Positions 1-64,000 are shown, counted from the stretch's first letter. The stretch: DNA of 64,000 nt from an uncultured Acidobacteriaceae bacterium (GCA_963838445.1 CAWIRT010000044.1:47509-111508); one strand, 5' to 3'. The notes: a model not told the origin generated them from the sequence alone. Translations and numbers: made by a program.

Positions 1-631
1 GGAGGCCGATGGGACCGTGACAACGATTGCACCCAATCGCCAGATGGGGAAAGGGCGTCCGGGCATACCCGTTCTCAGTTCCCGGTACGGCATCAAAGGC
101 TCCCGCATGGCAAAAGAGGCAGCCCGCTCCGATGGCCCGGGTGAAGTCGGGGTCTTCCGTTCCCTCATATCCGGGAGCCAGATCATACGCCCCACGGCTG
201 CGATAATAAGCGACCGGCGACTGAAAGAGGTGGTCTCCAAGGTCCACGATGTATCCACTCGCGTGCGCCCCCGACCCGATTACATAATCCACGTGATAGC
301 TGGTGGTGCTGGCGCCGCTCTGCAGGGTCTGCGATGATCCATCCTGGCCGGCGTGCATGGTGATGGTTGCCTTGGGGGTGCGAACCACACCGGCCGGTTC
401 CTGTCCTCCGGCCCGCATGGAATGTGCCATCCTGGACCTGGCAAAGCCATCGACCTCGTAGGCGTGGCACCCTCTACATTGATTGGCATAGTCCGTCACG
501 GTCGAGGGCGCCGCTGCTGAAACCGCAGTCTCGCCAGACAGCCAGCACCTGGCGCCAAGGCTTAGAGCGACCGCACAGCATAACGACAATGCGGCTTTGC
601 CCAGGAGCGACCTCTCATTTTCCGGCCTCAT
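1..631 (-). CDS. multihaem c-type cytochrome family protein, N-terminal part (gene continues past the left edge of the window)
   Basis: Absent from the ORF track because it has no stop codon inside the window. Reverse-strand translation from ATG (631-629) stays open to base 1. It reads MRPENERSLLGKAALSLCCAVALSLG (signal-peptide-like), followed by three CxxCH haem-binding motifs (CRGCH, CLFCH, CNRCH). Confidence 0.7.
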   Translation of the reverse strand, partial: MRPENERSLLGKAALSLCCAVALSLGARCWLSGETAVSAAAPSTVTDYANQCRGCHAYEVDGFARSRMAHSMRAGGQEPAGVVRTPKATITMHAGQDGSSQTLQSGASTTSYHVDYVIGSGAHASGYIVDLGDHLFQSPVAYYRSRGAYDLAPGYEGTEDPDFTRAIGAGCLFCHAGAFDAVPGTENGYARTPFPHLAIGCNRCHGPIGL

Positions 632-806
632 CGAAACCCTTCGCAAGAGCGCGGCGACCTTAACCCTGCCGCTGCCCAACCGCGTACGCAACCTGCCATG
701 ATGTGCGAAGTACGGTGTCGGGGGAGAGGGTCAATGGTACTAACAGGCCGGTCCGAATGACGACGATCGCTGACTTAGGCAGGCAGGCTCTGCAATCGAT
801 TGAGCA

Positions 807-3014
807 CTAGTCAAGGTGAATGGAGGCGGTGCCATCGCGCATGGTGATCGGCTTGTTGCTGGGCGCCCCGGCGATCTCGACCACCATCGCCTCAAGCCTC
901 GGTAGCTTCCCTCCCGCGTCGGCTTTGAGCGTGAGCTTGCGTTCCTTATCGTTCCAGGTGCAAACTATTCTGCTGAACTGCCCCTTGAGATAGTCGAAAC
1001 CGATGCCGTCATCCTGGTAAAGTTGCATCGCTCCGTCCGCGCCGGGATAGATCCGCAAGATCAAAGGCTCGCTCATCTCCTCCTGAGCGTACTGCTTCAC
1101 CGGCCCCAGGGGCAGAATCGTCCCCGCCTTTACATACAATGGGAGTACGTCGAGATCCACTTCACGCACCTCATCCTTTCCGCCTTCAATGCGATCATTG
1201 GTCCAGTAGTCCCACCATTCACCATTGGGCAGATAAGTGGTCCGGTGGGTAGCTCCTGCTTCCAACACCGGAGCCACCAGGATGTTTTCTCCCCACAAGT
1301 ATTGGTTGTCAGTCGCCGCCGCCTTCGGATCCAAGGGATAGGAAAGCCATAGGGAGCGCATCAGCGGCAGTCCGGTGGCGTGGGTCTCAGCCACTGCGGA
1401 ATAGAGATACGGCAAAAGCTGATACCGCAAGTTGAGATACTTTCTGCAGATTGCTTCGACTGCAGTGTTGTGCAGCGCTTGCGGCTGGGGTAACGTCGCG
1501 GCGGCGAACTGACCGTCAAATTCCGCCGGCTCGTAGCTACCCAGATCCCAACCCCAGGGCAGACGCAGCTTCCACGTTCGGCCATGACACCGGAACGACG
1601 GGCAAAAGGCGCTGAACTGAAACCAGCGCACGAACAGCTCGGCGGTGAACTCCTTTGTAGGAACGAATCCGCCGGTATCAGTACCCCAATAAGGGATGCC
1701 GCAGAGCCCGGCGTTCATGCCTACGCTTACTTGCGCTCTTAACGTCGCCCAGGTCGACAATGTGTCACCCGACCACAGCCACCCGTAACGCTGCAGCCCC
1801 GCGTATCCATTTCTGTGCAAGGCAAAAGGTCGGGTGTCCGGCTGAAACATCTGCGAGCCTTCCCAGTACATCCGGTTCCTGGCCAGGCGGGATGCGGCGT
1901 TAAGCTCATCTCCTTCATCCGGCCACCAGCCATCCACGCCGGTCCGCTGCACTTCTCGATGCTTCGGCCAATACGCGGCCGCACTGCTCGGGTCCTGGAG
2001 CGCAGCGCCCCCGTCGCCTACTTCGCCATGCAGGTCCTCGGGAGGGCTGACCACGTGAAGGACAACCTTGAAGTGATCATCGTGGAACTGCCGGAACATG
2101 ACCGCGGGGTCAGGGAAGACTTGCGGATTAAAGGTAAAGGAACCGTGACCCGTGTTCCACCCCGAAGGACAGAAGCCGGTGCCGAGATAGATCATCGCAT
2201 CGCAAGGCAGCTTCTCCTTGCGAAAGCGCTTGAGCTCGGCGAGCACGGACTCGCCGCTCTCCAACGTGCGATGCGATTGTTGATATCCGAGCGACCAGAG
2301 AGGCGGCATATGAGGGTAGCCGGTCAGATCGGCCCACTCGCGCATCAACTCCGCCGGCCTATCGGCCAGCATGATAAAGATGTCCCGCGTAGGCGTCGGC
2401 TCACCCGGCAGAAAAATACCCTGTTCGCCCTTCAAATCGAACGTGCCCCACGGATGGGCAAAGAAGATTCCCCAGCTTTCCGCACTGACGACCCAGGGGA
2501 TGGGGACACGAGCTCCATAGGTGGCGAGGTCGGGACTTACTTGCCCGTTCCGCATCGCGTCCGCGGTGCCTCGGCGATTCAAAGGATGACCTCCCTCACC
2601 AAGGCCGAAGATGGGGCCGTCGCCAAGGTTGAAATGGATCGCGCCCGTCGACGGCTCAACCTGAAGCCGCTGCCGTATCTTGCCTGCGGCCTCGACAATG
2701 GTTATTCCCCATGGCCGCTCTTCTATGTGAACTTTGAATTCTCCCCAAGCCACAGAACCATTGGCATCCGGCTGCAAGGGCTCCGGCCAGCTTCTCGGGA
2801 CCACACCAGTCTCACTCGCCGGTCCCTGCTTCCCTTGCTGAATAACTCGCAGACGAAGTGTTTTTCCGCTTACGGCAACCAGGGTTAATGCATGGCTGTT
2901 GCCGACGGCCGGGACACCCTGCACCGCGGCGGCCATCTCCCGGCTGAACAGTACGTCCGCCGCGGTGAGCGCCATTCCGGTTAATACTCCGCGTCGAGAA
3001 ATGCGCTCTCCCAT
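807..3014 (-). CDS. glycoside hydrolase family 31 (alpha-glucosidase/alpha-xylosidase type), probably Tat-exported
   Basis: 735-aa ORF. N-terminus has a twin-arginine-like signal (SRRGVLTGMALTAA). GH31 signature blocks are present: GVDGWWPDEGDE, WLWSGDTLSTW, PYWGTDTGGF. Confidence 0.85.
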   Translation of the reverse strand: MGERISRRGVLTGMALTAADVLFSREMAAAVQGVPAVGNSHALTLVAVSGKTLRLRVIQQGKQGPASETGVVPRSWPEPLQPDANGSVAWGEFKVHIEERPWGITIVEAAGKIRQRLQVEPSTGAIHFNLGDGPIFGLGEGGHPLNRRGTADAMRNGQVSPDLATYGARVPIPWVVSAESWGIFFAHPWGTFDLKGEQGIFLPGEPTPTRDIFIMLADRPAELMREWADLTGYPHMPPLWSLGYQQSHRTLESGESVLAELKRFRKEKLPCDAMIYLGTGFCPSGWNTGHGSFTFNPQVFPDPAVMFRQFHDDHFKVVLHVVSPPEDLHGEVGDGGAALQDPSSAAAYWPKHREVQRTGVDGWWPDEGDELNAASRLARNRMYWEGSQMFQPDTRPFALHRNGYAGLQRYGWLWSGDTLSTWATLRAQVSVGMNAGLCGIPYWGTDTGGFVPTKEFTAELFVRWFQFSAFCPSFRCHGRTWKLRLPWGWDLGSYEPAEFDGQFAAATLPQPQALHNTAVEAICRKYLNLRYQLLPYLYSAVAETHATGLPLMRSLWLSYPLDPKAAATDNQYLWGENILVAPVLEAGATHRTTYLPNGEWWDYWTNDRIEGGKDEVREVDLDVLPLYVKAGTILPLGPVKQYAQEEMSEPLILRIYPGADGAMQLYQDDGIGFDYLKGQFSRIVCTWNDKERKLTLKADAGGKLPRLEAMVVEIAGAPSNKPITMRDGTASIHLD

Positions 3015-3359
3015 GCCTATCGCTTTCCTTTTCTCAGACGCTCACATCAGTGCGGGTCAGACCGAGGACTATCTTACCTCGGCTCGTCTCTTACGCGGAA
3101 TATCGGTAGTGTGCGCATGGCGATGCTGCGGATGTTTAGTCAAGGATCGAGAGATCGCGCGCGTTTGCCACTCCTCCGCATGGGGCGCAGCATGATGTCG
3201 GCTTCGACCACAACCTCAATCTGGAATGGGCGGGAGGTCACTGGCTCGCTGGGTGCAAGTCCGTCCTGCGGAGCTGGCATTTATGAAAAGTTGGGCCAGT
3301 TTGGCAGAAGCCGCGCTGGCCCCAAGGTTGATTTAGACCTCCAAATCGTAAAATCTTGT

Positions 3360-4485
3360 TTATCTCCCTCGCTGAGCCTGATCAGCATCCTGCGCCAGAT
3401 CCTTCATCAAGGCGAAGAACGCAGGTGACTGACCGATGAAGAGTCCCATTGCCGTCAGGAAGTTGACCACACCCATGGCAATTCCCTTGGTTTCAGTGGG
3501 GCGGATAATCGAGCATCTTGGGAGTTTGCGATTTATGAATGAGCACGGCTCAGGCATGATCAGGTTCGTTTGGAATTCCGGACCGCCGAACGGCGGAGAA
3601 TTCAGGTCGGGAAAAGTTACTGATACTTTTGTCACTGGGTCTACTGCAGTCAAGGGCGGAGCGTTACCTGCCTTATCCGACCAGGTTTGAAAATGCATTG
3701 TCTCGGTGGGTCCAATGCTTATTAGTATTCTTAACACTTCCACGCTGGTCGCTCTCTGCGCCATCGATGGGTACAAGCTGTTGCCGCCCTGTTCGATTGT
3801 GGGGAAGTGGAAGCCTGCGGTATTGGCGATGGCCTGAAGAAAGTTTGGATCCTGGGTGTCGTCATCCGTCCTGGGTATTGCCGTATGCTTTCCCACAGCT
3901 AACGTTGGGATCGCTTGCGGGAAGACGAAATTCGGCTCCAGGTCTGGATTATGTGCACTGCGATAGCGTGTCCACCAACTGGTATCCAGTGTGAGCTCCA
4001 TAAGATTGGTGATTCGGAGTTTGCCGCTGGAACCTGTCGCTTTGCTGCCCTCCAGCGTACGAAATGGCTCGAGACTCACTGTTTCCGCACCTTTCGAAGC
4101 CAGGTACGCATTAAGAAAGCTCTGGTGGGTATTTTCATCATCGGTATTGTCGTGAATGTACTGGGCCATGTCTGAGTCCAGCATCGCAACCGCCGCGGTA
4201 TAGGCGGCATTCCCGCTCCCACCGGGAACCTCGTTATCTACGAATGCCCCCGAGTTCGTTGTACTGCACCCAGAAGTCAGCCTCGATAATTTCCGCTGCT
4301 GCCGCGAAGCGCAGCATGGCTGCATCTCCTCGAGTGAGTTGACCACCCCCATCGTCCGCGAAAACGGGTGAGCTATCGGCTAGCAATCCGACTCCGGCTG
4401 TCGCTACACCCGCTGCTGTCAGTCCGTTCTTCACGAAAGAACGGCGGTTAATTGTGGTTTTCATGTTGCTCCATACTTCATCCAT
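3360..4485 (-). pseudogene. Tat-secreted ferritin-like domain protein, split by one apparent frameshift (or sequencing error)
   Basis: ORF-track entries 4234-4695 and 3360-4352 are the N- and C-terminal parts of one protein. The N-terminal part carries a Tat signal (MKTTINRRSFVKNGLTAAGVATAG) and ends ...AAAAEIIEADFWVQYNELGG. After a frame change the sequence continues FVDNEVPGGSGNAAYTAAVAMLDSDMAQYIHDNTDDENTHQSFLNAYL. The break coincides with a C5 run at 4247-4251. AAGGAGG lies 8 nt upstream of the ATG at 4485. Confidence 0.65.
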
Positions 4486-5405
4486 AGTTGCTGCCTCCTT
4501 ACAACCAAGAGGCTGAACTTCGACTGAGACGCAAGTGTCAACGCGATGTAAGGATGTTGTCATCTGTTTGTCGAATATTTGTCGCGTATGGAATGGATCA
4601 CGGCTGCAAGGCGGAGGCAATCGAAGATTCGATAATGTATTCAAAGGCGCGGCCCGCTTGACCGGAAGCGCACCGATGCCCCCTGACAGAGACAATCGTT
4701 TAAGGAAGCCGCTCTACTCGATTGGGGGCTCGGCATTATTTCAATCTGACGCATGCCAATGTCGATATCACACACGCAGACCGGCATAATCGGAAGATTT
4801 TAGTAGAGACTGTGCCGCTCCGCTGCCTCGTGTTCACTCACGAATGCACCACGCGCTGCCTAGCGTTTTCTTCACGTGAAAACAGTTTGTTGCCTTACTG
4901 CTGGCTGCGCGCGAGAGGGACAGGGTTTCCGCTGTTTCGGGTGGTTTGTTCGGCTATCCTGCTGCGCCGGCAGTCGACGCCGCAGCGGCTCGAGAGGAGA
5001 GGCGGCCGTCCCCTGACCCACGCCAGGAACGTAATTGCATTGGCCCCTCGCCGCGAGAGTTGTGGCCCGCGTTGTCTTTGCATTTGCCGGCACTCCTAAC
5101 CGATCGACAGGCTCGGGTAAAGCTGATCGATGTCATCGAGTTCTAAAGCCGCGCGCTCCTTTCCCATAAAACGGAGGACACTCGACGCGTGAGTGGCATG
5201 CATATACCTGATAGACGGTTATCGGCCAAAAACTGGTTACACCTCCCGCCCGTGCCCTGATTTTCAGGGTTTCAGTCTTGCCCTGTCGTGGGCGCACGTC
5301 TAGCCCTCGTCTAGCCCTCGTCTAGCCCGCATTTCTAACAAACCCCGGGGAAAACGAATAAACGAATCGCTGCCGGTAGTGAGATCTCCATGGGTAACGA
5401 CTGAC

Positions 5406-5575
5406 GGGTGCCCCACATCTGCCCGGTTTTGGCAGATGTGGGATTCCACGGCTGTCTGCCGATGGCTCTCTATCAGCAACAGATATGGAAGCCCATGACC
5501 ATCGACACCCTGCACAGTCAGGGGTTGAGGTTTGTGGATCCACATCTGCCAAAACCGGGCAGATATGGCGCACCC
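5406..5575. repeat. inverted pair of ~40-nt hairpin (REP-like) elements
   Basis: 5406-5447 (gggtgccccacatctgcccggttttggcagatgtgggattcc) is almost the exact reverse complement of 5536-5575. Each copy is itself a ~12-bp stem hairpin. A third partial copy (cacatctgcc) sits near 5757. Confidence 0.7.
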
Positions 5576-6341
5576 GGCCTTTGTCGCCGGCCGGGCTGTG
5601 AGAAATCCAGGCTAGCTCGCACATGCGCGATATGCGCGCACGATTTTGATCGAGATCGAAGCCCGTTTGAACTGGCAAGCTCAGTAAACAGCGATCAATC
5701 TAACGCCGCGCGTAATCACCTCAAATCGAATCCCGTCTCAACCCTTAGTGCACATACGCACATCTGCCAATCACGACGGTTGTAGATGTCTCGGCAACGC
5801 CATGAAGCGACTCGGTAGCACAATATCGCGGCCGAGACACGCCATATTGTGCCTCGAACCAGCATACTGCCCGGTATGACGCATAATAGTCCCATCATGA
5901 ACCCGCCAGAAAAGTCGGGGAAGTTGATCGAGTTCTCGCAACCGCAGGAGCCCCAACACGCCGTCGTCCGGATAGAGGCTTTCGTAGGACGATTGATAGA
6001 GAGCAGTGACCTGTTGGCGGCTGCCTTGGTGCGATTAAGAGACTTTTATTTGGCCGGAGCTCCGCCACTGGCCGCAGATAGAGTGTTGGCACAGGTGGCC
6101 GCTGCGCTCGAAATGGCTGAGAGAACCAGACACGGCTTCTAGCACCTTTCATCCCTATTCTGACCTCTCCATCCGTAAGATTTATTGTCCCCTCACTAGA
6201 GTGGGAACCTCGGTTCGTGGTAAAAGAGACAACTGACGGTGCTCTGGGATGGCAGCCGGTCGTTGCCATGGGCACGGCGGCATTCCCCAATCCATTTTCG
6301 AGACACCGGACGGAATTAAGAGCAATGCTCGGAAGGTAACT

Positions 6342-7274
6342 ATGGAAATGACGAAAGATCAGGTCACCTCTCTGACTGCTGGCAAGATGAAGCTGAAAAT
6401 TTACCCCAGCAAAAGGGCTGCCGGTGAGGCAGCCGCCCTTGCTGTAGCGGAAGAGCTTCGGCGGTTGGACCAGCTTCGCGACCAGATTGGCGTTATTTTC
6501 GCCACAGGCGCCGCCCAATTCGACACGCTTGAGTTCCTCACCTCAACGGCCGGTTTGCCCTGGAAAAAAGTGCGCGGCTTTCATCTGGATGAATATGTCG
6601 GGCTGGATGAGAATCATCCAGCTTCCTTTCGCTCCTTTCTGCGCCAACGGCTCACCCAGCGTGTGAGCATGGGTGCCTTTTTCGAGATGGACGGAACCGC
6701 CCAGGATCTCGAAGCCGTATGCCGGGATTACATCAAGGAACTGCACGTTGCAGAGCCGCAACTCTGTCTGCTCGGGATTGGCGAGAACGGGCACCTGGCC
6801 TTTAACGAACCAGCCGAGGCTGACTTTCACGACCCGCTGGAAATGAAGATCGTCACACTGGACTTAATGTGCCGTCAGCAACAGGCAGCCGAGGGCTGGT
6901 TCCCGAGTTGGCAGGAAGCACCGGAACGAGCACTCACATTGACGATTCCAACAGTCTTCCGTGTACCCAAGCTGATTGCCTCGGTACCGGGCCCCCGTAA
7001 AGCGCAGGTGATCCGTCGCACAGTTCACGACCCAATCTCGACTGCCTGCCCCTCGACTCTTCTCCGCACCCATCCGGACGTCACGGTGTACCTGGACGTA
7101 GACTCCGCCGCGGAACTGGAGGGCATCTCGCCCAGCTGCCACAAGCGGCGGTTAAGGGTGGAGGGAAGAGACCCGGCCGTCAGGGGCGAAAACCGGTCTA
7201 TCATTCCGTCCGCAACGCCTGCATTGGTTCAAGCCGCGCGCTCCGATATGCAGGAACGAGTGCCGCCAATGTAG
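6342..7274 (+). CDS. nagB: glucosamine-6-phosphate deaminase/isomerase family protein (NagB-like) with an unusual ~50-aa C-terminal extension
   Basis: Motifs HLDEYVGL and GIGENGHLAFNEP, and the overall SugarP_isomerase layout. GGAAGG precedes the ATG at 6342. The 3' end runs antisense into a permease gene remnant. Confidence 0.7.
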   Translation: MEMTKDQVTSLTAGKMKLKIYPSKRAAGEAAALAVAEELRRLDQLRDQIGVIFATGAAQFDTLEFLTSTAGLPWKKVRGFHLDEYVGLDENHPASFRSFLRQRLTQRVSMGAFFEMDGTAQDLEAVCRDYIKELHVAEPQLCLLGIGENGHLAFNEPAEADFHDPLEMKIVTLDLMCRQQQAAEGWFPSWQEAPERALTLTIPTVFRVPKLIASVPGPRKAQVIRRTVHDPISTACPSTLLRTHPDVTVYLDVDSAAELEGISPSCHKRRLRVEGRDPAVRGENRSIIPSATPALVQAARSDMQERVPPM

Positions 7275-7530
7275 TCACACAGCCCAAAACCAGGACGGCA
7301 GACAGTAGTGTGCTCATATCGAACGGTCTAACGCCAAACAGGAGACTGACCAGGAAGCGGCTAAGAAAGATCGATCCAACCAATCTTGCCGCTATGCCGA
7401 TGAGCGTCAGTCGAATTCCCTGAAAAATAACTAACCAGGCGATTCTCCCCGCGTTGCTCCCAGCGCCATCCGAATGCCGACCTCCCGGACACGGCTTGCC
7501 GCGAGAAATGAAACCAATGACGCTAGATGC
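7201..7530 (-). pseudogene. 3'-terminal remnant of an FtsX/ADOP-type permease gene (5'-truncated, plus one frameshift)
   Basis: Only the last ~110 codons of a permease are recognisable. They read ...LASLVSFLAASRVREVGIRMALGATRG, then a frame change near 7445, then IAWLVIFQGIRLTLIGIAARLVGSIFLSRFLVSLLFGVRPFDMSTLLSAVLVLGCVTTLAALVPAYRSARLEPMQALRTE*. No matching upstream permease sequence is present. Confidence 0.6.
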
Positions 7531-7721
7531 CGAGCGTGGAAAGCGTGAGGACGATCGCCCGATTGACTTCTATTTCCCGGCCAACTACTGTAGGTTTTGA
7601 GCGCGAAGGGCGCATCCAGTCCGCGGAAAGGGCCGTGCCCACCTCCAGTACGACGATCGAACGAAACTTCTTTCCAGCCTGACGTGTGCGGACTCCAGGC
7701 AAATAGCGAAAGGAGCTTCGT

Positions 7722-9371
7722 GTGCCTGAAAAACAACTGCCCGTCCGCCCAAACCTCGAACAATACAAGAAGCAATCCAAAGATCTGGCAAAGCAGTGCG
7801 GCCTCGGTATTCCTGACGCGCTCGCTCGTGTCCAGCGTCATCATCCGCGCTTTCACAAGCTGACCGAGTCTGAAATTCGGGCCTCACAGATTACCCGCGC
7901 CGATGCCCAACTTGTCCTCGCCCGCGAATATGGCTTCGAGAGCTGGCCAAAGTTTGCCCGGCACATCGAAACTCTTCAGCTGATTCTTTCCGTTGCCTCG
8001 CTTGCCGATCCCGTAACAGCCTTTATCGAAGTGGCCTGTGTGCCCAGGCACTCCGATCACAGCTCGGGCACACTCGAGCACGCCGAACTGATCCTTGCAC
8101 GATACCCGCAAGTGGCCACGGCCAATGTCTTTACCGCCGTCATTCTGGCGGACGAAGCCGCGGTGCTTGGCTTTCTCGCCCGTGATCGAAAGGCCGCGAC
8201 GATGACTGGAGGCCCGCATGGCTGGGATGCATTGACTCATCTCTGTTTCTCACGCTATTTGCGCCTGGAGCGTCAACGCTCGGAGGCCTTCGTGCGTACA
8301 GCCCGGGCTCTCCTGGATGCTGGAGCCAGTGCCCGGACGGGCTGGTACGAAATGATCGACCACCCTAACCCGCGTCCTACTTTTGAGAGCGCCCTCTACG
8401 GGGCTGCCGGCATCGCACAGCATTTGGACCTCACTCGCCTGCTGATCGAATATGGAGCTGACCCAAACGATGAAGAGACACCGTACCACGTACCCGAGGG
8501 ATATGACCATGCCGTGATGAACGTCCTGCTCGAAAGCGGGACGCTGAACCAGGCAAGTCTCACCACGATGTTGCTACGCAAGACGGATTGGCATGACGTG
8601 AGGGGCCTCAAGCTCGTGCTCGATCACGGCGCTGATCCCAATACGATGACGAGGTGGGGCGACAATGCACTGCACCATGCTCTCCGCCGCGACAATCACA
8701 TCAGCGCCATCGAACTGCTGCTCGACCACGGCGCGGACCCGGCGCTTTTGAGTCTGCGCGATGGCAGGTCGGCCACAGCCATGGCTGCACATCGCGGACG
8801 CGGCGACGTGCTTGCTCTTCTGGAACAACGCGAAATCGCGCTCGGCCTTCATGGCCTGGAACTTCCTGCGTTAGATCGCCTGGTTGCTGCCTGTGCGAAG
8901 GATGACCGCGAGGCAATGATCGCACTCTCCGCTGCCGAACCTAACCTCGTAACCGAACTCATCGCTCAGGGCGGAACGCTCCTGGCCGAATTCGCCGGCG
9001 TGGGCAACGTTGCCGGGATTCGCAACCTGCTCGACCTCGGGGTCAGCCCTGCCGCTCTCTATACGGAGGGCGATCCGTATTTCGATATCGCAAAGAACAG
9101 CACCGCCCTGCACGTGGCCGCCTGGCGCGCATGGCCAGCCGTGGTGAAGGAGCTGATTGCGCGCGGCACGCCGGTGGATGCATTGGATGCAAAGGGACGG
9201 ACAGCTCTGACCCTCGCGGTCAAGGCATGTGTCGACTCCTACTGGAAAGACCGCCGCTCGCCGGACTCCGTGGCAGCGCTGCTCCGGTCCGGCGCATCCG
9301 CCTCGCATATTGAAGTCCCGACAGGCTACGACGAGGTAGACCGACTATTCGCCAACCTTCCCCGGCGTTAG
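7722..9371 (+). CDS. ankyrin-repeat protein
   Basis: 549-aa ORF with several ANK units, e.g. ALHHALRRDNHISAIELLLDHGADP and TALHVAAWRAWPAVVKELIARGTPVDALDAKGRTALTLAV. Confidence 0.8.
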   Translation: MPEKQLPVRPNLEQYKKQSKDLAKQCGLGIPDALARVQRHHPRFHKLTESEIRASQITRADAQLVLAREYGFESWPKFARHIETLQLILSVASLADPVTAFIEVACVPRHSDHSSGTLEHAELILARYPQVATANVFTAVILADEAAVLGFLARDRKAATMTGGPHGWDALTHLCFSRYLRLERQRSEAFVRTARALLDAGASARTGWYEMIDHPNPRPTFESALYGAAGIAQHLDLTRLLIEYGADPNDEETPYHVPEGYDHAVMNVLLESGTLNQASLTTMLLRKTDWHDVRGLKLVLDHGADPNTMTRWGDNALHHALRRDNHISAIELLLDHGADPALLSLRDGRSATAMAAHRGRGDVLALLEQREIALGLHGLELPALDRLVAACAKDDREAMIALSAAEPNLVTELIAQGGTLLAEFAGVGNVAGIRNLLDLGVSPAALYTEGDPYFDIAKNSTALHVAAWRAWPAVVKELIARGTPVDALDAKGRTALTLAVKACVDSYWKDRRSPDSVAALLRSGASASHIEVPTGYDEVDRLFANLPRR

Positions 9372-9484
9372 CGATGGTTCGCTGGCGTCGCCGAACTCGT
9401 TCGTTTGAGCTCAGATCACGAATGTGCTTGACTTGACATCCGAATAGCGGCATCTTCTATAGATAACTAGGGGAGCATTCTGCA

Positions 9485-9823
9485 GTGGCAAAAACGAAGA
9501 ATGACAACCTTCAGGGCTCGCTGGCTCTTCTCGTTCTAAAAAGCCTCGAGCAAGGTCCTATGCATGGCTGGGGCATTACGCTGCACATCCAGCAAACATC
9601 GAACGAGATTTTGCGGGTCGAAGAAGGATCGCTCTACCCTGCACTTCATCGTATGGAGCAGGAACGATTGATCGCTTCAGTGTGGGGCGTGAGCGAAAAC
9701 AATCGCCGCGCGCGCTTCTATCGCCTTACTGCACTCGGGCGCAAACAGCTGAAAACCGAGCAGGAAAACTGGCGAAAGATCACCGATGGGGTTGCGCTCG
9801 TATTGAATTTCGAATCAACGTAA
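9485..9823 (+). CDS. PadR-family transcriptional regulator (acidobacterial type, paired with an ADOP permease)
   Basis: GTG start with AGGGGAG upstream. PadR winged-helix signature: [19 protein letters not shown]...[14 protein letters not shown]...RRARFYRLTALGRKQL. A permease gene follows 16 nt downstream. Confidence 0.85.
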   Translation: MAKTKNDNLQGSLALLVLKSLEQGPMHGWGITLHIQQTSNEILRVEEGSLYPALHRMEQERLIASVWGVSENNRRARFYRLTALGRKQLKTEQENWRKITDGVALVLNFEST

Positions 9824-9839
9824 GACCAGGAGCCTCACC

Positions 9840-12630
9840 ATGCCATGGATCTCCCGCGTACGCGCGCTCTTTCGCAGGAAAGAGCTCGCCCAAGAGCTGG
9901 AGGAGGAGCTGAGATTCCACCTCTCTATGCGGGAGGAATGGAATGTCGAGCGGGGTCATGCCGCATGCGGAAGCTCACCGTGCGGCTCGGCTGCGCTTTG
10001 GCAATCTGAGTCTGTGGCGCGAGCAGATGAGCGAGGTTGACCTGGATGATCCTGCCCCAGACCATCCTCCAGGACTTGCGCTATGGAGCCCGCATGTTGT
10101 GCCGCAATGCCGGGTTCACGATCGTTGCGGTGAGTGCCCTGGCAGTCGGCATCGGGGTCAATACCGCGGTCTTCACCGCCTATAAAGCATTCTTCGCCTT
10201 ATCTCTCGATGCGCGCGATCCCGGCAAAATGGTCAACCTCGCGTTGGTTCTTCACTCCGGCGCTACTGATCCGTATTTCAGCTATCCCGACTACGAAGCA
10301 TATCGGGATGGCCTGCATTCCTTCAGTGGCTTGATCGCCGTACGCAACGCTGAGCTGCTGACCTTTTCCGGCGCCGGCGGCGTGGTCAGCGAGCACAGTT
10401 CCAGCGCTGGCTCGCTCCTGGGAAGACTGGGGGTGCTGCCGGGCAGCGCCAGCAATGCAGAATTCGCCGCCACCGCCGCAGTCTCTGAAAACTATTTCTC
10501 GGTTCTCGGCGTCGCGGCGTTGCGCGGCCGCACCTTCAAGGCGGAAGACACTTCATCCCTCGCTGCCTTCCCTTCAGTCCTCATCAGCGAAAACTACTGG
10601 CAGAAGCGGTTCGCCAGAGATCCCGCGGTGCTGGGCAAAACTGTCCGTCTCAACGGGATTGCTTTTACGATAGTCGGCATTACGCCTCACGACTTCGTAG
10701 GTACCAGCGGTTTTCTGGTGCCAGATTTCTGGCTGCCGCTCAGCCTGGAGCCCCTGGTTCACGCAAACGACAATTTGCTGCACGACCGGGAAAATCAGTG
10801 CTGTCGGCTTTTCGCTCGCCTCGGTCCCGGCGTCAGCCTCACCCAGGCGCAAGCGGAAATGACCCTGCTTGCCGGCCGCCTCCGTACCCTGCACGACCCT
10901 CACTCCGAGTTAGGTAAACCCGCTTCCGCACTACTCTGGCCGGGCTCTCCACTCCCCTTCCCTCTCAAGCAATACGGCGGATTGCGTTTCGCTATTCTCC
11001 TCATCATGCTCGCAGCCGGAATGGTGCTGGTGATCGCGTGCGCCAATGTTGCCGGCTTGCAACTCGCCCGCGCGGCATCCCGCCAGAATGAACTCTCCAT
11101 GCGCCTCTCGCTTGGCGCCAGCCGGTTACGCCTCATCCGGCAGTTGTTGACAGAAAGCGCTCTACTCGGTCTGCTCGCAGGTGTAGTCGCCCTCCTCTTC
11201 ACCTGGGCATTGCTGGACGCATTGGTGGCCCTGTTCGCCGCGACCATACCCGCCGAATTTGGCACGATCGTTTACCGGATGACTCCCGACCTCGTGTCTT
11301 CGCCTACGTCTTTGCCATCTCTCTGGTCGCCGGCGTTTTGTTCGGACTTGCCCCGGCGCTGGAAACCTCCCACTCCGCCCTCTCTTCGGCGCTCAAAGCC
11401 AACGCGGTAACTTCTCCATTTCGCGGCCGCCGGCTCCGCGACTACCTCATCGCGGCCCAGGTCGCGGTCGCCCTGGTGCTTATGATCGCTGGAAGCTTGT
11501 TGATTCGCAGTTGCCTTCATTTGCTCAAGATGGACCCCGGATACAACATCAAACAGGTTGTTGACCTTGATCTTCAGTTTCCAGATGGATCGAAGTACAC
11601 TGCGGATCGCAAGCTTGCCCTGGTTCGTGAGCTTCGCACCCGGCTCTACGCAGTACCCGGAATCATCGCCGTCACCACCGCACGCGCACCGCTCGGCAAT
11701 GGCCTTCGCTATGCCGCCGTCTCGCTGCATGCGGACAGCCCCTCGGCTCAAACCGGCCGGGGGCTCGAATACGATTATGTTCAGCCGAACTACTTCCAGA
11801 CGCTCGGTATTCCCCTGCTCTTCGGCCGAGGCTTTCCCTCGCAGGCCGGCCAGCCTGAACCCTCAGTCATCGTCAGCGAGTCGGCAGCCAAACAGTTCTG
11901 GCCAGGCCAGAACCCCATCGGCCGAACCCTCCGCTTGAACACCGAAGGGCAGTTCCATGGCAAGAACGAAATGCTCCCCGACGGTCCGGCCTACCAGGTC
12001 ACCGGCATCGCCCGCAACACCCGCGGGCTTAACCTTGATGGCAGCGATACCGTGCAGGTCTATCTACCGTTGCCTGAAGATCGTCTCCAGGATTACCCAA
12101 TCCTCATCCGCACCGCGTCTGACCCTACGCAGGTGATTGGCGCGCTCGGCCCCGTGATCTCTTCAGTAGATCCCGACTTAGTGGCACACGCTGACACCCT
12201 GGCGGAGATATTTCGCCTGACGCCGACCTTCGCCATCCCCAGCACCGCAGCCGCCATAGCGTCCACGGTCGGCCTGTTCGGTCTCCTGCTGGCATCGATG
12301 GGCATCTACGGCACTATCAGCTATGTGGTAGTCCTGCGCACCCGCGAAGTCGGCATCCGTATCGCTCTCGGCGCCGGCAAGCAAGACATCCTCGGGCTCA
12401 TGCTGCGCGAAAGCACGCGGCCCGTGCTGGCTGGATTGCTCGTCGGCATGTGTCTTGCTGTTGGGGCCTCTTACCTGCTGCGCCGCGTCCTGTATGGACT
12501 CAACACGGTCGATGGCGTCTCTTTTGCCGGAATTTCGATCTTGTTCCTGACCATAGCGCTCTTCGCCGCCTATCTGCCTTCCAGACGAGCGATGCGCGTT
12601 GATCCGGTTATGGCGCTCAGGTACGAATGA
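9840..12630 (+). pseudogene. ADOP-type duplicated FtsX/MacB-like permease, interrupted by three apparent frameshifts
   Basis: One permease is readable across four ORF-track frames:
- 9840-10040: MPWISRVRALFRRKELAQELEEELRFHLSMREE
- 9943-10185: [31 protein letters not shown]
- 10037-11410: [36 protein letters not shown]...
- 11338-12630: [12 protein letters not shown]...REVGIRIALGAGK...RVDPVMALRYE*
The frame changes fall near 9950 (G4 run), 10040 and 11290. Confidence 0.75.
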
Positions 12631-12663
12631 CTCGCGGTCTCACGTGGTTACGCTTGAAACCCT

Positions 12664-13620
12664 CTAAGTGTGAGGAGTGAGTGGACGCATCACCCTCGCA
12701 TGTACCCGCGTCCGCGCCAGGCGATGGCTGATGCCTCGCCACCAGTGTTCCAGATCCGATGGATCGACGAAGAGTATATAAGCCGTCAGCACGTCCCAGG
12801 AGAGCATGGGGATGTTGAGCGTGTATTCAATACACAAATGAAAAAGCAGACCCAACAGCAACACTGGATAGCGGAATCGCCGGAACCAGATGAGGACCCC
12901 AAGGGAAAACTCAAGCGCCAGAGTAAACCAACTGCCCGCTTTCAATATCGCGGCAGATTGGATCCACCGTGGCACGGGAAACCGTGCCAGCGAATGCAGA
13001 TGGATCACGTAATAGAGTGCCGTTCCGTTGAGCCAGGTGTGGCCCTTCATCTTCCACCAGAAGGTGGTCAGGTACATCAGCGCCAGCTCGAATTGGATCA
13101 TCCGTTGCGCCCAGGGTGCCCGCGGCTTGACTTGGGGACCTTCCAACCCTCTGCGAACTCGTATCAGACGGTCTACTGAGAAAGCCGCTCCCGCCGGGGC
13201 AAACATGAGAAAAAAGCCGGCGACGCGCAAAAACGTGTCACCGCCGTGAAGCATCAGCAGATTCCTCTGATCCATCGAAGTCAGACAGAGGTAGACAGCG
13301 ACGCTCATGACACGAGTCCATAGGCCTGCCGTAAGCAGCACCGCACAACCCAGAAAAACCCAGAAGAATGCTGTGATCCAGCGATCATCCTGAGGCATGA
13401 CGGTAAACAGGTTCAGGCGCACACCCGTTTCTACTTGTCTCATGCTCGACAGGGTTATCCAGCCATGAACGCCGAACCAATTCAGCCAGTCGGAATGCAG
13501 CAAGACAACCGTGGCCGAAACACAGATACCGTAGAAAATTCGGAACAGAGAGATGGGAATCGGTGACTCTGGCGTGAAGAAAAAATGGTCCCAGGCTTCT
13601 ATCAATTTTCGTAGCGTCAT
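12664..13620 (-). CDS. HTTM-domain (vitamin K-dependent gamma-carboxylase-like) polytopic membrane protein, SdpB-like
   Basis: 318 aa with multiple TM segments. Typical HTTM N-terminus: IEAWDHFFFTPESPIPISLFRIFYGICVSATVVLL. Its start overlaps the upstream gene's stop (ATGA at 13617-13620). Confidence 0.7.
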   Translation of the reverse strand: MTLRKLIEAWDHFFFTPESPIPISLFRIFYGICVSATVVLLHSDWLNWFGVHGWITLSSMRQVETGVRLNLFTVMPQDDRWITAFFWVFLGCAVLLTAGLWTRVMSVAVYLCLTSMDQRNLLMLHGGDTFLRVAGFFLMFAPAGAAFSVDRLIRVRRGLEGPQVKPRAPWAQRMIQFELALMYLTTFWWKMKGHTWLNGTALYYVIHLHSLARFPVPRWIQSAAILKAGSWFTLALEFSLGVLIWFRRFRYPVLLLGLLFHLCIEYTLNIPMLSWDVLTAYILFVDPSDLEHWWRGISHRLARTRVHARVMRPLTPHT

Positions 13621-14222
13621 GGAAGATCCCCGGGCTGTAGATAATCGTCATAGAAGACGCTCGGCCTGGGAACTGGGTCGGACGACTCATCTGCTCCCGG
13701 ATGGATAGCGGACTGAAATTGAATGAGGAGGATCTTATCGGGAGGATCGGATTTGTTATTCAATTGCCTCCCAAGGTGCCTGGCAACATCTGGCCATAGC
13801 GGAGCATATTGCGGCTGGGGCAATACCTCTGAAAATTTCCGGTATCTTTCTTTCCGCAACCGCTCTGCAAAACCAAGTTCCTCCATCCTGGGAAATGACC
13901 AGACCTGCATGTGGCGATCTCGGGTGATCACCACGCCTTTGACATAGGAATTGACTGACTCAGGATCGGGAGCGAACATGTCCCATGTTTGAAAAAGCCC
14001 ACTCCATCTCATGTAAGGCATGACAAGCTCTCTGATACTCATCAATGCTGAGAAGCGCAAGGGCACGGCCACACAGGTAATCACGATCAGGTGAAACAGG
14101 ATGAAGACGCTAATTGCGCCGCGACGCAGGGCTCCCATCTCGAACTCGGCTCCCGGTTTGATTTGCGGGTGGCTCCGGCCCTTAATTTGTTTCTTCCGCT
14201 GGTTGCCTTTCGCTTCGCTCAT
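13617..14222 (-). CDS. single-pass membrane protein translationally coupled to the HTTM gene (in the SdpA-like position)
   Basis: 201 aa. Basic N-terminus, one TM (ISVFILFHLIVITCVAVPL), then a soluble domain containing FQTWDMFAPDP. 4-nt overlap with the HTTM gene. The family assignment is inferred from gene order only. Confidence 0.5.
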   Translation of the reverse strand: MSEAKGNQRKKQIKGRSHPQIKPGAEFEMGALRRGAISVFILFHLIVITCVAVPLRFSALMSIRELVMPYMRWSGLFQTWDMFAPDPESVNSYVKGVVITRDRHMQVWSFPRMEELGFAERLRKERYRKFSEVLPQPQYAPLWPDVARHLGRQLNNKSDPPDKILLIQFQSAIHPGADESSDPVPRPSVFYDDYLQPGDLP

Positions 14223-14505
14223 CGTTCTTCCTCAAATAGAACCTCGGCTCTTACGTTCACGACAAGTACTGGACGTCCTTTCCGCTTCTTATGTTCGGTC
14301 ATTGCCGCGATTTGCTGAAGTGGGGTGAACCATTGGCTTGGTGGAGAAATCTGCGTTGGTCTCCGCCTGGAGAACGGTAGACAATGGAGGCGCACTCAGG
14401 ATAATCATCTCCATGCCTTCGTTCATTATAGGGAGAGAATCCTTTCCTGAAACGAATCCGTCTCCGGCCCCCTTGCGGGGCTGCGAGTTGAGAGGAAGAC
14501 GAGAA

Positions 14506-15981
14506 ATGATCAACAGCAAATCCATGGTCGCGCTGCCGATGCTGATGTTCACCCTGTCGAGCCTGGTCATGGCCGCGGACACCAATAGCGATCTCCTGAA
14601 GAAGAACGGCTCACTGGACCGGCTCTTCAAGCAGGCCGGCGTGTACAACGCATCAAGCACCGGCAAGACGCCAGGGTTCGTCGTCGATCCCGCGTGGCCG
14701 CAGCCTCTACCAAACAATTGGCGTCTTGGGCAGGTTGGCGGGCTCTTTGTCGATCAGCACGACCACATCTGGGTCTACAATCGGCCCCGCACCATGACGA
14801 ATGAAGAGGCCGGACTGGAAGGGCCCGTCCCGGGCGCCGTCGATCAGAAGGGTCAACCCATCAACGGCCTTGGCCAGGTCCGACTGTATGGCACCATCGC
14901 AGATTGTTGCAAAGCAGCTCCCTCCGTTCTGGAGTTCGATTCCGACGGGAAGCTTTTACGCGCCTGGGGTGGTCCGGCCGATCCCGGTTTTGTCGGCGGT
15001 AAGTGTAAGACCGAAGCAGGCTGCATTTGGCCCAGTAGTGAGCATGGTATTTATGTCGACCATAACGACAATGTGTGGTTGTCGGGAAATTCCGCGGCGG
15101 CGGACCATGGAGGCTCACCTTGGGCGACGAATAAAGACGGTGGCGATGGCTTCGTGCTGAAGTTCGACATGGACGGCAATTTCAAGATGAGAATCGGTGG
15201 AACGCCAAAGGGACCCGATAGCAACAATACGGATGGCGGGATTAACGGCACACCGCTGCTCTACCAGGCAGCGGATATGGTAGTTGACCCGGCAACGAAC
15301 CGCCTGTATGTTGCCGACGGCTACGGAAATCGCCGCGTCTTGATCGTTGACGCCGACACCGGCAAATACATCGGCCATTTCGGGGCCTATGGAAACAATC
15401 CCATCGACGACGCAGCGGCCCAGGCCGCCGGTGCATGGATCGAGGGCTATACCAAAGGCAACAAGAAACCCGCGTTCTTCCGCAACCCCGTGCATTGCGT
15501 CAAGATAGCCGATGACGGAAAGATGTACGTCTGCGACCGTGGAAACGATCGCATCCAGGTGTTTGACATCCACGATCCCGCTCTTGGCAAGCCCTGCAGC
15601 AATCTCGGCGGCGCCGCCGGCAAATGTGGCTTCGTCGCCGAGCAGTTTGTCAGCGACCACACCAACATAATCGGAACTGCCGTTTCCATGAGCTTCTCCA
15701 AAGATAAGGCCCAGAGTTGTCTCTATATTGGAGATAACGCCAACATGACAATCTATGTCCTGAACAGAAGCAACCTGCAGGAACTGGGCCGGCTCGGACG
15801 TAGCGGCCGGATGGCGGGAGAATTTCACTGGATACACCAGGTGAGCCTGGACAGCCAGGGCAACATCTACACCGGCGAAGTCGACACTGGAAAACGTATC
15901 CAGAAGTTTCTCCGCTATGGCGCCACGGGGTGCAGCGGGACCGGATCGTCAATCGTGGGTGGACCCATGGTCGGGAGGTAG
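14506..15981 (+). CDS. secreted NHL-repeat beta-propeller protein, peptidyl-alpha-hydroxyglycine alpha-amidating lyase (PAL)-like
   Basis: Signal peptide MINSKSMVALPMLMFTLSSLVMAAD. PAL-like entry motif VVDPAWPQPLPNNWRLGQVGGLFVDQHDHIWVYNRP. NHL blades NRLYVADGYGNRRVLIVD, MYVCDRGNDRIQVFD and CLYIGDNANMTIYVLN. Confidence 0.7.
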   Translation: MINSKSMVALPMLMFTLSSLVMAADTNSDLLKKNGSLDRLFKQAGVYNASSTGKTPGFVVDPAWPQPLPNNWRLGQVGGLFVDQHDHIWVYNRPRTMTNEEAGLEGPVPGAVDQKGQPINGLGQVRLYGTIADCCKAAPSVLEFDSDGKLLRAWGGPADPGFVGGKCKTEAGCIWPSSEHGIYVDHNDNVWLSGNSAAADHGGSPWATNKDGGDGFVLKFDMDGNFKMRIGGTPKGPDSNNTDGGINGTPLLYQAADMVVDPATNRLYVADGYGNRRVLIVDADTGKYIGHFGAYGNNPIDDAAAQAAGAWIEGYTKGNKKPAFFRNPVHCVKIADDGKMYVCDRGNDRIQVFDIHDPALGKPCSNLGGAAGKCGFVAEQFVSDHTNIIGTAVSMSFSKDKAQSCLYIGDNANMTIYVLNRSNLQELGRLGRSGRMAGEFHWIHQVSLDSQGNIYTGEVDTGKRIQKFLRYGATGCSGTGSSIVGGPMVGR

Positions 15982-16084
15982 TACCCGTGGGCGAGGCGCT
16001 TTGCACAGCGGCAGGCAGCCTCGAATTCATAGCCCGTTCCACGAATTACCCGCATCCGGTGTATCCAAGCGCGCGAAAACAAAC

Positions 16085-16801
16085 GACTCCCCCTTGCGGC
16101 CGGTCGTGGAGTCTCTACATTTTTAGAGCGTGGACTAGCCAAATTTTTGGTGGGACATGCGAATCCTCGGGCGCGACCGCGCTGGTGCTTTGTATCAGGG
16201 CGCGACTTTAAGTCGGGCCGCTAAGGCTCAATAAAAGGTCTGGGCTTTAGAGTCTGCGTGAAAACGCCATGTTCAACCCAGTCCCGCAGGGACGCCTGAG
16301 CTTAGCCCAGGACGTTAGTCCTGGGTAGGATTTGAAACAGATTCAAGTCCCGGAGGGACGGCTGAAACAGGCTTCAAAGGCAGAGACAAACTCCGGACGA
16401 AGGGCACGGCTTCACAGGCTGCGGAAAAACTCGGTTTTTTGGTAGGCCGGGGATTTATCCCCGGCGCAAACGCAATGAAATCATCGTGGGCTTTAGCCCC
16501 TGGGGTATGCGTTCCTGCCCAAATCCGACTTTTCCAGCCGTGCCGAAAATGGCCTGCACACTTGAGGGCTTTTAGCCCCTGCGCTTTTCTCCTGGCCAGG
16601 CAAGTGAAGCAGTAGGAGTACTACTCGGCGCTATCCCGCGAGTTCTGCCTTGATAAGTTTCCGAACGATAGAGTGGCGATGCTCCAAAAAGCTCTGCCCA
16701 TCCCGTGTACGCACTTCATTCTGGATCGCGCCCATTCTAGAGGAAGATGGCCGCAGGGGCGAAATCCCAATTTTCTTTCCGTCTTTTACGGCCCGATTAA
16801 A
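16085..16801. repeat. cluster of interspersed palindromic (REP-like) units
   Basis: Hairpin units gtcccgcagggac, cccaggacgttagtcctggg, gtcccggagggac and ccggggatttatccccgg recur at 47.5, 55.1 and 63.7 kb. 16085-16216 is an inverted paralogue of 18112-18235. Confidence 0.75.
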
Positions 16802-18111
16802 GAGGCTGCGGAAAAAGTCACTAACAAGGGACTTTTCGGTTGGAGAGCGTTTGTACTAAGAAGGAAGTATGCGAGGAGCCGATCAGAATCAGGGTTTTAT
16901 GTACAGTTACGTGACGATGGAGCGCCGGATCCGTGTGAATCATCCTGCTCGAAAGATTCGAGCGTTGGTGGACCGTGCGCTTGAGCGGATGGATTCAGCG
17001 CTGGATGGGATGTATGCGTCTAACGGCCGTCCATCGATTGCTCCGGAGCGTCTATTACGGGCGCAGCTTTTGATGGTTTTGTACTCGATCCGATCGGAGC
17101 GTCAGTTGATGGAGCAGCTGGATTACAACCTGTTGTTCCGGTGGTTTGTGGGTCTTGAGATGGACGATGCGGTGTGGGACGTGACGGTGTTCACCAAGAA
17201 CCGAGGTTTGATTGCCGGCCAGGCCAGTCAGCAGCTACTGGTGGCAATAGTGGAAGAGGCGCGTGGTCAAGATCTGCTGAGCGAGGAGCACTTCACGGTA
17301 GACGCGACGCTGATCCAGGCCTGGGCTTCGGCACAGAGCTTCAAGGGCAAGAAGAACCCGCCGCCTCCTGGCTCCGGTTCGGGGAAGAAAGGGGAGTTGT
17401 TGCTGCGCGACAAGGTGGAATCCAGCACCGATACGGATGCCCGGCTGTATAAGAAGGCGTTGGCGGACAAGGCGGTGCCGAGCTATCAGGGTCACGCGTT
17501 GATGGAGAACCGTAATGGGTTGATCGTGGCGGCGGAGGCCAGCCGGTCCTCCAATGCTGCCGAACGCGAAGTAGCGCTGAAGATGCTGGATCGGGTGATC
17601 GGATCAAAGTGGAAACGGCTGGACAAGAAGGTCACGCTCGGCGGCGATGCGTTGTATCAGGAAAAGCAGTTCCTCCAGGGGCTGCGCGAGCGCAAGGTGG
17701 CTCCGCATATCCACGAATACATCAAGGGCAATCTGGACATGAACTGCCTGACAAAGAGAGAACGAAACGACAAACGGCGTGCCATCAGTCACAAGAAACG
17801 CAAGCTGATCGAACGAGCCTTTGGATGGAGTAAATCCGATCGGCAACTAGGGCAGGTCAAGCTGCGTGGCCTGACGCGTGTGGACTGGTTCTACCGGCTC
17901 ACCATGGTCGCTTACAATCTGACGCGGATCAGCCGGCTCGTCCCGCTTCACACCACGGCCATCTGAGCCAGACGTGTGTCTGGATCCCGGCAAAGCCGCA
18001 GCAGAGAGTCGCAAAACTCAATAGAAACGCACCCAATATCCTCGGCAGAAACTGAAAATGAACCACAAAGGCCCCAAAAACAGCCAAAAGTCGAAGTTTT
18101 TCCGCAGCCTC
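16802..18111 (+). mobile_element. IS5-family insertion sequence (1310 bp) with 15-bp terminal inverted repeats and a 4-bp TAAA target duplication
   Basis: IR-L is gaggctgcggaaaaa (16802-16816). IR-R is its exact reverse complement (18097-18111). TAAA flanks both ends (16798-16801 and 18112-18115). The element has a single transposase ORF. Joining the flanks recreates a sequence matching the paralogous repeat at 16178-16220. Confidence 0.8.
16869..17966 (+). CDS. IS5-family DDE transposase (InsH/DUF772 N-terminal domain)
   Basis: 365 aa. N-terminal block GRPSIAPERLLRAQLLMVLYSIRSERQLMEQLDYNLLFRWFVGL is typical of the IS5/IS1182 transposase N-domain. Candidate DDE residues lie in FTVDATLIQA, LGGDALYQEK and IERAFGWSK. 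Confidence 0.85.
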   Translation: MRGADQNQGFMYSYVTMERRIRVNHPARKIRALVDRALERMDSALDGMYASNGRPSIAPERLLRAQLLMVLYSIRSERQLMEQLDYNLLFRWFVGLEMDDAVWDVTVFTKNRGLIAGQASQQLLVAIVEEARGQDLLSEEHFTVDATLIQAWASAQSFKGKKNPPPPGSGSGKKGELLLRDKVESSTDTDARLYKKALADKAVPSYQGHALMENRNGLIVAAEASRSSNAAEREVALKMLDRVIGSKWKRLDKKVTLGGDALYQEKQFLQGLRERKVAPHIHEYIKGNLDMNCLTKRERNDKRRAISHKKRKLIERAFGWSKSDRQLGQVKLRGLTRVDWFYRLTMVAYNLTRISRLVPLHTTAI

Positions 18112-18240
18112 TAAAGTCGTGCCCTGATACAAAGCACCAGCGCGGTCATTCCCCCAGACCCGGCCCATTCCGCAGATTTTGGTTCTGACCATGAGAGATG
18201 TAGAAACTCTACGACCCGGCTTGCGGCCGAGTCGTGTAAG
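18112..18240. repeat. right-hand part of the REP-like unit interrupted by the IS
   Basis: taaagtcgtgccctgatacaaagcaccagcgcggtc... is the reverse complement of 16178-16216. Related copies lie at 47797-47822 and 60369-60394. Confidence 0.7.
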
Positions 18241-18256
18241 AAATACCTGAGTATGG

Positions 18257-18673
18257 TTACCGGGCTGCCACGGAACCATGGTATTCGCCAGCCGGCTGCG
18301 CTTCCTGATACCGAACTCTCGTCTCCATTTTCGATACTGGAACATGAGCACTGAAAGCCGTCGACGAGATCTTGCTCAGGAAATATTGATCCCCATACCT
18401 ATGAAAAATAAGTTTGTTGCCCACCATGGAAATGGGCTCCATGGTCGTAGCAACCAATACGTTGAGTTGCCGATCCATGTTTCGAACCGTGACAAACCCC
18501 CAGGGGTCGCGGCTTATCTTGTAAGTGCCGGGCGGAAACTGATCGTGGCCGACCGTGAAGTTAAAGGGTACTTTGGCCAACACAACTGGATTCGACGCGA
18601 ATGCCCGGGCAGCGGTGGAAAGGTTTGCCAAGGTCAGAAGCGCGGTTACCGTGAATAAGAAAAGTTTCATCAC
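18257..18673 (-). CDS. small secreted hypothetical protein
   Basis: 138 aa with a clear signal peptide (MMKLFLFTVTALLTLANLSTAARAFA). No recognisable domain. Confidence 0.5.
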   Translation of the reverse strand: MMKLFLFTVTALLTLANLSTAARAFASNPVVLAKVPFNFTVGHDQFPPGTYKISRDPWGFVTVRNMDRQLNVLVATTMEPISMVGNKLIFHRYGDQYFLSKISSTAFSAHVPVSKMETRVRYQEAQPAGEYHGSVAAR

Positions 18674-18786
18674 ATCATCTCCTTCGGAACGAAGTATCTT
18701 CGTTGAGACTTCCCTCTCTAAATCGGAAATGAGCTCAGAAACCCGCCAAACCTATGCCTGCAAAATTCCGCCAGGCTGCTGCTCTA

Positions 18787-21549
18787 TCACGGCCGCTCAG
18801 ATTCGGGATACGCAAGCCGCAGGGCGATTTGCGTATCCGGGTGATTCGAGCCAAGGGTAGCTTGCAGATGTTCGGCCGCTGCACGAAATGCGGTTTGGGC
18901 CTCCTCAGACCTGCGCAGGGCTTGCAGGGCGCGCCCATGCGCCAGGTAGACACGCCCCATGTTGCTCGAGTGCGCTCCCACCTGCGTGGAGGATTGCAGC
19001 AGGCCCACGGCCCTGGCCGCGTCCGCCGCGGCTTTGTCTCGCTCCCCCAGATCGAGCTCGACCGCCGAGCGGCGCGCCAGCAGAATCGGTAGATAGGCTG
19101 CACATGGCCCACCGCGCCGAATCGACGCTTCATCGATCTCGACCGCCTGGTTCGCGAAACGCGAGGCCGTGGAGGGATCTCCCTCCGCCTGCGCGAGGAG
19201 TGCCTTATCAGAAGCGAGGGATGCGAACGCATAATGCTTCGGCGGCAGCAGGCGCCGGAGCCTCGGCTCCAGGCTGGCTAATAACAGATTCGCGCGAGCG
19301 AAATCGTGCCGATCGCGGTACACCCGCGCCCGCTGCAGATCCGCCTGGCCAATGAGAATCTGATCGCCGGCCCGTTGCGCCTTGCTAGACGCGCGTTCCG
19401 CATAGTCGGCCGCCTCGGTGAAGCGCCCCAGCTCGCGTAAAACGCCGGCATAGTTGTACAGCAGAACCGGTGAGACAGCATCTTCCGTCTGGTTCGCACG
19501 GCTGATATCGATGGCCCGGCGATAGGTCTTTTCCGCTTCCAATGGCAGCCCGGCATAGGTCAAGGTAAGTGCCCAGTCATTGAAGAGTTTGACCGCTTTC
19601 TGGGTCTCATCGTATCCCAGACTCCTCATGAGAGCGCTTGCCCTCTCAAATGCGGCGTTCGATTCAGAAAATTGGCCAGCATCCCCGTAGACGCCACCCA
19701 GGTTCACCAGGACGTTAGGTTCTTGAAGATCCGAGACAGCCGGCGACTCTTTGAGAGCATGCTCGGCCGCCCGGGCCCGCGCAATGGCTTTTGTGGAATC
19801 ACCACTGCGATAAGCGACTTCGCTCCCGCGCAGAAAACAGAAGGCGCGAGCTGGGGCCAACTCCGGCTCGTCGTTGAGCTCGTGCAAGCCCTGTTGGAAA
19901 AGTGACTCCGCTTGCGCTAACTCCCCCAGGGGCACCAGGGCTCCCGACAAAACGCAGGAAGCCTTGGCGCGAATAGATCGCTCTTTCAACCCGCGCGACA
20001 GCTGATAAGCCTGCTCGAGCACACGCCAGGCTTTCTCATTTTCCTCTTCACCGGAGTATTGGTCGCCAATCGATAGCAATAGTTCCACATGATTGGCTGC
20101 GTTGTCATAGTGCTCCCGTTCAACGATGTGCTCCTCCAGTTCAAGAAGCTGATTTACGGTGACCGGCTTGCCCATCGGAGCTACATCGGTAAGCAGAAGT
20201 TCGTTAAGATCGCTGATCCGCTCAGCGCGAGCAAACTGGCGTACCGCTAAATCACGCTGCGTACGCGTTGTCCGCCCTTGCATCCATGTAGCCGCCGCAC
20301 CGGCAGTCGTGGCTATGAATGCAAGCGTCGCAAGCGCCACCGCAGTCCGGTTTCGGCGAACAAACTTGACCACTCGATAACTTAAAGTGTCGGGGCGGGC
20401 GCGGATTGGCTCATTACTCAGATATCTGCGCAGATCATCCGCCAGGGCCGTGACTGAGGAGTATCGTTCCGCTGGGTCCTTCTTCAACGTCTTCGCGATA
20501 ATCGTGTCGAGATCTCCGCGCAATGAGCGGCGAAGCCTCTCCGGCGTGGTGGAACGTCGAGCGGCATTTTCGCGGGCGAGTCCCCAACTGGCCCGTGATG
20601 GGCTCAACGCGTCCGACGGGCGCCCAGGTTCTGTATCGACGATCGCCCTCATCAGGTCAGTGGGCGTGTGAGGTCCCGGCCCGTTGGGATGCTGTCCGGT
20701 CAACAGCACGTAGAGCAAAACTCCCAGAGCATAAACATCCGTCGCCGTGGTAATTGCCTCCGCCTTCAGTTGCTCGGGGGCCGCATACTGGGGCGTCATC
20801 GCCCGCTGGCCTTCCACGGTAATCTGCGTCTGTTCTCCTGCGTGTTCTTCGCTCTCCAACAACTTGGCAATGCCGAAATCGAGCAGCTTAACCTGACCGT
20901 CGTTTCGGACCAGTACATTCGAGGGCTTCAGGTCGCGATGAACAATAAGATTGGCGTGCGCCTTCGCGAGCGCCTCAACCACGTCGAGAAACAGCACAAT
21001 GCGCCCGCGGATATCCAGTCGATGGTGATCGCAATAGAGATCGATGTGTTCGCCCTCCACGTAGTCGAGGACCAGGTAAGGCTGCCCAGCCGGCGATACC
21101 CCCGCATCGAGCAATTGCGCTATGTGCGGATGAACCAGGAGGCCGAGTATCTTCCCCTCCCGTTTGAAGCGCCCTTCGCCGTCATTCCCCATCAGTGCGA
21201 GGTTGAGAAACTTCACCGCAACCCGGCGCTCAAATCGTCCGTCACTCCGTACCGCAAGCCAAACGCTGCTCATTCCCCCTTGGCCAATCTGCGATACCAA
21301 CCGGTAGACGCCCAGCGATTGCCCGGCCAACGTGGCCGCACTCGGAAAATGGACCGAATGCTTCTCCAGAAAGCCCTCATCAACTAGGGCGCGATGCTCG
21401 TAGAGAAGAGTCTCCAATTGATTCACCAGCGTTGGATCCCCGATACGCAAAGTAGAGAGCCAACTTGCGCGTTCGTCTTCGCTCATGCCGAGCACTTCAT
21501 CCAGGTATGGGCTCAGTGCCTGCCACTGATCTGGCTCCAGCCTACGCAT
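18787..21549 (-). CDS. membrane-anchored Ser/Thr protein kinase with C-terminal TPR repeats
   Basis: Hanks kinase motifs: GQGGMSSVWLA, VAVKFL, HRDLKPSNVLV, DFGIAKL, APEQ. One TM segment (AVALATLAFIATTAGAAATWM), then ~450 aa of TPR-like repeats. The ATG at 21549 overlaps the sigma-factor stop by 8 nt. Confidence 0.85.
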   Translation of the reverse strand: MRRLEPDQWQALSPYLDEVLGMSEDERASWLSTLRIGDPTLVNQLETLLYEHRALVDEGFLEKHSVHFPSAATLAGQSLGVYRLVSQIGQGGMSSVWLAVRSDGRFERRVAVKFLNLALMGNDGEGRFKREGKILGLLVHPHIAQLLDAGVSPAGQPYLVLDYVEGEHIDLYCDHHRLDIRGRIVLFLDVVEALAKAHANLIVHRDLKPSNVLVRNDGQVKLLDFGIAKLLESEEHAGEQTQITVEGQRAMTPQYAAPEQLKAEAITTATDVYALGVLLYVLLTGQHPNGPGPHTPTDLMRAIVDTEPGRPSDALSPSRASWGLARENAARRSTTPERLRRSLRGDLDTIIAKTLKKDPAERYSSVTALADDLRRYLSNEPIRARPDTLSYRVVKFVRRNRTAVALATLAFIATTAGAAATWMQGRTTRTQRDLAVRQFARAERISDLNELLLTDVAPMGKPVTVNQLLELEEHIVEREHYDNAANHVELLLSIGDQYSGEEENEKAWRVLEQAYQLSRGLKERSIRAKASCVLSGALVPLGELAQAESLFQQGLHELNDEPELAPARAFCFLRGSEVAYRSGDSTKAIARARAAEHALKESPAVSDLQEPNVLVNLGGVYGDAGQFSESNAAFERASALMRSLGYDETQKAVKLFNDWALTLTYAGLPLEAEKTYRRAIDISRANQTEDAVSPVLLYNYAGVLRELGRFTEAADYAERASSKAQRAGDQILIGQADLQRARVYRDRHDFARANLLLASLEPRLRRLLPPKHYAFASLASDKALLAQAEGDPSTASRFANQAVEIDEASIRRGGPCAAYLPILLARRSAVELDLGERDKAAADAARAVGLLQSSTQVGAHSSNMGRVYLAHGRALQALRRSEEAQTAFRAAAEHLQATLGSNHPDTQIALRLAYPESERP

Positions 21550-22216
21550 TGGATTCTCCCGGCAACTCCGATCCCATGCTATGGCGAATGTAGATGCGCG
21601 CCTTTTCCCATCTTCTTTGCACGGTGCGTTCCGAGAGCATCTGCATGGCAGCAATCTCGGCAAAAGAAAAGCCGCAGAAGAATTTCAGGTCGACCAATTG
21701 GGCAAGGGCCGGCTCACTCTTTGCCATTTGCTCCAGTACATCATTGATCAGCAATAGCTCCTTCGCGTCGACGGGCTTTCCGATCAGTTCGGGTTGCAGC
21801 GAAGTTATCTCGAATTCGCCACCATATTTGAGCGCGCTGTGTCTCCTGGCATGATCGATAATAAGTCCCCGCATCACCCGCGCGGCGTATCCCATGAAGC
21901 GCGCACGATCAGGGAACGAGGGGCCATCGCCGGCCGCCATGTCGAGATAGGTCTCATGCAAAAGTGTCGTAACGCTTAAGCTGTCAGGGATCCGCCTTCG
22001 CGCCAGTTGCCGTTTTGCCAACAAATGCAGTTCAGAGTACAAGGTGCTGAACAGAGCGTCGGTCGGTAAATACTCAGCGCTTTCAGCCGCGCTGGTGAGC
22101 GGGTAGGTCGTCGACTCCAAGGTGTCCTCCTGAGAAACGAAATATCTGGGCCGCTCAAGAGGGTTGGCTGGTATCGTGGCTGCAGAAATGCGCCATCCCT
22201 GGTTGCGGCTTATCAC
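21542..22216 (-). CDS. ECF-type sigma-70 factor of the kinase-associated (TIGR02999-like) class
   Basis: LFSTLYSELHLLAKRQLARRR...TTLLHETYLDMA (region 2) and FCGFSFAEIAAMQMLSERTVQRRWEKARIYI (region 4 HTH). GTG start. No anti-sigma gene is adjacent; the next gene is a kinase. Confidence 0.8.
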   Translation of the reverse strand: MISRNQGWRISAATIPANPLERPRYFVSQEDTLESTTYPLTSAAESAEYLPTDALFSTLYSELHLLAKRQLARRRIPDSLSVTTLLHETYLDMAAGDGPSFPDRARFMGYAARVMRGLIIDHARRHSALKYGGEFEITSLQPELIGKPVDAKELLLINDVLEQMAKSEPALAQLVDLKFFCGFSFAEIAAMQMLSERTVQRRWEKARIYIRHSMGSELPGESNA

Positions 22217-22538
22217 CCCTCATCGAGGGTGCCAGCAAACAAGTTCCAATCATACCGCTTAGTCATTCATCAGTTGTCACATAATTGTCATTAATAGCCA
22301 GATTTGTGAGGTTTAGGGCAACCTCACCTGCGCAATATGCAAAGCGCTTTGACAGGTACTCCGTCAAGCAAGGAAATGACTTCGATTTTCCACAGATTAC
22401 ATGTCGCTTTTCGTTGGCGGATTTCGATCTTGATAAGCAGAGACGGCCAAAGTGATCGCGGCCGGGTCAAAAAACTTGGCTGGAAGGTCGAACTACCATC
22501 CAAAGAATCATAAAAAAACATTGATAAAGGAGCGGCAC

Positions 22539-22883
22539 ATGTACGACATGGAAAGGTTGAAAAACCTGAGCTTCCTTGGTAACGGGGCGACAAAAGCGAT
22601 GAGCACATTCTGGGCATTCGACAAAGCAGCCTTGGCCGACGGCGCAGTCCCCAAAAAATACAAGGAACTCATCGGGCTGGCCGTCGCGTTAACAACCCAA
22701 TGTCCCTACTGTCTGGAATTGCACCGCTGTGCGGCGGAAGCTGCAGGTGCGACCCGGGAGGAATTGGCGGAGACAGCGATCGTAGCGGCCGCCCTCCGTG
22801 CTGGGGCAGCCCTCACCCACGCAGCGCCCTTGATCGATAACCAGAGCGACGAGCGAGTAGACCAGAGGAGGCGAACGGGCTGA
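22539..22883 (+). CDS. carboxymuconolactone decarboxylase (AhpD-like) family protein
   Basis: AAAGGAG precedes the ATG at 22539. CxxC motif in TTQCPYCLELH, typical of the CMD/AhpD fold. Confidence 0.75.
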   Translation: MYDMERLKNLSFLGNGATKAMSTFWAFDKAALADGAVPKKYKELIGLAVALTTQCPYCLELHRCAAEAAGATREELAETAIVAAALRAGAALTHAAPLIDNQSDERVDQRRRTG

Positions 22884-22962
22884 CGCCGATGCGTCTACTC
22901 TAAGCTATAGGGGCGTGTTCTATCGGCCAGGGTCAGGTTGAGCGTGATTGAGCATCGCAGTT

Positions 22963-23886
22963 CTAAATAGCACGGGGTTGCAACAGCGTCGGCGACGATG
23001 TCTCCTGCAACTTTGCTTTCAGGATTTCCTGAAATGCCTGCATGCCAGGGGAAATCCATTTGTCTTTGTGCCAAACCATGTGGGTTGCGATGCTCATCTT
23101 TGCGCCATGCCAATTCATAACCGTGAACTGCTTCTTCTTGAGTTCGCAAGCGATCACGATCTCCGGCAGGAGGCCGATGCCCATCCCCGCAAGCACACAC
23201 TGTTTGATCGCTTCTACGCTGGAGAACTCCGTGACGTGCTGGGGCCTTACCTTTGCTGATTCCAGCTGCATATCGAGCTTTTTACGGTATCCGCAGCCAG
23301 CCTCGGTCAAGAGCAGAGTCTGATCCGAAAGATCTTTCGGATACACCTTCTTTGCGTTGGCCAGCGGATGATCCGGCGTAGCAAACAGATAGATGTCTTC
23401 GCTACGCAATTTAATGGAACTCAGTTGGTCCCCTGAAACCAGGTCTTTCATGCTGATGGCCAGGTCCAGTTTGCCACTTTCCAGTTCGTCAGCCAGTTTG
23501 TTGTCCGAATCAGGGCGAAAGATAAGTTCCACTCTGGGGTAACGCTTCCGGAAGAGTTTCAACACCTCCGGCAAACGATAGGTGAGCACGCTCTCGGGCG
23601 CGCCGATGTGCAATGGGCCAGCCGGTTCGGCGCCAAACTTCACTGCGCGATAGCCCTCATCCATCGTCGCCAACGCCTTTTCTGCATAGGGGCGGAAACG
23701 GTGACCGGCCTCCGTAAGAACCACCCGCTTCGCCAAGCGGTCAAAGAGTGGAGAACCCAGTTCCGCTTCGAGCGATTTGATCTGCGAGGTCACATTGGAT
23801 TGGACGGTATAGACCCGTTCCGCCGTGCGCGTGAAGTTCAACTCTTCCGCCAGAACACAAAACGTTTGCAGCTGCCGCACTTCCAT
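22963..23886 (-). CDS. LysR-family transcriptional regulator
   Basis: N-terminal HTH (MEVRQLQTFCVLAEELNFTRTAERVYTVQSNVTSQIKSLEAELG) plus a LysR substrate-binding domain; 307 aa. Confidence 0.9.
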   Translation of the reverse strand: MEVRQLQTFCVLAEELNFTRTAERVYTVQSNVTSQIKSLEAELGSPLFDRLAKRVVLTEAGHRFRPYAEKALATMDEGYRAVKFGAEPAGPLHIGAPESVLTYRLPEVLKLFRKRYPRVELIFRPDSDNKLADELESGKLDLAISMKDLVSGDQLSSIKLRSEDIYLFATPDHPLANAKKVYPKDLSDQTLLLTEAGCGYRKKLDMQLESAKVRPQHVTEFSSVEAIKQCVLAGMGIGLLPEIVIACELKKKQFTVMNWHGAKMSIATHMVWHKDKWISPGMQAFQEILKAKLQETSSPTLLQPRAI

Positions 23887-23965
23887 TCTGCAATCTCCTT
23901 TTGAGATCGGTTCGATGATAACAATCTATTGGACGGATGTATATCTCAGGCGGAAACTCAAGCCT

Positions 23966-24613
23966 ATGAGCTTACTTCAGTTTCAGCATCGGCAAATCAG
24001 TGGAGCGACGCTCGGCATCCTCTTTACCCTGCTGCTGGGCTTCGCTCCTGCTCGTCCTTCGCATGCACAGGAATCCCAAACGACGCTCGTCTTCTATGCG
24101 CAATCGAAAGTGAGCGAGGATCTGTGGCCGCTACTATTCCAGATACTGCGCACTGATCTGGCCAATGGGGCCGGTGAATTGCCGAATGGCCTGGTTTTAG
24201 ACAGGAAGGCGGCCTTAGTCCGTGGGACCGACGATCTGCGAGGAATCCTCTTCTCCAAGGTTATTTCAGTGAAGTTACTGGGCCGTTGCGACGTGCTCCC
24301 CCAAACGGACCATCCATCATCGAGGGGCCCGCTTGGTTGGGTGCCGCTGGTCTCCGGAAAAATCCAGCCCTTCGTTTCCATCGATTGCACCCGTCTCGCC
24401 CAGGTGCTCCGTCCTACCGCCGCCAGTTTGGACAAGCAAGCCCGCGAGGACGTGATGGCGCAAGCGATCGCCCATGTCCTGATCCATGAGTGGAGCCATA
24501 TTGTGACGCAAAGTTCTGCGCACAGTTCGCGCGGCATCACCCAGGCCTATCTGTCTGTAAACGATTTGATCGCGGAGCCAAAAAATAACCACTTGTCCGC
24601 TGCCATCCACTAG
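23966..24613 (+). CDS. small secreted protein with an HExxH motif (putative zinc metallopeptidase-like), divergent from the LysR gene
   Basis: Signal-like N-terminus ATLGILFTLLLGFAPARPSHAQ. Motif AIAHVLIHEWSHIV (HEWSH). The start is uncertain (23915 or 23966). Confidence 0.45.
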   Translation: MSLLQFQHRQISGATLGILFTLLLGFAPARPSHAQESQTTLVFYAQSKVSEDLWPLLFQILRTDLANGAGELPNGLVLDRKAALVRGTDDLRGILFSKVISVKLLGRCDVLPQTDHPSSRGPLGWVPLVSGKIQPFVSIDCTRLAQVLRPTAASLDKQAREDVMAQAIAHVLIHEWSHIVTQSSAHSSRGITQAYLSVNDLIAEPKNNHLSAAIH

Positions 24614-24680
24614 CTACCGCACGCGGCTGAGCACAGCTGCGTGGCTGCCATCATCGGGATCGGCGCCTCTCGACAGGCTT

Positions 24681-25172
24681 CTAAGCTTCCTCCGCCTGCG
24701 CCGCCAATTTGTGCAACTCTTCGCGGGTAAAGCCTTCTTCGAGCAGAAACACAACCGCATCGTGGAATCGCTTCTCCCGGTTCCTTGTCTCTTTGCCCGC
24801 AAAATAGTCCGCGACATACTGCTTTGCTCTGGCATCGCCTCGATGCCCACAGGCTCTTATCCTGTCATGAAGAAAGGAATTCAGAGTTTCTTCACTGGTT
24901 TCTGCGTCGATCGTTCCATCGATCACACGGTCCAGGTCCGCACGTTCCTTTCCAGCAAACAGAAGGGAAAACGCTGCGCCAAAAAACCTCGCCCCGGTAG
25001 AGAGTCCGTCATGCTTTTTCAACTCGAGAGCGCAGCGCCGATTCCACTCGTGATATTCCCGCTGGTTCCTTTTTGCTGCATCTGGCCATGCGGCCTCTTT
25101 TTCTTGTTGATGGGTAGTTAACGGGACTTGTGGTTGAGTTGCCTCGAGCGCCTGATTCTTTGCGGTTGCCAT
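24681..25172 (-). CDS. hypothetical protein
   Basis: 163-aa ORF with GGGGAGGG 5 nt upstream of the ATG. No recognisable motif. Confidence 0.45.
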   Translation of the reverse strand: MATAKNQALEATQPQVPLTTHQQEKEAAWPDAAKRNQREYHEWNRRCALELKKHDGLSTGARFFGAAFSLLFAGKERADLDRVIDGTIDAETSEETLNSFLHDRIRACGHRGDARAKQYVADYFAGKETRNREKRFHDAVVFLLEEGFTREELHKLAAQAEEA

Positions 25173-26178
25173 AAAGCCCTCCCCGCACCAGTCTAACGCC
25201 GAACTGCAGAGAGGGAATAATACAAACGTTGTATCGTTAGGCCAGGACGCCCGCTCAAACCCCGTTCCTTCACCAGTGCTGACAGATTCGGCGGCGCAAG
25301 ATTCGCGAAACTACAAGTGTATGTTAATTTTCGTTAATTTTCGCCACAACGCAATAATTTCTGTTGATAAAGGAATGACTGCGTTTGGCCACATGGAACC
25401 ATCGCCCGCTATTCACAAGAGGCTAGGAGCGTTAAAGGACACCAGCATGGGCCTGAACTGGCCTGGCGGCGTCATTCGGAATCCGGAGACGGTTCCCCGC
25501 TTTACCTGGCTGGGTCGAACATGTTTTGCCGTCCGGCCTCGCATCTATAAACACGAAGGCCCCGGGCTAACCTCAATTTTTCGATGCGCACCTACATTTC
25601 CTTCAGGAACGGTCTCGCTTTACAGGCCCGCCCTCAACAACTCCCAGAGACTCCGAACCTATTCGCCCCGTGCCCGTAAACCGAAGACCAGACTGCGCAC
25701 TCGGCCAATTCCCGCCGAACTCCTCTTGTCGGCACGCAGGCGCTTCCTCGCCTGCCATGCCAGCGCCTCCTCCGGAGTAGGAGAAGGCTTTTTCGGGAAT
25801 GCCTTCTCATAGCGATCAATTGCGAATTGAATTTCCAGTATGTCCCTGGGAGTGATAGTCATTCGAGCGCCGTCCCTTCTCGTAACGGTCATTATTGTGA
25901 TCGACCGTCCGCGATCGTAGTAGGCTGCACGCACTTACTAGCAGGCTGACTGCCAACCAGTGCTTGTTGCGTACCAGAGCCTCGCAGCTTTTTATGCCAC
26001 TTCTCAAAGCTGCGCTTTACATAGGGGGATATCTGTACTGTACACCTTAGACAAACCGCATCCGATGAACGTTTTAGATTGCAGACATGGGCTCCGCCCC
26101 TCTTGAATTAGGGTCGTCCAGAGCCACTTACTGATAAGTTGCGCTGCTGAACGGCCGGAGTGCGGCAAGTTGCATGTT

Positions 26179-26215
26179 CAGTAATTTCTGTTTGTACAGA
26201 AATTACTGATATAAT
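26179..26215 (+). promoter_or_regulatory. 13-bp perfect inverted repeat (operator) overlapping an extended -10 promoter; the transcript is probably leaderless
   Basis: Arms cagtaatttctgt (26179-26191) and acagaaattactg (26196-26208) with a 4-nt spacer. TGATATAAT at 26207-26215 matches the extended -10 consensus. The ATG at 26222 lies 7 nt after the -10, with no Shine-Dalgarno. Confidence 0.5.
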
Positions 26216-26221
26216 AAACAC

Positions 26222-26767
26222 ATGCAGCTCACCGACTCTATGAAGCAATTCATCTTGCACTGGGGCGAAATGGGCACCCGCTGGGGGGTCAATCGCACCG
26301 TCGCTCAGGTGCACGCGTTGCTCTACCTCTCTCCGGAATCCCTCACCGCGGAGGATATCGCCGATACTCTTTCCGTTGCCCGTTCCAATGTCAGCACCAG
26401 CCTCAAGGAATTGCAGAACTGGAACCTGGTGCAGGTCGACAGCCGCATCGGCGACCGTCGAGATTTCTTTGAGACCTCCGCCGACGTCTGGACGCTCTTC
26501 CTTACAGTCGTCGAGCAGCGGGTCGAACGCGAGATCATTCCTACACTCACCATGTTGCGGCGATGCGCCATCGAAGCCCAGGCTGAGCGCCCCTCCCAGC
26601 CTACGGTCACTGCCCGCATCACTGCCATGCAGGCCTTTCTGGAGGAGCTCTACGGGTGGTATGCCCAGATCAAGAAGTTACCGCCCGCCAGCATGCGCTC
26701 GCTGATCAACATCGGCAGCGGCATCACTCGAATATTGCCAAAAGCCCGGAGACGGAGGTTGGACTGA
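26222..26767 (+). CDS. MarR/GbsR-family winged-helix transcriptional regulator
   Basis: FILHWGEMGTRWGVNRTVAQVHALLYLSPESLTAEDIADTLSVARSNVSTSLKELQNWNLV is a GbsR/MarR-type wHTH. The stop overlaps the next start (TGATG). Confidence 0.75.
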   Translation: MQLTDSMKQFILHWGEMGTRWGVNRTVAQVHALLYLSPESLTAEDIADTLSVARSNVSTSLKELQNWNLVQVDSRIGDRRDFFETSADVWTLFLTVVEQRVEREIIPTLTMLRRCAIEAQAERPSQPTVTARITAMQAFLEELYGWYAQIKKLPPASMRSLINIGSGITRILPKARRRRLD

Positions 26768-27672
26768 TGCCTGCCCTTCAGACGCCTCTACTGCCCGCAA
26801 CCCAAACTCATTCTGTCAGCTTTCAACGCTACTACGAGGAGGCTGGACCGGACTATGCATCCTGGAGCCCTGGATTCAACATGCACTTCGGCTTCTTCCG
26901 TTGGGGCATGAACCCCTTCAACCGGGAGGCCATGCTGGAGCAGATGAACCAGGAAATACTGCGTCGTTTGCATCCCACGGATCAATCTCCGGCACGCGAA
27001 CCCGTGCGCGTTCTCGACATGGGTTGCGGTCTTGGCGCCACCCTGCGCAGCTTCGCCCGCAGTCTTCCCCAGGCCGATTTGCATGGGATCACCCTCGTCC
27101 CGTGGCAGTTGGAGCAAGGCCGACAGCTAAACCAAGCCTGCCCCGAAGGCAGGCGCATCACTCTGGCTCTCGGCGACTACGAACAGACCGCCCAGCCCTC
27201 CGCGTCCTTCGACGCCGTGTACGCGCTCGAAAGCAGCTGCTACGCCCACGGCGCGGATAAACGCGAGTTCCTTGTGGAGGCGCATCGGCTCCTGCGACCC
27301 GGCGGCCGTATCGTTGTGGCCGACGGCTTCCGCGGGCGAGGCAAATTGCGAGGCCCGCAAAAAGCCATTTACCGCAAGGTCTGTGACTGCTGGGTCATCG
27401 ACACCCTGGCTGAAGTGGACCAATTCACCTGCGCGCTCGAGCGCATCGGCTTCCGGGAGATTGTGGTCGAGCGGATGCAGGCACGCGTGACGCCCTCCGT
27501 CTTCCACGTTCCCTGGGTTACTCTCAAATTCCTGCTCACCACCGTCTTGTTCGGTGAGCGCAGAATGACCCTTGCTCGCTGGAATAATGTACTGGCCCCG
27601 ATTCTTTTGCCATTCGTCGGTTTTCCTCTGGGTCCAATTGCCTACTACATCATCAGTGCGACCCGTATTTGA
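26767..27672 (+). CDS. class I SAM-dependent methyltransferase with a hydrophobic C-terminal tail
   Basis: Motif I VLDMGCGLGA. Post-I/II regions LRPGGRIVVAD. C-terminal LAPILLPFVGFPLGPIAYYII. The ATG at 26767 overlaps the regulator's stop. Confidence 0.75.
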   Translation: MPALQTPLLPATQTHSVSFQRYYEEAGPDYASWSPGFNMHFGFFRWGMNPFNREAMLEQMNQEILRRLHPTDQSPAREPVRVLDMGCGLGATLRSFARSLPQADLHGITLVPWQLEQGRQLNQACPEGRRITLALGDYEQTAQPSASFDAVYALESSCYAHGADKREFLVEAHRLLRPGGRIVVADGFRGRGKLRGPQKAIYRKVCDCWVIDTLAEVDQFTCALERIGFREIVVERMQARVTPSVFHVPWVTLKFLLTTVLFGERRMTLARWNNVLAPILLPFVGFPLGPIAYYIISATRI

Positions 27673-27879
27673 AAGGTCCGGTCGACTCGCGCCAAAGCTA
27701 CCGTCGCGAACCCGCAGCGTGGTTGAAAAAGTAAGAATCCCCCCACCCTTGACTTGAGTCCACTATGTTGATATCAACGTAAACTATCGGGGTGAACCGG
27801 GAGATGATAGGCCGCAGAGTTGCGCGGCCGCCAGGCATGCCCAACCGGTGAACAATCCTCCCTCAATGAAGGACCCAGC

Positions 27880-30340
27880 ATGTCATTCCTTCGTGATTTG
27901 AAAATTGCGCTGCGTTCCTTAGCGCGAGTTCCCGCTCTTTGGATCACCGTGGCTCTTACTCTGGCCCTGGGCATCGGCGCAAATGCGGCCATCTTCAGCG
28001 TTGTCCGCTCCGTGCTCCTGCGCCCGCTCGTCAACCGCGACGAAAATCGGCTGCTTTACGTACGCCAGACCGCTCCGGGCATTGGGGTCGAGAACGCAGC
28101 ATTCTCAGTTCCCGAAATTCAGGACATCGGCCACGGCCTCAAAACCATCAAGGAACTCGGCACCTTTTCCGAGATCGACTTTACTATGGTCGGGCTCGGG
28201 ACACGCCCGCGAGATCCATGCCGGCGTTGTGGATGGCAACTACTTCGACGTGATGGGGCTGAGTTCCGTGCGGGGACGCTTGCTGACTCCCGCCGACGAT
28301 GGCCCAAATGCACCCGGCGCAGCCGTACTGACCTATCGATTTTGGACCACCTCGCTGCACTCTGACCCCAATGTGATTGGAAAGACGGTGCGGCTCGGGA
28401 GCTTCGAAGGGGGACGTTCCGCAGTCATCGTGGGGGTTCTGGAACCATCGGTGCCCTATCCCGTGGAAACAGAGCTAATCGCCAACGTCGTCACCAGCCC
28501 CCATCATCTATCCGCCACCATGGTGACCGGCCGTGAACATCGCATGACTGAAGTGTTCGCAAGGCTCGCTCCCGGCGCGAGTCTCGACGCCGCACGAGGG
28601 GAACTTCGCACCACCTACGCGGCAATGGTGTCCGCCCATCCGGAGGTATACAAGCCCGAGGACCACTTCAGAATCGATGTGACGCGGATGCACGACCAGC
28701 TTAATTCGCGTGCCAACACCATCTTGTGGGTGCTGTTCGCGGCCTCCGCCCTGCTGTTCGTGATTGCCTGCTCGAATGTTGCCAATCTTGTGCTGGCGCG
28801 AACGGCGCGTCGCGAATCGGAGCTAGCCGTGCGTTCGGCTCTGGGCGCAACCACCGCGGCGCTTCGCCGCTCGCTGTTGGCGGAAAGCATTGTGCTGTCG
28901 GCAAGCGGAGCGTTAGCCGGGCTCATCATCGCTGCCCCGATGGTCGCCGTGCTGGCCCGTTATGCGTCGCGCTTCTCCGCGCGCGCCGACGGCCTGACGC
29001 TCGATTTCAGCCTGGTGTGGATCGGCACTGCGCTGGCGTTGATCGCCGCCGTGTTCCTGGCGTTTGTTCCCCGCCTGCCCTCTGCGGAGTCGCGAGGCTT
29101 CGCGCTCACCACCAGCGGAGTGCGCGTCACTGGAGGAGGTAGCCGGCGGCTCAGCCTCTTTGCCGTTACCCAAATCACCGCCTCATTCCTGTTGCTTGCC
29201 GGAGCCGGCGCGCTGATAAAGACTTTGTTGGTGCTGGAAAGGACGCAACCACCTTTCGACACCGCCCGGGTTCTGGCTGTGAACCTGCCGGTGATGCCGT
29301 ATGGGCGAACGCCCGGGCAGGTGCGTGATTTTTATCACGACGTGCAGCGACGCATCAGTACGCTGCCGGGAGTCGAACATGTAGCTTCGGGGTTCGGCGT
29401 TCCATGGCGCGACGCCAGGGCACTGAACATCAGTTTCACCTTCGCCATGGACGGCGCGACCCGCGAGAACGGCCGCGACGATTTGCGCGCACGGTTCCGG
29501 TCCATATCTCCCGGATTTTTCGAAACCCTGGGAGTGCCGCTTCTGCAAGGCCGCGACTTTAGAGACACCGATCGGGACGGCTCGGAACGCGTGGTGATCA
29601 TCAGCCAGAGCGTTGCCCAGAAGCTTTTTCCCGGGCAGGAAGCGCTGAACCGCAATTTGCGATGGACCGACGGCGTGATGAAGTTTATCGGCATCAGCAC
29701 CGAGCCGCGGCGAATCATCGGCGTGGTGCAGGATGTCGATGATGAAAACATCATCCCATCGCCGGCCATGACCGTATATCAGCCATCCGACCAGGAAGGA
29801 TGGCAGGGCCGTCTGTTCGTCCGCGCCAAGAGTGATCCATACGCACTCGTTCCCACCATCACCCGCACCATCCACGACATGGCCGCGGATCAACCCGTGG
29901 AGCGAGCCAGCACGCTCGAAGACATTCGGGCGGAAGTTCTGACCCCCGACCGCCTGAATGTGATTGTGTTCGGCGGCTTCGCTGGCGTGGCGCTCTTGAT
30001 TTCCGTGGTGGGTGTAGCGGGCGTGCTTGCGTTTTCTGTAAGTGGGCGCTCCCGCGAGTTTGGCATCCGCCTGGCGCTAGGCGAGCAGCCGCGCAGCATT
30101 CTCACCAATGTTCTTCGCGAGGGCATGGTAATGGCCGGCATCGGAGTAGCCGTGGGTGCGGGCCTGGGGTTTGTCTGCGCACGGGTGGTCGGTAAGTATC
30201 TCGCAGAGGTGCAATCACCGGGCATCCTGACTTTGATCGCGTCCGCCTTCGTCATTCTGGCTGCGGCAGTAATCGCCTCGGCAGTACCTGCGGCGCGCGC
30301 CGCCACGGTGAACCCTGTGGAAGCGCTGCGTTCGGAGTAA
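27880..30340 (+). pseudogene. MacB/FtsX-type duplicated permease, one apparent frameshift near 28195-28210
   Basis: MSFLRDLKIALRSLARVPALWITVALTLALGIGANAAIFSVV...IDFTMVGLG, then a frame change, then AREIHAGVVDGNYFDVMGLSSVRGR...REFGIRLALGEQP...TVNPVEALRSE*. Two FtsX domains. Confidence 0.75.
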
Positions 30341-30458
30341 TCCGCGTTCGTAAAGGGCGCTACGCACGACAATTGCGGTTGTCATGCGTTCTTAGTAGGC
30401 CGAAGAACGCCTTCCTCGAAGAGATTGCGACACGGCGACTATACACCAATCCAGGAGG

Positions 30459-31622
30459 GTGCAACCGGCCAGATTTAAGATAAGCTACAACGCGATGGAG
30501 AGTGGGTTCAAACGCGATCTGCGAAACTATCCTCTGTATTTTCTGCTGTGGACAGTGTTGGGCCTCTTTTATTTCAGCCAGGGTCTCACGGTAAGGCTTG
30601 TCTCGCATGACCCAACTCCCTGGTGGCGTTACTTACTGGCGTGGCTCTCCGGAGTTTACATTTGGGCTATTCTTACCCCGGCCATGCTATGGCTCGGCCG
30701 GCGGTTTCCCGTCGAGCGTCGCAACTGGTTCCAGCGGATCGTTCTCCATCTTTTACTGAGCGCAGGGTTCTCAACTTTCGAGCTGAGTCTGGAAAGCGTG
30801 CTGTATTCACGCTTGCACCTTTTTCCCGCATGAGACGCTCTTGCGCAGTTGCTGGTCAGGGGCTTTCACGGCGGCGTTTTGAATTACTGGATTGTGTTTG
30901 GAGTGCAGTGGGGCGTCCTCTACTATCGCGGGTACCAGGAACGCTCACGAGAACTGCTGAAGTTCGAGCTGCGGGCGTCTGAGTTACAGTCGCAACTGAT
31001 GAGTGCTCGATTAGATGCGCTGAAGATGCAGCTCCAACCGCATTTCCTGTTTAACACTCTGAATGCCATCACGGTGCTGGTGCGCCAGCAGAAGGGCAAG
31101 GACGCGGAACAGATGCTTGGCCACCTGAGCGATCTTTTGCGCGGTGTGTTGGAGGACGTTGACGCTCAGGAAGTTTCTCTAAGCCGCGAACTGGAGTATT
31201 TGCAACTTTATCTGGCCATTGAACAGGTCCGCTTCCCCGACCGGTTGCGGGTAGAGATCTCGTTGGATCCGGCGACGCAGCAAGCGTCGGTGCCGCAACT
31301 CATCTTGCAGCCAATCGTGGAAAACGCCATCCGCCATGGCATCGGACGAAGTTCCTCCGCCGGCAGGATTCTGATCAGCGCGTCGAAGATGAATGGCACC
31401 GTGGAACTTCGAGTGCAGGATGATGGACCTGGGCTTTCGCCCAGCGACTCGTCTGAGGACGAGGGCATCGGTCTGGCGAACACCCGGGCACGGCTGCAAC
31501 AGCTTTACGGTCAGGACGCCAGACTGAAAATCGAGAATTGCGATCGTGGCGGCGTAGTCGTAACCGTGAATATTCCCTTCCATCAGTCCCATGCCGAAGT
31601 TGCGAGAACCGAATGCCTCTGA
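30459..31622 (+). pseudogene. LytS/YehU-type sensor histidine kinase interrupted by an in-frame TGA (30831-30833)
   Basis: The membrane domain (30459-30830) and the kinase core (30834-31622) are in the same frame, separated only by TGA: ...RLHLFPA*DALAQLLVRGFHGGVLNYW.... The core contains LQPHFLFNTLNAI (His_kinase PF06580 type) and a HATPase_c region (IVENAIRHG, DDGPGL, GIGLANTRARL). Confidence 0.75.
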
Positions 31623-32380
31623 CAACCCTGATCGTGGATGACGAACCGCTGGCACGGGACGGCTTACGTGTGCTGCTCTCGAGGGATCCCGAGGTTTCAG
31701 CAATTCGAGAAGCCAGAGACGGACGCGAGGCAGTCGCGGCGATTCGAGAGTCCAGGCCCGATCTCGTGTTTCTGGATGTGCAGATGCCGGAGATGGATGG
31801 ATTCGAGGTGGTTCGGAAAATCAGCGCGCAACTTATGCCACAGGTGGTGTTCGTCACAGCCCACGACCAGTATGCCATTCAGGCGTTTGAAATCAATGCG
31901 CTCGACTACCTGCTGAAACCGGTGATCGAAGAACGCTTCGTCAAGGCGTTGGTGCGCGCCAAAAGCCGCATTCGTGCGAACGTAGAAGCGGATTCGAACC
32001 GGCAAATCATCGGCCTGCTCGAAACCATCGCATCACCTCGGAGTTATGTGAAGCGCCTGGCGGTGAGATCAGGAGGCAAGACTGCGTTCGTGGATGTTGA
32101 AGACGTGGATTGGATAGAAGCCGCGGAGAATTATGTGGAACTGCATGTTGGCCGAGTGAGTCACCTGCTCCATATGACCATGAACACTCTTGAAAAATCT
32201 CTTGATCCGGAGATTTTCCTTCGTATCCACCGTTCCATCATCGTCAACCTTCTCAGGATCAAAAACCTGCAGTCTGACGCGCACGGAGAGTACGTAGTCA
32301 CCCTGCGAGACGGAGTACGCCTCCACTCCGGGCGAACCTATTCGAGCCGGCTGAGGGCTTTGGTCAACAATCCGTTCTGA
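31613..32380 (+). CDS. LytTR-family response regulator
   Basis: Receiver domain (LIVDDEPLARDGL...DLVFLDVQMPEMDGFEV) plus a LytTR DNA-binding domain (IEAAENYVELH...FLRIHRSIIVNL). The ATG overlaps the kinase's 3' end by 10 nt. Confidence 0.9.
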   Translation: MPLTTLIVDDEPLARDGLRVLLSRDPEVSAIREARDGREAVAAIRESRPDLVFLDVQMPEMDGFEVVRKISAQLMPQVVFVTAHDQYAIQAFEINALDYLLKPVIEERFVKALVRAKSRIRANVEADSNRQIIGLLETIASPRSYVKRLAVRSGGKTAFVDVEDVDWIEAAENYVELHVGRVSHLLHMTMNTLEKSLDPEIFLRIHRSIIVNLLRIKNLQSDAHGEYVVTLRDGVRLHSGRTYSSRLRALVNNPF

Positions 32381-32485
32381 CCGCTCTGACCGCCCAGTTC
32401 GTCAATGCATATCACCAGCTGGTCAAGATCCACTTTTCGCGTCCATGGTGTGTGGCCCAGACTGTCTCCTGGATGGAGGTGACAG

Positions 32486-32974
32486 GTGAAAAAACCCATG
32501 GTTTTGCTGTTTGCAGCCGCAGTTTCTATTGGTGGTTTTTGTCTGCGGGCGCAACCCGGCGATACGGCTCCATTTCCGAAGGAATTCCGCAAGTGGGCCC
32601 ACGTCAAGAGTGTGCTGGTCGGGCCCCAAAGCGCCGCCTTTGCTACCCAAGGGGGAATTCACCACATTTACGCAAACGAAAAAGCCCTTGAAGGCTATGA
32701 CACTGGCAAGTTTCCCGACGGCTCAGTGATTGTTTATGACCTGCTGGAAGTCAAGGAGATTGCGGGCAACACCATAGAAGGGCCAACGCGCCGGGTGGAT
32801 GTCATGATGAAGCAGAGCGATCTCTATCGCACAACCGGCGGCTGGGAGTTTATGAGTTTCCCAGGTGGCAACCCGGCTGATGGTAAGTTAACGGCCGAAC
32901 GACAAGCAGCCTGTGCTGCCTGCCACACCAACCGAAAAGACCACGATTCCGTTTTCAGCGAATTCCGCAAGTAA
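32486..32974 (+). CDS. cytochrome P460 family protein (secreted mono-haem)
   Basis: Signal peptide MKKPMVLLFAAAVSIGGFCLRAQ. P460-type core FPDGSVIVYDLL...TGGWEFMSF. C-terminal haem site CAACH. Confidence 0.7.
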   Translation: MKKPMVLLFAAAVSIGGFCLRAQPGDTAPFPKEFRKWAHVKSVLVGPQSAAFATQGGIHHIYANEKALEGYDTGKFPDGSVIVYDLLEVKEIAGNTIEGPTRRVDVMMKQSDLYRTTGGWEFMSFPGGNPADGKLTAERQAACAACHTNRKDHDSVFSEFRK

Positions 32975-33038
32975 AACTGATTTAACGACTGGACGCGAAG
33001 CGCCGCGAACCATTTGTCCCGGATTGAAGCCACGCCTG

Positions 33039-35829
33039 TTACTCGTATCGGAGTGCCACCATGGGATCGACGCGCGCAGCCCTCTGCGCTGGAACGTAAG
33101 CAGCAAGCATCGCGATCACAACAAACAGCGCCGATACTCCCGTGAATGACACAGCGTCGAGTGTGTTTACGCCAAAGAGAAGCGCCCTCATGAGGTGAGC
33201 TGCTCCGGCCGCGCCAACCATTCCAATTGCCAACCCAACCAGCACCGGACGGGTGCTCTCGATTAGAATCAGCTTCACCACATCGTGCTTCCGCGCGCCA
33301 AGCGCCATGCGCACGCCCACCTCGCGCGTTCGTCGAACAACCGCATAGCTGACCGTACCGTAGATGCCAACCGAGGCCAACATGAGGCCGAGCACGCCGA
33401 CGATCGATGCAAACAGTGCCGCACATCTCGACGTAACAAACTGGGGGCTCGTCGTTAGCAGGCCATCCAGAGTTTCAGAATAGATGATCATATTCGAGCC
33501 CATCGAGCGCACCAGGTTTCCAATCGCGTCAGCCAGGGGCTTGGGATCGCCTTCAGTCCTCACCAGCATGGGACGGTCGTCGAGCCTGTCGTCAGGAAGC
33601 GGAAGGTAGACCTTGCGCACATCCATCCCATCGATCAGAGCGGCGCGAGTATCTCGCGCTATGCCAATTACCTGATAAGAGGAGCCGTCGGGAGTCAGCT
33701 CGTCTTTGGCGTGGAAGCGTTTCGACCCATCTAATACAAACTCTCGGCCAATTGGATTGGTTCCTGGCCAAAGTTCTTTCGCAGCCGACTCACTTAGAAT
33801 AGCCACCGTATCCGGAATTCCGTGCGCCTCCGCAAATCCTGTGCCCAGGCTGATCGGGATATTCAACGTCGGAAAGTAATTCGGCTGTACATAGGTATAG
33901 TAAAGATTGGGTTGCGAACCGTCCGCAACAGACTTGCTTCCTTTGATCGTAACCGTTGCTGTGCGCATGCCCCCGCCAGCAGGCGGTCTTCCAAAAGTAA
34001 CTTCTCTTACTCCCGGTAACGCACGAATGCGGTCATAAAGCTCGCGGGTCTCGACCGCTTGCTTCTCGCGGCTGTAGCCAAATCCGTCGGGGAAATTAAG
34101 ATCGAGGAACAGGACGTGTCTGGTCTCATAACCTGTCTCCATCTCCAGCGCTCGAATCGAGCTTCGGATCAGCAATCCACCAGCAATCATCAGCACCAGG
34201 CACACGGCCACTTGAACGGCAACCAATCCATCGCGAACACGCCACTTCCCGGTGGAAAAGGCGAAGTGCGCACCCTCTTCCTTGAGTGCCGAAGAAAGAC
34301 TTGGTTTTGAAGACTCCAACGCCGGTGCGAGCCCGAACAGCAGGCCAGCCAGAAGCGCGACCGAAAACACGTATCCAAACACCTGCATATCCGGCGCAAC
34401 ATGCAACGCAAAGACCCCCCAATCAGCAGGCATGGTAGCCGATATCTCCACAACCAGCAGACGCAGGGCCCACCATGTCATAAAAAGCGATACTATGCCC
34501 GCGAGAAGACCCAAAAGGGCGCTTTCCGTGAGTAGTTGCCTGATCAGTCTTCCTCGACTGGCTCCCAGGGAAAGGCGAATCCCCATTTCGCTCTGCCGCG
34601 CGGCTGCGCGAGCTAATTGCAGGCTGGCGAGATTGGCGCATGCTATCAGCAGAACCATTCCCACGGCGCACATAATCAAAACAACGGTGAATTGCAACCC
34701 TGCTTCGAGATCGCCCTCGAACGGCGAGCCAGGATGCAGCTGAATGGTCACTGGCTTGCTCGCATCAGAATGTGGCGCGTGCTGAGACCTGAGTTGGTCC
34801 GCCAGCAAATTCATCTCTGCCTGCGCCTCACTCAGCCGAATGCCCGGCGCAAGACGCCCATAGATGCGGCAACACGCGTTCTCCCGGTCGTGAAGGATAT
34901 TGCTGCCCGGTCGCAGCAACTCCTGCAGATGAATCGGGATCCAGAAGTCGGGCACAATGAGATTGGTGCCCATAAAATCATGAGCCGTGATGCCGATAAC
35001 CGTAAAGGGTGTTCCATTGAGCTTGATTGATCGGCCCAGCAGCTCTGGATCGCCGCGAAATCTCCTTTGCCAATAATTCTCGCTGATCAGCACGCCGGTC
35101 AAAGGTGCGTCATGAGTATCTTGGGAACCAAAGGTGCGGCCACGCACAGCCTTAACGCCAAGTACTGAGAAGTAATTGTCAGAGACTATAGATGCAGTGA
35201 CAAATTCAGCGCCGCCGGACACCACGCCGGGTAGCCGAAATCCAACGGCACTCGCCAAACGCCCGGCCATCGAACCGCCGGCATCTGGCGCGTTGCCTAC
35301 CCCCGAAAGTGCAACTTGATCTCCGGTGGCAGCAATCAATCCTGAAAATACGTGGTTGTGGTCCCGGTACGCTTCGTAGTCTGCAAAGCTGAAGTTGGCG
35401 ATCGTACTTCCCTTGATAGTCGGTTCGGTCGACGTTCACCATCTGCCGGGTATCGCTCGCATCCAGCGGCCGCAACAGGAACGACTTGTAAACAGTAAAA
35501 ATCGCGGTGTTAACGCCGATGCCTAAGCCCAGGGCAAAGATGGCTACCCCAGTGAACCCCCGATGCTTCGCCAGCATCCGGGCGGCAAACCGAACATCTT
35601 GCCAGACGGTTTCGGGCAAGGTGAAAACGTCGATTTCGCGCATCTTCTCTTTCCAACGGCCGGGATTGCCAAATCGGCGCATGGCGTCTGACCGAGCCTC
35701 TTCCTGTGGCATTCCTTCCTGGGCGCTCAACTGTTCACGCATTGCGAGGTGAAACTGCAACTCCTCATCCAGATCGGCTGAGAGGTGCTTCCGTCTGAAA
35801 AGAGCGCGCACCCTCTGCATCCATCCCAT
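33039..35829 (-). pseudogene. ADOP-type duplicated FtsX permease, one apparent frameshift near 35410-35436
   Basis: MGWMQRVRALFRRKHLSADLDEELQFHLAMRE...VWQDVRFAARMLAKHRGFTGVAIFALGLGIGVNTAIF...TRQMVNV, then a frame change, then TIKGSTIANFSFADYEAYRDHNHVFSGLIAATGDQ...REVGVRMALGARK...RVDPMVALRYE*. Paralogue of 9840-12630. Confidence 0.75.
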
Positions 35830-35838
35830 ATAGCCTCC

Positions 35839-36183
35839 TCAGACTCTGCTATCCGCGAAACTCAAAACCTGCGCCACCGCGTTTGTCAATTTGCTCCATT
35901 TCGCTTCTTCCGCAATCAACTGCTTACGACCGGCAGCCGTTAGCCGGTAGTAACGCGCACGGCGCTTGTTATCGCTCATCCCCCACTCGGCCGCGATCCA
36001 CCCCTCCTGCTCCATGCGGTGCAACGCCGGATACAAGGACCCCTCTTCGACCCGCAACACCTGCTCCGATATTTGCTGGATATGCATGGTGATCCCCCAT
36101 CCATGCATCGGGCCTTGCTGCAAGGTTTTCAATACAAGAAGCGCTAACGTTCCTTGCAAGGTGTCGTTTTTACCGAGGGGCAC
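35839..36183 (-). CDS. PadR-family transcriptional regulator (acidobacterial type), upstream of the ADOP permease
   Basis: Close paralogue of 9485-9823 ([48 protein letters not shown]...[16 protein letters not shown]). By alignment with the paralogue the likely start is GTG at 36183. The ORF itself is open to 36243. Confidence 0.8.
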
Positions 36184-36302
36184 AGGGGCACTCTTCCTAT
36201 AGCTAGCTATGGAAAGAGTGCGCCGAATCCCCAAAACTGTCAACTGGCAAAAATTGAAACCGGAGCCTAACCGGAAGACCAGTTTGCTGTCTAATGCGCT
36301 GA

Positions 36303-36875
36303 ATGGAAGAGAGCGACGACTCCATACGCCGAGCGGTTCTGTCCGGCGATAAGGAAGCTTACAGGGTGCTGGTGGCGCGCTATAGCCAGGTTGTGTTCCG
36401 CGTGGCCTATCGCATTACCGGCAATGAACCCGATGCCGAAGAGGCCGTGCAGGAAGCATTCCTGCGCGCGTACCAGGCGCTTGCGAACTTTCAAGGGCGG
36501 TCCGGTATGGCGACCTGGTTCTATCGCATCGCCGCCAATTGCGCCTTTGACGTTGTGGGCCGCAGAAGGCCGGAAGCGCAGAGCCGTATAGCGGAAGAGA
36601 ACGATCCGGAACAGGGTGAGGTGCAGTTGGCGGACATAAAAGCAGGACCTGACCGATTGCTGCTGAGCCGTGAGATCGAGGCCAGGCGGCAGGCGGCCAT
36701 GAGTGAACTTACGCCCACCGAACGAACAGCTTTCGTTCTTCGGCATATGGAAGACCGGTCTACAGATGAGATTGCGGCCGCTCTAGACATCGCCCCCAAT
36801 GCTGCCAAGCAGGCAGTCTTTCGCGCTGTACAGAAGCTCAGGCGCCAACTGGCGCCCCTATGGGTAAACACATGA
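36303..36875 (+). CDS. ECF-type RNA polymerase sigma-70 factor
   Basis: Region 2 ([39 protein letters not shown]) and region 4 ([45 protein letters not shown]). Confidence 0.9.
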
Positions 36876-37637
36876 AGCACCTGGATGAAGCAGAACTGGT
36901 TGAGCACTACTACGAAGAGTCCGTCAACATGGCCGATTGCGAGCGCCACCTGAAGTCTTGCCCGTCGTGCACCAAGCGTTACGCGGAGTTGCGGAGAGAC
37001 CTCGACGGTGTGAAGCCGCTGACGCCGCCGATGCGTAGCCGAAGACTACGGCGAACAAGTGTGGCAATCCATTCGCGCCTCTTTGCCGGTATATGAAAAG
37101 CCGAAACGAACCTGGATCCGGTATTGGCAACCACTCGGCTGGGCAGCCGCCTGCGCGCTGCTGCTGGCCGTGGCCTTTGTTGCCGGGCGCCAGTGGGAGC
37201 GGAAACAGACTTTATCGGTGGCCGTGGCTACCGACCCGCAAGCTCGCCAGCGCGTAGTGATCGTTGTTCTTGGTGACCACCTTGACCGCTCCGAGCGCTT
37301 GCTGGTCGAGCTCAATCATGCGGACGGGAACGATGTCTCCGCTATGCCGCTACGCAGCGAGGCCAGAGAATTGCTGGCCAGCAACCGCCTGGTCAGACAA
37401 AGCGCGAAGCAGGCCGGCGACCTCAATGTCGAAGCGTCGCTCGACCGTCTGGAACGTTTGCTGATGGAGCTCGCAAACGAGCCTGACGGGCTTAGTGAAG
37501 CTGACCTCAACCGCCTTAGGCAGGAGATGAATACCGACAGCCTTCTCTTTGACATTCGCGTCCTGCGCTCCCGGGTTCACTCCCAGGCCCTTGAACCGCA
37601 AAGCGCTCCCAAAGTAACGAAAGGGGTTTCCATCTAA
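36872..37637 (+). pseudogene. zf-HC2 anti-sigma factor (single TM), one apparent frameshift near 37025-37045
   Basis: ATGA overlap with the sigma gene's stop. [16 protein letters not shown]...CERHLKSCPSCTKRYAELRRDL...LTPP, then a frame change, then EDYGEQVWQSIRASLPVYEKPKR, then a TM segment (LGWAAACALLLAVAFVAG). Confidence 0.7.
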
Positions 37638-38877
37638 ATGAATACCAAAACACTACTGTTCGCAACGCTGGTTCTCGCCTTGTCTGCGGCATCGCCGGTC
37701 CTTTACGCGGAGTCTCCGCTTGCTGCCTTCGATGACAACGCAGCTGCCCAGTCAAAGGAAGATGCGGCCTACTCCGAAGGCACGCGGGCCATCAACGATG
37801 CCCATTGGGCCCAGGCAGAGACGATCTTCAACGATATTGCGCAGCAGCATGGTGCGCGTGCCGAAGCAGCCCTCTATTGGAAGGCGTATGCGGAAAATAA
37901 GCAGGGCAATGCCACCCATGCCCTCGAAACCTGCAGCGAGCTACGGCGTGCTTATCCGCACGGAAGTTGGGCAAACGAATGCGGCGCACTGGAAATTGAG
38001 ATCCGCGGCAAGAGCGACGACCCTCTGCCGCCTCAGTCCGAACAGGATGAAGAGCTCAAGCTGCTTGCCCTGAATTCGCTCATGCAGCAGGATGAATCGC
38101 GCGCGCTGCCGGTCATTCAACAACTCCTCAACAGCGACAAATCAGAGAAGTTCAAGGCTCGGGCATTGTTCGTTCTGGCGCAAGACCAGTCCCCGCAGGC
38201 GCAGGCGCTGCTCGGCCAGGTGGCGAGCGGAGAGCGCAACCCGGCGTTGCAGCGCAAGGCCATTGAGATGTTGGCGATTTCCCGCGGCAAGCAGTCCGCC
38301 GAAACACTCGCCGGCATCTACCGCCAGACTACGAACGAAGAGATAAAGAACGCCATCCTCCACACCTATCTCATCATCGGCACCCCCGATCCGCTGGTGG
38401 AAGCGGCACGTCATGAATCGAATCCTCAACTCGTCCGCACCGCGGTGCATACCTTGGGGGCAATGGGCGCCACCTCACAATTGCTTACTCTTTATCACGA
38501 CTCCAGCAACCCTGCAGATCAAGGCGGAGATTATCAGCGGCTTGATCCCCGCGGGCCAAAAGGGCGCTGAAGCGCTGAGCAGTATCGCCGTCTCGGAACA
38601 GGATCCCGACCTGCGGCGCAAAGCCATTCGCAACCTTGGCATAGCGGGTGGTATGTCGGCGGCGCCAGCCCTGGTTGCGACTTATAAGAAAAACCCGGAT
38701 GCGGAAACCAAGAAAGCAGCCGTCCAGGCGCTCTTCTTAGCGGGAGACAGCCACGATCTCGTGGAACTTGCCCGTGCTGAAAAGGATCCGGGCCTCAAGC
38801 AGTCGATTGTGCAGCAACTCAGCATCATGCACAACAAAGAAGCCACCGATTACATGCTCGAAATTCTTAACAAATAA
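37638..38877 (+). pseudogene. secreted HEAT-repeat protein, one apparent frameshift near 38505-38525
   Basis: The ATG immediately follows the anti-sigma stop. Signal peptide MNTKTLLFATLVLALSAASPVLYA. HEAT-like units (RKAIEMLA, VRTAVHTLGAMG). ...LLTLYHDSSNP, then a frame change, then IKAEIISGLIPAGQKGAEALSSIAVSEQDPDLRRKAIRNLG... Confidence 0.65.
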
Positions 38878-38898
38878 CCTGGAAGGAGATTCGCTCCC

Positions 38899-39981
38899 AT
38901 GCAGACCAACGTGCTTATGGTTTTAGCACTCGCCGCCTCCGCGCTGGTGACCAGCGCTCAGGAACCGCGGGTCACACACACACAATTTCACTCCGGGCCG
39001 GTGAGCCTGGGACTGTCCGCGACGGTGGACCGATTTCGCCACTCCAATGGCGCGCTTTGGCTGGGATATGCAGTGCAGGCTCTACCGCGAACACATCTCT
39101 CTGCGTGTTCGTCTTGGACGGGATCATCAGAAGTGGAAGCTGGATGCTGCAATGAACTTCGGCTCGAAGAGGACGCAAACAATCTGAACACCTCGGAGCA
39201 GGCGGACGCGCCTGCCCCCATGGTCATGGTGCTTCTCCGGCTTGACCACGGCGACGTCACGCGGACGCGTATGGCTCGAGTAGGATGCACCCTCGATGCC
39301 GGCGGAGTACCTTTCGAGTGGCTGACGGATGTGCAGCCGGAAGACAGTGCCGCATTTCTCGGCAAGCTTGCCCAGAGCGCCGCCGCACTTCGCGATAGCG
39401 GAGCGCCGCGCGGCCGGGGAGTGGAGGAGAATCTGGTTGCTCTGAGCATGCATGCGACGCCCAGGGCAACCGAAGTGCTGGCCTCGCTCGCCGCTCCCGG
39501 AAACAGCGCCTACTTGCGTGAGAAAGCGGCTTTCTGGCTCGGCGCACAGCGTGGCCACGAAGGGCTGCTGGCCTTGCGCCAGCTCCTGCGCACCGAGCAA
39601 GACAGCAAGCTCCGCGAAAAGCTGGTGTTCGATCTCTCTATCAATGCAGACCCTGCTGCAACCGACGATTTGATTCAGATGGCGAACTCGGACGCAGACA
39701 GCCGGGTGCGCGCTCAGGCTCTTTTCTGGCTGGCGCAGAAAGCGGGAAAGAAAGCGATCGGCGCCTTGAATGCGTCCATCGAAAATGATCCCAACTTTGA
39801 AGTTAAGAAGAAAGCCGTCTTCGCCCTCAGCCAATTGCCCCGGGAAGAGAGCGTCCCGCAACTGATGCACGTCGCTGACACCAATTCCAACTTCGCCATT
39901 CGCAAGGAAGCAATCTTCTGGCTGGGACAAACCAACGATCCGCGTGCGATCGCCTACATCGAGCAATTGCTGAAACGCTGA
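38899..39981 (+). CDS. secreted HEAT-repeat protein
   Basis: GGAAGGAG precedes the ATG. Signal peptide. HEAT/PBS-lyase-type units (LREKAAFWLG, RVRAQALFWLAQ, KKKAVFALSQL, IRKEAIFWLGQ). Confidence 0.75.
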   Translation: MQTNVLMVLALAASALVTSAQEPRVTHTQFHSGPVSLGLSATVDRFRHSNGALWLGYAVQALPRTHLSACSSWTGSSEVEAGCCNELRLEEDANNLNTSEQADAPAPMVMVLLRLDHGDVTRTRMARVGCTLDAGGVPFEWLTDVQPEDSAAFLGKLAQSAAALRDSGAPRGRGVEENLVALSMHATPRATEVLASLAAPGNSAYLREKAAFWLGAQRGHEGLLALRQLLRTEQDSKLREKLVFDLSINADPAATDDLIQMANSDADSRVRAQALFWLAQKAGKKAIGALNASIENDPNFEVKKKAVFALSQLPREESVPQLMHVADTNSNFAIRKEAIFWLGQTNDPRAIAYIEQLLKR

Positions 39982-40193
39982 GCCACGGTCAATTCATTCC
40001 TGTCTCCAGGTAAACGCTGCTTAAGCTTCTTTCGTCCGATAGCGCAGGAACTACAACCCGAGTTGAATCACAGCACAAGCGTGAGCAACCTGAACCTCCA
40101 AAGAGTACATTGAATGCTTTGGTTAACAGGACTGTGCTGATGCTCTGCAAAGGATTCCTGCGGAGTCGGGCGAGAGTAGGTAAGGAGCATAGG

Positions 40194-41294
40194 ATGATCG
40201 TTTCTTCAAACAGATTGACTCGGGGCGTCGCCATAGCCGCATCGCTTTGGTTCTCGGTGGCAACCGCCACGGCGCAGATGGCAACCGCGCAGATCGTGAG
40301 GACCGCGAAGACCTTTCTATCCACACTCGATCAGAAGCAGCGGCAAAGTGTGATGTTTGCCTTCGACGACCAGAAACAACGCGCAAACTGGTCCAACTTG
40401 CCCACCAGTTTTGTTCCGCGGGGCGGTATCAGCTTCAAGGAAATGAATGCTACGCAGCGTTCTGCCGCCATGGCGCTGGTGGCCTCCGCACTCAGCCGGA
40501 GAGGCTATGAGAAGGTCCAGCAGATCATGGAGGGAGACGAGATCCTCAGAACCAATGAGGTCAAAAACCCGCCTCGGCCAGGCGGAAACGGCGGCGGACC
40601 CCACCGCGAAATGGTGGCCTCCCCGGGCAATGGCCTGGGCAAATTTTGGCAAGGACCTCTACTACATCTCACTCCTCGGAACTCCCTCCGAGAAAGCCCC
40701 GTGGATGCTGCAGTTCGGTGGACACCATCTGGCGCTCAACATCACCATCGCCGGCGAACAGGGTGTGCTCACGCCGACTCTGACTGGGGCTCAGCCCGCT
40801 CTTTACATCACTGGCGGAAAGACGGTTCGGCCTCTCGGCCAGGAGAGCGACAAGGCACTGGCTCTACTCAATGCCCTCGATGATAACCAACGGAAGCAGG
40901 CGGTTTTGAGCTACCGGCTGGCCGATCTCGTACTCGGTCCCGGACAGGATGGCATCACCATCCAACCCGAGGGCCTGAAAGCCTCTGCCATGAATGAGCA
41001 GCAGCGCACGATGCTGCTCGACGTCATCTCCGAGTGGGCTGACATTATTCATGAAAGCGCGGCCGCGGCCCGTATGGCCCAGTTGAAGGCCGATCTCAAC
41101 GAAACCTGGTTCTCGTGGAGCGGCCCCACCACCGGACCCCTGGGAAAAACATCACCGCCTACTACCGGATTCAAGGCCCGCACCTGGTCATTGAGTACGC
41201 TCCTCAAACCCTGGGCGGCGATCCCTCCCTGCACGTCCATACCATGTACCGTGACCCCACAAATGACTACGGGCGGGGGCTCACAAAAAATTGA
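40194..41294 (+). pseudogene. DUF3500-family secreted protein, two compensating apparent frameshifts (frame 0 to 1 to 0)
   Basis: TAAGGAG precedes the ATG at 40194. DUF3500 blocks are spread over three segments:
- FAFDDQKQRANWSNLP...RGGISFKEMNATQRSAAMALV (frame 0)
- FGKDLYYISLLGTPSEKAPWMLQFGGHHLALN (frame 1)
- ITAYYRIQGPHLVIEYAPQTLGGDPSLHVHTMYRDPTNDYG (frame 0)
The breaks fall on A3T4 (40641-40647) and A5 (41145-41149). Confidence 0.7.
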
Positions 41295-42664
41295 AAGGGA
41301 AGCTCATCGCCGTTGCTGTCGTGCTTCTGTCCGTCGGAGGGGTCGCTTCCGCGCACAGGCTCGACGAATACCTGCAAGCCACCATCCTCTCCGTAGAGAA
41401 GGACCACGTGCGGGCATCCATGCGTCTGATCCCTGGTGTCGCGGTGTCTTCCTCCGTCATTGCGAGCATCGACAGCAACGGCGACGGAACGTTGTCCTCC
41501 GCCGAAGAGCACGCCTATGCCGAGAGGGTGCTCGGCGACCTGTCTCTCACGGTCGATGGCAACAGCGTCAGACCGAAGCTGGTCTCGGTGTCCTTCCCGC
41601 AGATCGAAGAGATGAGAGAGGGCCTGGGCGAAATCCACATCGAATTCACGGCCGATCTGCCGCGCGGCGGTCTCAACCGAAGACTTGTTCTCGAGAACCA
41701 CCACCTGAACGCGACTTCAGCCTACCTGGTCAATACCGTGGTTCCGCGCGACCCCGGTATCCGCATCGTCGGCCAAAAGCGCAATGAACAGCAGTCGTTC
41801 TATGAGCTGGACTATGAGCAGGCAGGTGGCATTGCAGAGCCGGGACACGCAAATGGTTGGGCCAACTTTCGTTTCCGCATAAGCTCGGTTGGCTTCCTCA
41901 GTCTCTTCCGCCTCGGCATGCGGCACATCGCGGAAGGCACAGACCATCTCTTGTTCCTGCTGGCACTTCTTCTGCCTGCGCCTCTCGTCGTCTCCGGCTC
42001 CCGCTGGGCTGGATCTGCGGGAGTGCGCCGCAGCCTGCTCCGCATGCTTGAAATAGTGACCGCATTTACCATCGGCCATTCGACCACGCTGGTGCTGGCA
42101 GCCTTAGGATTTGTCCACGTGCCCAGCCGGCCCGTCGAAGTGCTGATCGCTTTTTCCATCCTGATATCGGCCATGCACGCTCTCCGCCCAATCTTCCCTG
42201 GAAAAGAAGCCGGCATCGCAGCGTTCTTCGGCCTCATCCACGGTCTAGCCTTCGCCGCCACCCTCGGTAACCTGGGCCTCGGCCGATGGGAGCGTGTCAC
42301 GGGCGTTCTGGCATTTAACCTGGGCATCGAAACAATGCAGATGGTCGTAGTCGCCGTCACTCTGCCGTCCCTGATCCTCTTGAGCCGCTCGGGAGCGTAT
42401 TCGTTCTTAAGATTCGGCGGAGCACTTTTTGCCGGTTTCGCCTCGATGGGCTGGATCGCCGAGCGCCTGTTGGGCATGCATAACTCGGTGGACCTCGTAA
42501 CGAATAGCATTGCGCATCATGCCGTTTGGATCGCAGGCGCATTGTTCCTGATGAGTCTCAGTTGCTGGCGGCTGCGGTCCCTAAAGCAAATCTCTCACCG
42601 GCGACTCGATTCGCAACCCGATCTCAAATGTTCAATTCGTGAAGAGCTTATTGGGCCGGTATAG
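41291..42664 (+). CDS. HupE/UreJ_2-family membrane protein with an N-terminal periplasmic domain carrying an EF-hand-like loop
   Basis: The TTG start overlaps the DUF3500 stop. Signal peptide. DSNGDGTLSSAEE loop. HupE/UreJ core: GTDHLLFLLALLL...FTIGHSTTLVLAALG...EVLIAFSILISA...FGLIHGLAFA...AFNLGIETMQ. Confidence 0.7.
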   Translation: MKGKLIAVAVVLLSVGGVASAHRLDEYLQATILSVEKDHVRASMRLIPGVAVSSSVIASIDSNGDGTLSSAEEHAYAERVLGDLSLTVDGNSVRPKLVSVSFPQIEEMREGLGEIHIEFTADLPRGGLNRRLVLENHHLNATSAYLVNTVVPRDPGIRIVGQKRNEQQSFYELDYEQAGGIAEPGHANGWANFRFRISSVGFLSLFRLGMRHIAEGTDHLLFLLALLLPAPLVVSGSRWAGSAGVRRSLLRMLEIVTAFTIGHSTTLVLAALGFVHVPSRPVEVLIAFSILISAMHALRPIFPGKEAGIAAFFGLIHGLAFAATLGNLGLGRWERVTGVLAFNLGIETMQMVVVAVTLPSLILLSRSGAYSFLRFGGALFAGFASMGWIAERLLGMHNSVDLVTNSIAHHAVWIAGALFLMSLSCWRLRSLKQISHRRLDSQPDLKCSIREELIGPV

Positions 42665-43026
42665 AGAAGGTAAGATAATTCCATCACCATAGAGTGGCGC
42701 AAGAACCTCGGCAACCTGGAACTCCCCTTGCATCCGCTGGCTAACCATGCAGGCGCCCGTCAATGCTGGATCGCCCAGGACCCGTGAACAGGAGTATCGC
42801 AACAGATGACGCTCTGCTGTTTATCCGCAACCGCCATCGCGGCCAACCTCCGCGTTGGGGGCAGCCCGGGTTGACATAACACCCCCGCCCAGCGCCTCCA
42901 ACCCGCCTACGGGCAGGTACGCGCATGAGCACTTGTATGTGCGAGCCATCGTTCACGACAATGGCTCAGCGCGTGCCGCCTTGATCGGCGCGAACGATAA
43001 GTAGCTAACCCTCAAGGAGCGTCACA

Positions 43027-43986
43027 ATGGGAATCAATAGAAGAACATTTCTTAGCTCAATGATAGCCGTGGCGGCGGGCCGCATCGTCAGGGCTCAGTT
43101 GCCAGCGGAGACGGCGAATCTCTGGGGCACTCCTGTGATCGACTGTCATTTTCATCCCCGACCCACCCTGGAGGCGAACCTGGCTCACCTGAACGGATCG
43201 GGTTGTCAGGCAGCCTATCTGTTGGCGCGGCTGACCGCGGGCGACGACGCAAAGCGATTCATGGCCCAGGAGCCATCCCGTTTTGCAGGTTATTCCGTGA
43301 GCACCAACGTTTCCGCACCCGATGCGGTAAAGCTGCTTACCGAGGCGGTAAAGTCCGGAGCCCACGGCTTCGGCGAAGTGAAGTTTCATGTCGAGGCCGA
43401 TGGGCCGGAGATGCGGCGCCTATACGCGGCAGCCGCCGAACTCGATGTGCCCGTAACCATCCACTTTCAGGAAGTGCCGCACACACCGACCGAGGGCGTA
43501 TTCAACACCGGGTTCAAGCGGTTTGACGCCATCCTCAAGCAGTTTCCTAAAACCACCTTCGTCGGGCATTGCGACGCATTTTGGGCCAACATCAGCGCAG
43601 ATTATGCCAATGATAAGGACTACCCCAGAACCCCGATCGTGCGCGGGGGCATTACGGACAAATGGCTCTCCGATTATCCCAACCTGTTCGCTGATCTATC
43701 GGCAAACTCCGGCAACAACGCGCTCACCCGCGATCCTTCCTTCACCGCCGATTTCCTGAAGCGACACCAAAACAAGTTGTTCTTTGGCAGCGACTGTTCC
43801 TGCAGTGACGGCCACGGGGCCGGCATCTCGCAGGGAGGCAATCCAGGCGCAGCGAGGCTTGCGGGCAAGTGCGTGGCGCGGGAGACGCTCACAGTGTTGA
43901 AGGCGAATACAACGCCAAAGCTCTTCCGTACCCTGGTTTGGGAAAACGGGCACCGGGTATACAAATTGAAGATTGCTACAGCATAA
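43027..43986 (+). CDS. Tat-exported amidohydrolase-2 (TIM-barrel metal hydrolase) family protein
   Basis: AAGGAG precedes the ATG. Tat motif INRRTFLSS. Metal-ligand blocks IDCHFHP, GFGEVKFH, TIHFQ, GHCDAFW and FGSDC. Confidence 0.7.
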   Translation: MGINRRTFLSSMIAVAAGRIVRAQLPAETANLWGTPVIDCHFHPRPTLEANLAHLNGSGCQAAYLLARLTAGDDAKRFMAQEPSRFAGYSVSTNVSAPDAVKLLTEAVKSGAHGFGEVKFHVEADGPEMRRLYAAAAELDVPVTIHFQEVPHTPTEGVFNTGFKRFDAILKQFPKTTFVGHCDAFWANISADYANDKDYPRTPIVRGGITDKWLSDYPNLFADLSANSGNNALTRDPSFTADFLKRHQNKLFFGSDCSCSDGHGAGISQGGNPGAARLAGKCVARETLTVLKANTTPKLFRTLVWENGHRVYKLKIATA

Positions 43987-44016
43987 TCGTGGATCCCGGT
44001 CAGCGTTCCAACGGAA

Positions 44017-45549
44017 ATGTGGAAACCGTCTTTGTACCCGGCTACTGCCGCGCGCGGACGGCAAAGTTTGAGCTGTACGCCTGTACCCATTGGAGGCACA
44101 CAATTGTTGCGAATCTGCGCTCCTGCACCCCCGCATTCCAATCTGACTTCGAGTTCTCGTCGACTTGTGCTGCTGGTTCTACTTAACTTCACCGTGTTCG
44201 CACATGCGCAATTCGGACCACCGGAGCCCCAGGGATCAGGTCCCAAACTAGAGGCGCCTACCGTATTTCCCGATCCGGGCACATATCCCACCACGGAATC
44301 CGTCACCCTGATGGATGCTGACCCTCAGGCCACGATTCACTACACCTGGGACGGCAGCATGCCCACCTCAAAGAGCCCGGTCTACGATCCTTCCCAGGTG
44401 CTGTTCATCGGCGGCATCTATGAAGGGGATCACGGGCTGAAGGCCGGCTACACGCTGCGCGCATTTGCCATGCATGAGGGGCACACCAACAGCGCCGTGG
44501 CAAATTTCCAGTTCGTCGTGGATCGGCGGGACCGCACGGCCTACGTGTCGGAAGAGATTCTTCCGGGTGTGCGCATGATCCGCGACTCCGACAACGACAA
44601 GATGTTTCTCGTGAAAGGCGAAAAGGCGTTCGCGCTGATCGATAGCGGCCAGGGTCGTGGCAATTTGCGCGAATATCTTTCGCAGTACACCGGCGGCCTG
44701 CCCATCGAGCCAATTTTTACCCACAGCCACGGTGATCACATCGGACAGGCAGACCAGTTCATTGCAGACACTGTGGAACGAATTGGCGAAGCAGATCGGC
44801 CAGCAACCGAGCGTTTGCTTAAGACCCGCGGCATCGCCGATGACGCGATTGCGAAGAACCTTCAGTCGGTTCACAACGGAGACCATGTCGATCTCGGCGA
44901 CCGCTCGCTCGTAATCTACGATGCCCCTGGGCACACGCCTGGATCGATCGTGGTCTTTGACCAGAAGAGCGGCAATCTTTTCACGGGTGACTCCTTCGGC
45001 AGCAATTCGCCCACGATCCCCGATGCGCTCTGGCTTCAATTCACCCAGGTCCCACTGGATACCTATCTGGCCACGGTGAAGACAACGCGGCTGTACTTCC
45101 GGGGCAAGGTCACGCATATCATGACCGGCCACAACGATCGCCCATTGGACGGTGAGAAATACCTCGACAACTTGCAATCAGCCCTGCAATCCCTGATGGA
45201 CAAAGGTAATGCTGTGCTTGTGCCGTCGTACCGGCCCACAGGCTTGTTGCAAGTCACGATCGGTGATCGCATGCGCGATCCGAACTGGGTCGCGATCAAT
45301 GTCAACAAAGATCACTATCTTCCCGCTCCTGTCGACCAGATTGCCGGCCTTACGCTCCTCGATGTTGACGGCGCGGTGCTGAAACCGGCGTTCTCACCCA
45401 AGGAAAAAAGCTACACCGCGACCCTGCTCAGGAAGAGTTCCACCACGGCGATATCGATAGAGCCGACGTCATCGCGATCGAGCGCGCTCACCATCAATGG
45501 AAAGTCCGCCAACAGCGGTCACGCCAACGGTCGTCCCGCTTTCCGGTAA
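44017..45549 (+). CDS. secreted MBL-fold metallo-hydrolase with an N-terminal chitobiase/Fn3-like module; the C-terminal cadherin-like module is frameshifted (true end probably 45631)
   Basis: HxHxDH motif (THSHGDHIGQ), APGHTPGS and TGHND. N-terminal FPDPGTYPTTESVTLMDADPQATIHYTWDGSMPT. After ~45510-45535 the conserved ending TPTVVPLSGKSTPVTIHVASPDGSQTADYVVTVVKP* continues in another frame to 45631. The exact start is uncertain. Confidence 0.7.
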   Translation: MWKPSLYPATAARGRQSLSCTPVPIGGTQLLRICAPAPPHSNLTSSSRRLVLLVLLNFTVFAHAQFGPPEPQGSGPKLEAPTVFPDPGTYPTTESVTLMDADPQATIHYTWDGSMPTSKSPVYDPSQVLFIGGIYEGDHGLKAGYTLRAFAMHEGHTNSAVANFQFVVDRRDRTAYVSEEILPGVRMIRDSDNDKMFLVKGEKAFALIDSGQGRGNLREYLSQYTGGLPIEPIFTHSHGDHIGQADQFIADTVERIGEADRPATERLLKTRGIADDAIAKNLQSVHNGDHVDLGDRSLVIYDAPGHTPGSIVVFDQKSGNLFTGDSFGSNSPTIPDALWLQFTQVPLDTYLATVKTTRLYFRGKVTHIMTGHNDRPLDGEKYLDNLQSALQSLMDKGNAVLVPSYRPTGLLQVTIGDRMRDPNWVAINVNKDHYLPAPVDQIAGLTLLDVDGAVLKPAFSPKEKSYTATLLRKSSTTAISIEPTSSRSSALTINGKSANSGHANGRPAFR

Positions 45550-45694
45550 GTCGACTCCCGTTACCATCCACGTAGCATCACCCGACGGCTCCCAGACCGC
45601 GGACTACGTTGTGACGGTTGTGAAACCGTAAAGCGGCCCGGCGGCAGAAGAAGGTGCGTGAGAACCGGAGGAAAGGCAGCAGTCCCTTGGGTCT

Positions 45695-45922
45695 GTCAAG
45701 AAACATTTCCAGGACAGGTCCGCAGAACTGCAGATCCCTCCGCTACGCTCCCCAGATTTCCTGTGGAGCTTGGTGGCGTTGACAAGCTCTGTGCGCCTTT
45801 CTCTACGGAATGCCGCATGCGTGGCAGTCGTGAGTGTTGCGAGGTAGGAAATCGGGTACGCTCCGGTATGTCAAAAAACATTTCCAGGAAAGGTCCGCGG
45901 AACTGCAGATCCCTCCGCTACG
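45695..45922. repeat. two 53-bp direct repeats 175 bp apart (dispersed acidobacterial-type repeat)
   Basis: 45695-45747 and 45870-45922: gtcaa(g/a)aaacatttccagga(c/a)aggtccgc(a/g)gaactgcagatccctccgctacg. Confidence 0.7.
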
Positions 45923-46004
45923 GTCGGGATGACAAAGGGAGGGCGAAGCTTCCATAGAGCGGTTGCTGGACACAGGGCGTTTCCTTGCTCCGGATCGGAT
46001 TGAT

Positions 46005-47228
46005 TCAACCCTCGGAGGCAACCAGGTCCCGATCGCGCACCCCAATCAGGTAGAGCAGGCTATCCAGTCCGAGAAACGAAACGGCGTGGCTGGCCGTTTG
46101 CCGGACCAGTGGCTTGGCCCGAAAAGCAATGCCCATGCCGGCAATGCCCAGCATGGGCAGATCGTTCGCGCCATCGCCCACCGCAACTACCTGGTCGAGC
46201 GAGATATTTTCCTGCCCGGCAATCTGTCTTAACAACTCAGCCTTGCGCGCGCCATCGACAATCGGCGTCCGGACTTCCCCGCTCACCATGCCATCCGCGA
46301 TGTCCAGATCGTTGGCGTAGACATAGTCGATGCCCAATCGTTTCTGCAAATGCTGGGCGAAGAAATTAAACCCTCCGGAGAGGATCGCCGTTTTGTAGCC
46401 CAGCATCTTGAGAGTTCCGATCAAGTGCTCGGCTCCTTCCACCAGAGGAATGGTATGCAGCAGCTCTCGAACCCTCGTTTCTTTGAGCCCGCACAGCAAC
46501 GCCACCCGGCGCCGGAAGCTCTCCTGGAATTCAATTTCTCCCCGCATGGCAGCTTCGGTAACCTTCACCACCTCGCCGGCTACGCCTGCCAACTTTGCCA
46601 GCTCATCAATGACCTCCCCTTCAATCAAGGTGGAATCCATATCGAAGGCAAAAAGCCGCCGGTTGCGACGGAAGATGCTCTCGCGCTGGAAGGCAATGTC
46701 GATTTTCAAATCGTGAGCAGTCGAGAGAAAGGCCGCGCGCATGGATTGTTCAGAAGAGGAATCTCCGCTCACCGTCAATTCAACGCAGGCGTTCGCATCC
46801 GGGCTGTGCACTGCCAGAGACAACCGCCCGGAGAGGCGCTCAATCTGGTCGACGTTCAAACCATGCTCGGCAACGATGGTACTCACCCGGGCAAGATGGT
46901 TGGCAGAAATCGCCCGGCCAAGGATGGTGACGATAAATTGATCCTTGCCCTGCGATGCGATCCAGTCCTCCAGGTCAGCCTGCGCGACGGGCGTGAAATT
47001 GACCTGCAATTGAAGTTTCCTCGACTTTGCAACCAGGGCGTCTTGAAGACCGCGAAAACTCTCCCCTCGCGGAATCTCGACCAGCAGACCAAGAGAGAGC
47101 GTTTCATGCACGACCGCTTGCCCGATATCCAGCACGCAGGTGTCAAAACTGGCCAAAATTGCAGTCAACTCTGCGGTAAGTCCAGGCCGGTCGCGGCCGG
47201 AAAAGTGAATCAGGATAGTCTCGTTCAT
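46005..47228 (-). CDS. serB: phosphoserine phosphatase SerB with N-terminal ACT domains
   Basis: ACT-type N-terminus (ILIHFSGRDRPGLTAELTAILASF). HAD motifs FAFDMDSTLI, SGGF and GDGANDLPM. 407 aa. Confidence 0.85.
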   Translation of the reverse strand: MNETILIHFSGRDRPGLTAELTAILASFDTCVLDIGQAVVHETLSLGLLVEIPRGESFRGLQDALVAKSRKLQLQVNFTPVAQADLEDWIASQGKDQFIVTILGRAISANHLARVSTIVAEHGLNVDQIERLSGRLSLAVHSPDANACVELTVSGDSSSEQSMRAAFLSTAHDLKIDIAFQRESIFRRNRRLFAFDMDSTLIEGEVIDELAKLAGVAGEVVKVTEAAMRGEIEFQESFRRRVALLCGLKETRVRELLHTIPLVEGAEHLIGTLKMLGYKTAILSGGFNFFAQHLQKRLGIDYVYANDLDIADGMVSGEVRTPIVDGARKAELLRQIAGQENISLDQVVAVGDGANDLPMLGIAGMGIAFRAKPLVRQTASHAVSFLGLDSLLYLIGVRDRDLVASEG

Positions 47229-47469
47229 TGATACAAAAGGTCCCTCTTCTAGCCTAACAGGCGAGCTCTGGATGGCAGATCACGGCCAGGCGGAGTGGCG
47301 ACAGAAACCCTCCTGCGAATATCCCGGCCGGCGCGATAAAGGAAGTGACCAGCGCTGTCATCTTCCTAAGGGGCGGAAGAGGAGCTATTGAATGCGGCAA
47401 AGGTAATGTCTTCTTCGCAGGTTGAGTTGCCGAACGCTGCCAAAGCCGAACTGAGAGGGAAATAGCGCC

Positions 47470-47830
47470 GCAGGGGCTAAAGAGGCTGCGTGAGAACTGG
47501 GACTACGAAATAGTCCCGAAGGGACGGCTGAACTTAGCCCAGGACGTCAGTCCTGGGTTGGATTCGAAAGAACGACCCAGCCTGCCCCGGCCTGCCGTGG
47601 GTCCCGCAGGGACGGCTGAAAATGGGCCGCGACGCAATGCTCCTTCAGTCGTCCCTGCGGGACTCAATCATGTTTCATGATGTACCCAGGACTGCGTCCT
47701 GGGGTAAGTTCAGCCGTCCCTTCGGGACTAGTTTGGAAACGGGGTGCTCACGCAGGGGCTAAAGCCCTCGTCCTACCTCTTTTTCGGCACGACTGAAGTC
47801 GTGCCCTGATACAAAGCGCTTTTCGAAATT
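47470..47830. repeat. nested palindromic REP cluster (~300 bp, centred near 47632) plus one flanking unit
   Basis: 47511-47557 is the reverse complement of 47685-47730. Inner pair: 47601-47626 with 47642-47663. Outer pair: ctgcgtgagaac with gtgctcacgcag. ggcacgactgaagtcgtgccctgatacaaagc at ~47790. Confidence 0.75.
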
Positions 47831-48063
47831 GGCTCGAAACAGACTGACCTGGACATTAGTTTTACAGTCATCAACGAAAGCGCTCCCTCAGTGGCTAAAG
47901 CCGGACAGGTTTGCAATCACTTATGGACGGCCTGAAGGCCGTCCCCTTCACTGCTGATTTTCAATCGAGAGGACGCACTGAGCGCACCCCTACTTACAGC
48001 ACTTTCGCAATCAATGTGGGCCATTGCCAGAACCACCATAGGCGGCTGGTGATTGGGGAACGT

Positions 48064-49530
48064 CTAAGTATCGGGCGAAGAGTCAGGAGTTACTTGATTG
48101 CTCTGCGGGGCTGTTGGGGTAGGCGCGCTATCGAGTGGTTTGCCGGTTTGGATCGGATCCGCCCATGGAAGCCAAACCTGAAAGCGAGTATCACCCGGTT
48201 TTGAAGTGACCTGAATATTGCCACCAAGCTTTCTGACCATTATTTGTACGGTGTTCAGCCCCAGGCCCGTTCCCTCGCCAACGCTCTTCGTCGTGAAAAA
48301 GGGATCAAAGATATAGGGTTTTATCTCGGGAGGAATTCCAGGGCCGTTATCGCCAATTTCAACCACAACGTAGGAGCCCTCGCGAAAGGTTCGAAGCAGA
48401 AGTTCACCCCGACCCTGCATTGCGTCGACGGAGTTCTCGATGATGTTGGCCCAGACTTGATTCAACTCGGTTCCCACCGTGTTCACGAGCAGCGGAACCG
48501 GTTCGTAGTCACGGTGCACCTTAATGGTGGGTTGCAGAATGTGGGCCAAAGCGCTCAGAGTGGTCTCCAAGCTTCGCGCGACATCAACATTCTGTACCGG
48601 CGACTGGTCCATATAGGTATATTCCTTAATCGTCCGAACCAGCTTCGCTACTCGGGTTGTACTGTTCTCTATTGTCCTGAGAAGAGTCGACAGTTCAGCA
48701 GAAGCGGCGATTCGCACCAGCGCAGCGCGAGCTATGCGTGGATCCAGTTGAGTCAGCAGGGAGGAGAGTGTGTCGGGAGGCATATGGTACGCTGCCAGCG
48801 CAGCCGATAACTGCCACGAATCGGCGTGGCCGTGACTCTGTAGTATCGAGTCCAGCCTTTCTTCCAAGTCGCTGAGAGCAAGTCCTTGTGATGGGATCAC
48901 GTCTGATTGCAGCAGCGAGGCTTCAACTTCTTCGATTTTGGCTTTGTCCGAGTCGTCGAGCGGGCAGCGCCACAATTCGGAGTTGGCGCTTCGCATTCTT
49001 GCCAGCGTCTCGCGCATTTGATCGCTCGCCCGCTTGGCAGCGGATGCGGGGTTATTCAATTCGTGGGCAAGCCCGGCTGATAGTTTACCCAACGAGATCA
49101 AACGGTCGCGCTGCTGCTCTATTCGAGTTCCTTCACGAATTCTGTCGGACATCATGGCGACCAATCTTGTCGTCAGCTGCGGCATTCTCGATATAAGTTC
49201 CGGAAAGAGAGCGGCCGGAAATTTGGCGAGACGGCCATCCGTAAGGGCTCGTCCGGTAACAGTGAACCGTTTCATTCTGGAGAAAGGAAACACCCCACTG
49301 ACATCACCCGCTTGCGCCGGAAGTGAAACAGTATCGCCACCAAATTCCCCTCTCCATTGAAAGAGTCCCTCCAGGAAAATGAAGAGCCAGTCTGCTGGAT
49401 CGCCTTGCCGAACGAAGGTTTCTCCGGCATGTACAGAGACCTCCTGCACATGGCTCAGAAACCACTCAATCTGGTCCTCCGGCAAGTCGGAGAATGCCGT
49501 GACACTCCGCAATTCCACTGAACTGATCAA
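48064..49530 (-). CDS. cytoplasmic sensor histidine kinase with an N-terminal cyclic-nucleotide-binding-like domain (orphan)
   Basis: cNMP-like beta-roll (GETFVRQGDPADWLFIFLEGLF...RALTDGRLAKF). HisKA H-box (LSAGLAHELNNPASAA). HATPase_c (GDNGPGIPPE..., GTGLGLN). Confidence 0.8.
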   Translation of the reverse strand: MISSVELRSVTAFSDLPEDQIEWFLSHVQEVSVHAGETFVRQGDPADWLFIFLEGLFQWRGEFGGDTVSLPAQAGDVSGVFPFSRMKRFTVTGRALTDGRLAKFPAALFPELISRMPQLTTRLVAMMSDRIREGTRIEQQRDRLISLGKLSAGLAHELNNPASAAKRASDQMRETLARMRSANSELWRCPLDDSDKAKIEEVEASLLQSDVIPSQGLALSDLEERLDSILQSHGHADSWQLSAALAAYHMPPDTLSSLLTQLDPRIARAALVRIAASAELSTLLRTIENSTTRVAKLVRTIKEYTYMDQSPVQNVDVARSLETTLSALAHILQPTIKVHRDYEPVPLLVNTVGTELNQVWANIIENSVDAMQGRGELLLRTFREGSYVVVEIGDNGPGIPPEIKPYIFDPFFTTKSVGEGTGLGLNTVQIMVRKLGGNIQVTSKPGDTRFQVWLPWADPIQTGKPLDSAPTPTAPQSNQVTPDSSPDT

Positions 49531-49705
49531 TCCTTAAGCCTTTCTCTGCTTGCGCAAGCCGGGATAGCGTTCCGAAGCGCCATCCCGTCTTCCATTGCGT
49601 TTTTCCTCGCCACATTTTTCGCCGGGCTTTGGTAAGACCGGCGCCTGACCGCCGATCCAGTCATCAGCTCGGGCCACTCTTTGGCAGCGCGTCTACACTA
49701 TCAGT

Positions 49706-50494
49706 GTGACCAACCTCGCCGGACCTCCTCAAACCCGGCCCGCGCCGGGAAAGCCCGAGCGCCACCCACTTATGCAGCAGCGCCTGAGCGCCGGTCTCCC
49801 CATACTCACTGCTCCCCGTTTCTATATCACGGGCCGCCAGCCGCTCCACCCCGCAGTCATCCTGCTCGCTATCGTTGTCGCTGTCGGTGCGCTCTCCTCG
49901 GTCCTTTATGCCCTAAGTCACGCCGGACATGCACATTTCAGCTCCGGCGGCTCGGGCGCTGATGGTTCCGCCAGCGCCACACTCGGGGGCACCCCAGCTG
50001 CCGACCAGAAAGACGATGACGATCCCGACCAGATCGACACCGTTGTTCTCGGCGATACCGGCGACGCTCCTGTGCCCGCCCGCAGTGCAGCCCACGTCAG
50101 CACCGTTCACCCCACCATCCTCGTTCGCCTTCCTCGCTCAGGCAACCAGGTGGGCTTGATTCCCGACACCCCTGCCGGCCACCTTCTGTACAACTGGCTT
50201 GCCGCTTTTAACCAGGCATCCTACCCCGGGCTTGCGACTGCTTTGCCCAATGTTGCTCTCGCCTCCGCGACCGCCGCACAGATGGAACTGCGGCGGCAGA
50301 CCGGCGGCTTCAGCCTGCTCTCTGCCAAAGAGGTCCAGCCCGGCGTCCTGGTCTTCCGACTCCACGACCAGACCCCCTCGGCAACTGAGGTCCTCGGCAC
50401 CCTCCAGGTGCGTCCGAACTCCAATCCGGCCACGATCGCGAGCTTCAGTCTTCGCGCCGTTCTCTCACCCCTCCAGGGCCCCTCACCGCAGTGA
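49706..50494 (+). CDS. hypothetical membrane-anchored protein with an acidic low-complexity linker
   Basis: One TM segment (AVILLAIVVAVGALSSVLYAL), a Gly/Ser/Asp-rich linker, then a ~130-aa globular C-terminus. The start is uncertain (49706 or 49772). Confidence 0.45.
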   Translation: MTNLAGPPQTRPAPGKPERHPLMQQRLSAGLPILTAPRFYITGRQPLHPAVILLAIVVAVGALSSVLYALSHAGHAHFSSGGSGADGSASATLGGTPAADQKDDDDPDQIDTVVLGDTGDAPVPARSAAHVSTVHPTILVRLPRSGNQVGLIPDTPAGHLLYNWLAAFNQASYPGLATALPNVALASATAAQMELRRQTGGFSLLSAKEVQPGVLVFRLHDQTPSATEVLGTLQVRPNSNPATIASFSLRAVLSPLQGPSPQ

Positions 50495-50642
50495 GCCGGC
50501 TACCGATCGCAATCTCATGGCGGTGAAGTCTTTCGCATCTTGTAAGGGCACCCAGTCTGCATCATGCAGGCCGTACTGGAACAGTGCTGGTGGCGAAGAC
50601 ATCGCAGTCGTTCGTGGCACCGGCAGCTCGCGCTGCCATCGT

Positions 50643-51065
50643 TCATTTCCAGGCGGCCAGCAGGGCCCCGATGATCAGCAAACCGACTAACCAATAGCCG
50701 CTATTAATGATGAAGAGCTTGATGGGGCGGCCTTCGTAGATGCCCTGAGGAAACTGTGTTGCGGCGAAGAATCCGAGCCAGCTAAGAAAGCCGACAAACG
50801 CGCCCATGCCGAGCGTGGAGGCTCCAGACCAGAGAACGAAATGGAGCAGCACGAACGCAACCAGCACGTCTCCAATGAACGAGGAGATCATGCCCGCGGC
50901 AAGGCCCTTTTTGGGACCGGTGGGGACGATGCCGAGAGCTGCCATCCAAGGCTTGGCGAATAGGCCTGGGGAGTACCAGATGGCACCGAGGAACCACAGG
51001 ATCAAAGCCGATACAAGCACGGCCCAGTGATTGATGTGGTGCAGGTGGTGGATGGACAGGTCCAT
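50643..51065 (-). CDS. DUF1761-family small membrane protein
   Basis: 140 aa with 4 TM segments. INHWAVLVSALILWFLGAIWYSPGLFAKPWMAALG is typical of DUF1761. Confidence 0.65.
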   Translation of the reverse strand: MDLSIHHLHHINHWAVLVSALILWFLGAIWYSPGLFAKPWMAALGIVPTGPKKGLAAGMISSFIGDVLVAFVLLHFVLWSGASTLGMGAFVGFLSWLGFFAATQFPQGIYEGRPIKLFIINSGYWLVGLLIIGALLAAWK

Positions 51066-51187
51066 ACGCTTCTCCTAACTAGAGTTGTGGGGTATGCAGG
51101 GCTGGGATCGACTTTGCCCCAGGAGCAGACCCACTGTCAAACTTGTTCGGGAAGTACCACAACGCCGCAGCGATCTGCCGGACGCAT

Positions 51188-51890
51188 CCATGGCGAGAGC
51201 GCACGGCCGACGGAAATGGTGCGTGATATGCGTGGTATGCGTGGTAAGTACGGGCTCCTTGGCCTGGCGGCAATCGAGACCGGGGCGGCCATGGCGAGAG
51301 CATGGCCGACGGAAATGGTGCGTGATATGCGTGGTATGCGTGGTAAGTACAGGCTCCCTGGCCTGGCGGCAATCGAGACCGGGGCGGCCATGGCGAGAGC
51401 ATGGCCGACGGAAATGGTGCGTGATATGCGTGGTATGCGTGGTAAGTACAGGCTCCCTGGCCTGGCGGCAATCGAGACCGGGGCGGCCATGGCGAGAGCA
51501 TGGCCGACGGAAATGGTGCGTGATATGCGTGGTATGCGTGGTAAGTACAGGCTCCCTGGCCTGGCGGCAATCGAGACCGGGGCGGCCATGGCGAGAGCAT
51601 GGCCGACGGAAATGGTGCGTGATATGCGTGGTATGCGTGGTAAGTACAGGCTCCCTGGCCTGGCGGCAATCGAGACCGGGGCGGCCATGGCGAGAGCATG
51701 GCCGACGGAAATGGTGCGTGATATGCGTGGTATGCGTGGTAAGTACAGGCTCCCTGGCCTGGCGGCAATCGAGACCGGGGCGGCCATGGCGAGAGCATGG
51801 CCGACGGAAATGGTGCGTGATATGCGTGGTATGCGTGGTAAGTACAGGCTCCCTGGCCTGGCGGCAATCGAGACCGGGGGCAGCCATGGC
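51188..51890. repeat. tandem array: 7 copies of a 99-bp unit (copies 2-7 identical, copy 1 degenerate)
   Basis: Unit: ccatggcgagagcatggccgacggaaatggtgcgtgatatgcgtggtatgcgtggtaagtacaggctccctggcctggcggcaatcgagaccggggcgg. Copies start at 51188 (101 bp, variant), then 51289, 51388, 51487, 51586, 51685 and 51784. The array decays at 51879-51890. The ORF track shows five overlapping ORFs with 33-aa periodicity. Confidence 0.95.
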
Positions 51891-52180
51891 AGGCGAAGGG
51901 ATGGCGCTCGTTTGGGCCGCAGCCCTGGCAAGAGATTTATATGGGGTAAGACAACGAAAACGCCGGAAGCCGCCCATACCTGTATATATGCAGATTGGCT
52001 CTACTTTTCACTAAAAAGTTCCCGGCGGCAATCTTTGGTGGGTTACCAATGCGCCCACAAGCCTGCCGCTCTTTCAGATTGGCGCCAAGCGCGTCCCGAA
52101 CTGCGCCTGACTTCGTTGAGCGTCCTGAAGGTAACTGCAGGCGAAAACACTTCTCACGAGTGAGAAAACGCCATTGTGGT

Positions 52181-54646
52181 TCACTCCATGCGCAAGGCTC
52201 GCATAGGTTCCACCGAAGCAGCGCGACGGGCGGGCGCGAGAGCAGCGCACGCCGATACCAATATCAGGACAGCGATGGCGAACCCAAATGCCAGTGGATC
52301 GAAGGGCGAAACCTGGTAGAGCATCGAGCCGAGGGAGCGCATGGCGAACAGCGTGAGCGGAATGCCCACGGCAAGACCGAGACCCAGCACCCAGAGACTC
52401 TCGCGCATCACCATGACCAACACCCGGGTGCGGCTTGCGCCCAGCGCCATGCGGATCCCGATTTCCTTCTTACGGCGATTGACCCGGAATGAGTGCGTTC
52501 CATAAAGGCCGGTGGCCACCAGCAGTGCGGCCAGCATGCCGAAGAATCCACCCAGCGCGGCGAACATGCGCTGCTGCTCATACGATTTATCAAATTGCGC
52601 TTGCTGCGTCATCGGCTGTTCGAGCGCCACGGCCGGGTACAATGCCGCGATGGCCTTCCGCATCGCCGGGAGCATTGAGATGGCATCCGCATGCGTACGT
52701 ACCTCAATGTGCATCGTCGCCAGGTCCGATTCCTGCATCGCCGCGTAATACGCCATGGGCGTCGGCTTCTCGTCGACGCTGATGTATTTGCTATCTTGCA
52801 CGACGCCCACGATCATCTGCGTACTCCCGCCTGAGCCGAGCACATGGCCCAACGGATTCGTGGCGCCCAGATATTTCTTCACGAATGTCTCGTTCACGAT
52901 GGCAACCGCACGCGTTTGCAGCGTGTCGGCATCGGTCACATCCCGTCCGGCCAGAATCGGAATGCCCAGGGTTTGGAAGAAATTCGGGCCGACAGTATCG
53001 GTGCGAAGAAGAGCACCTGGTTGCAGCATTCCGTCCACAGTCAGACCGTTGTTGTCGGCCCATCCCGTTCCCGGGCGGTTCCTCACCATCGAAACCGATT
53101 CCACACCCGGCATTTGCTTCAGGTGATCGAGCAGTTGGGGGTAAAACACATGCCCATCGACGCTGGCCTGTGGGGTGACGCCGAAGACGAGCAGGCTTTC
53201 CGCCTTCATCCCCAGCTTCTGCGTGGCATAGTTGCGCAAAGTGCTCAGCAGCAGTGCCGCCGCCATGAGCAAGACCAGGCAAATCGCGATCTGCGTCGAC
53301 AACACTACGCGTCCCGCGACCACGCGATTGCGTGTGGCGGTCGAGTTGGAGGAAGTTGACCGCAGGACCCCAGCCACTGGCGCGCGCACCGCGCCCCACA
53401 GTGGAACCAGGCTGAACGTCCATGCGGCCAGAACCGAAATAGCCAGCGTGAACGACAAAACCGTGGCATCTGGATTGAGACCAGTTTCGATCCCCGACCA
53501 CGCCCCCAGGAGGCGCGTCGCCCAAATCGCAAACAGCCATCCCAAGAGTGCGCCCGTACCCACCAGCAAGAGGCTCTCACATAACAACTGGCGGAAAATG
53601 ACTCCCTGCCTCGCGCCCATCGCCATGCGCAGGCTGAACTCATGTTCGCGTGTGGCGTTTCGTGCCTGCACCATCATGGCCACATTGGTGCACGCTAGCA
53701 GGAGCACAAGGCCCACAAGGCCCATCAGCATGCTCACGGGCGTGCGATATTCCTGGTTGGAGTCTCCGATGCCGCGCGCCGAAATGAAATCAAGCAGCGG
53801 CTTCCATTCCCTGGGATCAACATCGCCCATGGTTTGCTTGACCACGCCAGCAAGTGTGCCGGAAAGCGCCTGCTGTGCCTGCATCGGCGACACACCCTCA
53901 CGCAGCCGGGCGATCATGCGCAGACACCACCATTTGGGCGAACCGTACAAGGTATCAAATTTGACCGGCTGACCCCACGCATTGAATTCAGGACGATTCT
54001 GCAACGGCATCCAGAAGTCGGTGGCTGTGCCCGGCTCGATCCCTTTGAATCCGTTTGCCGTGATCCCGACAACGGTAATCGGAACTCCCTTGATGTAAAT
54101 GGTCTGCCCCACAACCTCCGGATCCCGGGCGAAACTCCGCGTCCAGTAGTCGTGGCTGAGAACTACGATGGCCGCGTGATTTTTCTCGTCCTCGAACGTA
54201 AATCCGCGGCCCCGCTCCATCCGTACGCTCAGGCCAGAAAAGAAATTGCCGCTCACCTCTTCCCCTGCGGCCGATTCTGGAAGCTTGCCATGGCGAACAG
54301 CGACACTCCGATTGAAACTGAGTGGTACGTACCCGGTTAGATCCTCGAAAACATCCGTCCGCTGCCGTAGCGCTGCAAAGACCGGCTCGGAGAATGGGGT
54401 GTGCCGGTCACCGGTTTCATCTGCGCCCGGCGGCTGCGATTCTCCATTCGCTAGGTGCACATAGTAGAGTCGGTGCGGGCGCGCTACGGGCAGCAGTCGC
54501 ATCAGCACGGCATTCATCACGCTGAAGACGGCAGTATTCGCGCCAATACCCAGCGCAAGCATCACGACCACAACGGCTGAGAACATGGGCGTCCGGCACA
54601 GTTGCCGCAAAGCGTAGCGAACATCCCGGGCAATTGATCCCATCAT
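52181..54646 (-). CDS. ADOP-type duplicated FtsX/MacB-like permease (intact)
   Basis: GGAGG lies 3 nt upstream of ATGATG (54646/54643). ARDVRYALRQLCRTPMFSAVVVVMLALGIGANTAVFSV..., two FtsX domains (EHEFSLRMAMGAR; KEIGIRMALGASR), ending SVEPMRALRME*. The ORF is uninterrupted. Confidence 0.85.
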   Translation of the reverse strand: MMGSIARDVRYALRQLCRTPMFSAVVVVMLALGIGANTAVFSVMNAVLMRLLPVARPHRLYYVHLANGESQPPGADETGDRHTPFSEPVFAALRQRTDVFEDLTGYVPLSFNRSVAVRHGKLPESAAGEEVSGNFFSGLSVRMERGRGFTFEDEKNHAAIVVLSHDYWTRSFARDPEVVGQTIYIKGVPITVVGITANGFKGIEPGTATDFWMPLQNRPEFNAWGQPVKFDTLYGSPKWWCLRMIARLREGVSPMQAQQALSGTLAGVVKQTMGDVDPREWKPLLDFISARGIGDSNQEYRTPVSMLMGLVGLVLLLACTNVAMMVQARNATREHEFSLRMAMGARQGVIFRQLLCESLLLVGTGALLGWLFAIWATRLLGAWSGIETGLNPDATVLSFTLAISVLAAWTFSLVPLWGAVRAPVAGVLRSTSSNSTATRNRVVAGRVVLSTQIAICLVLLMAAALLLSTLRNYATQKLGMKAESLLVFGVTPQASVDGHVFYPQLLDHLKQMPGVESVSMVRNRPGTGWADNNGLTVDGMLQPGALLRTDTVGPNFFQTLGIPILAGRDVTDADTLQTRAVAIVNETFVKKYLGATNPLGHVLGSGGSTQMIVGVVQDSKYISVDEKPTPMAYYAAMQESDLATMHIEVRTHADAISMLPAMRKAIAALYPAVALEQPMTQQAQFDKSYEQQRMFAALGGFFGMLAALLVATGLYGTHSFRVNRRKKEIGIRMALGASRTRVLVMVMRESLWVLGLGLAVGIPLTLFAMRSLGSMLYQVSPFDPLAFGFAIAVLILVSACAALAPARRAASVEPMRALRME

Positions 54647-54879
54647 CGACCTCCAGGCGCACAACAGCGATGGTCTCATGGAGAATGTATGTCGTGCCAG
54701 ACGCAGGTTACATTCAGTGACCTATTTCGTGGGACGGTCGTGCTTGCTTCACCATCCTGAAGGGAAGCCCTTTCAAGTAGCAATCTTTCCCAAACGATGT
54801 GGGCGCAGCATTGTGGACAGCATCGGAAGAATTCATTCGCATTCGAGGCTGAGGAAGGTTATGGAACGAAAGGCACCGT

Positions 54880-55435
54880 TCCTCAGGGGCTAAAGCCCAT
54901 CGTTCTGTTTCAATGTATGTACGGGCTGAAGCCCGTACCCTTCAGAGAGGAAGGTACCTCAGGGGCTAAAGCCCTCACCAGCCGGAGTGTTTTGCGGCAC
55001 GGCTGAAGCCGTGCCCTTCGTTCATCAACGCAACTCGAAACTCGTTGCCAACCTAATTTTGTTCGGGCAGGCTCTCTTCAAACCAATCAACAAGCTACAT
55101 CGAAAAAAAAGCAGTTGATCCGTTAATTTGGACAGCTCTGAAGCTCAACCGTCCCTGCGGGACTGGAATTCGAAAATGTTCAGCCGTTCCTTCGGAGCCA
55201 TAGGAGAAGCAAAAGGTGCCGCACCTACGGCGCTCGATCATCATCGTCAATTGACACCCAGCCCTTCCGGGCTGGGCTGACGTTTGGCGGGCCGGCACCG
55301 AGCCTAGGGAGCGGCTGGATCCTTTTCTGCGGTTCTCTCACCCAGGAGCTAGTCAAGCTTTGGACAAGACTGAAGCTCAACCGTCCCTGCGGGACTGTTC
55401 GTCATTTCGGATCCCACCCGAGGACTACGTCTATA
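54880..55435. repeat. REP-like hairpin cluster
   Basis: Hairpins: ggggctaaagccc, gtacgggctgaagcccgtac, ggcacggctgaagccgtgcc and cccagcccttccgggctggg. A ~33-bp direct repeat (ctgaagctcaaccgtccctgcgggactg) occurs near 55136 and 55369. Confidence 0.7.
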
Positions 55436-55799
55436 AGCACTCACTCGTTTGGAATGTTTTTCTTCAAAGCTCCCACGAAATCGTCATATTGAGAGCTTGT
55501 GACTTTTTTGATTTGGCCTGTAGTTTGTGGCTGGAAAACTGGGGAGAGCATCTGCTAACAAGCATCGCCGGGGTTCCTTCGGCTACGCTCAGGACAGGCC
55601 CTTCGACTGCGCGCCATAAGCCGTCCGTTATGCGATAGATCCGCGCAGCGCTTCGCTCAGGATGACGGCTTTGTGCCGGGGGTAAAAAGCATCCGGTTAG
55701 CTACGCAGAAAACACGAAAAGATCGAAAAAGTCACAGGCTCTCAGGATGACGATTTCGTGGGAGCTTTGAAGAAAAACATTCCAAACGAGTGAGCGCTT
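55436..55799. repeat. MITE-like non-coding palindromic element (364 bp) with 48-bp perfect terminal inverted repeats
   Basis: 55440-55487 (ctcactcgtttggaatgtttttcttcaaagctcccacgaaatcgtcat) is the exact reverse complement of 55747-55794. The arms continue imperfectly for ~40 bp. The internal segment 55492-55664 recurs at 63828-64000. Confidence 0.75.
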
Positions 55800-55899
55800 G
55801 TGGGACTTCTTCAGCGGATTGGTGTTGTGGCTTTTCGAGTTCAGCCTTGGGTCTGTGAGACGCGCTGGCAGGGCTCTGGTTTGAGGACGGCGGGTAAAG

Positions 55900-56307
55900 C
55901 TATTTGATCAGGAATTCTCGATCTACGGGGATTTGCATTGAGTTGGCCAGGGTATTTGTTTCAGCAGCCATGCCGATGACCGCCAAGAACTCGGCATATT
56001 GTTCATCGGAGAGGCCTTTCGCGCGCGCTGCGGCGGTGTGCGAATGGATGCAGTAGCTGCAGCTGTTGGCGGTGGATATCGCTATATAGACCAGCTCTTT
56101 GGTAAGCGGATCGAGCACTCCGGGCTCAATCATCACCTGTTTGACGCTGGCCCAGGTCCGCTCAAGCAGGCTGGGCTGATTTGCAAGAGCACGCCAGAAA
56201 TTGTTTACAAAGTCTGACTTACGCGTGGCGCGTATATCGTCGAATACAGCCTTCAGCGTTGGGACGGCTGCTGCTTCGTCATCGGTCCAGAGCTTTACCG
56301 TGGCCAC
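55900..56307 (-). CDS. carboxymuconolactone decarboxylase (AhpD-like) family protein
   Basis: 135 aa. CxxC motif in ANSCSYCIHSH. Second CMD-family gene in the window. Confidence 0.75.
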   Translation of the reverse strand: MATVKLWTDDEAAAVPTLKAVFDDIRATRKSDFVNNFWRALANQPSLLERTWASVKQVMIEPGVLDPLTKELVYIAISTANSCSYCIHSHTAAARAKGLSDEQYAEFLAVIGMAAETNTLANSMQIPVDREFLIK

Positions 56308-56385
56308 CTAACCCTCCAATTGCGTGATACGCAGGAACTCGGAATTTTGGTGTCGATTTCCCCGGCAACCTACAGCCGGTGAACT

Positions 56386-57501
56386 TTACTCGAAGTGAAG
56401 CACTACGATTTCGGGATTCGATCCGAGCCGCAGCGGCGGTCCCCAGGTTCCCGCTCCGCTGGAGGTGAAGACCTGCATCTTCCCGATATGACTTAAGCCG
56501 TAGACAAACTGGCGGTAGATGCGCCGGGCCATCCAGCTCCAAGGTATGAACTGCCCAAGGTGCGTATGCCCGGATAGCTGCAGAGAAACGCCCGCAGCCT
56601 CCGCAATTTCCGGATGGTCGGGTGCATGCGTCAATAGAATGCTCGCGCGATTGCGATCCAAGCGGATGCCTTGCAGCACCGAAGTAAAATGCCCGCCTTG
56701 CACCGCGTTCCGGTACGGCACACCAACAATCTGCAAACCGTCAACTTCGACCTTCTCATTGATGAGCACGCGCACCCCGGCTGCCGCAATGGCATGCAGA
56801 TATTTGCTGTCATCGCCAAACTGCTCATGGTTTCCCGCGACAAAATACACGCCGTGGGGCGCCACGAGCCGGCTCAACGGCTCCGCTGCTCGCCGGACGT
56901 CGATGGCGGTGCCGTCATACAAATCACCCGCAATAAAAATCGCGTCCGGCTCTTCCTTCAAAATCCTGGCAACCATCCGCCGCAGAAAACTGCCGTTTCG
57001 CACATGCCCCAGGTGCAGGTCGCTGATGAGCGCCGCCCTCCGCCCGCGCCACGCCGGCGGCAAGTTCGCGAGCCGTACCGTCGTTCGAGTGATTCGCGTC
57101 CAGCTTGCGTTGAAAACTCCATAGAGGCCAGCCACTCCTGCAGCGCCGAACAGCCATTCCACCATCCGATGGAATCTCACGTCCAGCCCAGACAGGTGCG
57201 CAACTCCGAAAATTATCCACGAGAAAACAGCGGCGAAGAAGAGGAATGTCAAGAAGCCCAGCCAAACCGCTGCAATGCGATAAAACGCGCGCACCGCAAC
57301 ATCTGTATAGCGGAAGGCAAGGAGGGAAGCGGCAACAAAGCTCACCGACAAAAAGCCGAGAACCATCTTGATCCACAGCTTGCCAGGGATATCGCTTCCA
57401 GCGGGCGAAAATGTCCACGTCTCATAGACAAGAAAATGAGAGAGAAAAAGCACGGCCTGCAGAATTACGATGAGGCCGATCAAGCCCTTTTGTACCCGCA
57501 T
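56386..57501 (-). CDS. membrane-anchored metallophosphoesterase (YkuE/calcineurin-like)
   Basis: N-terminal TM segments, then the phosphoesterase motifs ISDLHLGH, IAGDLYDG, VAGNHE, LTHAP and SGHTHLG. Confidence 0.8.
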   Translation of the reverse strand: MRVQKGLIGLIVILQAVLFLSHFLVYETWTFSPAGSDIPGKLWIKMVLGFLSVSFVAASLLAFRYTDVAVRAFYRIAAVWLGFLTFLFFAAVFSWIIFGVAHLSGLDVRFHRMVEWLFGAAGVAGLYGVFNASWTRITRTTVRLANLPPAWRGRRAALISDLHLGHVRNGSFLRRMVARILKEEPDAIFIAGDLYDGTAIDVRRAAEPLSRLVAPHGVYFVAGNHEQFGDDSKYLHAIAAAGVRVLINEKVEVDGLQIVGVPYRNAVQGGHFTSVLQGIRLDRNRASILLTHAPDHPEIAEAAGVSLQLSGHTHLGQFIPWSWMARRIYRQFVYGLSHIGKMQVFTSSGAGTWGPPLRLGSNPEIVVLHFE

Positions 57502-57589
57502 GATGGGTTAGATTCCCCAATCTGCCATTCGGATTGTTGGCGTAGTGTCCTGGAAATCAGCAGAAAAATCAAAGCTGGGCCCCATCAAC

Positions 57590-59239
57590 CTAAACACGAA
57601 CTCGGACTTTTCGGCGCTTAGAGCTTTGCTCCGGCTGTTGTGGGTTTGCTACCAGCGCGATGGCGTTTGCGAACGCCGGGCTTTCAAACGCAACCAGGGC
57701 TTCATGCAAAAATGCGCAGGCAAAGCGAGTTTTGTCGGGTTGGGCGTGCAAGTTTGCCATTTCGCCGAGCACTTCGCTCAATCGTATTCGTTTTAGATCG
57801 CTCGGCTTCAACCTTGTTTCGGGGTTAGCAGCGGCCATGAAATTGAAGATCACCATGGCATAGAAGATGCGGTTCGCCTGCTGCATCAGGAAAAGACGCG
57901 CGCGGTGGTAATCTTTCAAACCTGATCCGAAATAAGTCTGCAGCATGAGCTCGCGCTCGTGCTCCCTGGTCGCAAAGAAATTGGCGATTGCGGCCAAGTC
58001 TACATATCGATCGGCTGCGAAAGCCGACTCCCAATCGACAAGCCACGCTTTGTCTCCCTGGAACAATACGTTGCCCGGGTTTAGATCGTTGTGGCTGGAA
58101 ACGAAATCGCCTTTTCCCCGTTTTTCCCCGGGGTAGGCTTTGACCAACTCGGCAAAGTAGCGGCGATGCTTTTCAAGAGCCCTGGCGGGGAGGATGCCGG
58201 TCGCCAGGCAGCTGGACATCAGAGAGCCAACGCCGTGAAGATAATTGACCAGAGTGGGGAACAATGGCGCCGCGTGCAGAACCTTGACCGTCCTGGTTAA
58301 GGTCCGGACGAGTTCTGGTTTGTTCCATCCGGCAGCGGGCGTCAGGTCTGCCGAAATAAAGTCGGTAATGGCTATTCCTTCTTTTGAGCCGGCATATATC
58401 AGGCGTGGGGCTACGGCTGCCTCGGCGGCGATTCGAAGACAAGCGTATTGCCGATAAGGATCGCGAAACCCATCGGACGGCCCCTCAATACGCAACAAGT
58501 AGTTGCGGCCATCGACGGTGAGCTTGAAAACCCCAGCGCCAGACGCTCCCTTTGTCATGCGCTCGACCGAATGGATCGCAGCCCCACCAAACGCGTTTTG
58601 GCATGCATGAAGCGCGGCTTCCCGTTTGGGAAATGGGATCGATAAATCGAGCGGCGAAGAGGCGCATCCAAAAGCGGCCGGAGCGAGCCGCCATATGTGG
58701 TCACGCACATCAGTGGGCCAGGCGGTGGTTAGGGCGGAGAAGCGAGCAGCATCGCCGGCGAACAGGGAGCGGATTGCCTCTTCATAGCCGACTGCATCTC
58801 CAGCCATCGCCGTCATAAACCGATAGAGGGCTTCGCGCGCAGCACGAATATTTTCTTCACTTGAGTTCAGTCGACGAGCCTGTTCCACGATCCTTCTTAA
58901 CGCGGCAGATGCGCCGCCTGGCTGCCGGCCCAACCACTCCCAATGCCGGGGCAAGAGGGTAACTTCCCGTGGAACAACACCCAGCCTGGGACGCCCTGGC
59001 CTTCGCAACTCATCGGGTTCTTCCGGATCCGCCGGATCGGGACCGTCTTCGGCATGAGTTGGCAAGCGACTGACGTCAACATCTATCTGGTCTCCGGTTC
59101 GATCGTCAAAGATTAAGACCGGGCCGGTTCCCCTCGCCATTGCTTCCTGAACTTTCGGCGCGATCAAGGCCAGCGGACCAGAGGCGATGCGACGAGTGCC
59201 CTCAAACGCGGTTACTTCATGCGGATGCTGAATGGTCAT
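57590..59239 (-). CDS. fusion protein: N-terminal DUF2239 domain + C-terminal aminoglycoside/choline-kinase-type phosphotransferase (APH) domain
   Basis: DUF2239-like block GRPRLGVVPREVTLLPRHWEWLGRQPGGASAALRRIVEQARR. APH catalytic motifs SHNDLNPGNVLF and LVDWESAFAADRYVDLA. The likely start is ATG at 59239 (MTIQHP...). Confidence 0.65.
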   Translation of the reverse strand: MTIQHPHEVTAFEGTRRIASGPLALIAPKVQEAMARGTGPVLIFDDRTGDQIDVDVSRLPTHAEDGPDPADPEEPDELRRPGRPRLGVVPREVTLLPRHWEWLGRQPGGASAALRRIVEQARRLNSSEENIRAAREALYRFMTAMAGDAVGYEEAIRSLFAGDAARFSALTTAWPTDVRDHIWRLAPAAFGCASSPLDLSIPFPKREAALHACQNAFGGAAIHSVERMTKGASGAGVFKLTVDGRNYLLRIEGPSDGFRDPYRQYACLRIAAEAAVAPRLIYAGSKEGIAITDFISADLTPAAGWNKPELVRTLTRTVKVLHAAPLFPTLVNYLHGVGSLMSSCLATGILPARALEKHRRYFAELVKAYPGEKRGKGDFVSSHNDLNPGNVLFQGDKAWLVDWESAFAADRYVDLAAIANFFATREHERELMLQTYFGSGLKDYHRARLFLMQQANRIFYAMVIFNFMAAANPETRLKPSDLKRIRLSEVLGEMANLHAQPDKTRFACAFLHEALVAFESPAFANAIALVANPQQPEQSSKRRKVRVRV

Positions 59240-59328
59240 TGATAGTCTGCACCGAACGCAGGCCAATTATATCCGGGTAAAATAGATAAACGCAATACTG
59301 TCCGGATTAAATAACGATGGAAACAATG

Positions 59329-59377
59329 GGTTGACATGACAACCCATCTCGAGCATATTGTGGTTGACATGACAACC
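59329..59377 (+). promoter_or_regulatory. two copies of a 16-bp motif ggttgacatgacaacc, 33 bp apart, in a divergent promoter region
   Basis: Copies at 59329-59344 and 59362-59377; each contains TTGACA. The first TTGACA (59331-59336) is followed after 17 nt by CATATT (59354-59359). The second copy would then cover the predicted transcription start. Confidence 0.4.
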
Positions 59378-59412
59378 GAAAAAGCCGTCCTTTCGTCCGG
59401 GGACGATCTCGA

Positions 59413-60324
59413 GTGCTGATCAGGGATTGGCACGACGTCCTTTCGGGGCTGGAAGCCGACTCGTCCCTGATTGAACCGGAGCAATTACGAGAGCGCCTGG
59501 AAGTGCTGGACGCCCTCGATGCAGGATTCGGAGACTTCGATTCAGCGCCGTTCAGCAACGACAGGAATGAGCGGATTTATCAGCGGGTAAAGGCAATCCG
59601 TACGCGCATCGAAACCATCAATGCGGAACTTTACCAGTCCATCCGCTCTGAGATCATGCATGGCGCTCAATGTTGTGCACTGCTTCGATGGATTCAGGGT
59701 CCGGCGAACCGGGAGGACGAAGAAACTCCGGCTCCGGGCCCGGCCTACGACTACCGGGACGAGGTGCTTAGCGGTATCCTCCAGCTCCGCGAGCCGAGCG
59801 AAGCGAATCTCCGCCCGGCACGCGAGATGGTCTTCTATCAGCCCACACCCGTCCGCCATATCCTCCATCTGATTGGGGCCAGTGCTTTGTCTGCAGCCGA
59901 CGTTTTTGTCGATATCGGATCCGGGTTGGGGCACGTGCCACTGCTTGTATCCATGCTGGCTGGAGTTGAAAGCCTTGGCATTGAGGTGGAAGCCGCGTAT
60001 GTTGCGAGCGCGCAGGAGTGCGCGCAACGCCTCCGGAAAAGTCGCGTGCGTTTCATTCACGGAGACGCAAGGACGGCAGATTTGTCCGTCGGGACAGTGT
60101 TCTACCTGTATTCGCCTTTTACCGGCTCGATCCTGACTGACGTGCTGGATAGGCTGCGAACGGAGAGCACAGTTCGGCCAATCAGGATCTGTACGCTGGG
60201 GCCTTGCACATCCACGGTAGCGAGAGAGTCATGGCTCACAGCGACTGCGCTGCCCGATCCGGATCACATCACTGTTTTCCAGCGCCGCTGCGCTCGGTCG
60301 AAAAAACATCTCCCGCAGGGCTAG
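59413..60324 (+). CDS. class I SAM-dependent methyltransferase-like protein (DOT1-like layout)
   Basis: Motif I FVDIGSGLGHV followed by LGIEVE and FIHGDA, then VFYLYSPF. ~150-aa helical N-terminal region. GTG start. Confidence 0.55.
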   Translation: MLIRDWHDVLSGLEADSSLIEPEQLRERLEVLDALDAGFGDFDSAPFSNDRNERIYQRVKAIRTRIETINAELYQSIRSEIMHGAQCCALLRWIQGPANREDEETPAPGPAYDYRDEVLSGILQLREPSEANLRPAREMVFYQPTPVRHILHLIGASALSAADVFVDIGSGLGHVPLLVSMLAGVESLGIEVEAAYVASAQECAQRLRKSRVRFIHGDARTADLSVGTVFYLYSPFTGSILTDVLDRLRTESTVRPIRICTLGPCTSTVARESWLTATALPDPDHITVFQRRCARSKKHLPQG

Positions 60325-60477
60325 ATGGGGGTGAAAGCGCTTTTCTCATCAGTCCCATACCTGAACGGCCCGACTGAAGTCATGCCCTGATACAGGGCGA
60401 TCAGAGAGGTGACTCGAGAGAAAGCCAGTTTTCTGAACGCGGGTGCGTTCCGGGATTGCACTGCCGGAGAACGATTT

Positions 60478-60807
60478 TCATTTCTTCACGACCTCAACGG
60501 CGGTGACCGCATCGAGGATGCGGTCGCGAGATAGATCTTCATCGAATTTGATCCGCGCGATATCTTCTGCATCATGCCTGGTCGGAGCATAGATCTGGTA
60601 CGAAAGCGAGGCGATGGTGTGGTACTTGCATTGGACCATATATTTCCTGATTTCCGATTTCGATGGTTGTGCCGCTACCAATTGCGTTTTTGCCTCTCGA
60701 CCTGGGGCCGATTGTTCGATCGGCGGTTGCGGGGTCTCTGAGATTTTCGTGATGTCTTTGGAAGGCGTTTTCGACGCGTCTGGCTTTTTTTTAATGCGAG
60801 GCATACG
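60478..60807 (-). CDS. small hypothetical protein with a basic, disordered N-terminus
   Basis: MPRIKKKPDASKTPSKD..., then a ~55-aa compact C-terminus (YMVQCKYHTIASLSYQIYAPTRHDAEDIARIKFDEDL). No known motif. Confidence 0.4.
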   Translation of the reverse strand, partial: RMPRIKKKPDASKTPSKDITKISETPQPPIEQSAPGREAKTQLVAAQPSKSEIRKYMVQCKYHTIASLSYQIYAPTRHDAEDIARIKFDEDLSRDRILDAVTAVEVVKK

Positions 60808-61036
60808 CTTGTTATTGTGACTCCGTTTCCGGCTCCCGAAAAGAGTCAATCTGTGTAAAAGCCGGCCGCCGCCACGATGATGCATCACGCTCGCAGCGCT
60901 ACCTGGATATTGCTCTGCCGCTTGTGCGACTCCGATTGCGCGTTTGTACTATGAACGAGTTTTCGCGACGAGGATCAGGATCTAATATTGCATCGACGAG
61001 TTTCGCTTGTGCATGCCCTGGCTCTACCCGTCCCAT

Positions 61037-61414
61037 TTAAGCGCGTATTCGGACGGAACCGAATCCGGGTGCGGGTGCACCCGCTTCCAGCGCTTTTAAC
61101 CATTCGCGAATGTCATCGCAGAGTGAGGCAACGGAGATCGATCCGAAGTTCGCGGGATAACGGTCGAGCCGGCCCAGGGCGGCTTGCAATAACAGCGCAG
61201 TCCCTCGGGGATTATTACGTTGCAGGTGATGGAACGCGGCTGTGATCTGAATCAAACCCTGCAGGAACATCTTCTCCGGCTCCTGCGCCAGCAACCACAC
61301 ACTTTCCCATGCCTCATGGGCGGCAAAGAATTCCCCTGCATGATAGAGTCGCAGGCCCTCAGCAAGTGCGCCCTGGGTCCAATCAAATTTCATCCGCTCC
61401 GGTCCCCATGCCAC
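61037..61414 (-). CDS. DUF309-family protein
   Basis: GLRLYHAGEFFAAHEAWESVWL...LQGLIQITAAFHHLQRNNPRGTALLL matches the DUF309 helical repeat. Confidence 0.7.
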   Translation of the reverse strand: MAWGPERMKFDWTQGALAEGLRLYHAGEFFAAHEAWESVWLLAQEPEKMFLQGLIQITAAFHHLQRNNPRGTALLLQAALGRLDRYPANFGSISVASLCDDIREWLKALEAGAPAPGFGSVRIRA

Positions 61415-61536
61415 AAGCTAACATCGTATGTACAGATTTTGCCCCTGCCGCTATGAGTCTAGAGCATTTTCACTTCTGCTCTGGACAGGCAAGCGTAGTG
61501 ATGTGCGGCTTTTCTTGAGGAGAGGCCGCGACGGGA

Positions 61537-62286
61537 GTGGTTGCTTTGTATACGCCAGAAGCAAAAATGCTAGTCTCCGGTCCCGCGCCCGTCGCTGAGC
61601 CCTTGCAAGTTACCATTGCCGCCGACTGGTTCTGTATGGGATCGGATACCGGTCAGGACGTGGAAAGCCCTGTGCATCGTGTTTGGGTAGATTCCTTTGC
61701 CATGGCGGCAACTCAGGTCACGGTTGGGGAATACGCGCGGTTTCTGGGCACAACCGGCGCCGCGCCACCACCCTACTGGGGCCAGTTCAACTTCGATCAT
61801 CCGCAACAACCAGTCGTCGCGGTTTCCTGGTTCGACGCCGTCGCCTATTGCGCGTGGCTCTCTACAATGACGGGCTCGCACTACAGGCTACCTACAGAAG
61901 CTGAGTGGGAACGGGCCGCCCGCGGCGGTGTCGACGGGACCGCCTTTCCCTGGGGCGACGATCCGCCAATGTCCCGTCCTGACTACCATGCTCGTTGGAA
62001 GAACGGACCTGAACCCGTCGGACAATCGCAGCCGAACGCTTACGGCCTGTTTGAGATGTGTGAAAACGTACATGAGTGGTGCAGCGACTGGTTCGAACCG
62101 GGCTACTATACGATTTCCCCTGATCGTAATCCGCGCGGACCCGAAGAAGGCAGCCGGAAAGCATCGCGCGGAGGCTCCTGGCGCCACCACATCAAAATCT
62201 CACGTTGTGCGGCACGCTCCAGCATTCCACCGGAATTCCAATACGCCGATTATGGTTTTCGCGTTGTGCGCGGCGTAGTTTGCTGA
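61537..62286 (+). CDS. formylglycine-generating enzyme (SUMF1/FGE-sulfatase) family protein
   Basis: VSWFDAVAYCAWLS, YRLPTEAEWERAARGG, NAYGLFEMCENVHEWCSDWF, RGGSWRH and YGFRVV. The start may instead be the ATG at 61567. Confidence 0.8.
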   Translation: MVALYTPEAKMLVSGPAPVAEPLQVTIAADWFCMGSDTGQDVESPVHRVWVDSFAMAATQVTVGEYARFLGTTGAAPPPYWGQFNFDHPQQPVVAVSWFDAVAYCAWLSTMTGSHYRLPTEAEWERAARGGVDGTAFPWGDDPPMSRPDYHARWKNGPEPVGQSQPNAYGLFEMCENVHEWCSDWFEPGYYTISPDRNPRGPEEGSRKASRGGSWRHHIKISRCAARSSIPPEFQYADYGFRVVRGVVC

Positions 62287-62369
62287 GCACGCCCTAAATT
62301 TCCCTTCCACTGGTGGCAAAACAGCGATCGATGTGAAACCCTAGTCTCAGAAAATAGACCGACAACACC

Positions 62370-63704
62370 ATGGGAATGTCCTACTGGTATCGGCGAGTAT
62401 TTCTGCTTGCCATCCCACTGATTCTTTCGAACCTCACCCAGCCACTGCTCTCCATGGTGGACACCATCCTCTCGGGCCACTTGCCTGGCCCGGCGGCGCT
62501 GGGCGGCGTAGCGGTCGGAGGCATCTTCTTCAACTCCGTCTACTGGACCTTCGGCTTCCTGCGCATGGCCACGACTGGCCTGGTCGCGCAGTCGCACGGT
62601 GCCGGAGATCAGGATCAGCTGATGCACCACTTCGGCCGGTCCCTGCTCACGGCTCTCCTCATCGGGGCTTTGATCCTCGCCCTCCAGAAGCCGCTCATCT
62701 CCGCATCTCTTGCGCTGCTCGGCGCCAGCCCCGAAGTGCATCAAAACGCGCTGGTCTATTGCGGCATCCGCATCTGGTCAGCACCGGCAGCCCTGGCTAA
62801 CTACACCATCCTGGGCTACCTTCTGGGCCGGCAGCGCGCCCGAACCGCTTTGCTGTTGCAAGCGATGATTAACGTCGTCAACGTGGTCCTGGCTCTGATG
62901 CTGGTCTTATGGCGTCACTGGGGCGTGGCCGGCATTGCTACCGCGACCATGACCGCCGAATGGACCGGATGCATTCTCGGTTTGATCATCATGCTGGCCA
63001 CCGGCGCCCGCCCCAGCCATGTACGCTGGAGCGAACTGATCGACGGCGGAAGCCTGCGCCGGCTCTTTGCTCTCAATCGCGACATTCTTCTGCGCACACT
63101 GAGCCTGGTCGCAGCCTACGCCTGGTTCACCCGGACCGGCGCCCGCTCCGGCAATGCAATCCTGGCTGCCAATGCGGTTCTTATCAACTTTCTCTGGATC
63201 GCCGGATATGGACTCGATGGTTTTGCCAACGCGACGGAAGCGCTGGTCGGCGAAGCGATCGGCGCACAACGCGTGGCGGACTTCCGCGCTGTGCTCAAGG
63301 CCAGCTCCGTTTCAGCATTCACCGTGGCCGCCGGGCTCTCGCTCCTGTATCTCGTTTTCGGCCGAAATATCATTGCCGTTTTCACTAATCAGCAGGAGAT
63401 TCGTTCGCTCGCCGCGCAGTTTCTTCCCTGGCTGATTGTCTTGCCCATGGTTGCGGTGTGGAGCTTCATGCTCGATGGTGTTTACATCGGAGCCACCCGC
63501 GCGCAGGAACTACGCGACAGCATGGTGATCTCCCTCATCGGATTCCTTGGCCTCGCGGTTGTTCTCACCGCTCGCTTCGGCAACCATGGGTTATGGTGCG
63601 CCATGCTAGCCTTCATGGCTCTGCGGGCAATTACCCTGGCCCTGCGCTTGCCCGGAATGGAAAGGAAATCCTTTGCCGTAGCGCCAGATCCAGTTGAGGC
63701 TTAG
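62370..63704 (+). CDS. MATE-family efflux transporter (DinF-like)
   Basis: 444 aa, ~12 TM segments. N-terminal LAIPLILSNLTQPLLSMVDTILSGHL is typical of MATE proteins. Confidence 0.85.
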   Translation: MGMSYWYRRVFLLAIPLILSNLTQPLLSMVDTILSGHLPGPAALGGVAVGGIFFNSVYWTFGFLRMATTGLVAQSHGAGDQDQLMHHFGRSLLTALLIGALILALQKPLISASLALLGASPEVHQNALVYCGIRIWSAPAALANYTILGYLLGRQRARTALLLQAMINVVNVVLALMLVLWRHWGVAGIATATMTAEWTGCILGLIIMLATGARPSHVRWSELIDGGSLRRLFALNRDILLRTLSLVAAYAWFTRTGARSGNAILAANAVLINFLWIAGYGLDGFANATEALVGEAIGAQRVADFRAVLKASSVSAFTVAAGLSLLYLVFGRNIIAVFTNQQEIRSLAAQFLPWLIVLPMVAVWSFMLDGVYIGATRAQELRDSMVISLIGFLGLAVVLTARFGNHGLWCAMLAFMALRAITLALRLPGMERKSFAVAPDPVEA

Positions 63705-63785
63705 TGTGGTTCAGCTCTCCAGATTAGGGTGATGAACGCACGGCTTCAGCCGTGCCACGTCGGTGGTTGAAAAGCTCCGAACGGC

Positions 63786-64000
63786 ATGGGCAAGATAAGC
63801 ATCCTCGGGGTTCCTTCGGCTACGCTCAGAGCTTGTGACTTTTTTGATTTGGCCTGTAGTTTGTGGCTGGAAAGCTGGGAAGAGCATCTGCCAACAAGCC
63901 TCGCCGGGGTTCCTTCGGCTACGCTCAGGACAGGCTCTTCGACTGCGCGCCATAGGCCGTCCGTTATGCGATAGATCCGCGCGGCGCTTCGCTCAGGATG
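63786..64000. repeat. second copy of the core of the 55.5-kb MITE-like element, plus a REP hairpin; truncated by the window end
   Basis: 63828-64000 matches 55492-55664 with about 7 mismatches. ggcacggctgaagccgtgcc-type hairpin at ~63738-63757. Confidence 0.75.

Follow-up and report, generated by a model that had tools for sequence, protein, structure and literature searches.

A non-coding 99-bp tandem array of variable copy number, probably young, built on a dispersed 42-nt core of Acidobacteriaceae

REP units are imperfect palindromes that are arranged in alternating orientation and linked to RAYT transposases. Most MIRUs are located in operons, with small ORFs overlapping the genes next to them, and the repeats of Borg elements are locus-specific and pervasive in one extrachromosomal element. 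The MIRU-VNTR loci of Mycobacterium tuberculosis were reportedly described by Supply et al. in 1997 and 2000, and the perfect tandem repeats of Borg elements are said to have been treated by Schoelmerich et al. in 2023. The BOX elements of Streptococcus pneumoniae and S. suis have the layout boxA-(boxB)n-boxC, the number of boxB modules differs between strains, and their open frames can resemble nascent genes (PMC3049150). Judged by behavior, BOX elements are the closest analogue of the tandem array described here and of the repeat family to which its core belongs.

The array lies in a stretch of 64 kb from an uncultured Acidobacteriaceae bacterium, which was analyzed as a whole and is referred to here as the window. 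Its position had been given in an earlier note on this DNA as lying between the start of a DUF1761 gene (51065, minus strand) and the stop of an ADOP permease gene (52181, minus strand), and domain searches confirmed both neighbors. The features of the region, in window coordinates, are:

50643..51065, minus strand: DUF1761 gene (PF08570, E 3.1e-26), downstream of the array in the direction of transcription
51066..52180, no strand: DUF1761-ADOP spacer, homologous between species except for the amplified segment (alignments to L094, L126, L124 and L125)
51135..51140, minus strand: TTGACA, possible -35 box of DUF1761, read from the sequence, 48 nt from the array edge
51188..51194, plus strand: left CCATGGC direct repeat, at the left edge of the duplicated segment
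51188..51288, plus strand: first unit, 101 bp, degenerate, bearing the original left flank junction
51207..51248, plus strand: first of seven 42-nt cores, CCGACGGAAATGGTGCGTGATATGCGTGGTATGCGTGGTAAG, with three tandem 9-mers RTGCGTGRT
51306, 51405, 51504, 51603, 51702 and 51801 (starts), plus strand: the further cores; all seven have 0 mismatches to the family consensus
51289..51783, plus strand: five 99-bp units, base-for-base identical (exact string comparison; TRF)
51784..51882, plus strand: sixth 99-bp unit, final 3 nt GCA vs. CGG, where it merges with the right flank
51884..51890, plus strand: right CCATGGC direct repeat, the "decaying partial copy" of the earlier note
51978..51996, plus strand: second conserved motif, ACCTGTATATATGCAGATT, 140 nt after the last core, with one match in the window
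52181..54679, minus strand: ADOP-type permease gene (MacB_PCD and FtsX, each twice), its stop codon facing the array

Run over the whole window, TRF placed the array at 51188-51890 (period 99, 7.1 copies, 98% matches, no indels, score 1351), in agreement with the 99-bp period read previously, and it is the sole large array there. Its head-to-tail copies and unit length are those of a VNTR or minisatellite (unit of 10-100+ bp). A 34-nt stretch of the unit occurs seven times in the 64-kb window, always inside the array (0 expected by chance), and the 99-bp unit itself was not found elsewhere in the window. The first unit differs from the internal ones by a 2-nt insertion (GAGAGCGCACGG vs. GAGAGCATGG) and two more substitutions, as expected from the degenerate 101-bp left copy that had been recorded at 51188-51288. 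Of the six units previously read as identical, five (51289-51783) are so, whereas the sixth deviates in its final 3 nt. CCATGGC is found at each edge of the ancestral segment, and successive units meet at the junction GGCGG/CCATGGCGAG. The only other tandem repeat that TRF detected in the window is a short one at 5297-5328 (11 bp x 2.9 copies, CGTCTAGCCCT).

Each 99-mer combines the 42-nt core with 57 nt of local filler, of which 17 nt precede the core as left flank and 40 nt follow it as right flank. The core reads CCGACGGAAATGG followed by three 9-mers RTGCGTGRT and AAG, and what had been described as a 9-bp duplication with a related preceding copy is indeed this 9-mer triplet, GTGCGTGAT ATGCGTGGT ATGCGTGGT. 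Twenty-one of the 22 9-mers in the window lie inside the array, three per core. The hairpin ggccatg-N7-catggcc that had been noted in each unit is present in the sequence and belongs to the filler. The array was rightly held not to be a CRISPR array, as one and the same filler separates the cores throughout and there are thus no unique spacers; the core-only arrays at related loci also have just 1-3 nt between cores.

The core is found at many other sites. We scanned one genome per species with the 9-mer triplet (RTGCGTGRT x3, 27 nt) and recovered dozens of loci in a handful of Acidobacteriaceae MAGs, including MFD02671.bin.3.52, MFD10064.bin.2.45, MFD06714.bin.3.179 and SMAG_U4860; the same scan also brought in unrelated 9-bp microsatellites of other phyla. 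TRF on the related loci delimited a common core of 42-43 nt, CCGACGGAAATGG-TGCGTGATA-TGCGTGGTA-TGCGTGGTAAG(T). With up to 8 substitutions allowed and JGI loci included, there are at least 91 non-redundant core sites, 54 of them single and 37 in arrays of 2-10 copies. The periods of these 37 arrays are 43-45 bp (n = 22), 52-53 bp (n = 8), 61 bp, 84-85 bp (n = 3), 96 bp, 99 bp and 118 bp; by TRF, the related loci have periods of 43-46, 52, 84-85 and 119 bp. The previous statement that the array resembles no other repeat therefore holds within the 64-kb window, but fails beyond it, where the core forms a large dispersed family in related genomes. When used as the query in a scan of JGI soil metagenomes, the core recovered 22 short contigs with the same flank families; the locus-specific filler gave 0 matches in the metagenome scan. 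Viral contig, plasmid and phage collections yielded no match, and a literature search on an Acidobacteria repeat family of this kind found no relevant paper. Overall, this is a modular repeat family of Acidobacteriaceae for which we found neither an Rfam model nor a paper.

Two observations concern the contigs that carry the core. One family B element (L013) is on a contig (CAWHOK010000004.1) of MFD01213.bin.2.110, which was binned as "uncultured Alphaproteobacteria"; its flanks are identical to those in the Acidobacteriaceae genome MFD06714, and this contig is probably mis-binned. Among the 22 core-holding JGI short-read contigs (L102-L123), at least 8 begin or end within or beside a core, and the core family is a frequent breakpoint of short-read assemblies.

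The core is carried by distinct flank families (A at 32 loci, B at 8 and C at 4) and in further contexts besides, and most loci have common flanks at both sides of the core. Family A has a consensus of ~320 bp that is more than 90% conserved and includes 1-10 cores; a family A profile (nhmmer) matches each of the seven window cores (E ~1e-16). Cores in unrelated flanks are often identical to the consensus (0 mismatches). A second motif, ACCTNTATATATGCRGATT, follows the last core of most family A elements after ~133-137 nt; the distance ranges from 102 to 205 nt, with 37 nt in L076. This motif occurs once per core-bearing locus (37 loci in all), and at these only together with the core. The window's copy of the motif is kept in L094, L124 and L125 and is matched weakly by the family A profile (E 0.019). 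Other family A modules gave no nhmmer match in the DUF1761-ADOP spacer, where only the TATATATGC motif was found beside the cores. The presence of cores and a weak motif match, without a match to the other modules, indicates that the window's copy is an old, diverged relative of family A.

By eye, the 32 aligned family A copies have no clear inverted repeat or duplication at their ends, and their boundaries merge into other mosaic modules. A small family A ORF (MRVFRLQGGEKW...), in the same frame as the best one of the window, was considered and rejected, since the consensus is frameshifted relative to L017 and periods of 43/44 bp break the frame. In L020 (1-282) it is the right module of family A, 142 bp long, that occurs twice in tandem (2.0 copies, 98% identical, TRF), showing that non-core modules can amplify too. 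The 9-mer also expands by itself (L077 7221-7289, with 7.7 copies; L016 5341-5382; L025 3146-3181; TRF), which implies a hierarchical instability of the 9-mer, then the 43-nt core, then longer units. Alternating purine-pyrimidine tracts were seen by eye at 51219-51245 (and in every core, as RTATGCGTG x3) and at 51981-51992; the latter, the TATATATGC tract, has ACAC before it in family A. Such tracts may be prone to Z-DNA formation or easy melting, and might act as a source of instability or as a feature recognized by a protein.

A search of the window with Rfam gave three Acido-Lenti-1 matches, all away from the array; one further stretch is noted beside them:

47512-47557, minus strand: Acido-Lenti-1 (Rfam)
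47685-47729, plus strand: Acido-Lenti-1 (Rfam)
16280-16325, minus strand: Acido-Lenti-1 (Rfam)
18097-18256: further stretch noted with this group

The three matches place the window in Acidobacteria. They coincide with nhmmer matches to the partly conserved flanks of family A at 47472-47573, 47670-47768 and 16240-16333, and two of the copies, those at 47.5 and 47.7 kb, are inverted relative to each other. This coincidence indicates that Acido-Lenti-1 acts like a REP-type hairpin module beside core elements in mosaic clusters.

To place the core sites relative to genes, we called genes with a codon-log-odds caller trained on the long ORFs of core-bearing loci, which recovers the genes of the window and rejects the array ORFs. 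No core site overlaps a called gene at the 67 analysable loci (of 69). The flanking genes are convergent at 14 sites, tandem at 23 and divergent at 10 (25/50/25 expected at random), close to a random intergenic placement. No recurring neighbor gene (transposase, Rep or regulator) was found around the 69 loci; ADOP permeases adjoin 12 of them, but these constitute a very large paralogue family. Readings of the element as a sigma-54 or ECF promoter were discarded by eye because the spacings are unsuitable, and an origin-like reading (9-mers plus an AT-rich tract) because there are dozens of copies per genome.

The DUF1761-ADOP spacer was then compared with its orthologues, in which the core is arranged as follows:

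L001, ENA assembly, ~99% identical: 4.1 copies of a 99-bp unit
L002, ENA assembly, ~99% identical: 6.1 copies of a 99-bp unit
L124, JGI contig, ~94% identical: 4 copies of a 100-bp unit, with one 109-bp interval via an extra 9-mer
L125, JGI contig, ~94% identical: 1 copy, with the same filler
L094 and L126, sister species, genes 87-91% identical: 1 core, with homologous left and far-right flanks and unalignable core-adjacent filler

Conspecific contigs with flanks ~99% identical thus hold 4, 6 and 7 copies, as assembled, and the locus is variable in copy number, one of the possibilities named in the earlier note. The single copy of L125 could be a repeat that collapsed in short-read assembly. 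Between the window lineage and the ~94% lineage, which differ at ~6% of sites, the core is identical at 42 of 42 positions, and it is identical at 41 of 42 to that of the sister species, where the filler beside it defies alignment. Comparison of the filler in the window lineage and in the 94% lineage gave 6-7 differences, mostly common to all units of one array, which implies concerted evolution or re-expansion from one unit. The recent expansion or ongoing homogenization that had been suggested is supported by these lineage-specific substitutions common to all units and by the single copy in sister lineages. The duplicated segment is bounded by short direct repeats, which are CCATGGC in the window (51188 and 51884) and GCATCC in L124 and L125.

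Changes in core number are also seen at other sites of the family. In eight orthologous pairs between MAG species the element is kept at its site and the core number differs (4 vs. 8, 1 vs. 3, 3 vs. 4, 2 vs. 1 twice, 1 vs. 2 twice, and 1 vs. 4). The last of these pairs, L072 and L098, again involves a long unit, of 119 bp, made of the core plus flanks. Copy-number change is a family-wide behavior of core sites, and the family is kept at orthologous sites in species that are ~90-97% identical.

The surroundings of the array vary as well. The conspecific contig L001 (4351-4693) lacks ~3 kb of the ADOP permease region (window 52669-55728), which are replaced by ~340 bp, with a 220-aa FtsX fragment remaining; this is a deletion polymorphism directly adjoining the array. 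In L002, also conspecific, a DDE transposase (DUF772/DDE_Tnp_1) at 137-1543 lies beyond the ADOP gene and is followed at 1612-1882 by 270 bp that are 89% identical to window 47468-47757, which holds the Acido-Lenti-1 pair. This arrangement suggests a repeat-mediated rearrangement. In the sister species (L094 1900-3700; L126 5456-6865), the ADOP gene is separated from the core element by two extra minus-strand genes, of the 3-dmu-9_3-mt and Mem_trans families. The window has neither of them, which indicates an insertion or deletion at the same spacer.

We consider it likely, with good confidence, that the array is a young non-coding VNTR that grew from one dispersed core copy by microhomology-seeded duplication, followed by slippage or unequal recombination. 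The ancestral DUF1761-ADOP spacer held one 42-nt core module, the expandable middle part of the modular intergenic repeat elements that are dispersed in Acidobacteriaceae genomes. In the window lineage, a 99-bp segment would have been duplicated between the two CCATGGC direct repeats, and the duplicate would then have been amplified via replication slippage or unequal homologous recombination. The copy number is still changing, judging by the 4, 6 and 7 copies assembled in near-identical genomes, and the units evolve in concert.

Such an origin can be set beside the described systems. Like BOX, family A consists of dispersed intergenic composites with end modules around a middle module of ~45 bp that is tandem in variable number; in both cases module number differs between strains at one site, longer arrays vary more, and open frames on both strands are liable to gene calling. 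In S. suis one boxB occurs between end modules A/C or E/F, just as a single core occurs here within families A, B and C. BOX elements, however, come from a different phylum. They have terminal inverted repeats and target-site duplications, no clear trace of which was seen by eye in family A, and their RNA is predicted to be strongly base-paired, a structure not found here; moreover, the window has amplified the core together with 57 nt of local flank rather than a bare module. The array is thus likened to BOX by the way it works rather than as a member of that family, sequence homology not being expected across phyla. It resembles MIRU-VNTRs in that dozens of intergenic loci hold direct repeats, 40-100 bp long and in tandem, whose copy number is polymorphic between close strains, and in having unit length classes that differ by the presence or absence of internal segments; unlike MIRUs, core sites are random in position and orientation relative to genes and lack a conserved ORF. 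The BIME-2/REP elements of enterobacteria are likewise mosaic and intergenic, undergo tandem amplification and vary in copy number by strain, and core elements are also intermixed with hairpin repeats (the Acido-Lenti-1-like modules). Membership in REP/BIME was rejected, as the core is not palindromic and all copies in the array are direct and strictly head-to-tail. Borg repeats resemble the array in being near-perfect, direct and fast-evolving, and in that some units are divisible by 3 and can create repeat peptides. In contrast to them, the array is built on a common dispersed core in a bacterial chromosome and is the sole large array in 64 kb.

Two of the alternatives would give the array a product. 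The earlier note had found the unit's TGA and TAA stops in a single plus-strand frame with five frames open, which is correct, and this confinement of the stops accounts for the five overlapping ORFs (262-378 aa). A young protein of 33-aa repeats, translated in the gene-caller frame (MVRDMRGMRGKYRLPGLAAIETGAAMARAWPTE), would fit these open frames and a period divisible by 3; in L001 and L002, gene calling has placed ORFs of 212 and 224 aa over the array, and the best frame scores marginally above zero (+6.4). That score nevertheless corresponds to 0.017 per codon, against 0.17-0.21 in the neighboring genes, and coding scores are ~0 or negative. The core alone is open in five of six frames, so that the long ORFs are a by-product of core composition. 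Periods in the family are seldom multiples of 3 (7 of 37), the orthologous array of L124 has a 100-bp period, and the sole ORF called on that strand of the L124 spacer is 58 aa long and lies to the right of the array. Past the array, the tail of the ORF shows no coding conservation. Among 5.8 billion proteins searched there were two matches, both of them ORF calls over the same spacer (one conspecific, one from the sister species); Pfam gave only sub-threshold noise for the five ORFs, and a cluster listing gave no family. The very young repeat protein proposed earlier is thus close to refuted, and we give it hardly any credence. Very improbable, too, is the proposal that the spacer gives rise to a structured RNA with tandem repeats, such as an sRNA or sponge array. 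Each unit does contain a 7-bp hairpin, and the Acido-Lenti-1 motifs in the window show that the genome has small repeated RNA-like motifs. Yet the hairpin has 0 compensatory changes and is broken in the L124/L125 lineage, Rfam gave no match on 50500-52600 even at E up to 10, and in 17 related loci it found nothing at the gathering threshold except one tRNA away from the core sites. Folding of two units gave z-scores of +0.59 and +1.75. The core has folding energies of -2.6 and -0.2 kcal/mol (z +0.29 and +1.40) and is less structured than shuffled sequence, and the family A element (z -0.87 and +0.66) lacks the strongly base-paired structure of a MITE. A consensus scan of 50500-52600 found no full promoter and no terminator, and the random orientation relative to flanking genes also argues against a transcribed element.

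The other two alternatives concern the DNA itself and its assembly. The array could be a cis-regulatory or architectural set of protein-binding sites, in which the 9-mers (21 here) would be putative direct-repeat sites for a binder such as a ribbon-helix-helix protein, a nucleoid-type protein or a domesticated transposase, and copy number would tune DUF1761 expression or local DNA architecture as a contingency switch. The very strong conservation of the core across flank families and species agrees with this, as do the polymorphic copy number, the second motif linked to the core at ~135-140 nt at most loci, and the position of the array 48 nt upstream of TTGACA on the DUF1761 strand. This TTGACA is kept in L094, L124 and L125 and is a possible -35 box of DUF1761. 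The 9-mer is 10-fold over chance in the window, an excess wholly due to the array; outside it, a single isolated 9-mer is found in 64 kb vs. 2.25 expected by chance, and there is thus no sign of a regulon. Moreover, core sites favor neither promoter-containing spacers nor an orientation (14 of 47 lie between convergent genes), the 9-bp spacing is off the helical repeat, and the neighbor genes of 69 loci include no candidate binding protein linked to the core. In an iteron or centromere-like array, direct short repeats would be bound by a cognate Rep or Par protein encoded nearby; each core does have three 9-mers, and no common neighboring gene family was found. On balance, we regard a binding array as unlikely. 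An assembly artefact, with the repeat over-expanded or collapsed by the assembler, could be invoked because copy numbers vary between assemblies, an occasional unit in L001 and L002 is variant or 98 bp long, possibly through Nanopore errors, and short-read contigs are often broken at the core. However, the array recurs in four independent assemblies, from the same lineage or a very closely related one (7, 6, 4 and 4 copies), with unique flanks intact. Its edges are also as expected, in that the first unit is degenerate and the last one passes gradually into the flank. The related MFD MAGs are Nanopore/metaFlye assemblies, and 0.7 kb is well below their read length (PMC12313526). An artefact is accordingly barely conceivable.

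Returning to the young non-coding VNTR, the array itself probably has no dedicated function, and its main consequence is most likely an altered DNA length just upstream of the putative DUF1761 promoter. It is a by-product of repeat instability that opens no new mechanism, and an ordinary kind of feature, new to a group in which such repeats had not been described. Its composite unit, a dispersed core plus local filler, is not visible from one window alone and was missed in the earlier note. The five long ORFs that span it are artefacts, although gene callers already deposit them as hypothetical proteins (P0001 and P0004).

The core calls for a further explanation. Its conservation exceeds what neutral drift would leave and, as far as comparison of sequences goes, points to a sequence-specific constraint, which might be imposed by a binding protein, a mobilizing enzyme or gene conversion; a purely neutral account fails to explain it. 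Likewise, the second motif, kept ~135-140 nt from the last core at most loci, suggests a function. The core family provides ready VNTR markers for strain tracking in soil metagenomes, and the core is a concrete sequence with which a binding or mobilizing protein can be tested. More speculatively, and with a rather small chance of being correct, the core and the TATATATGC motif could be putative recognition sites of a trans-acting protein (mobilizing, architectural or regulatory), and the arrays, such as the 21 9-mers upstream of DUF1761, heritable, rapidly tunable platforms that would alter the expression of their neighbors. To our knowledge, no phase- or contingency-type mechanism has been known in slow-growing soil bacteria; if true, recognition of these sites would constitute one.
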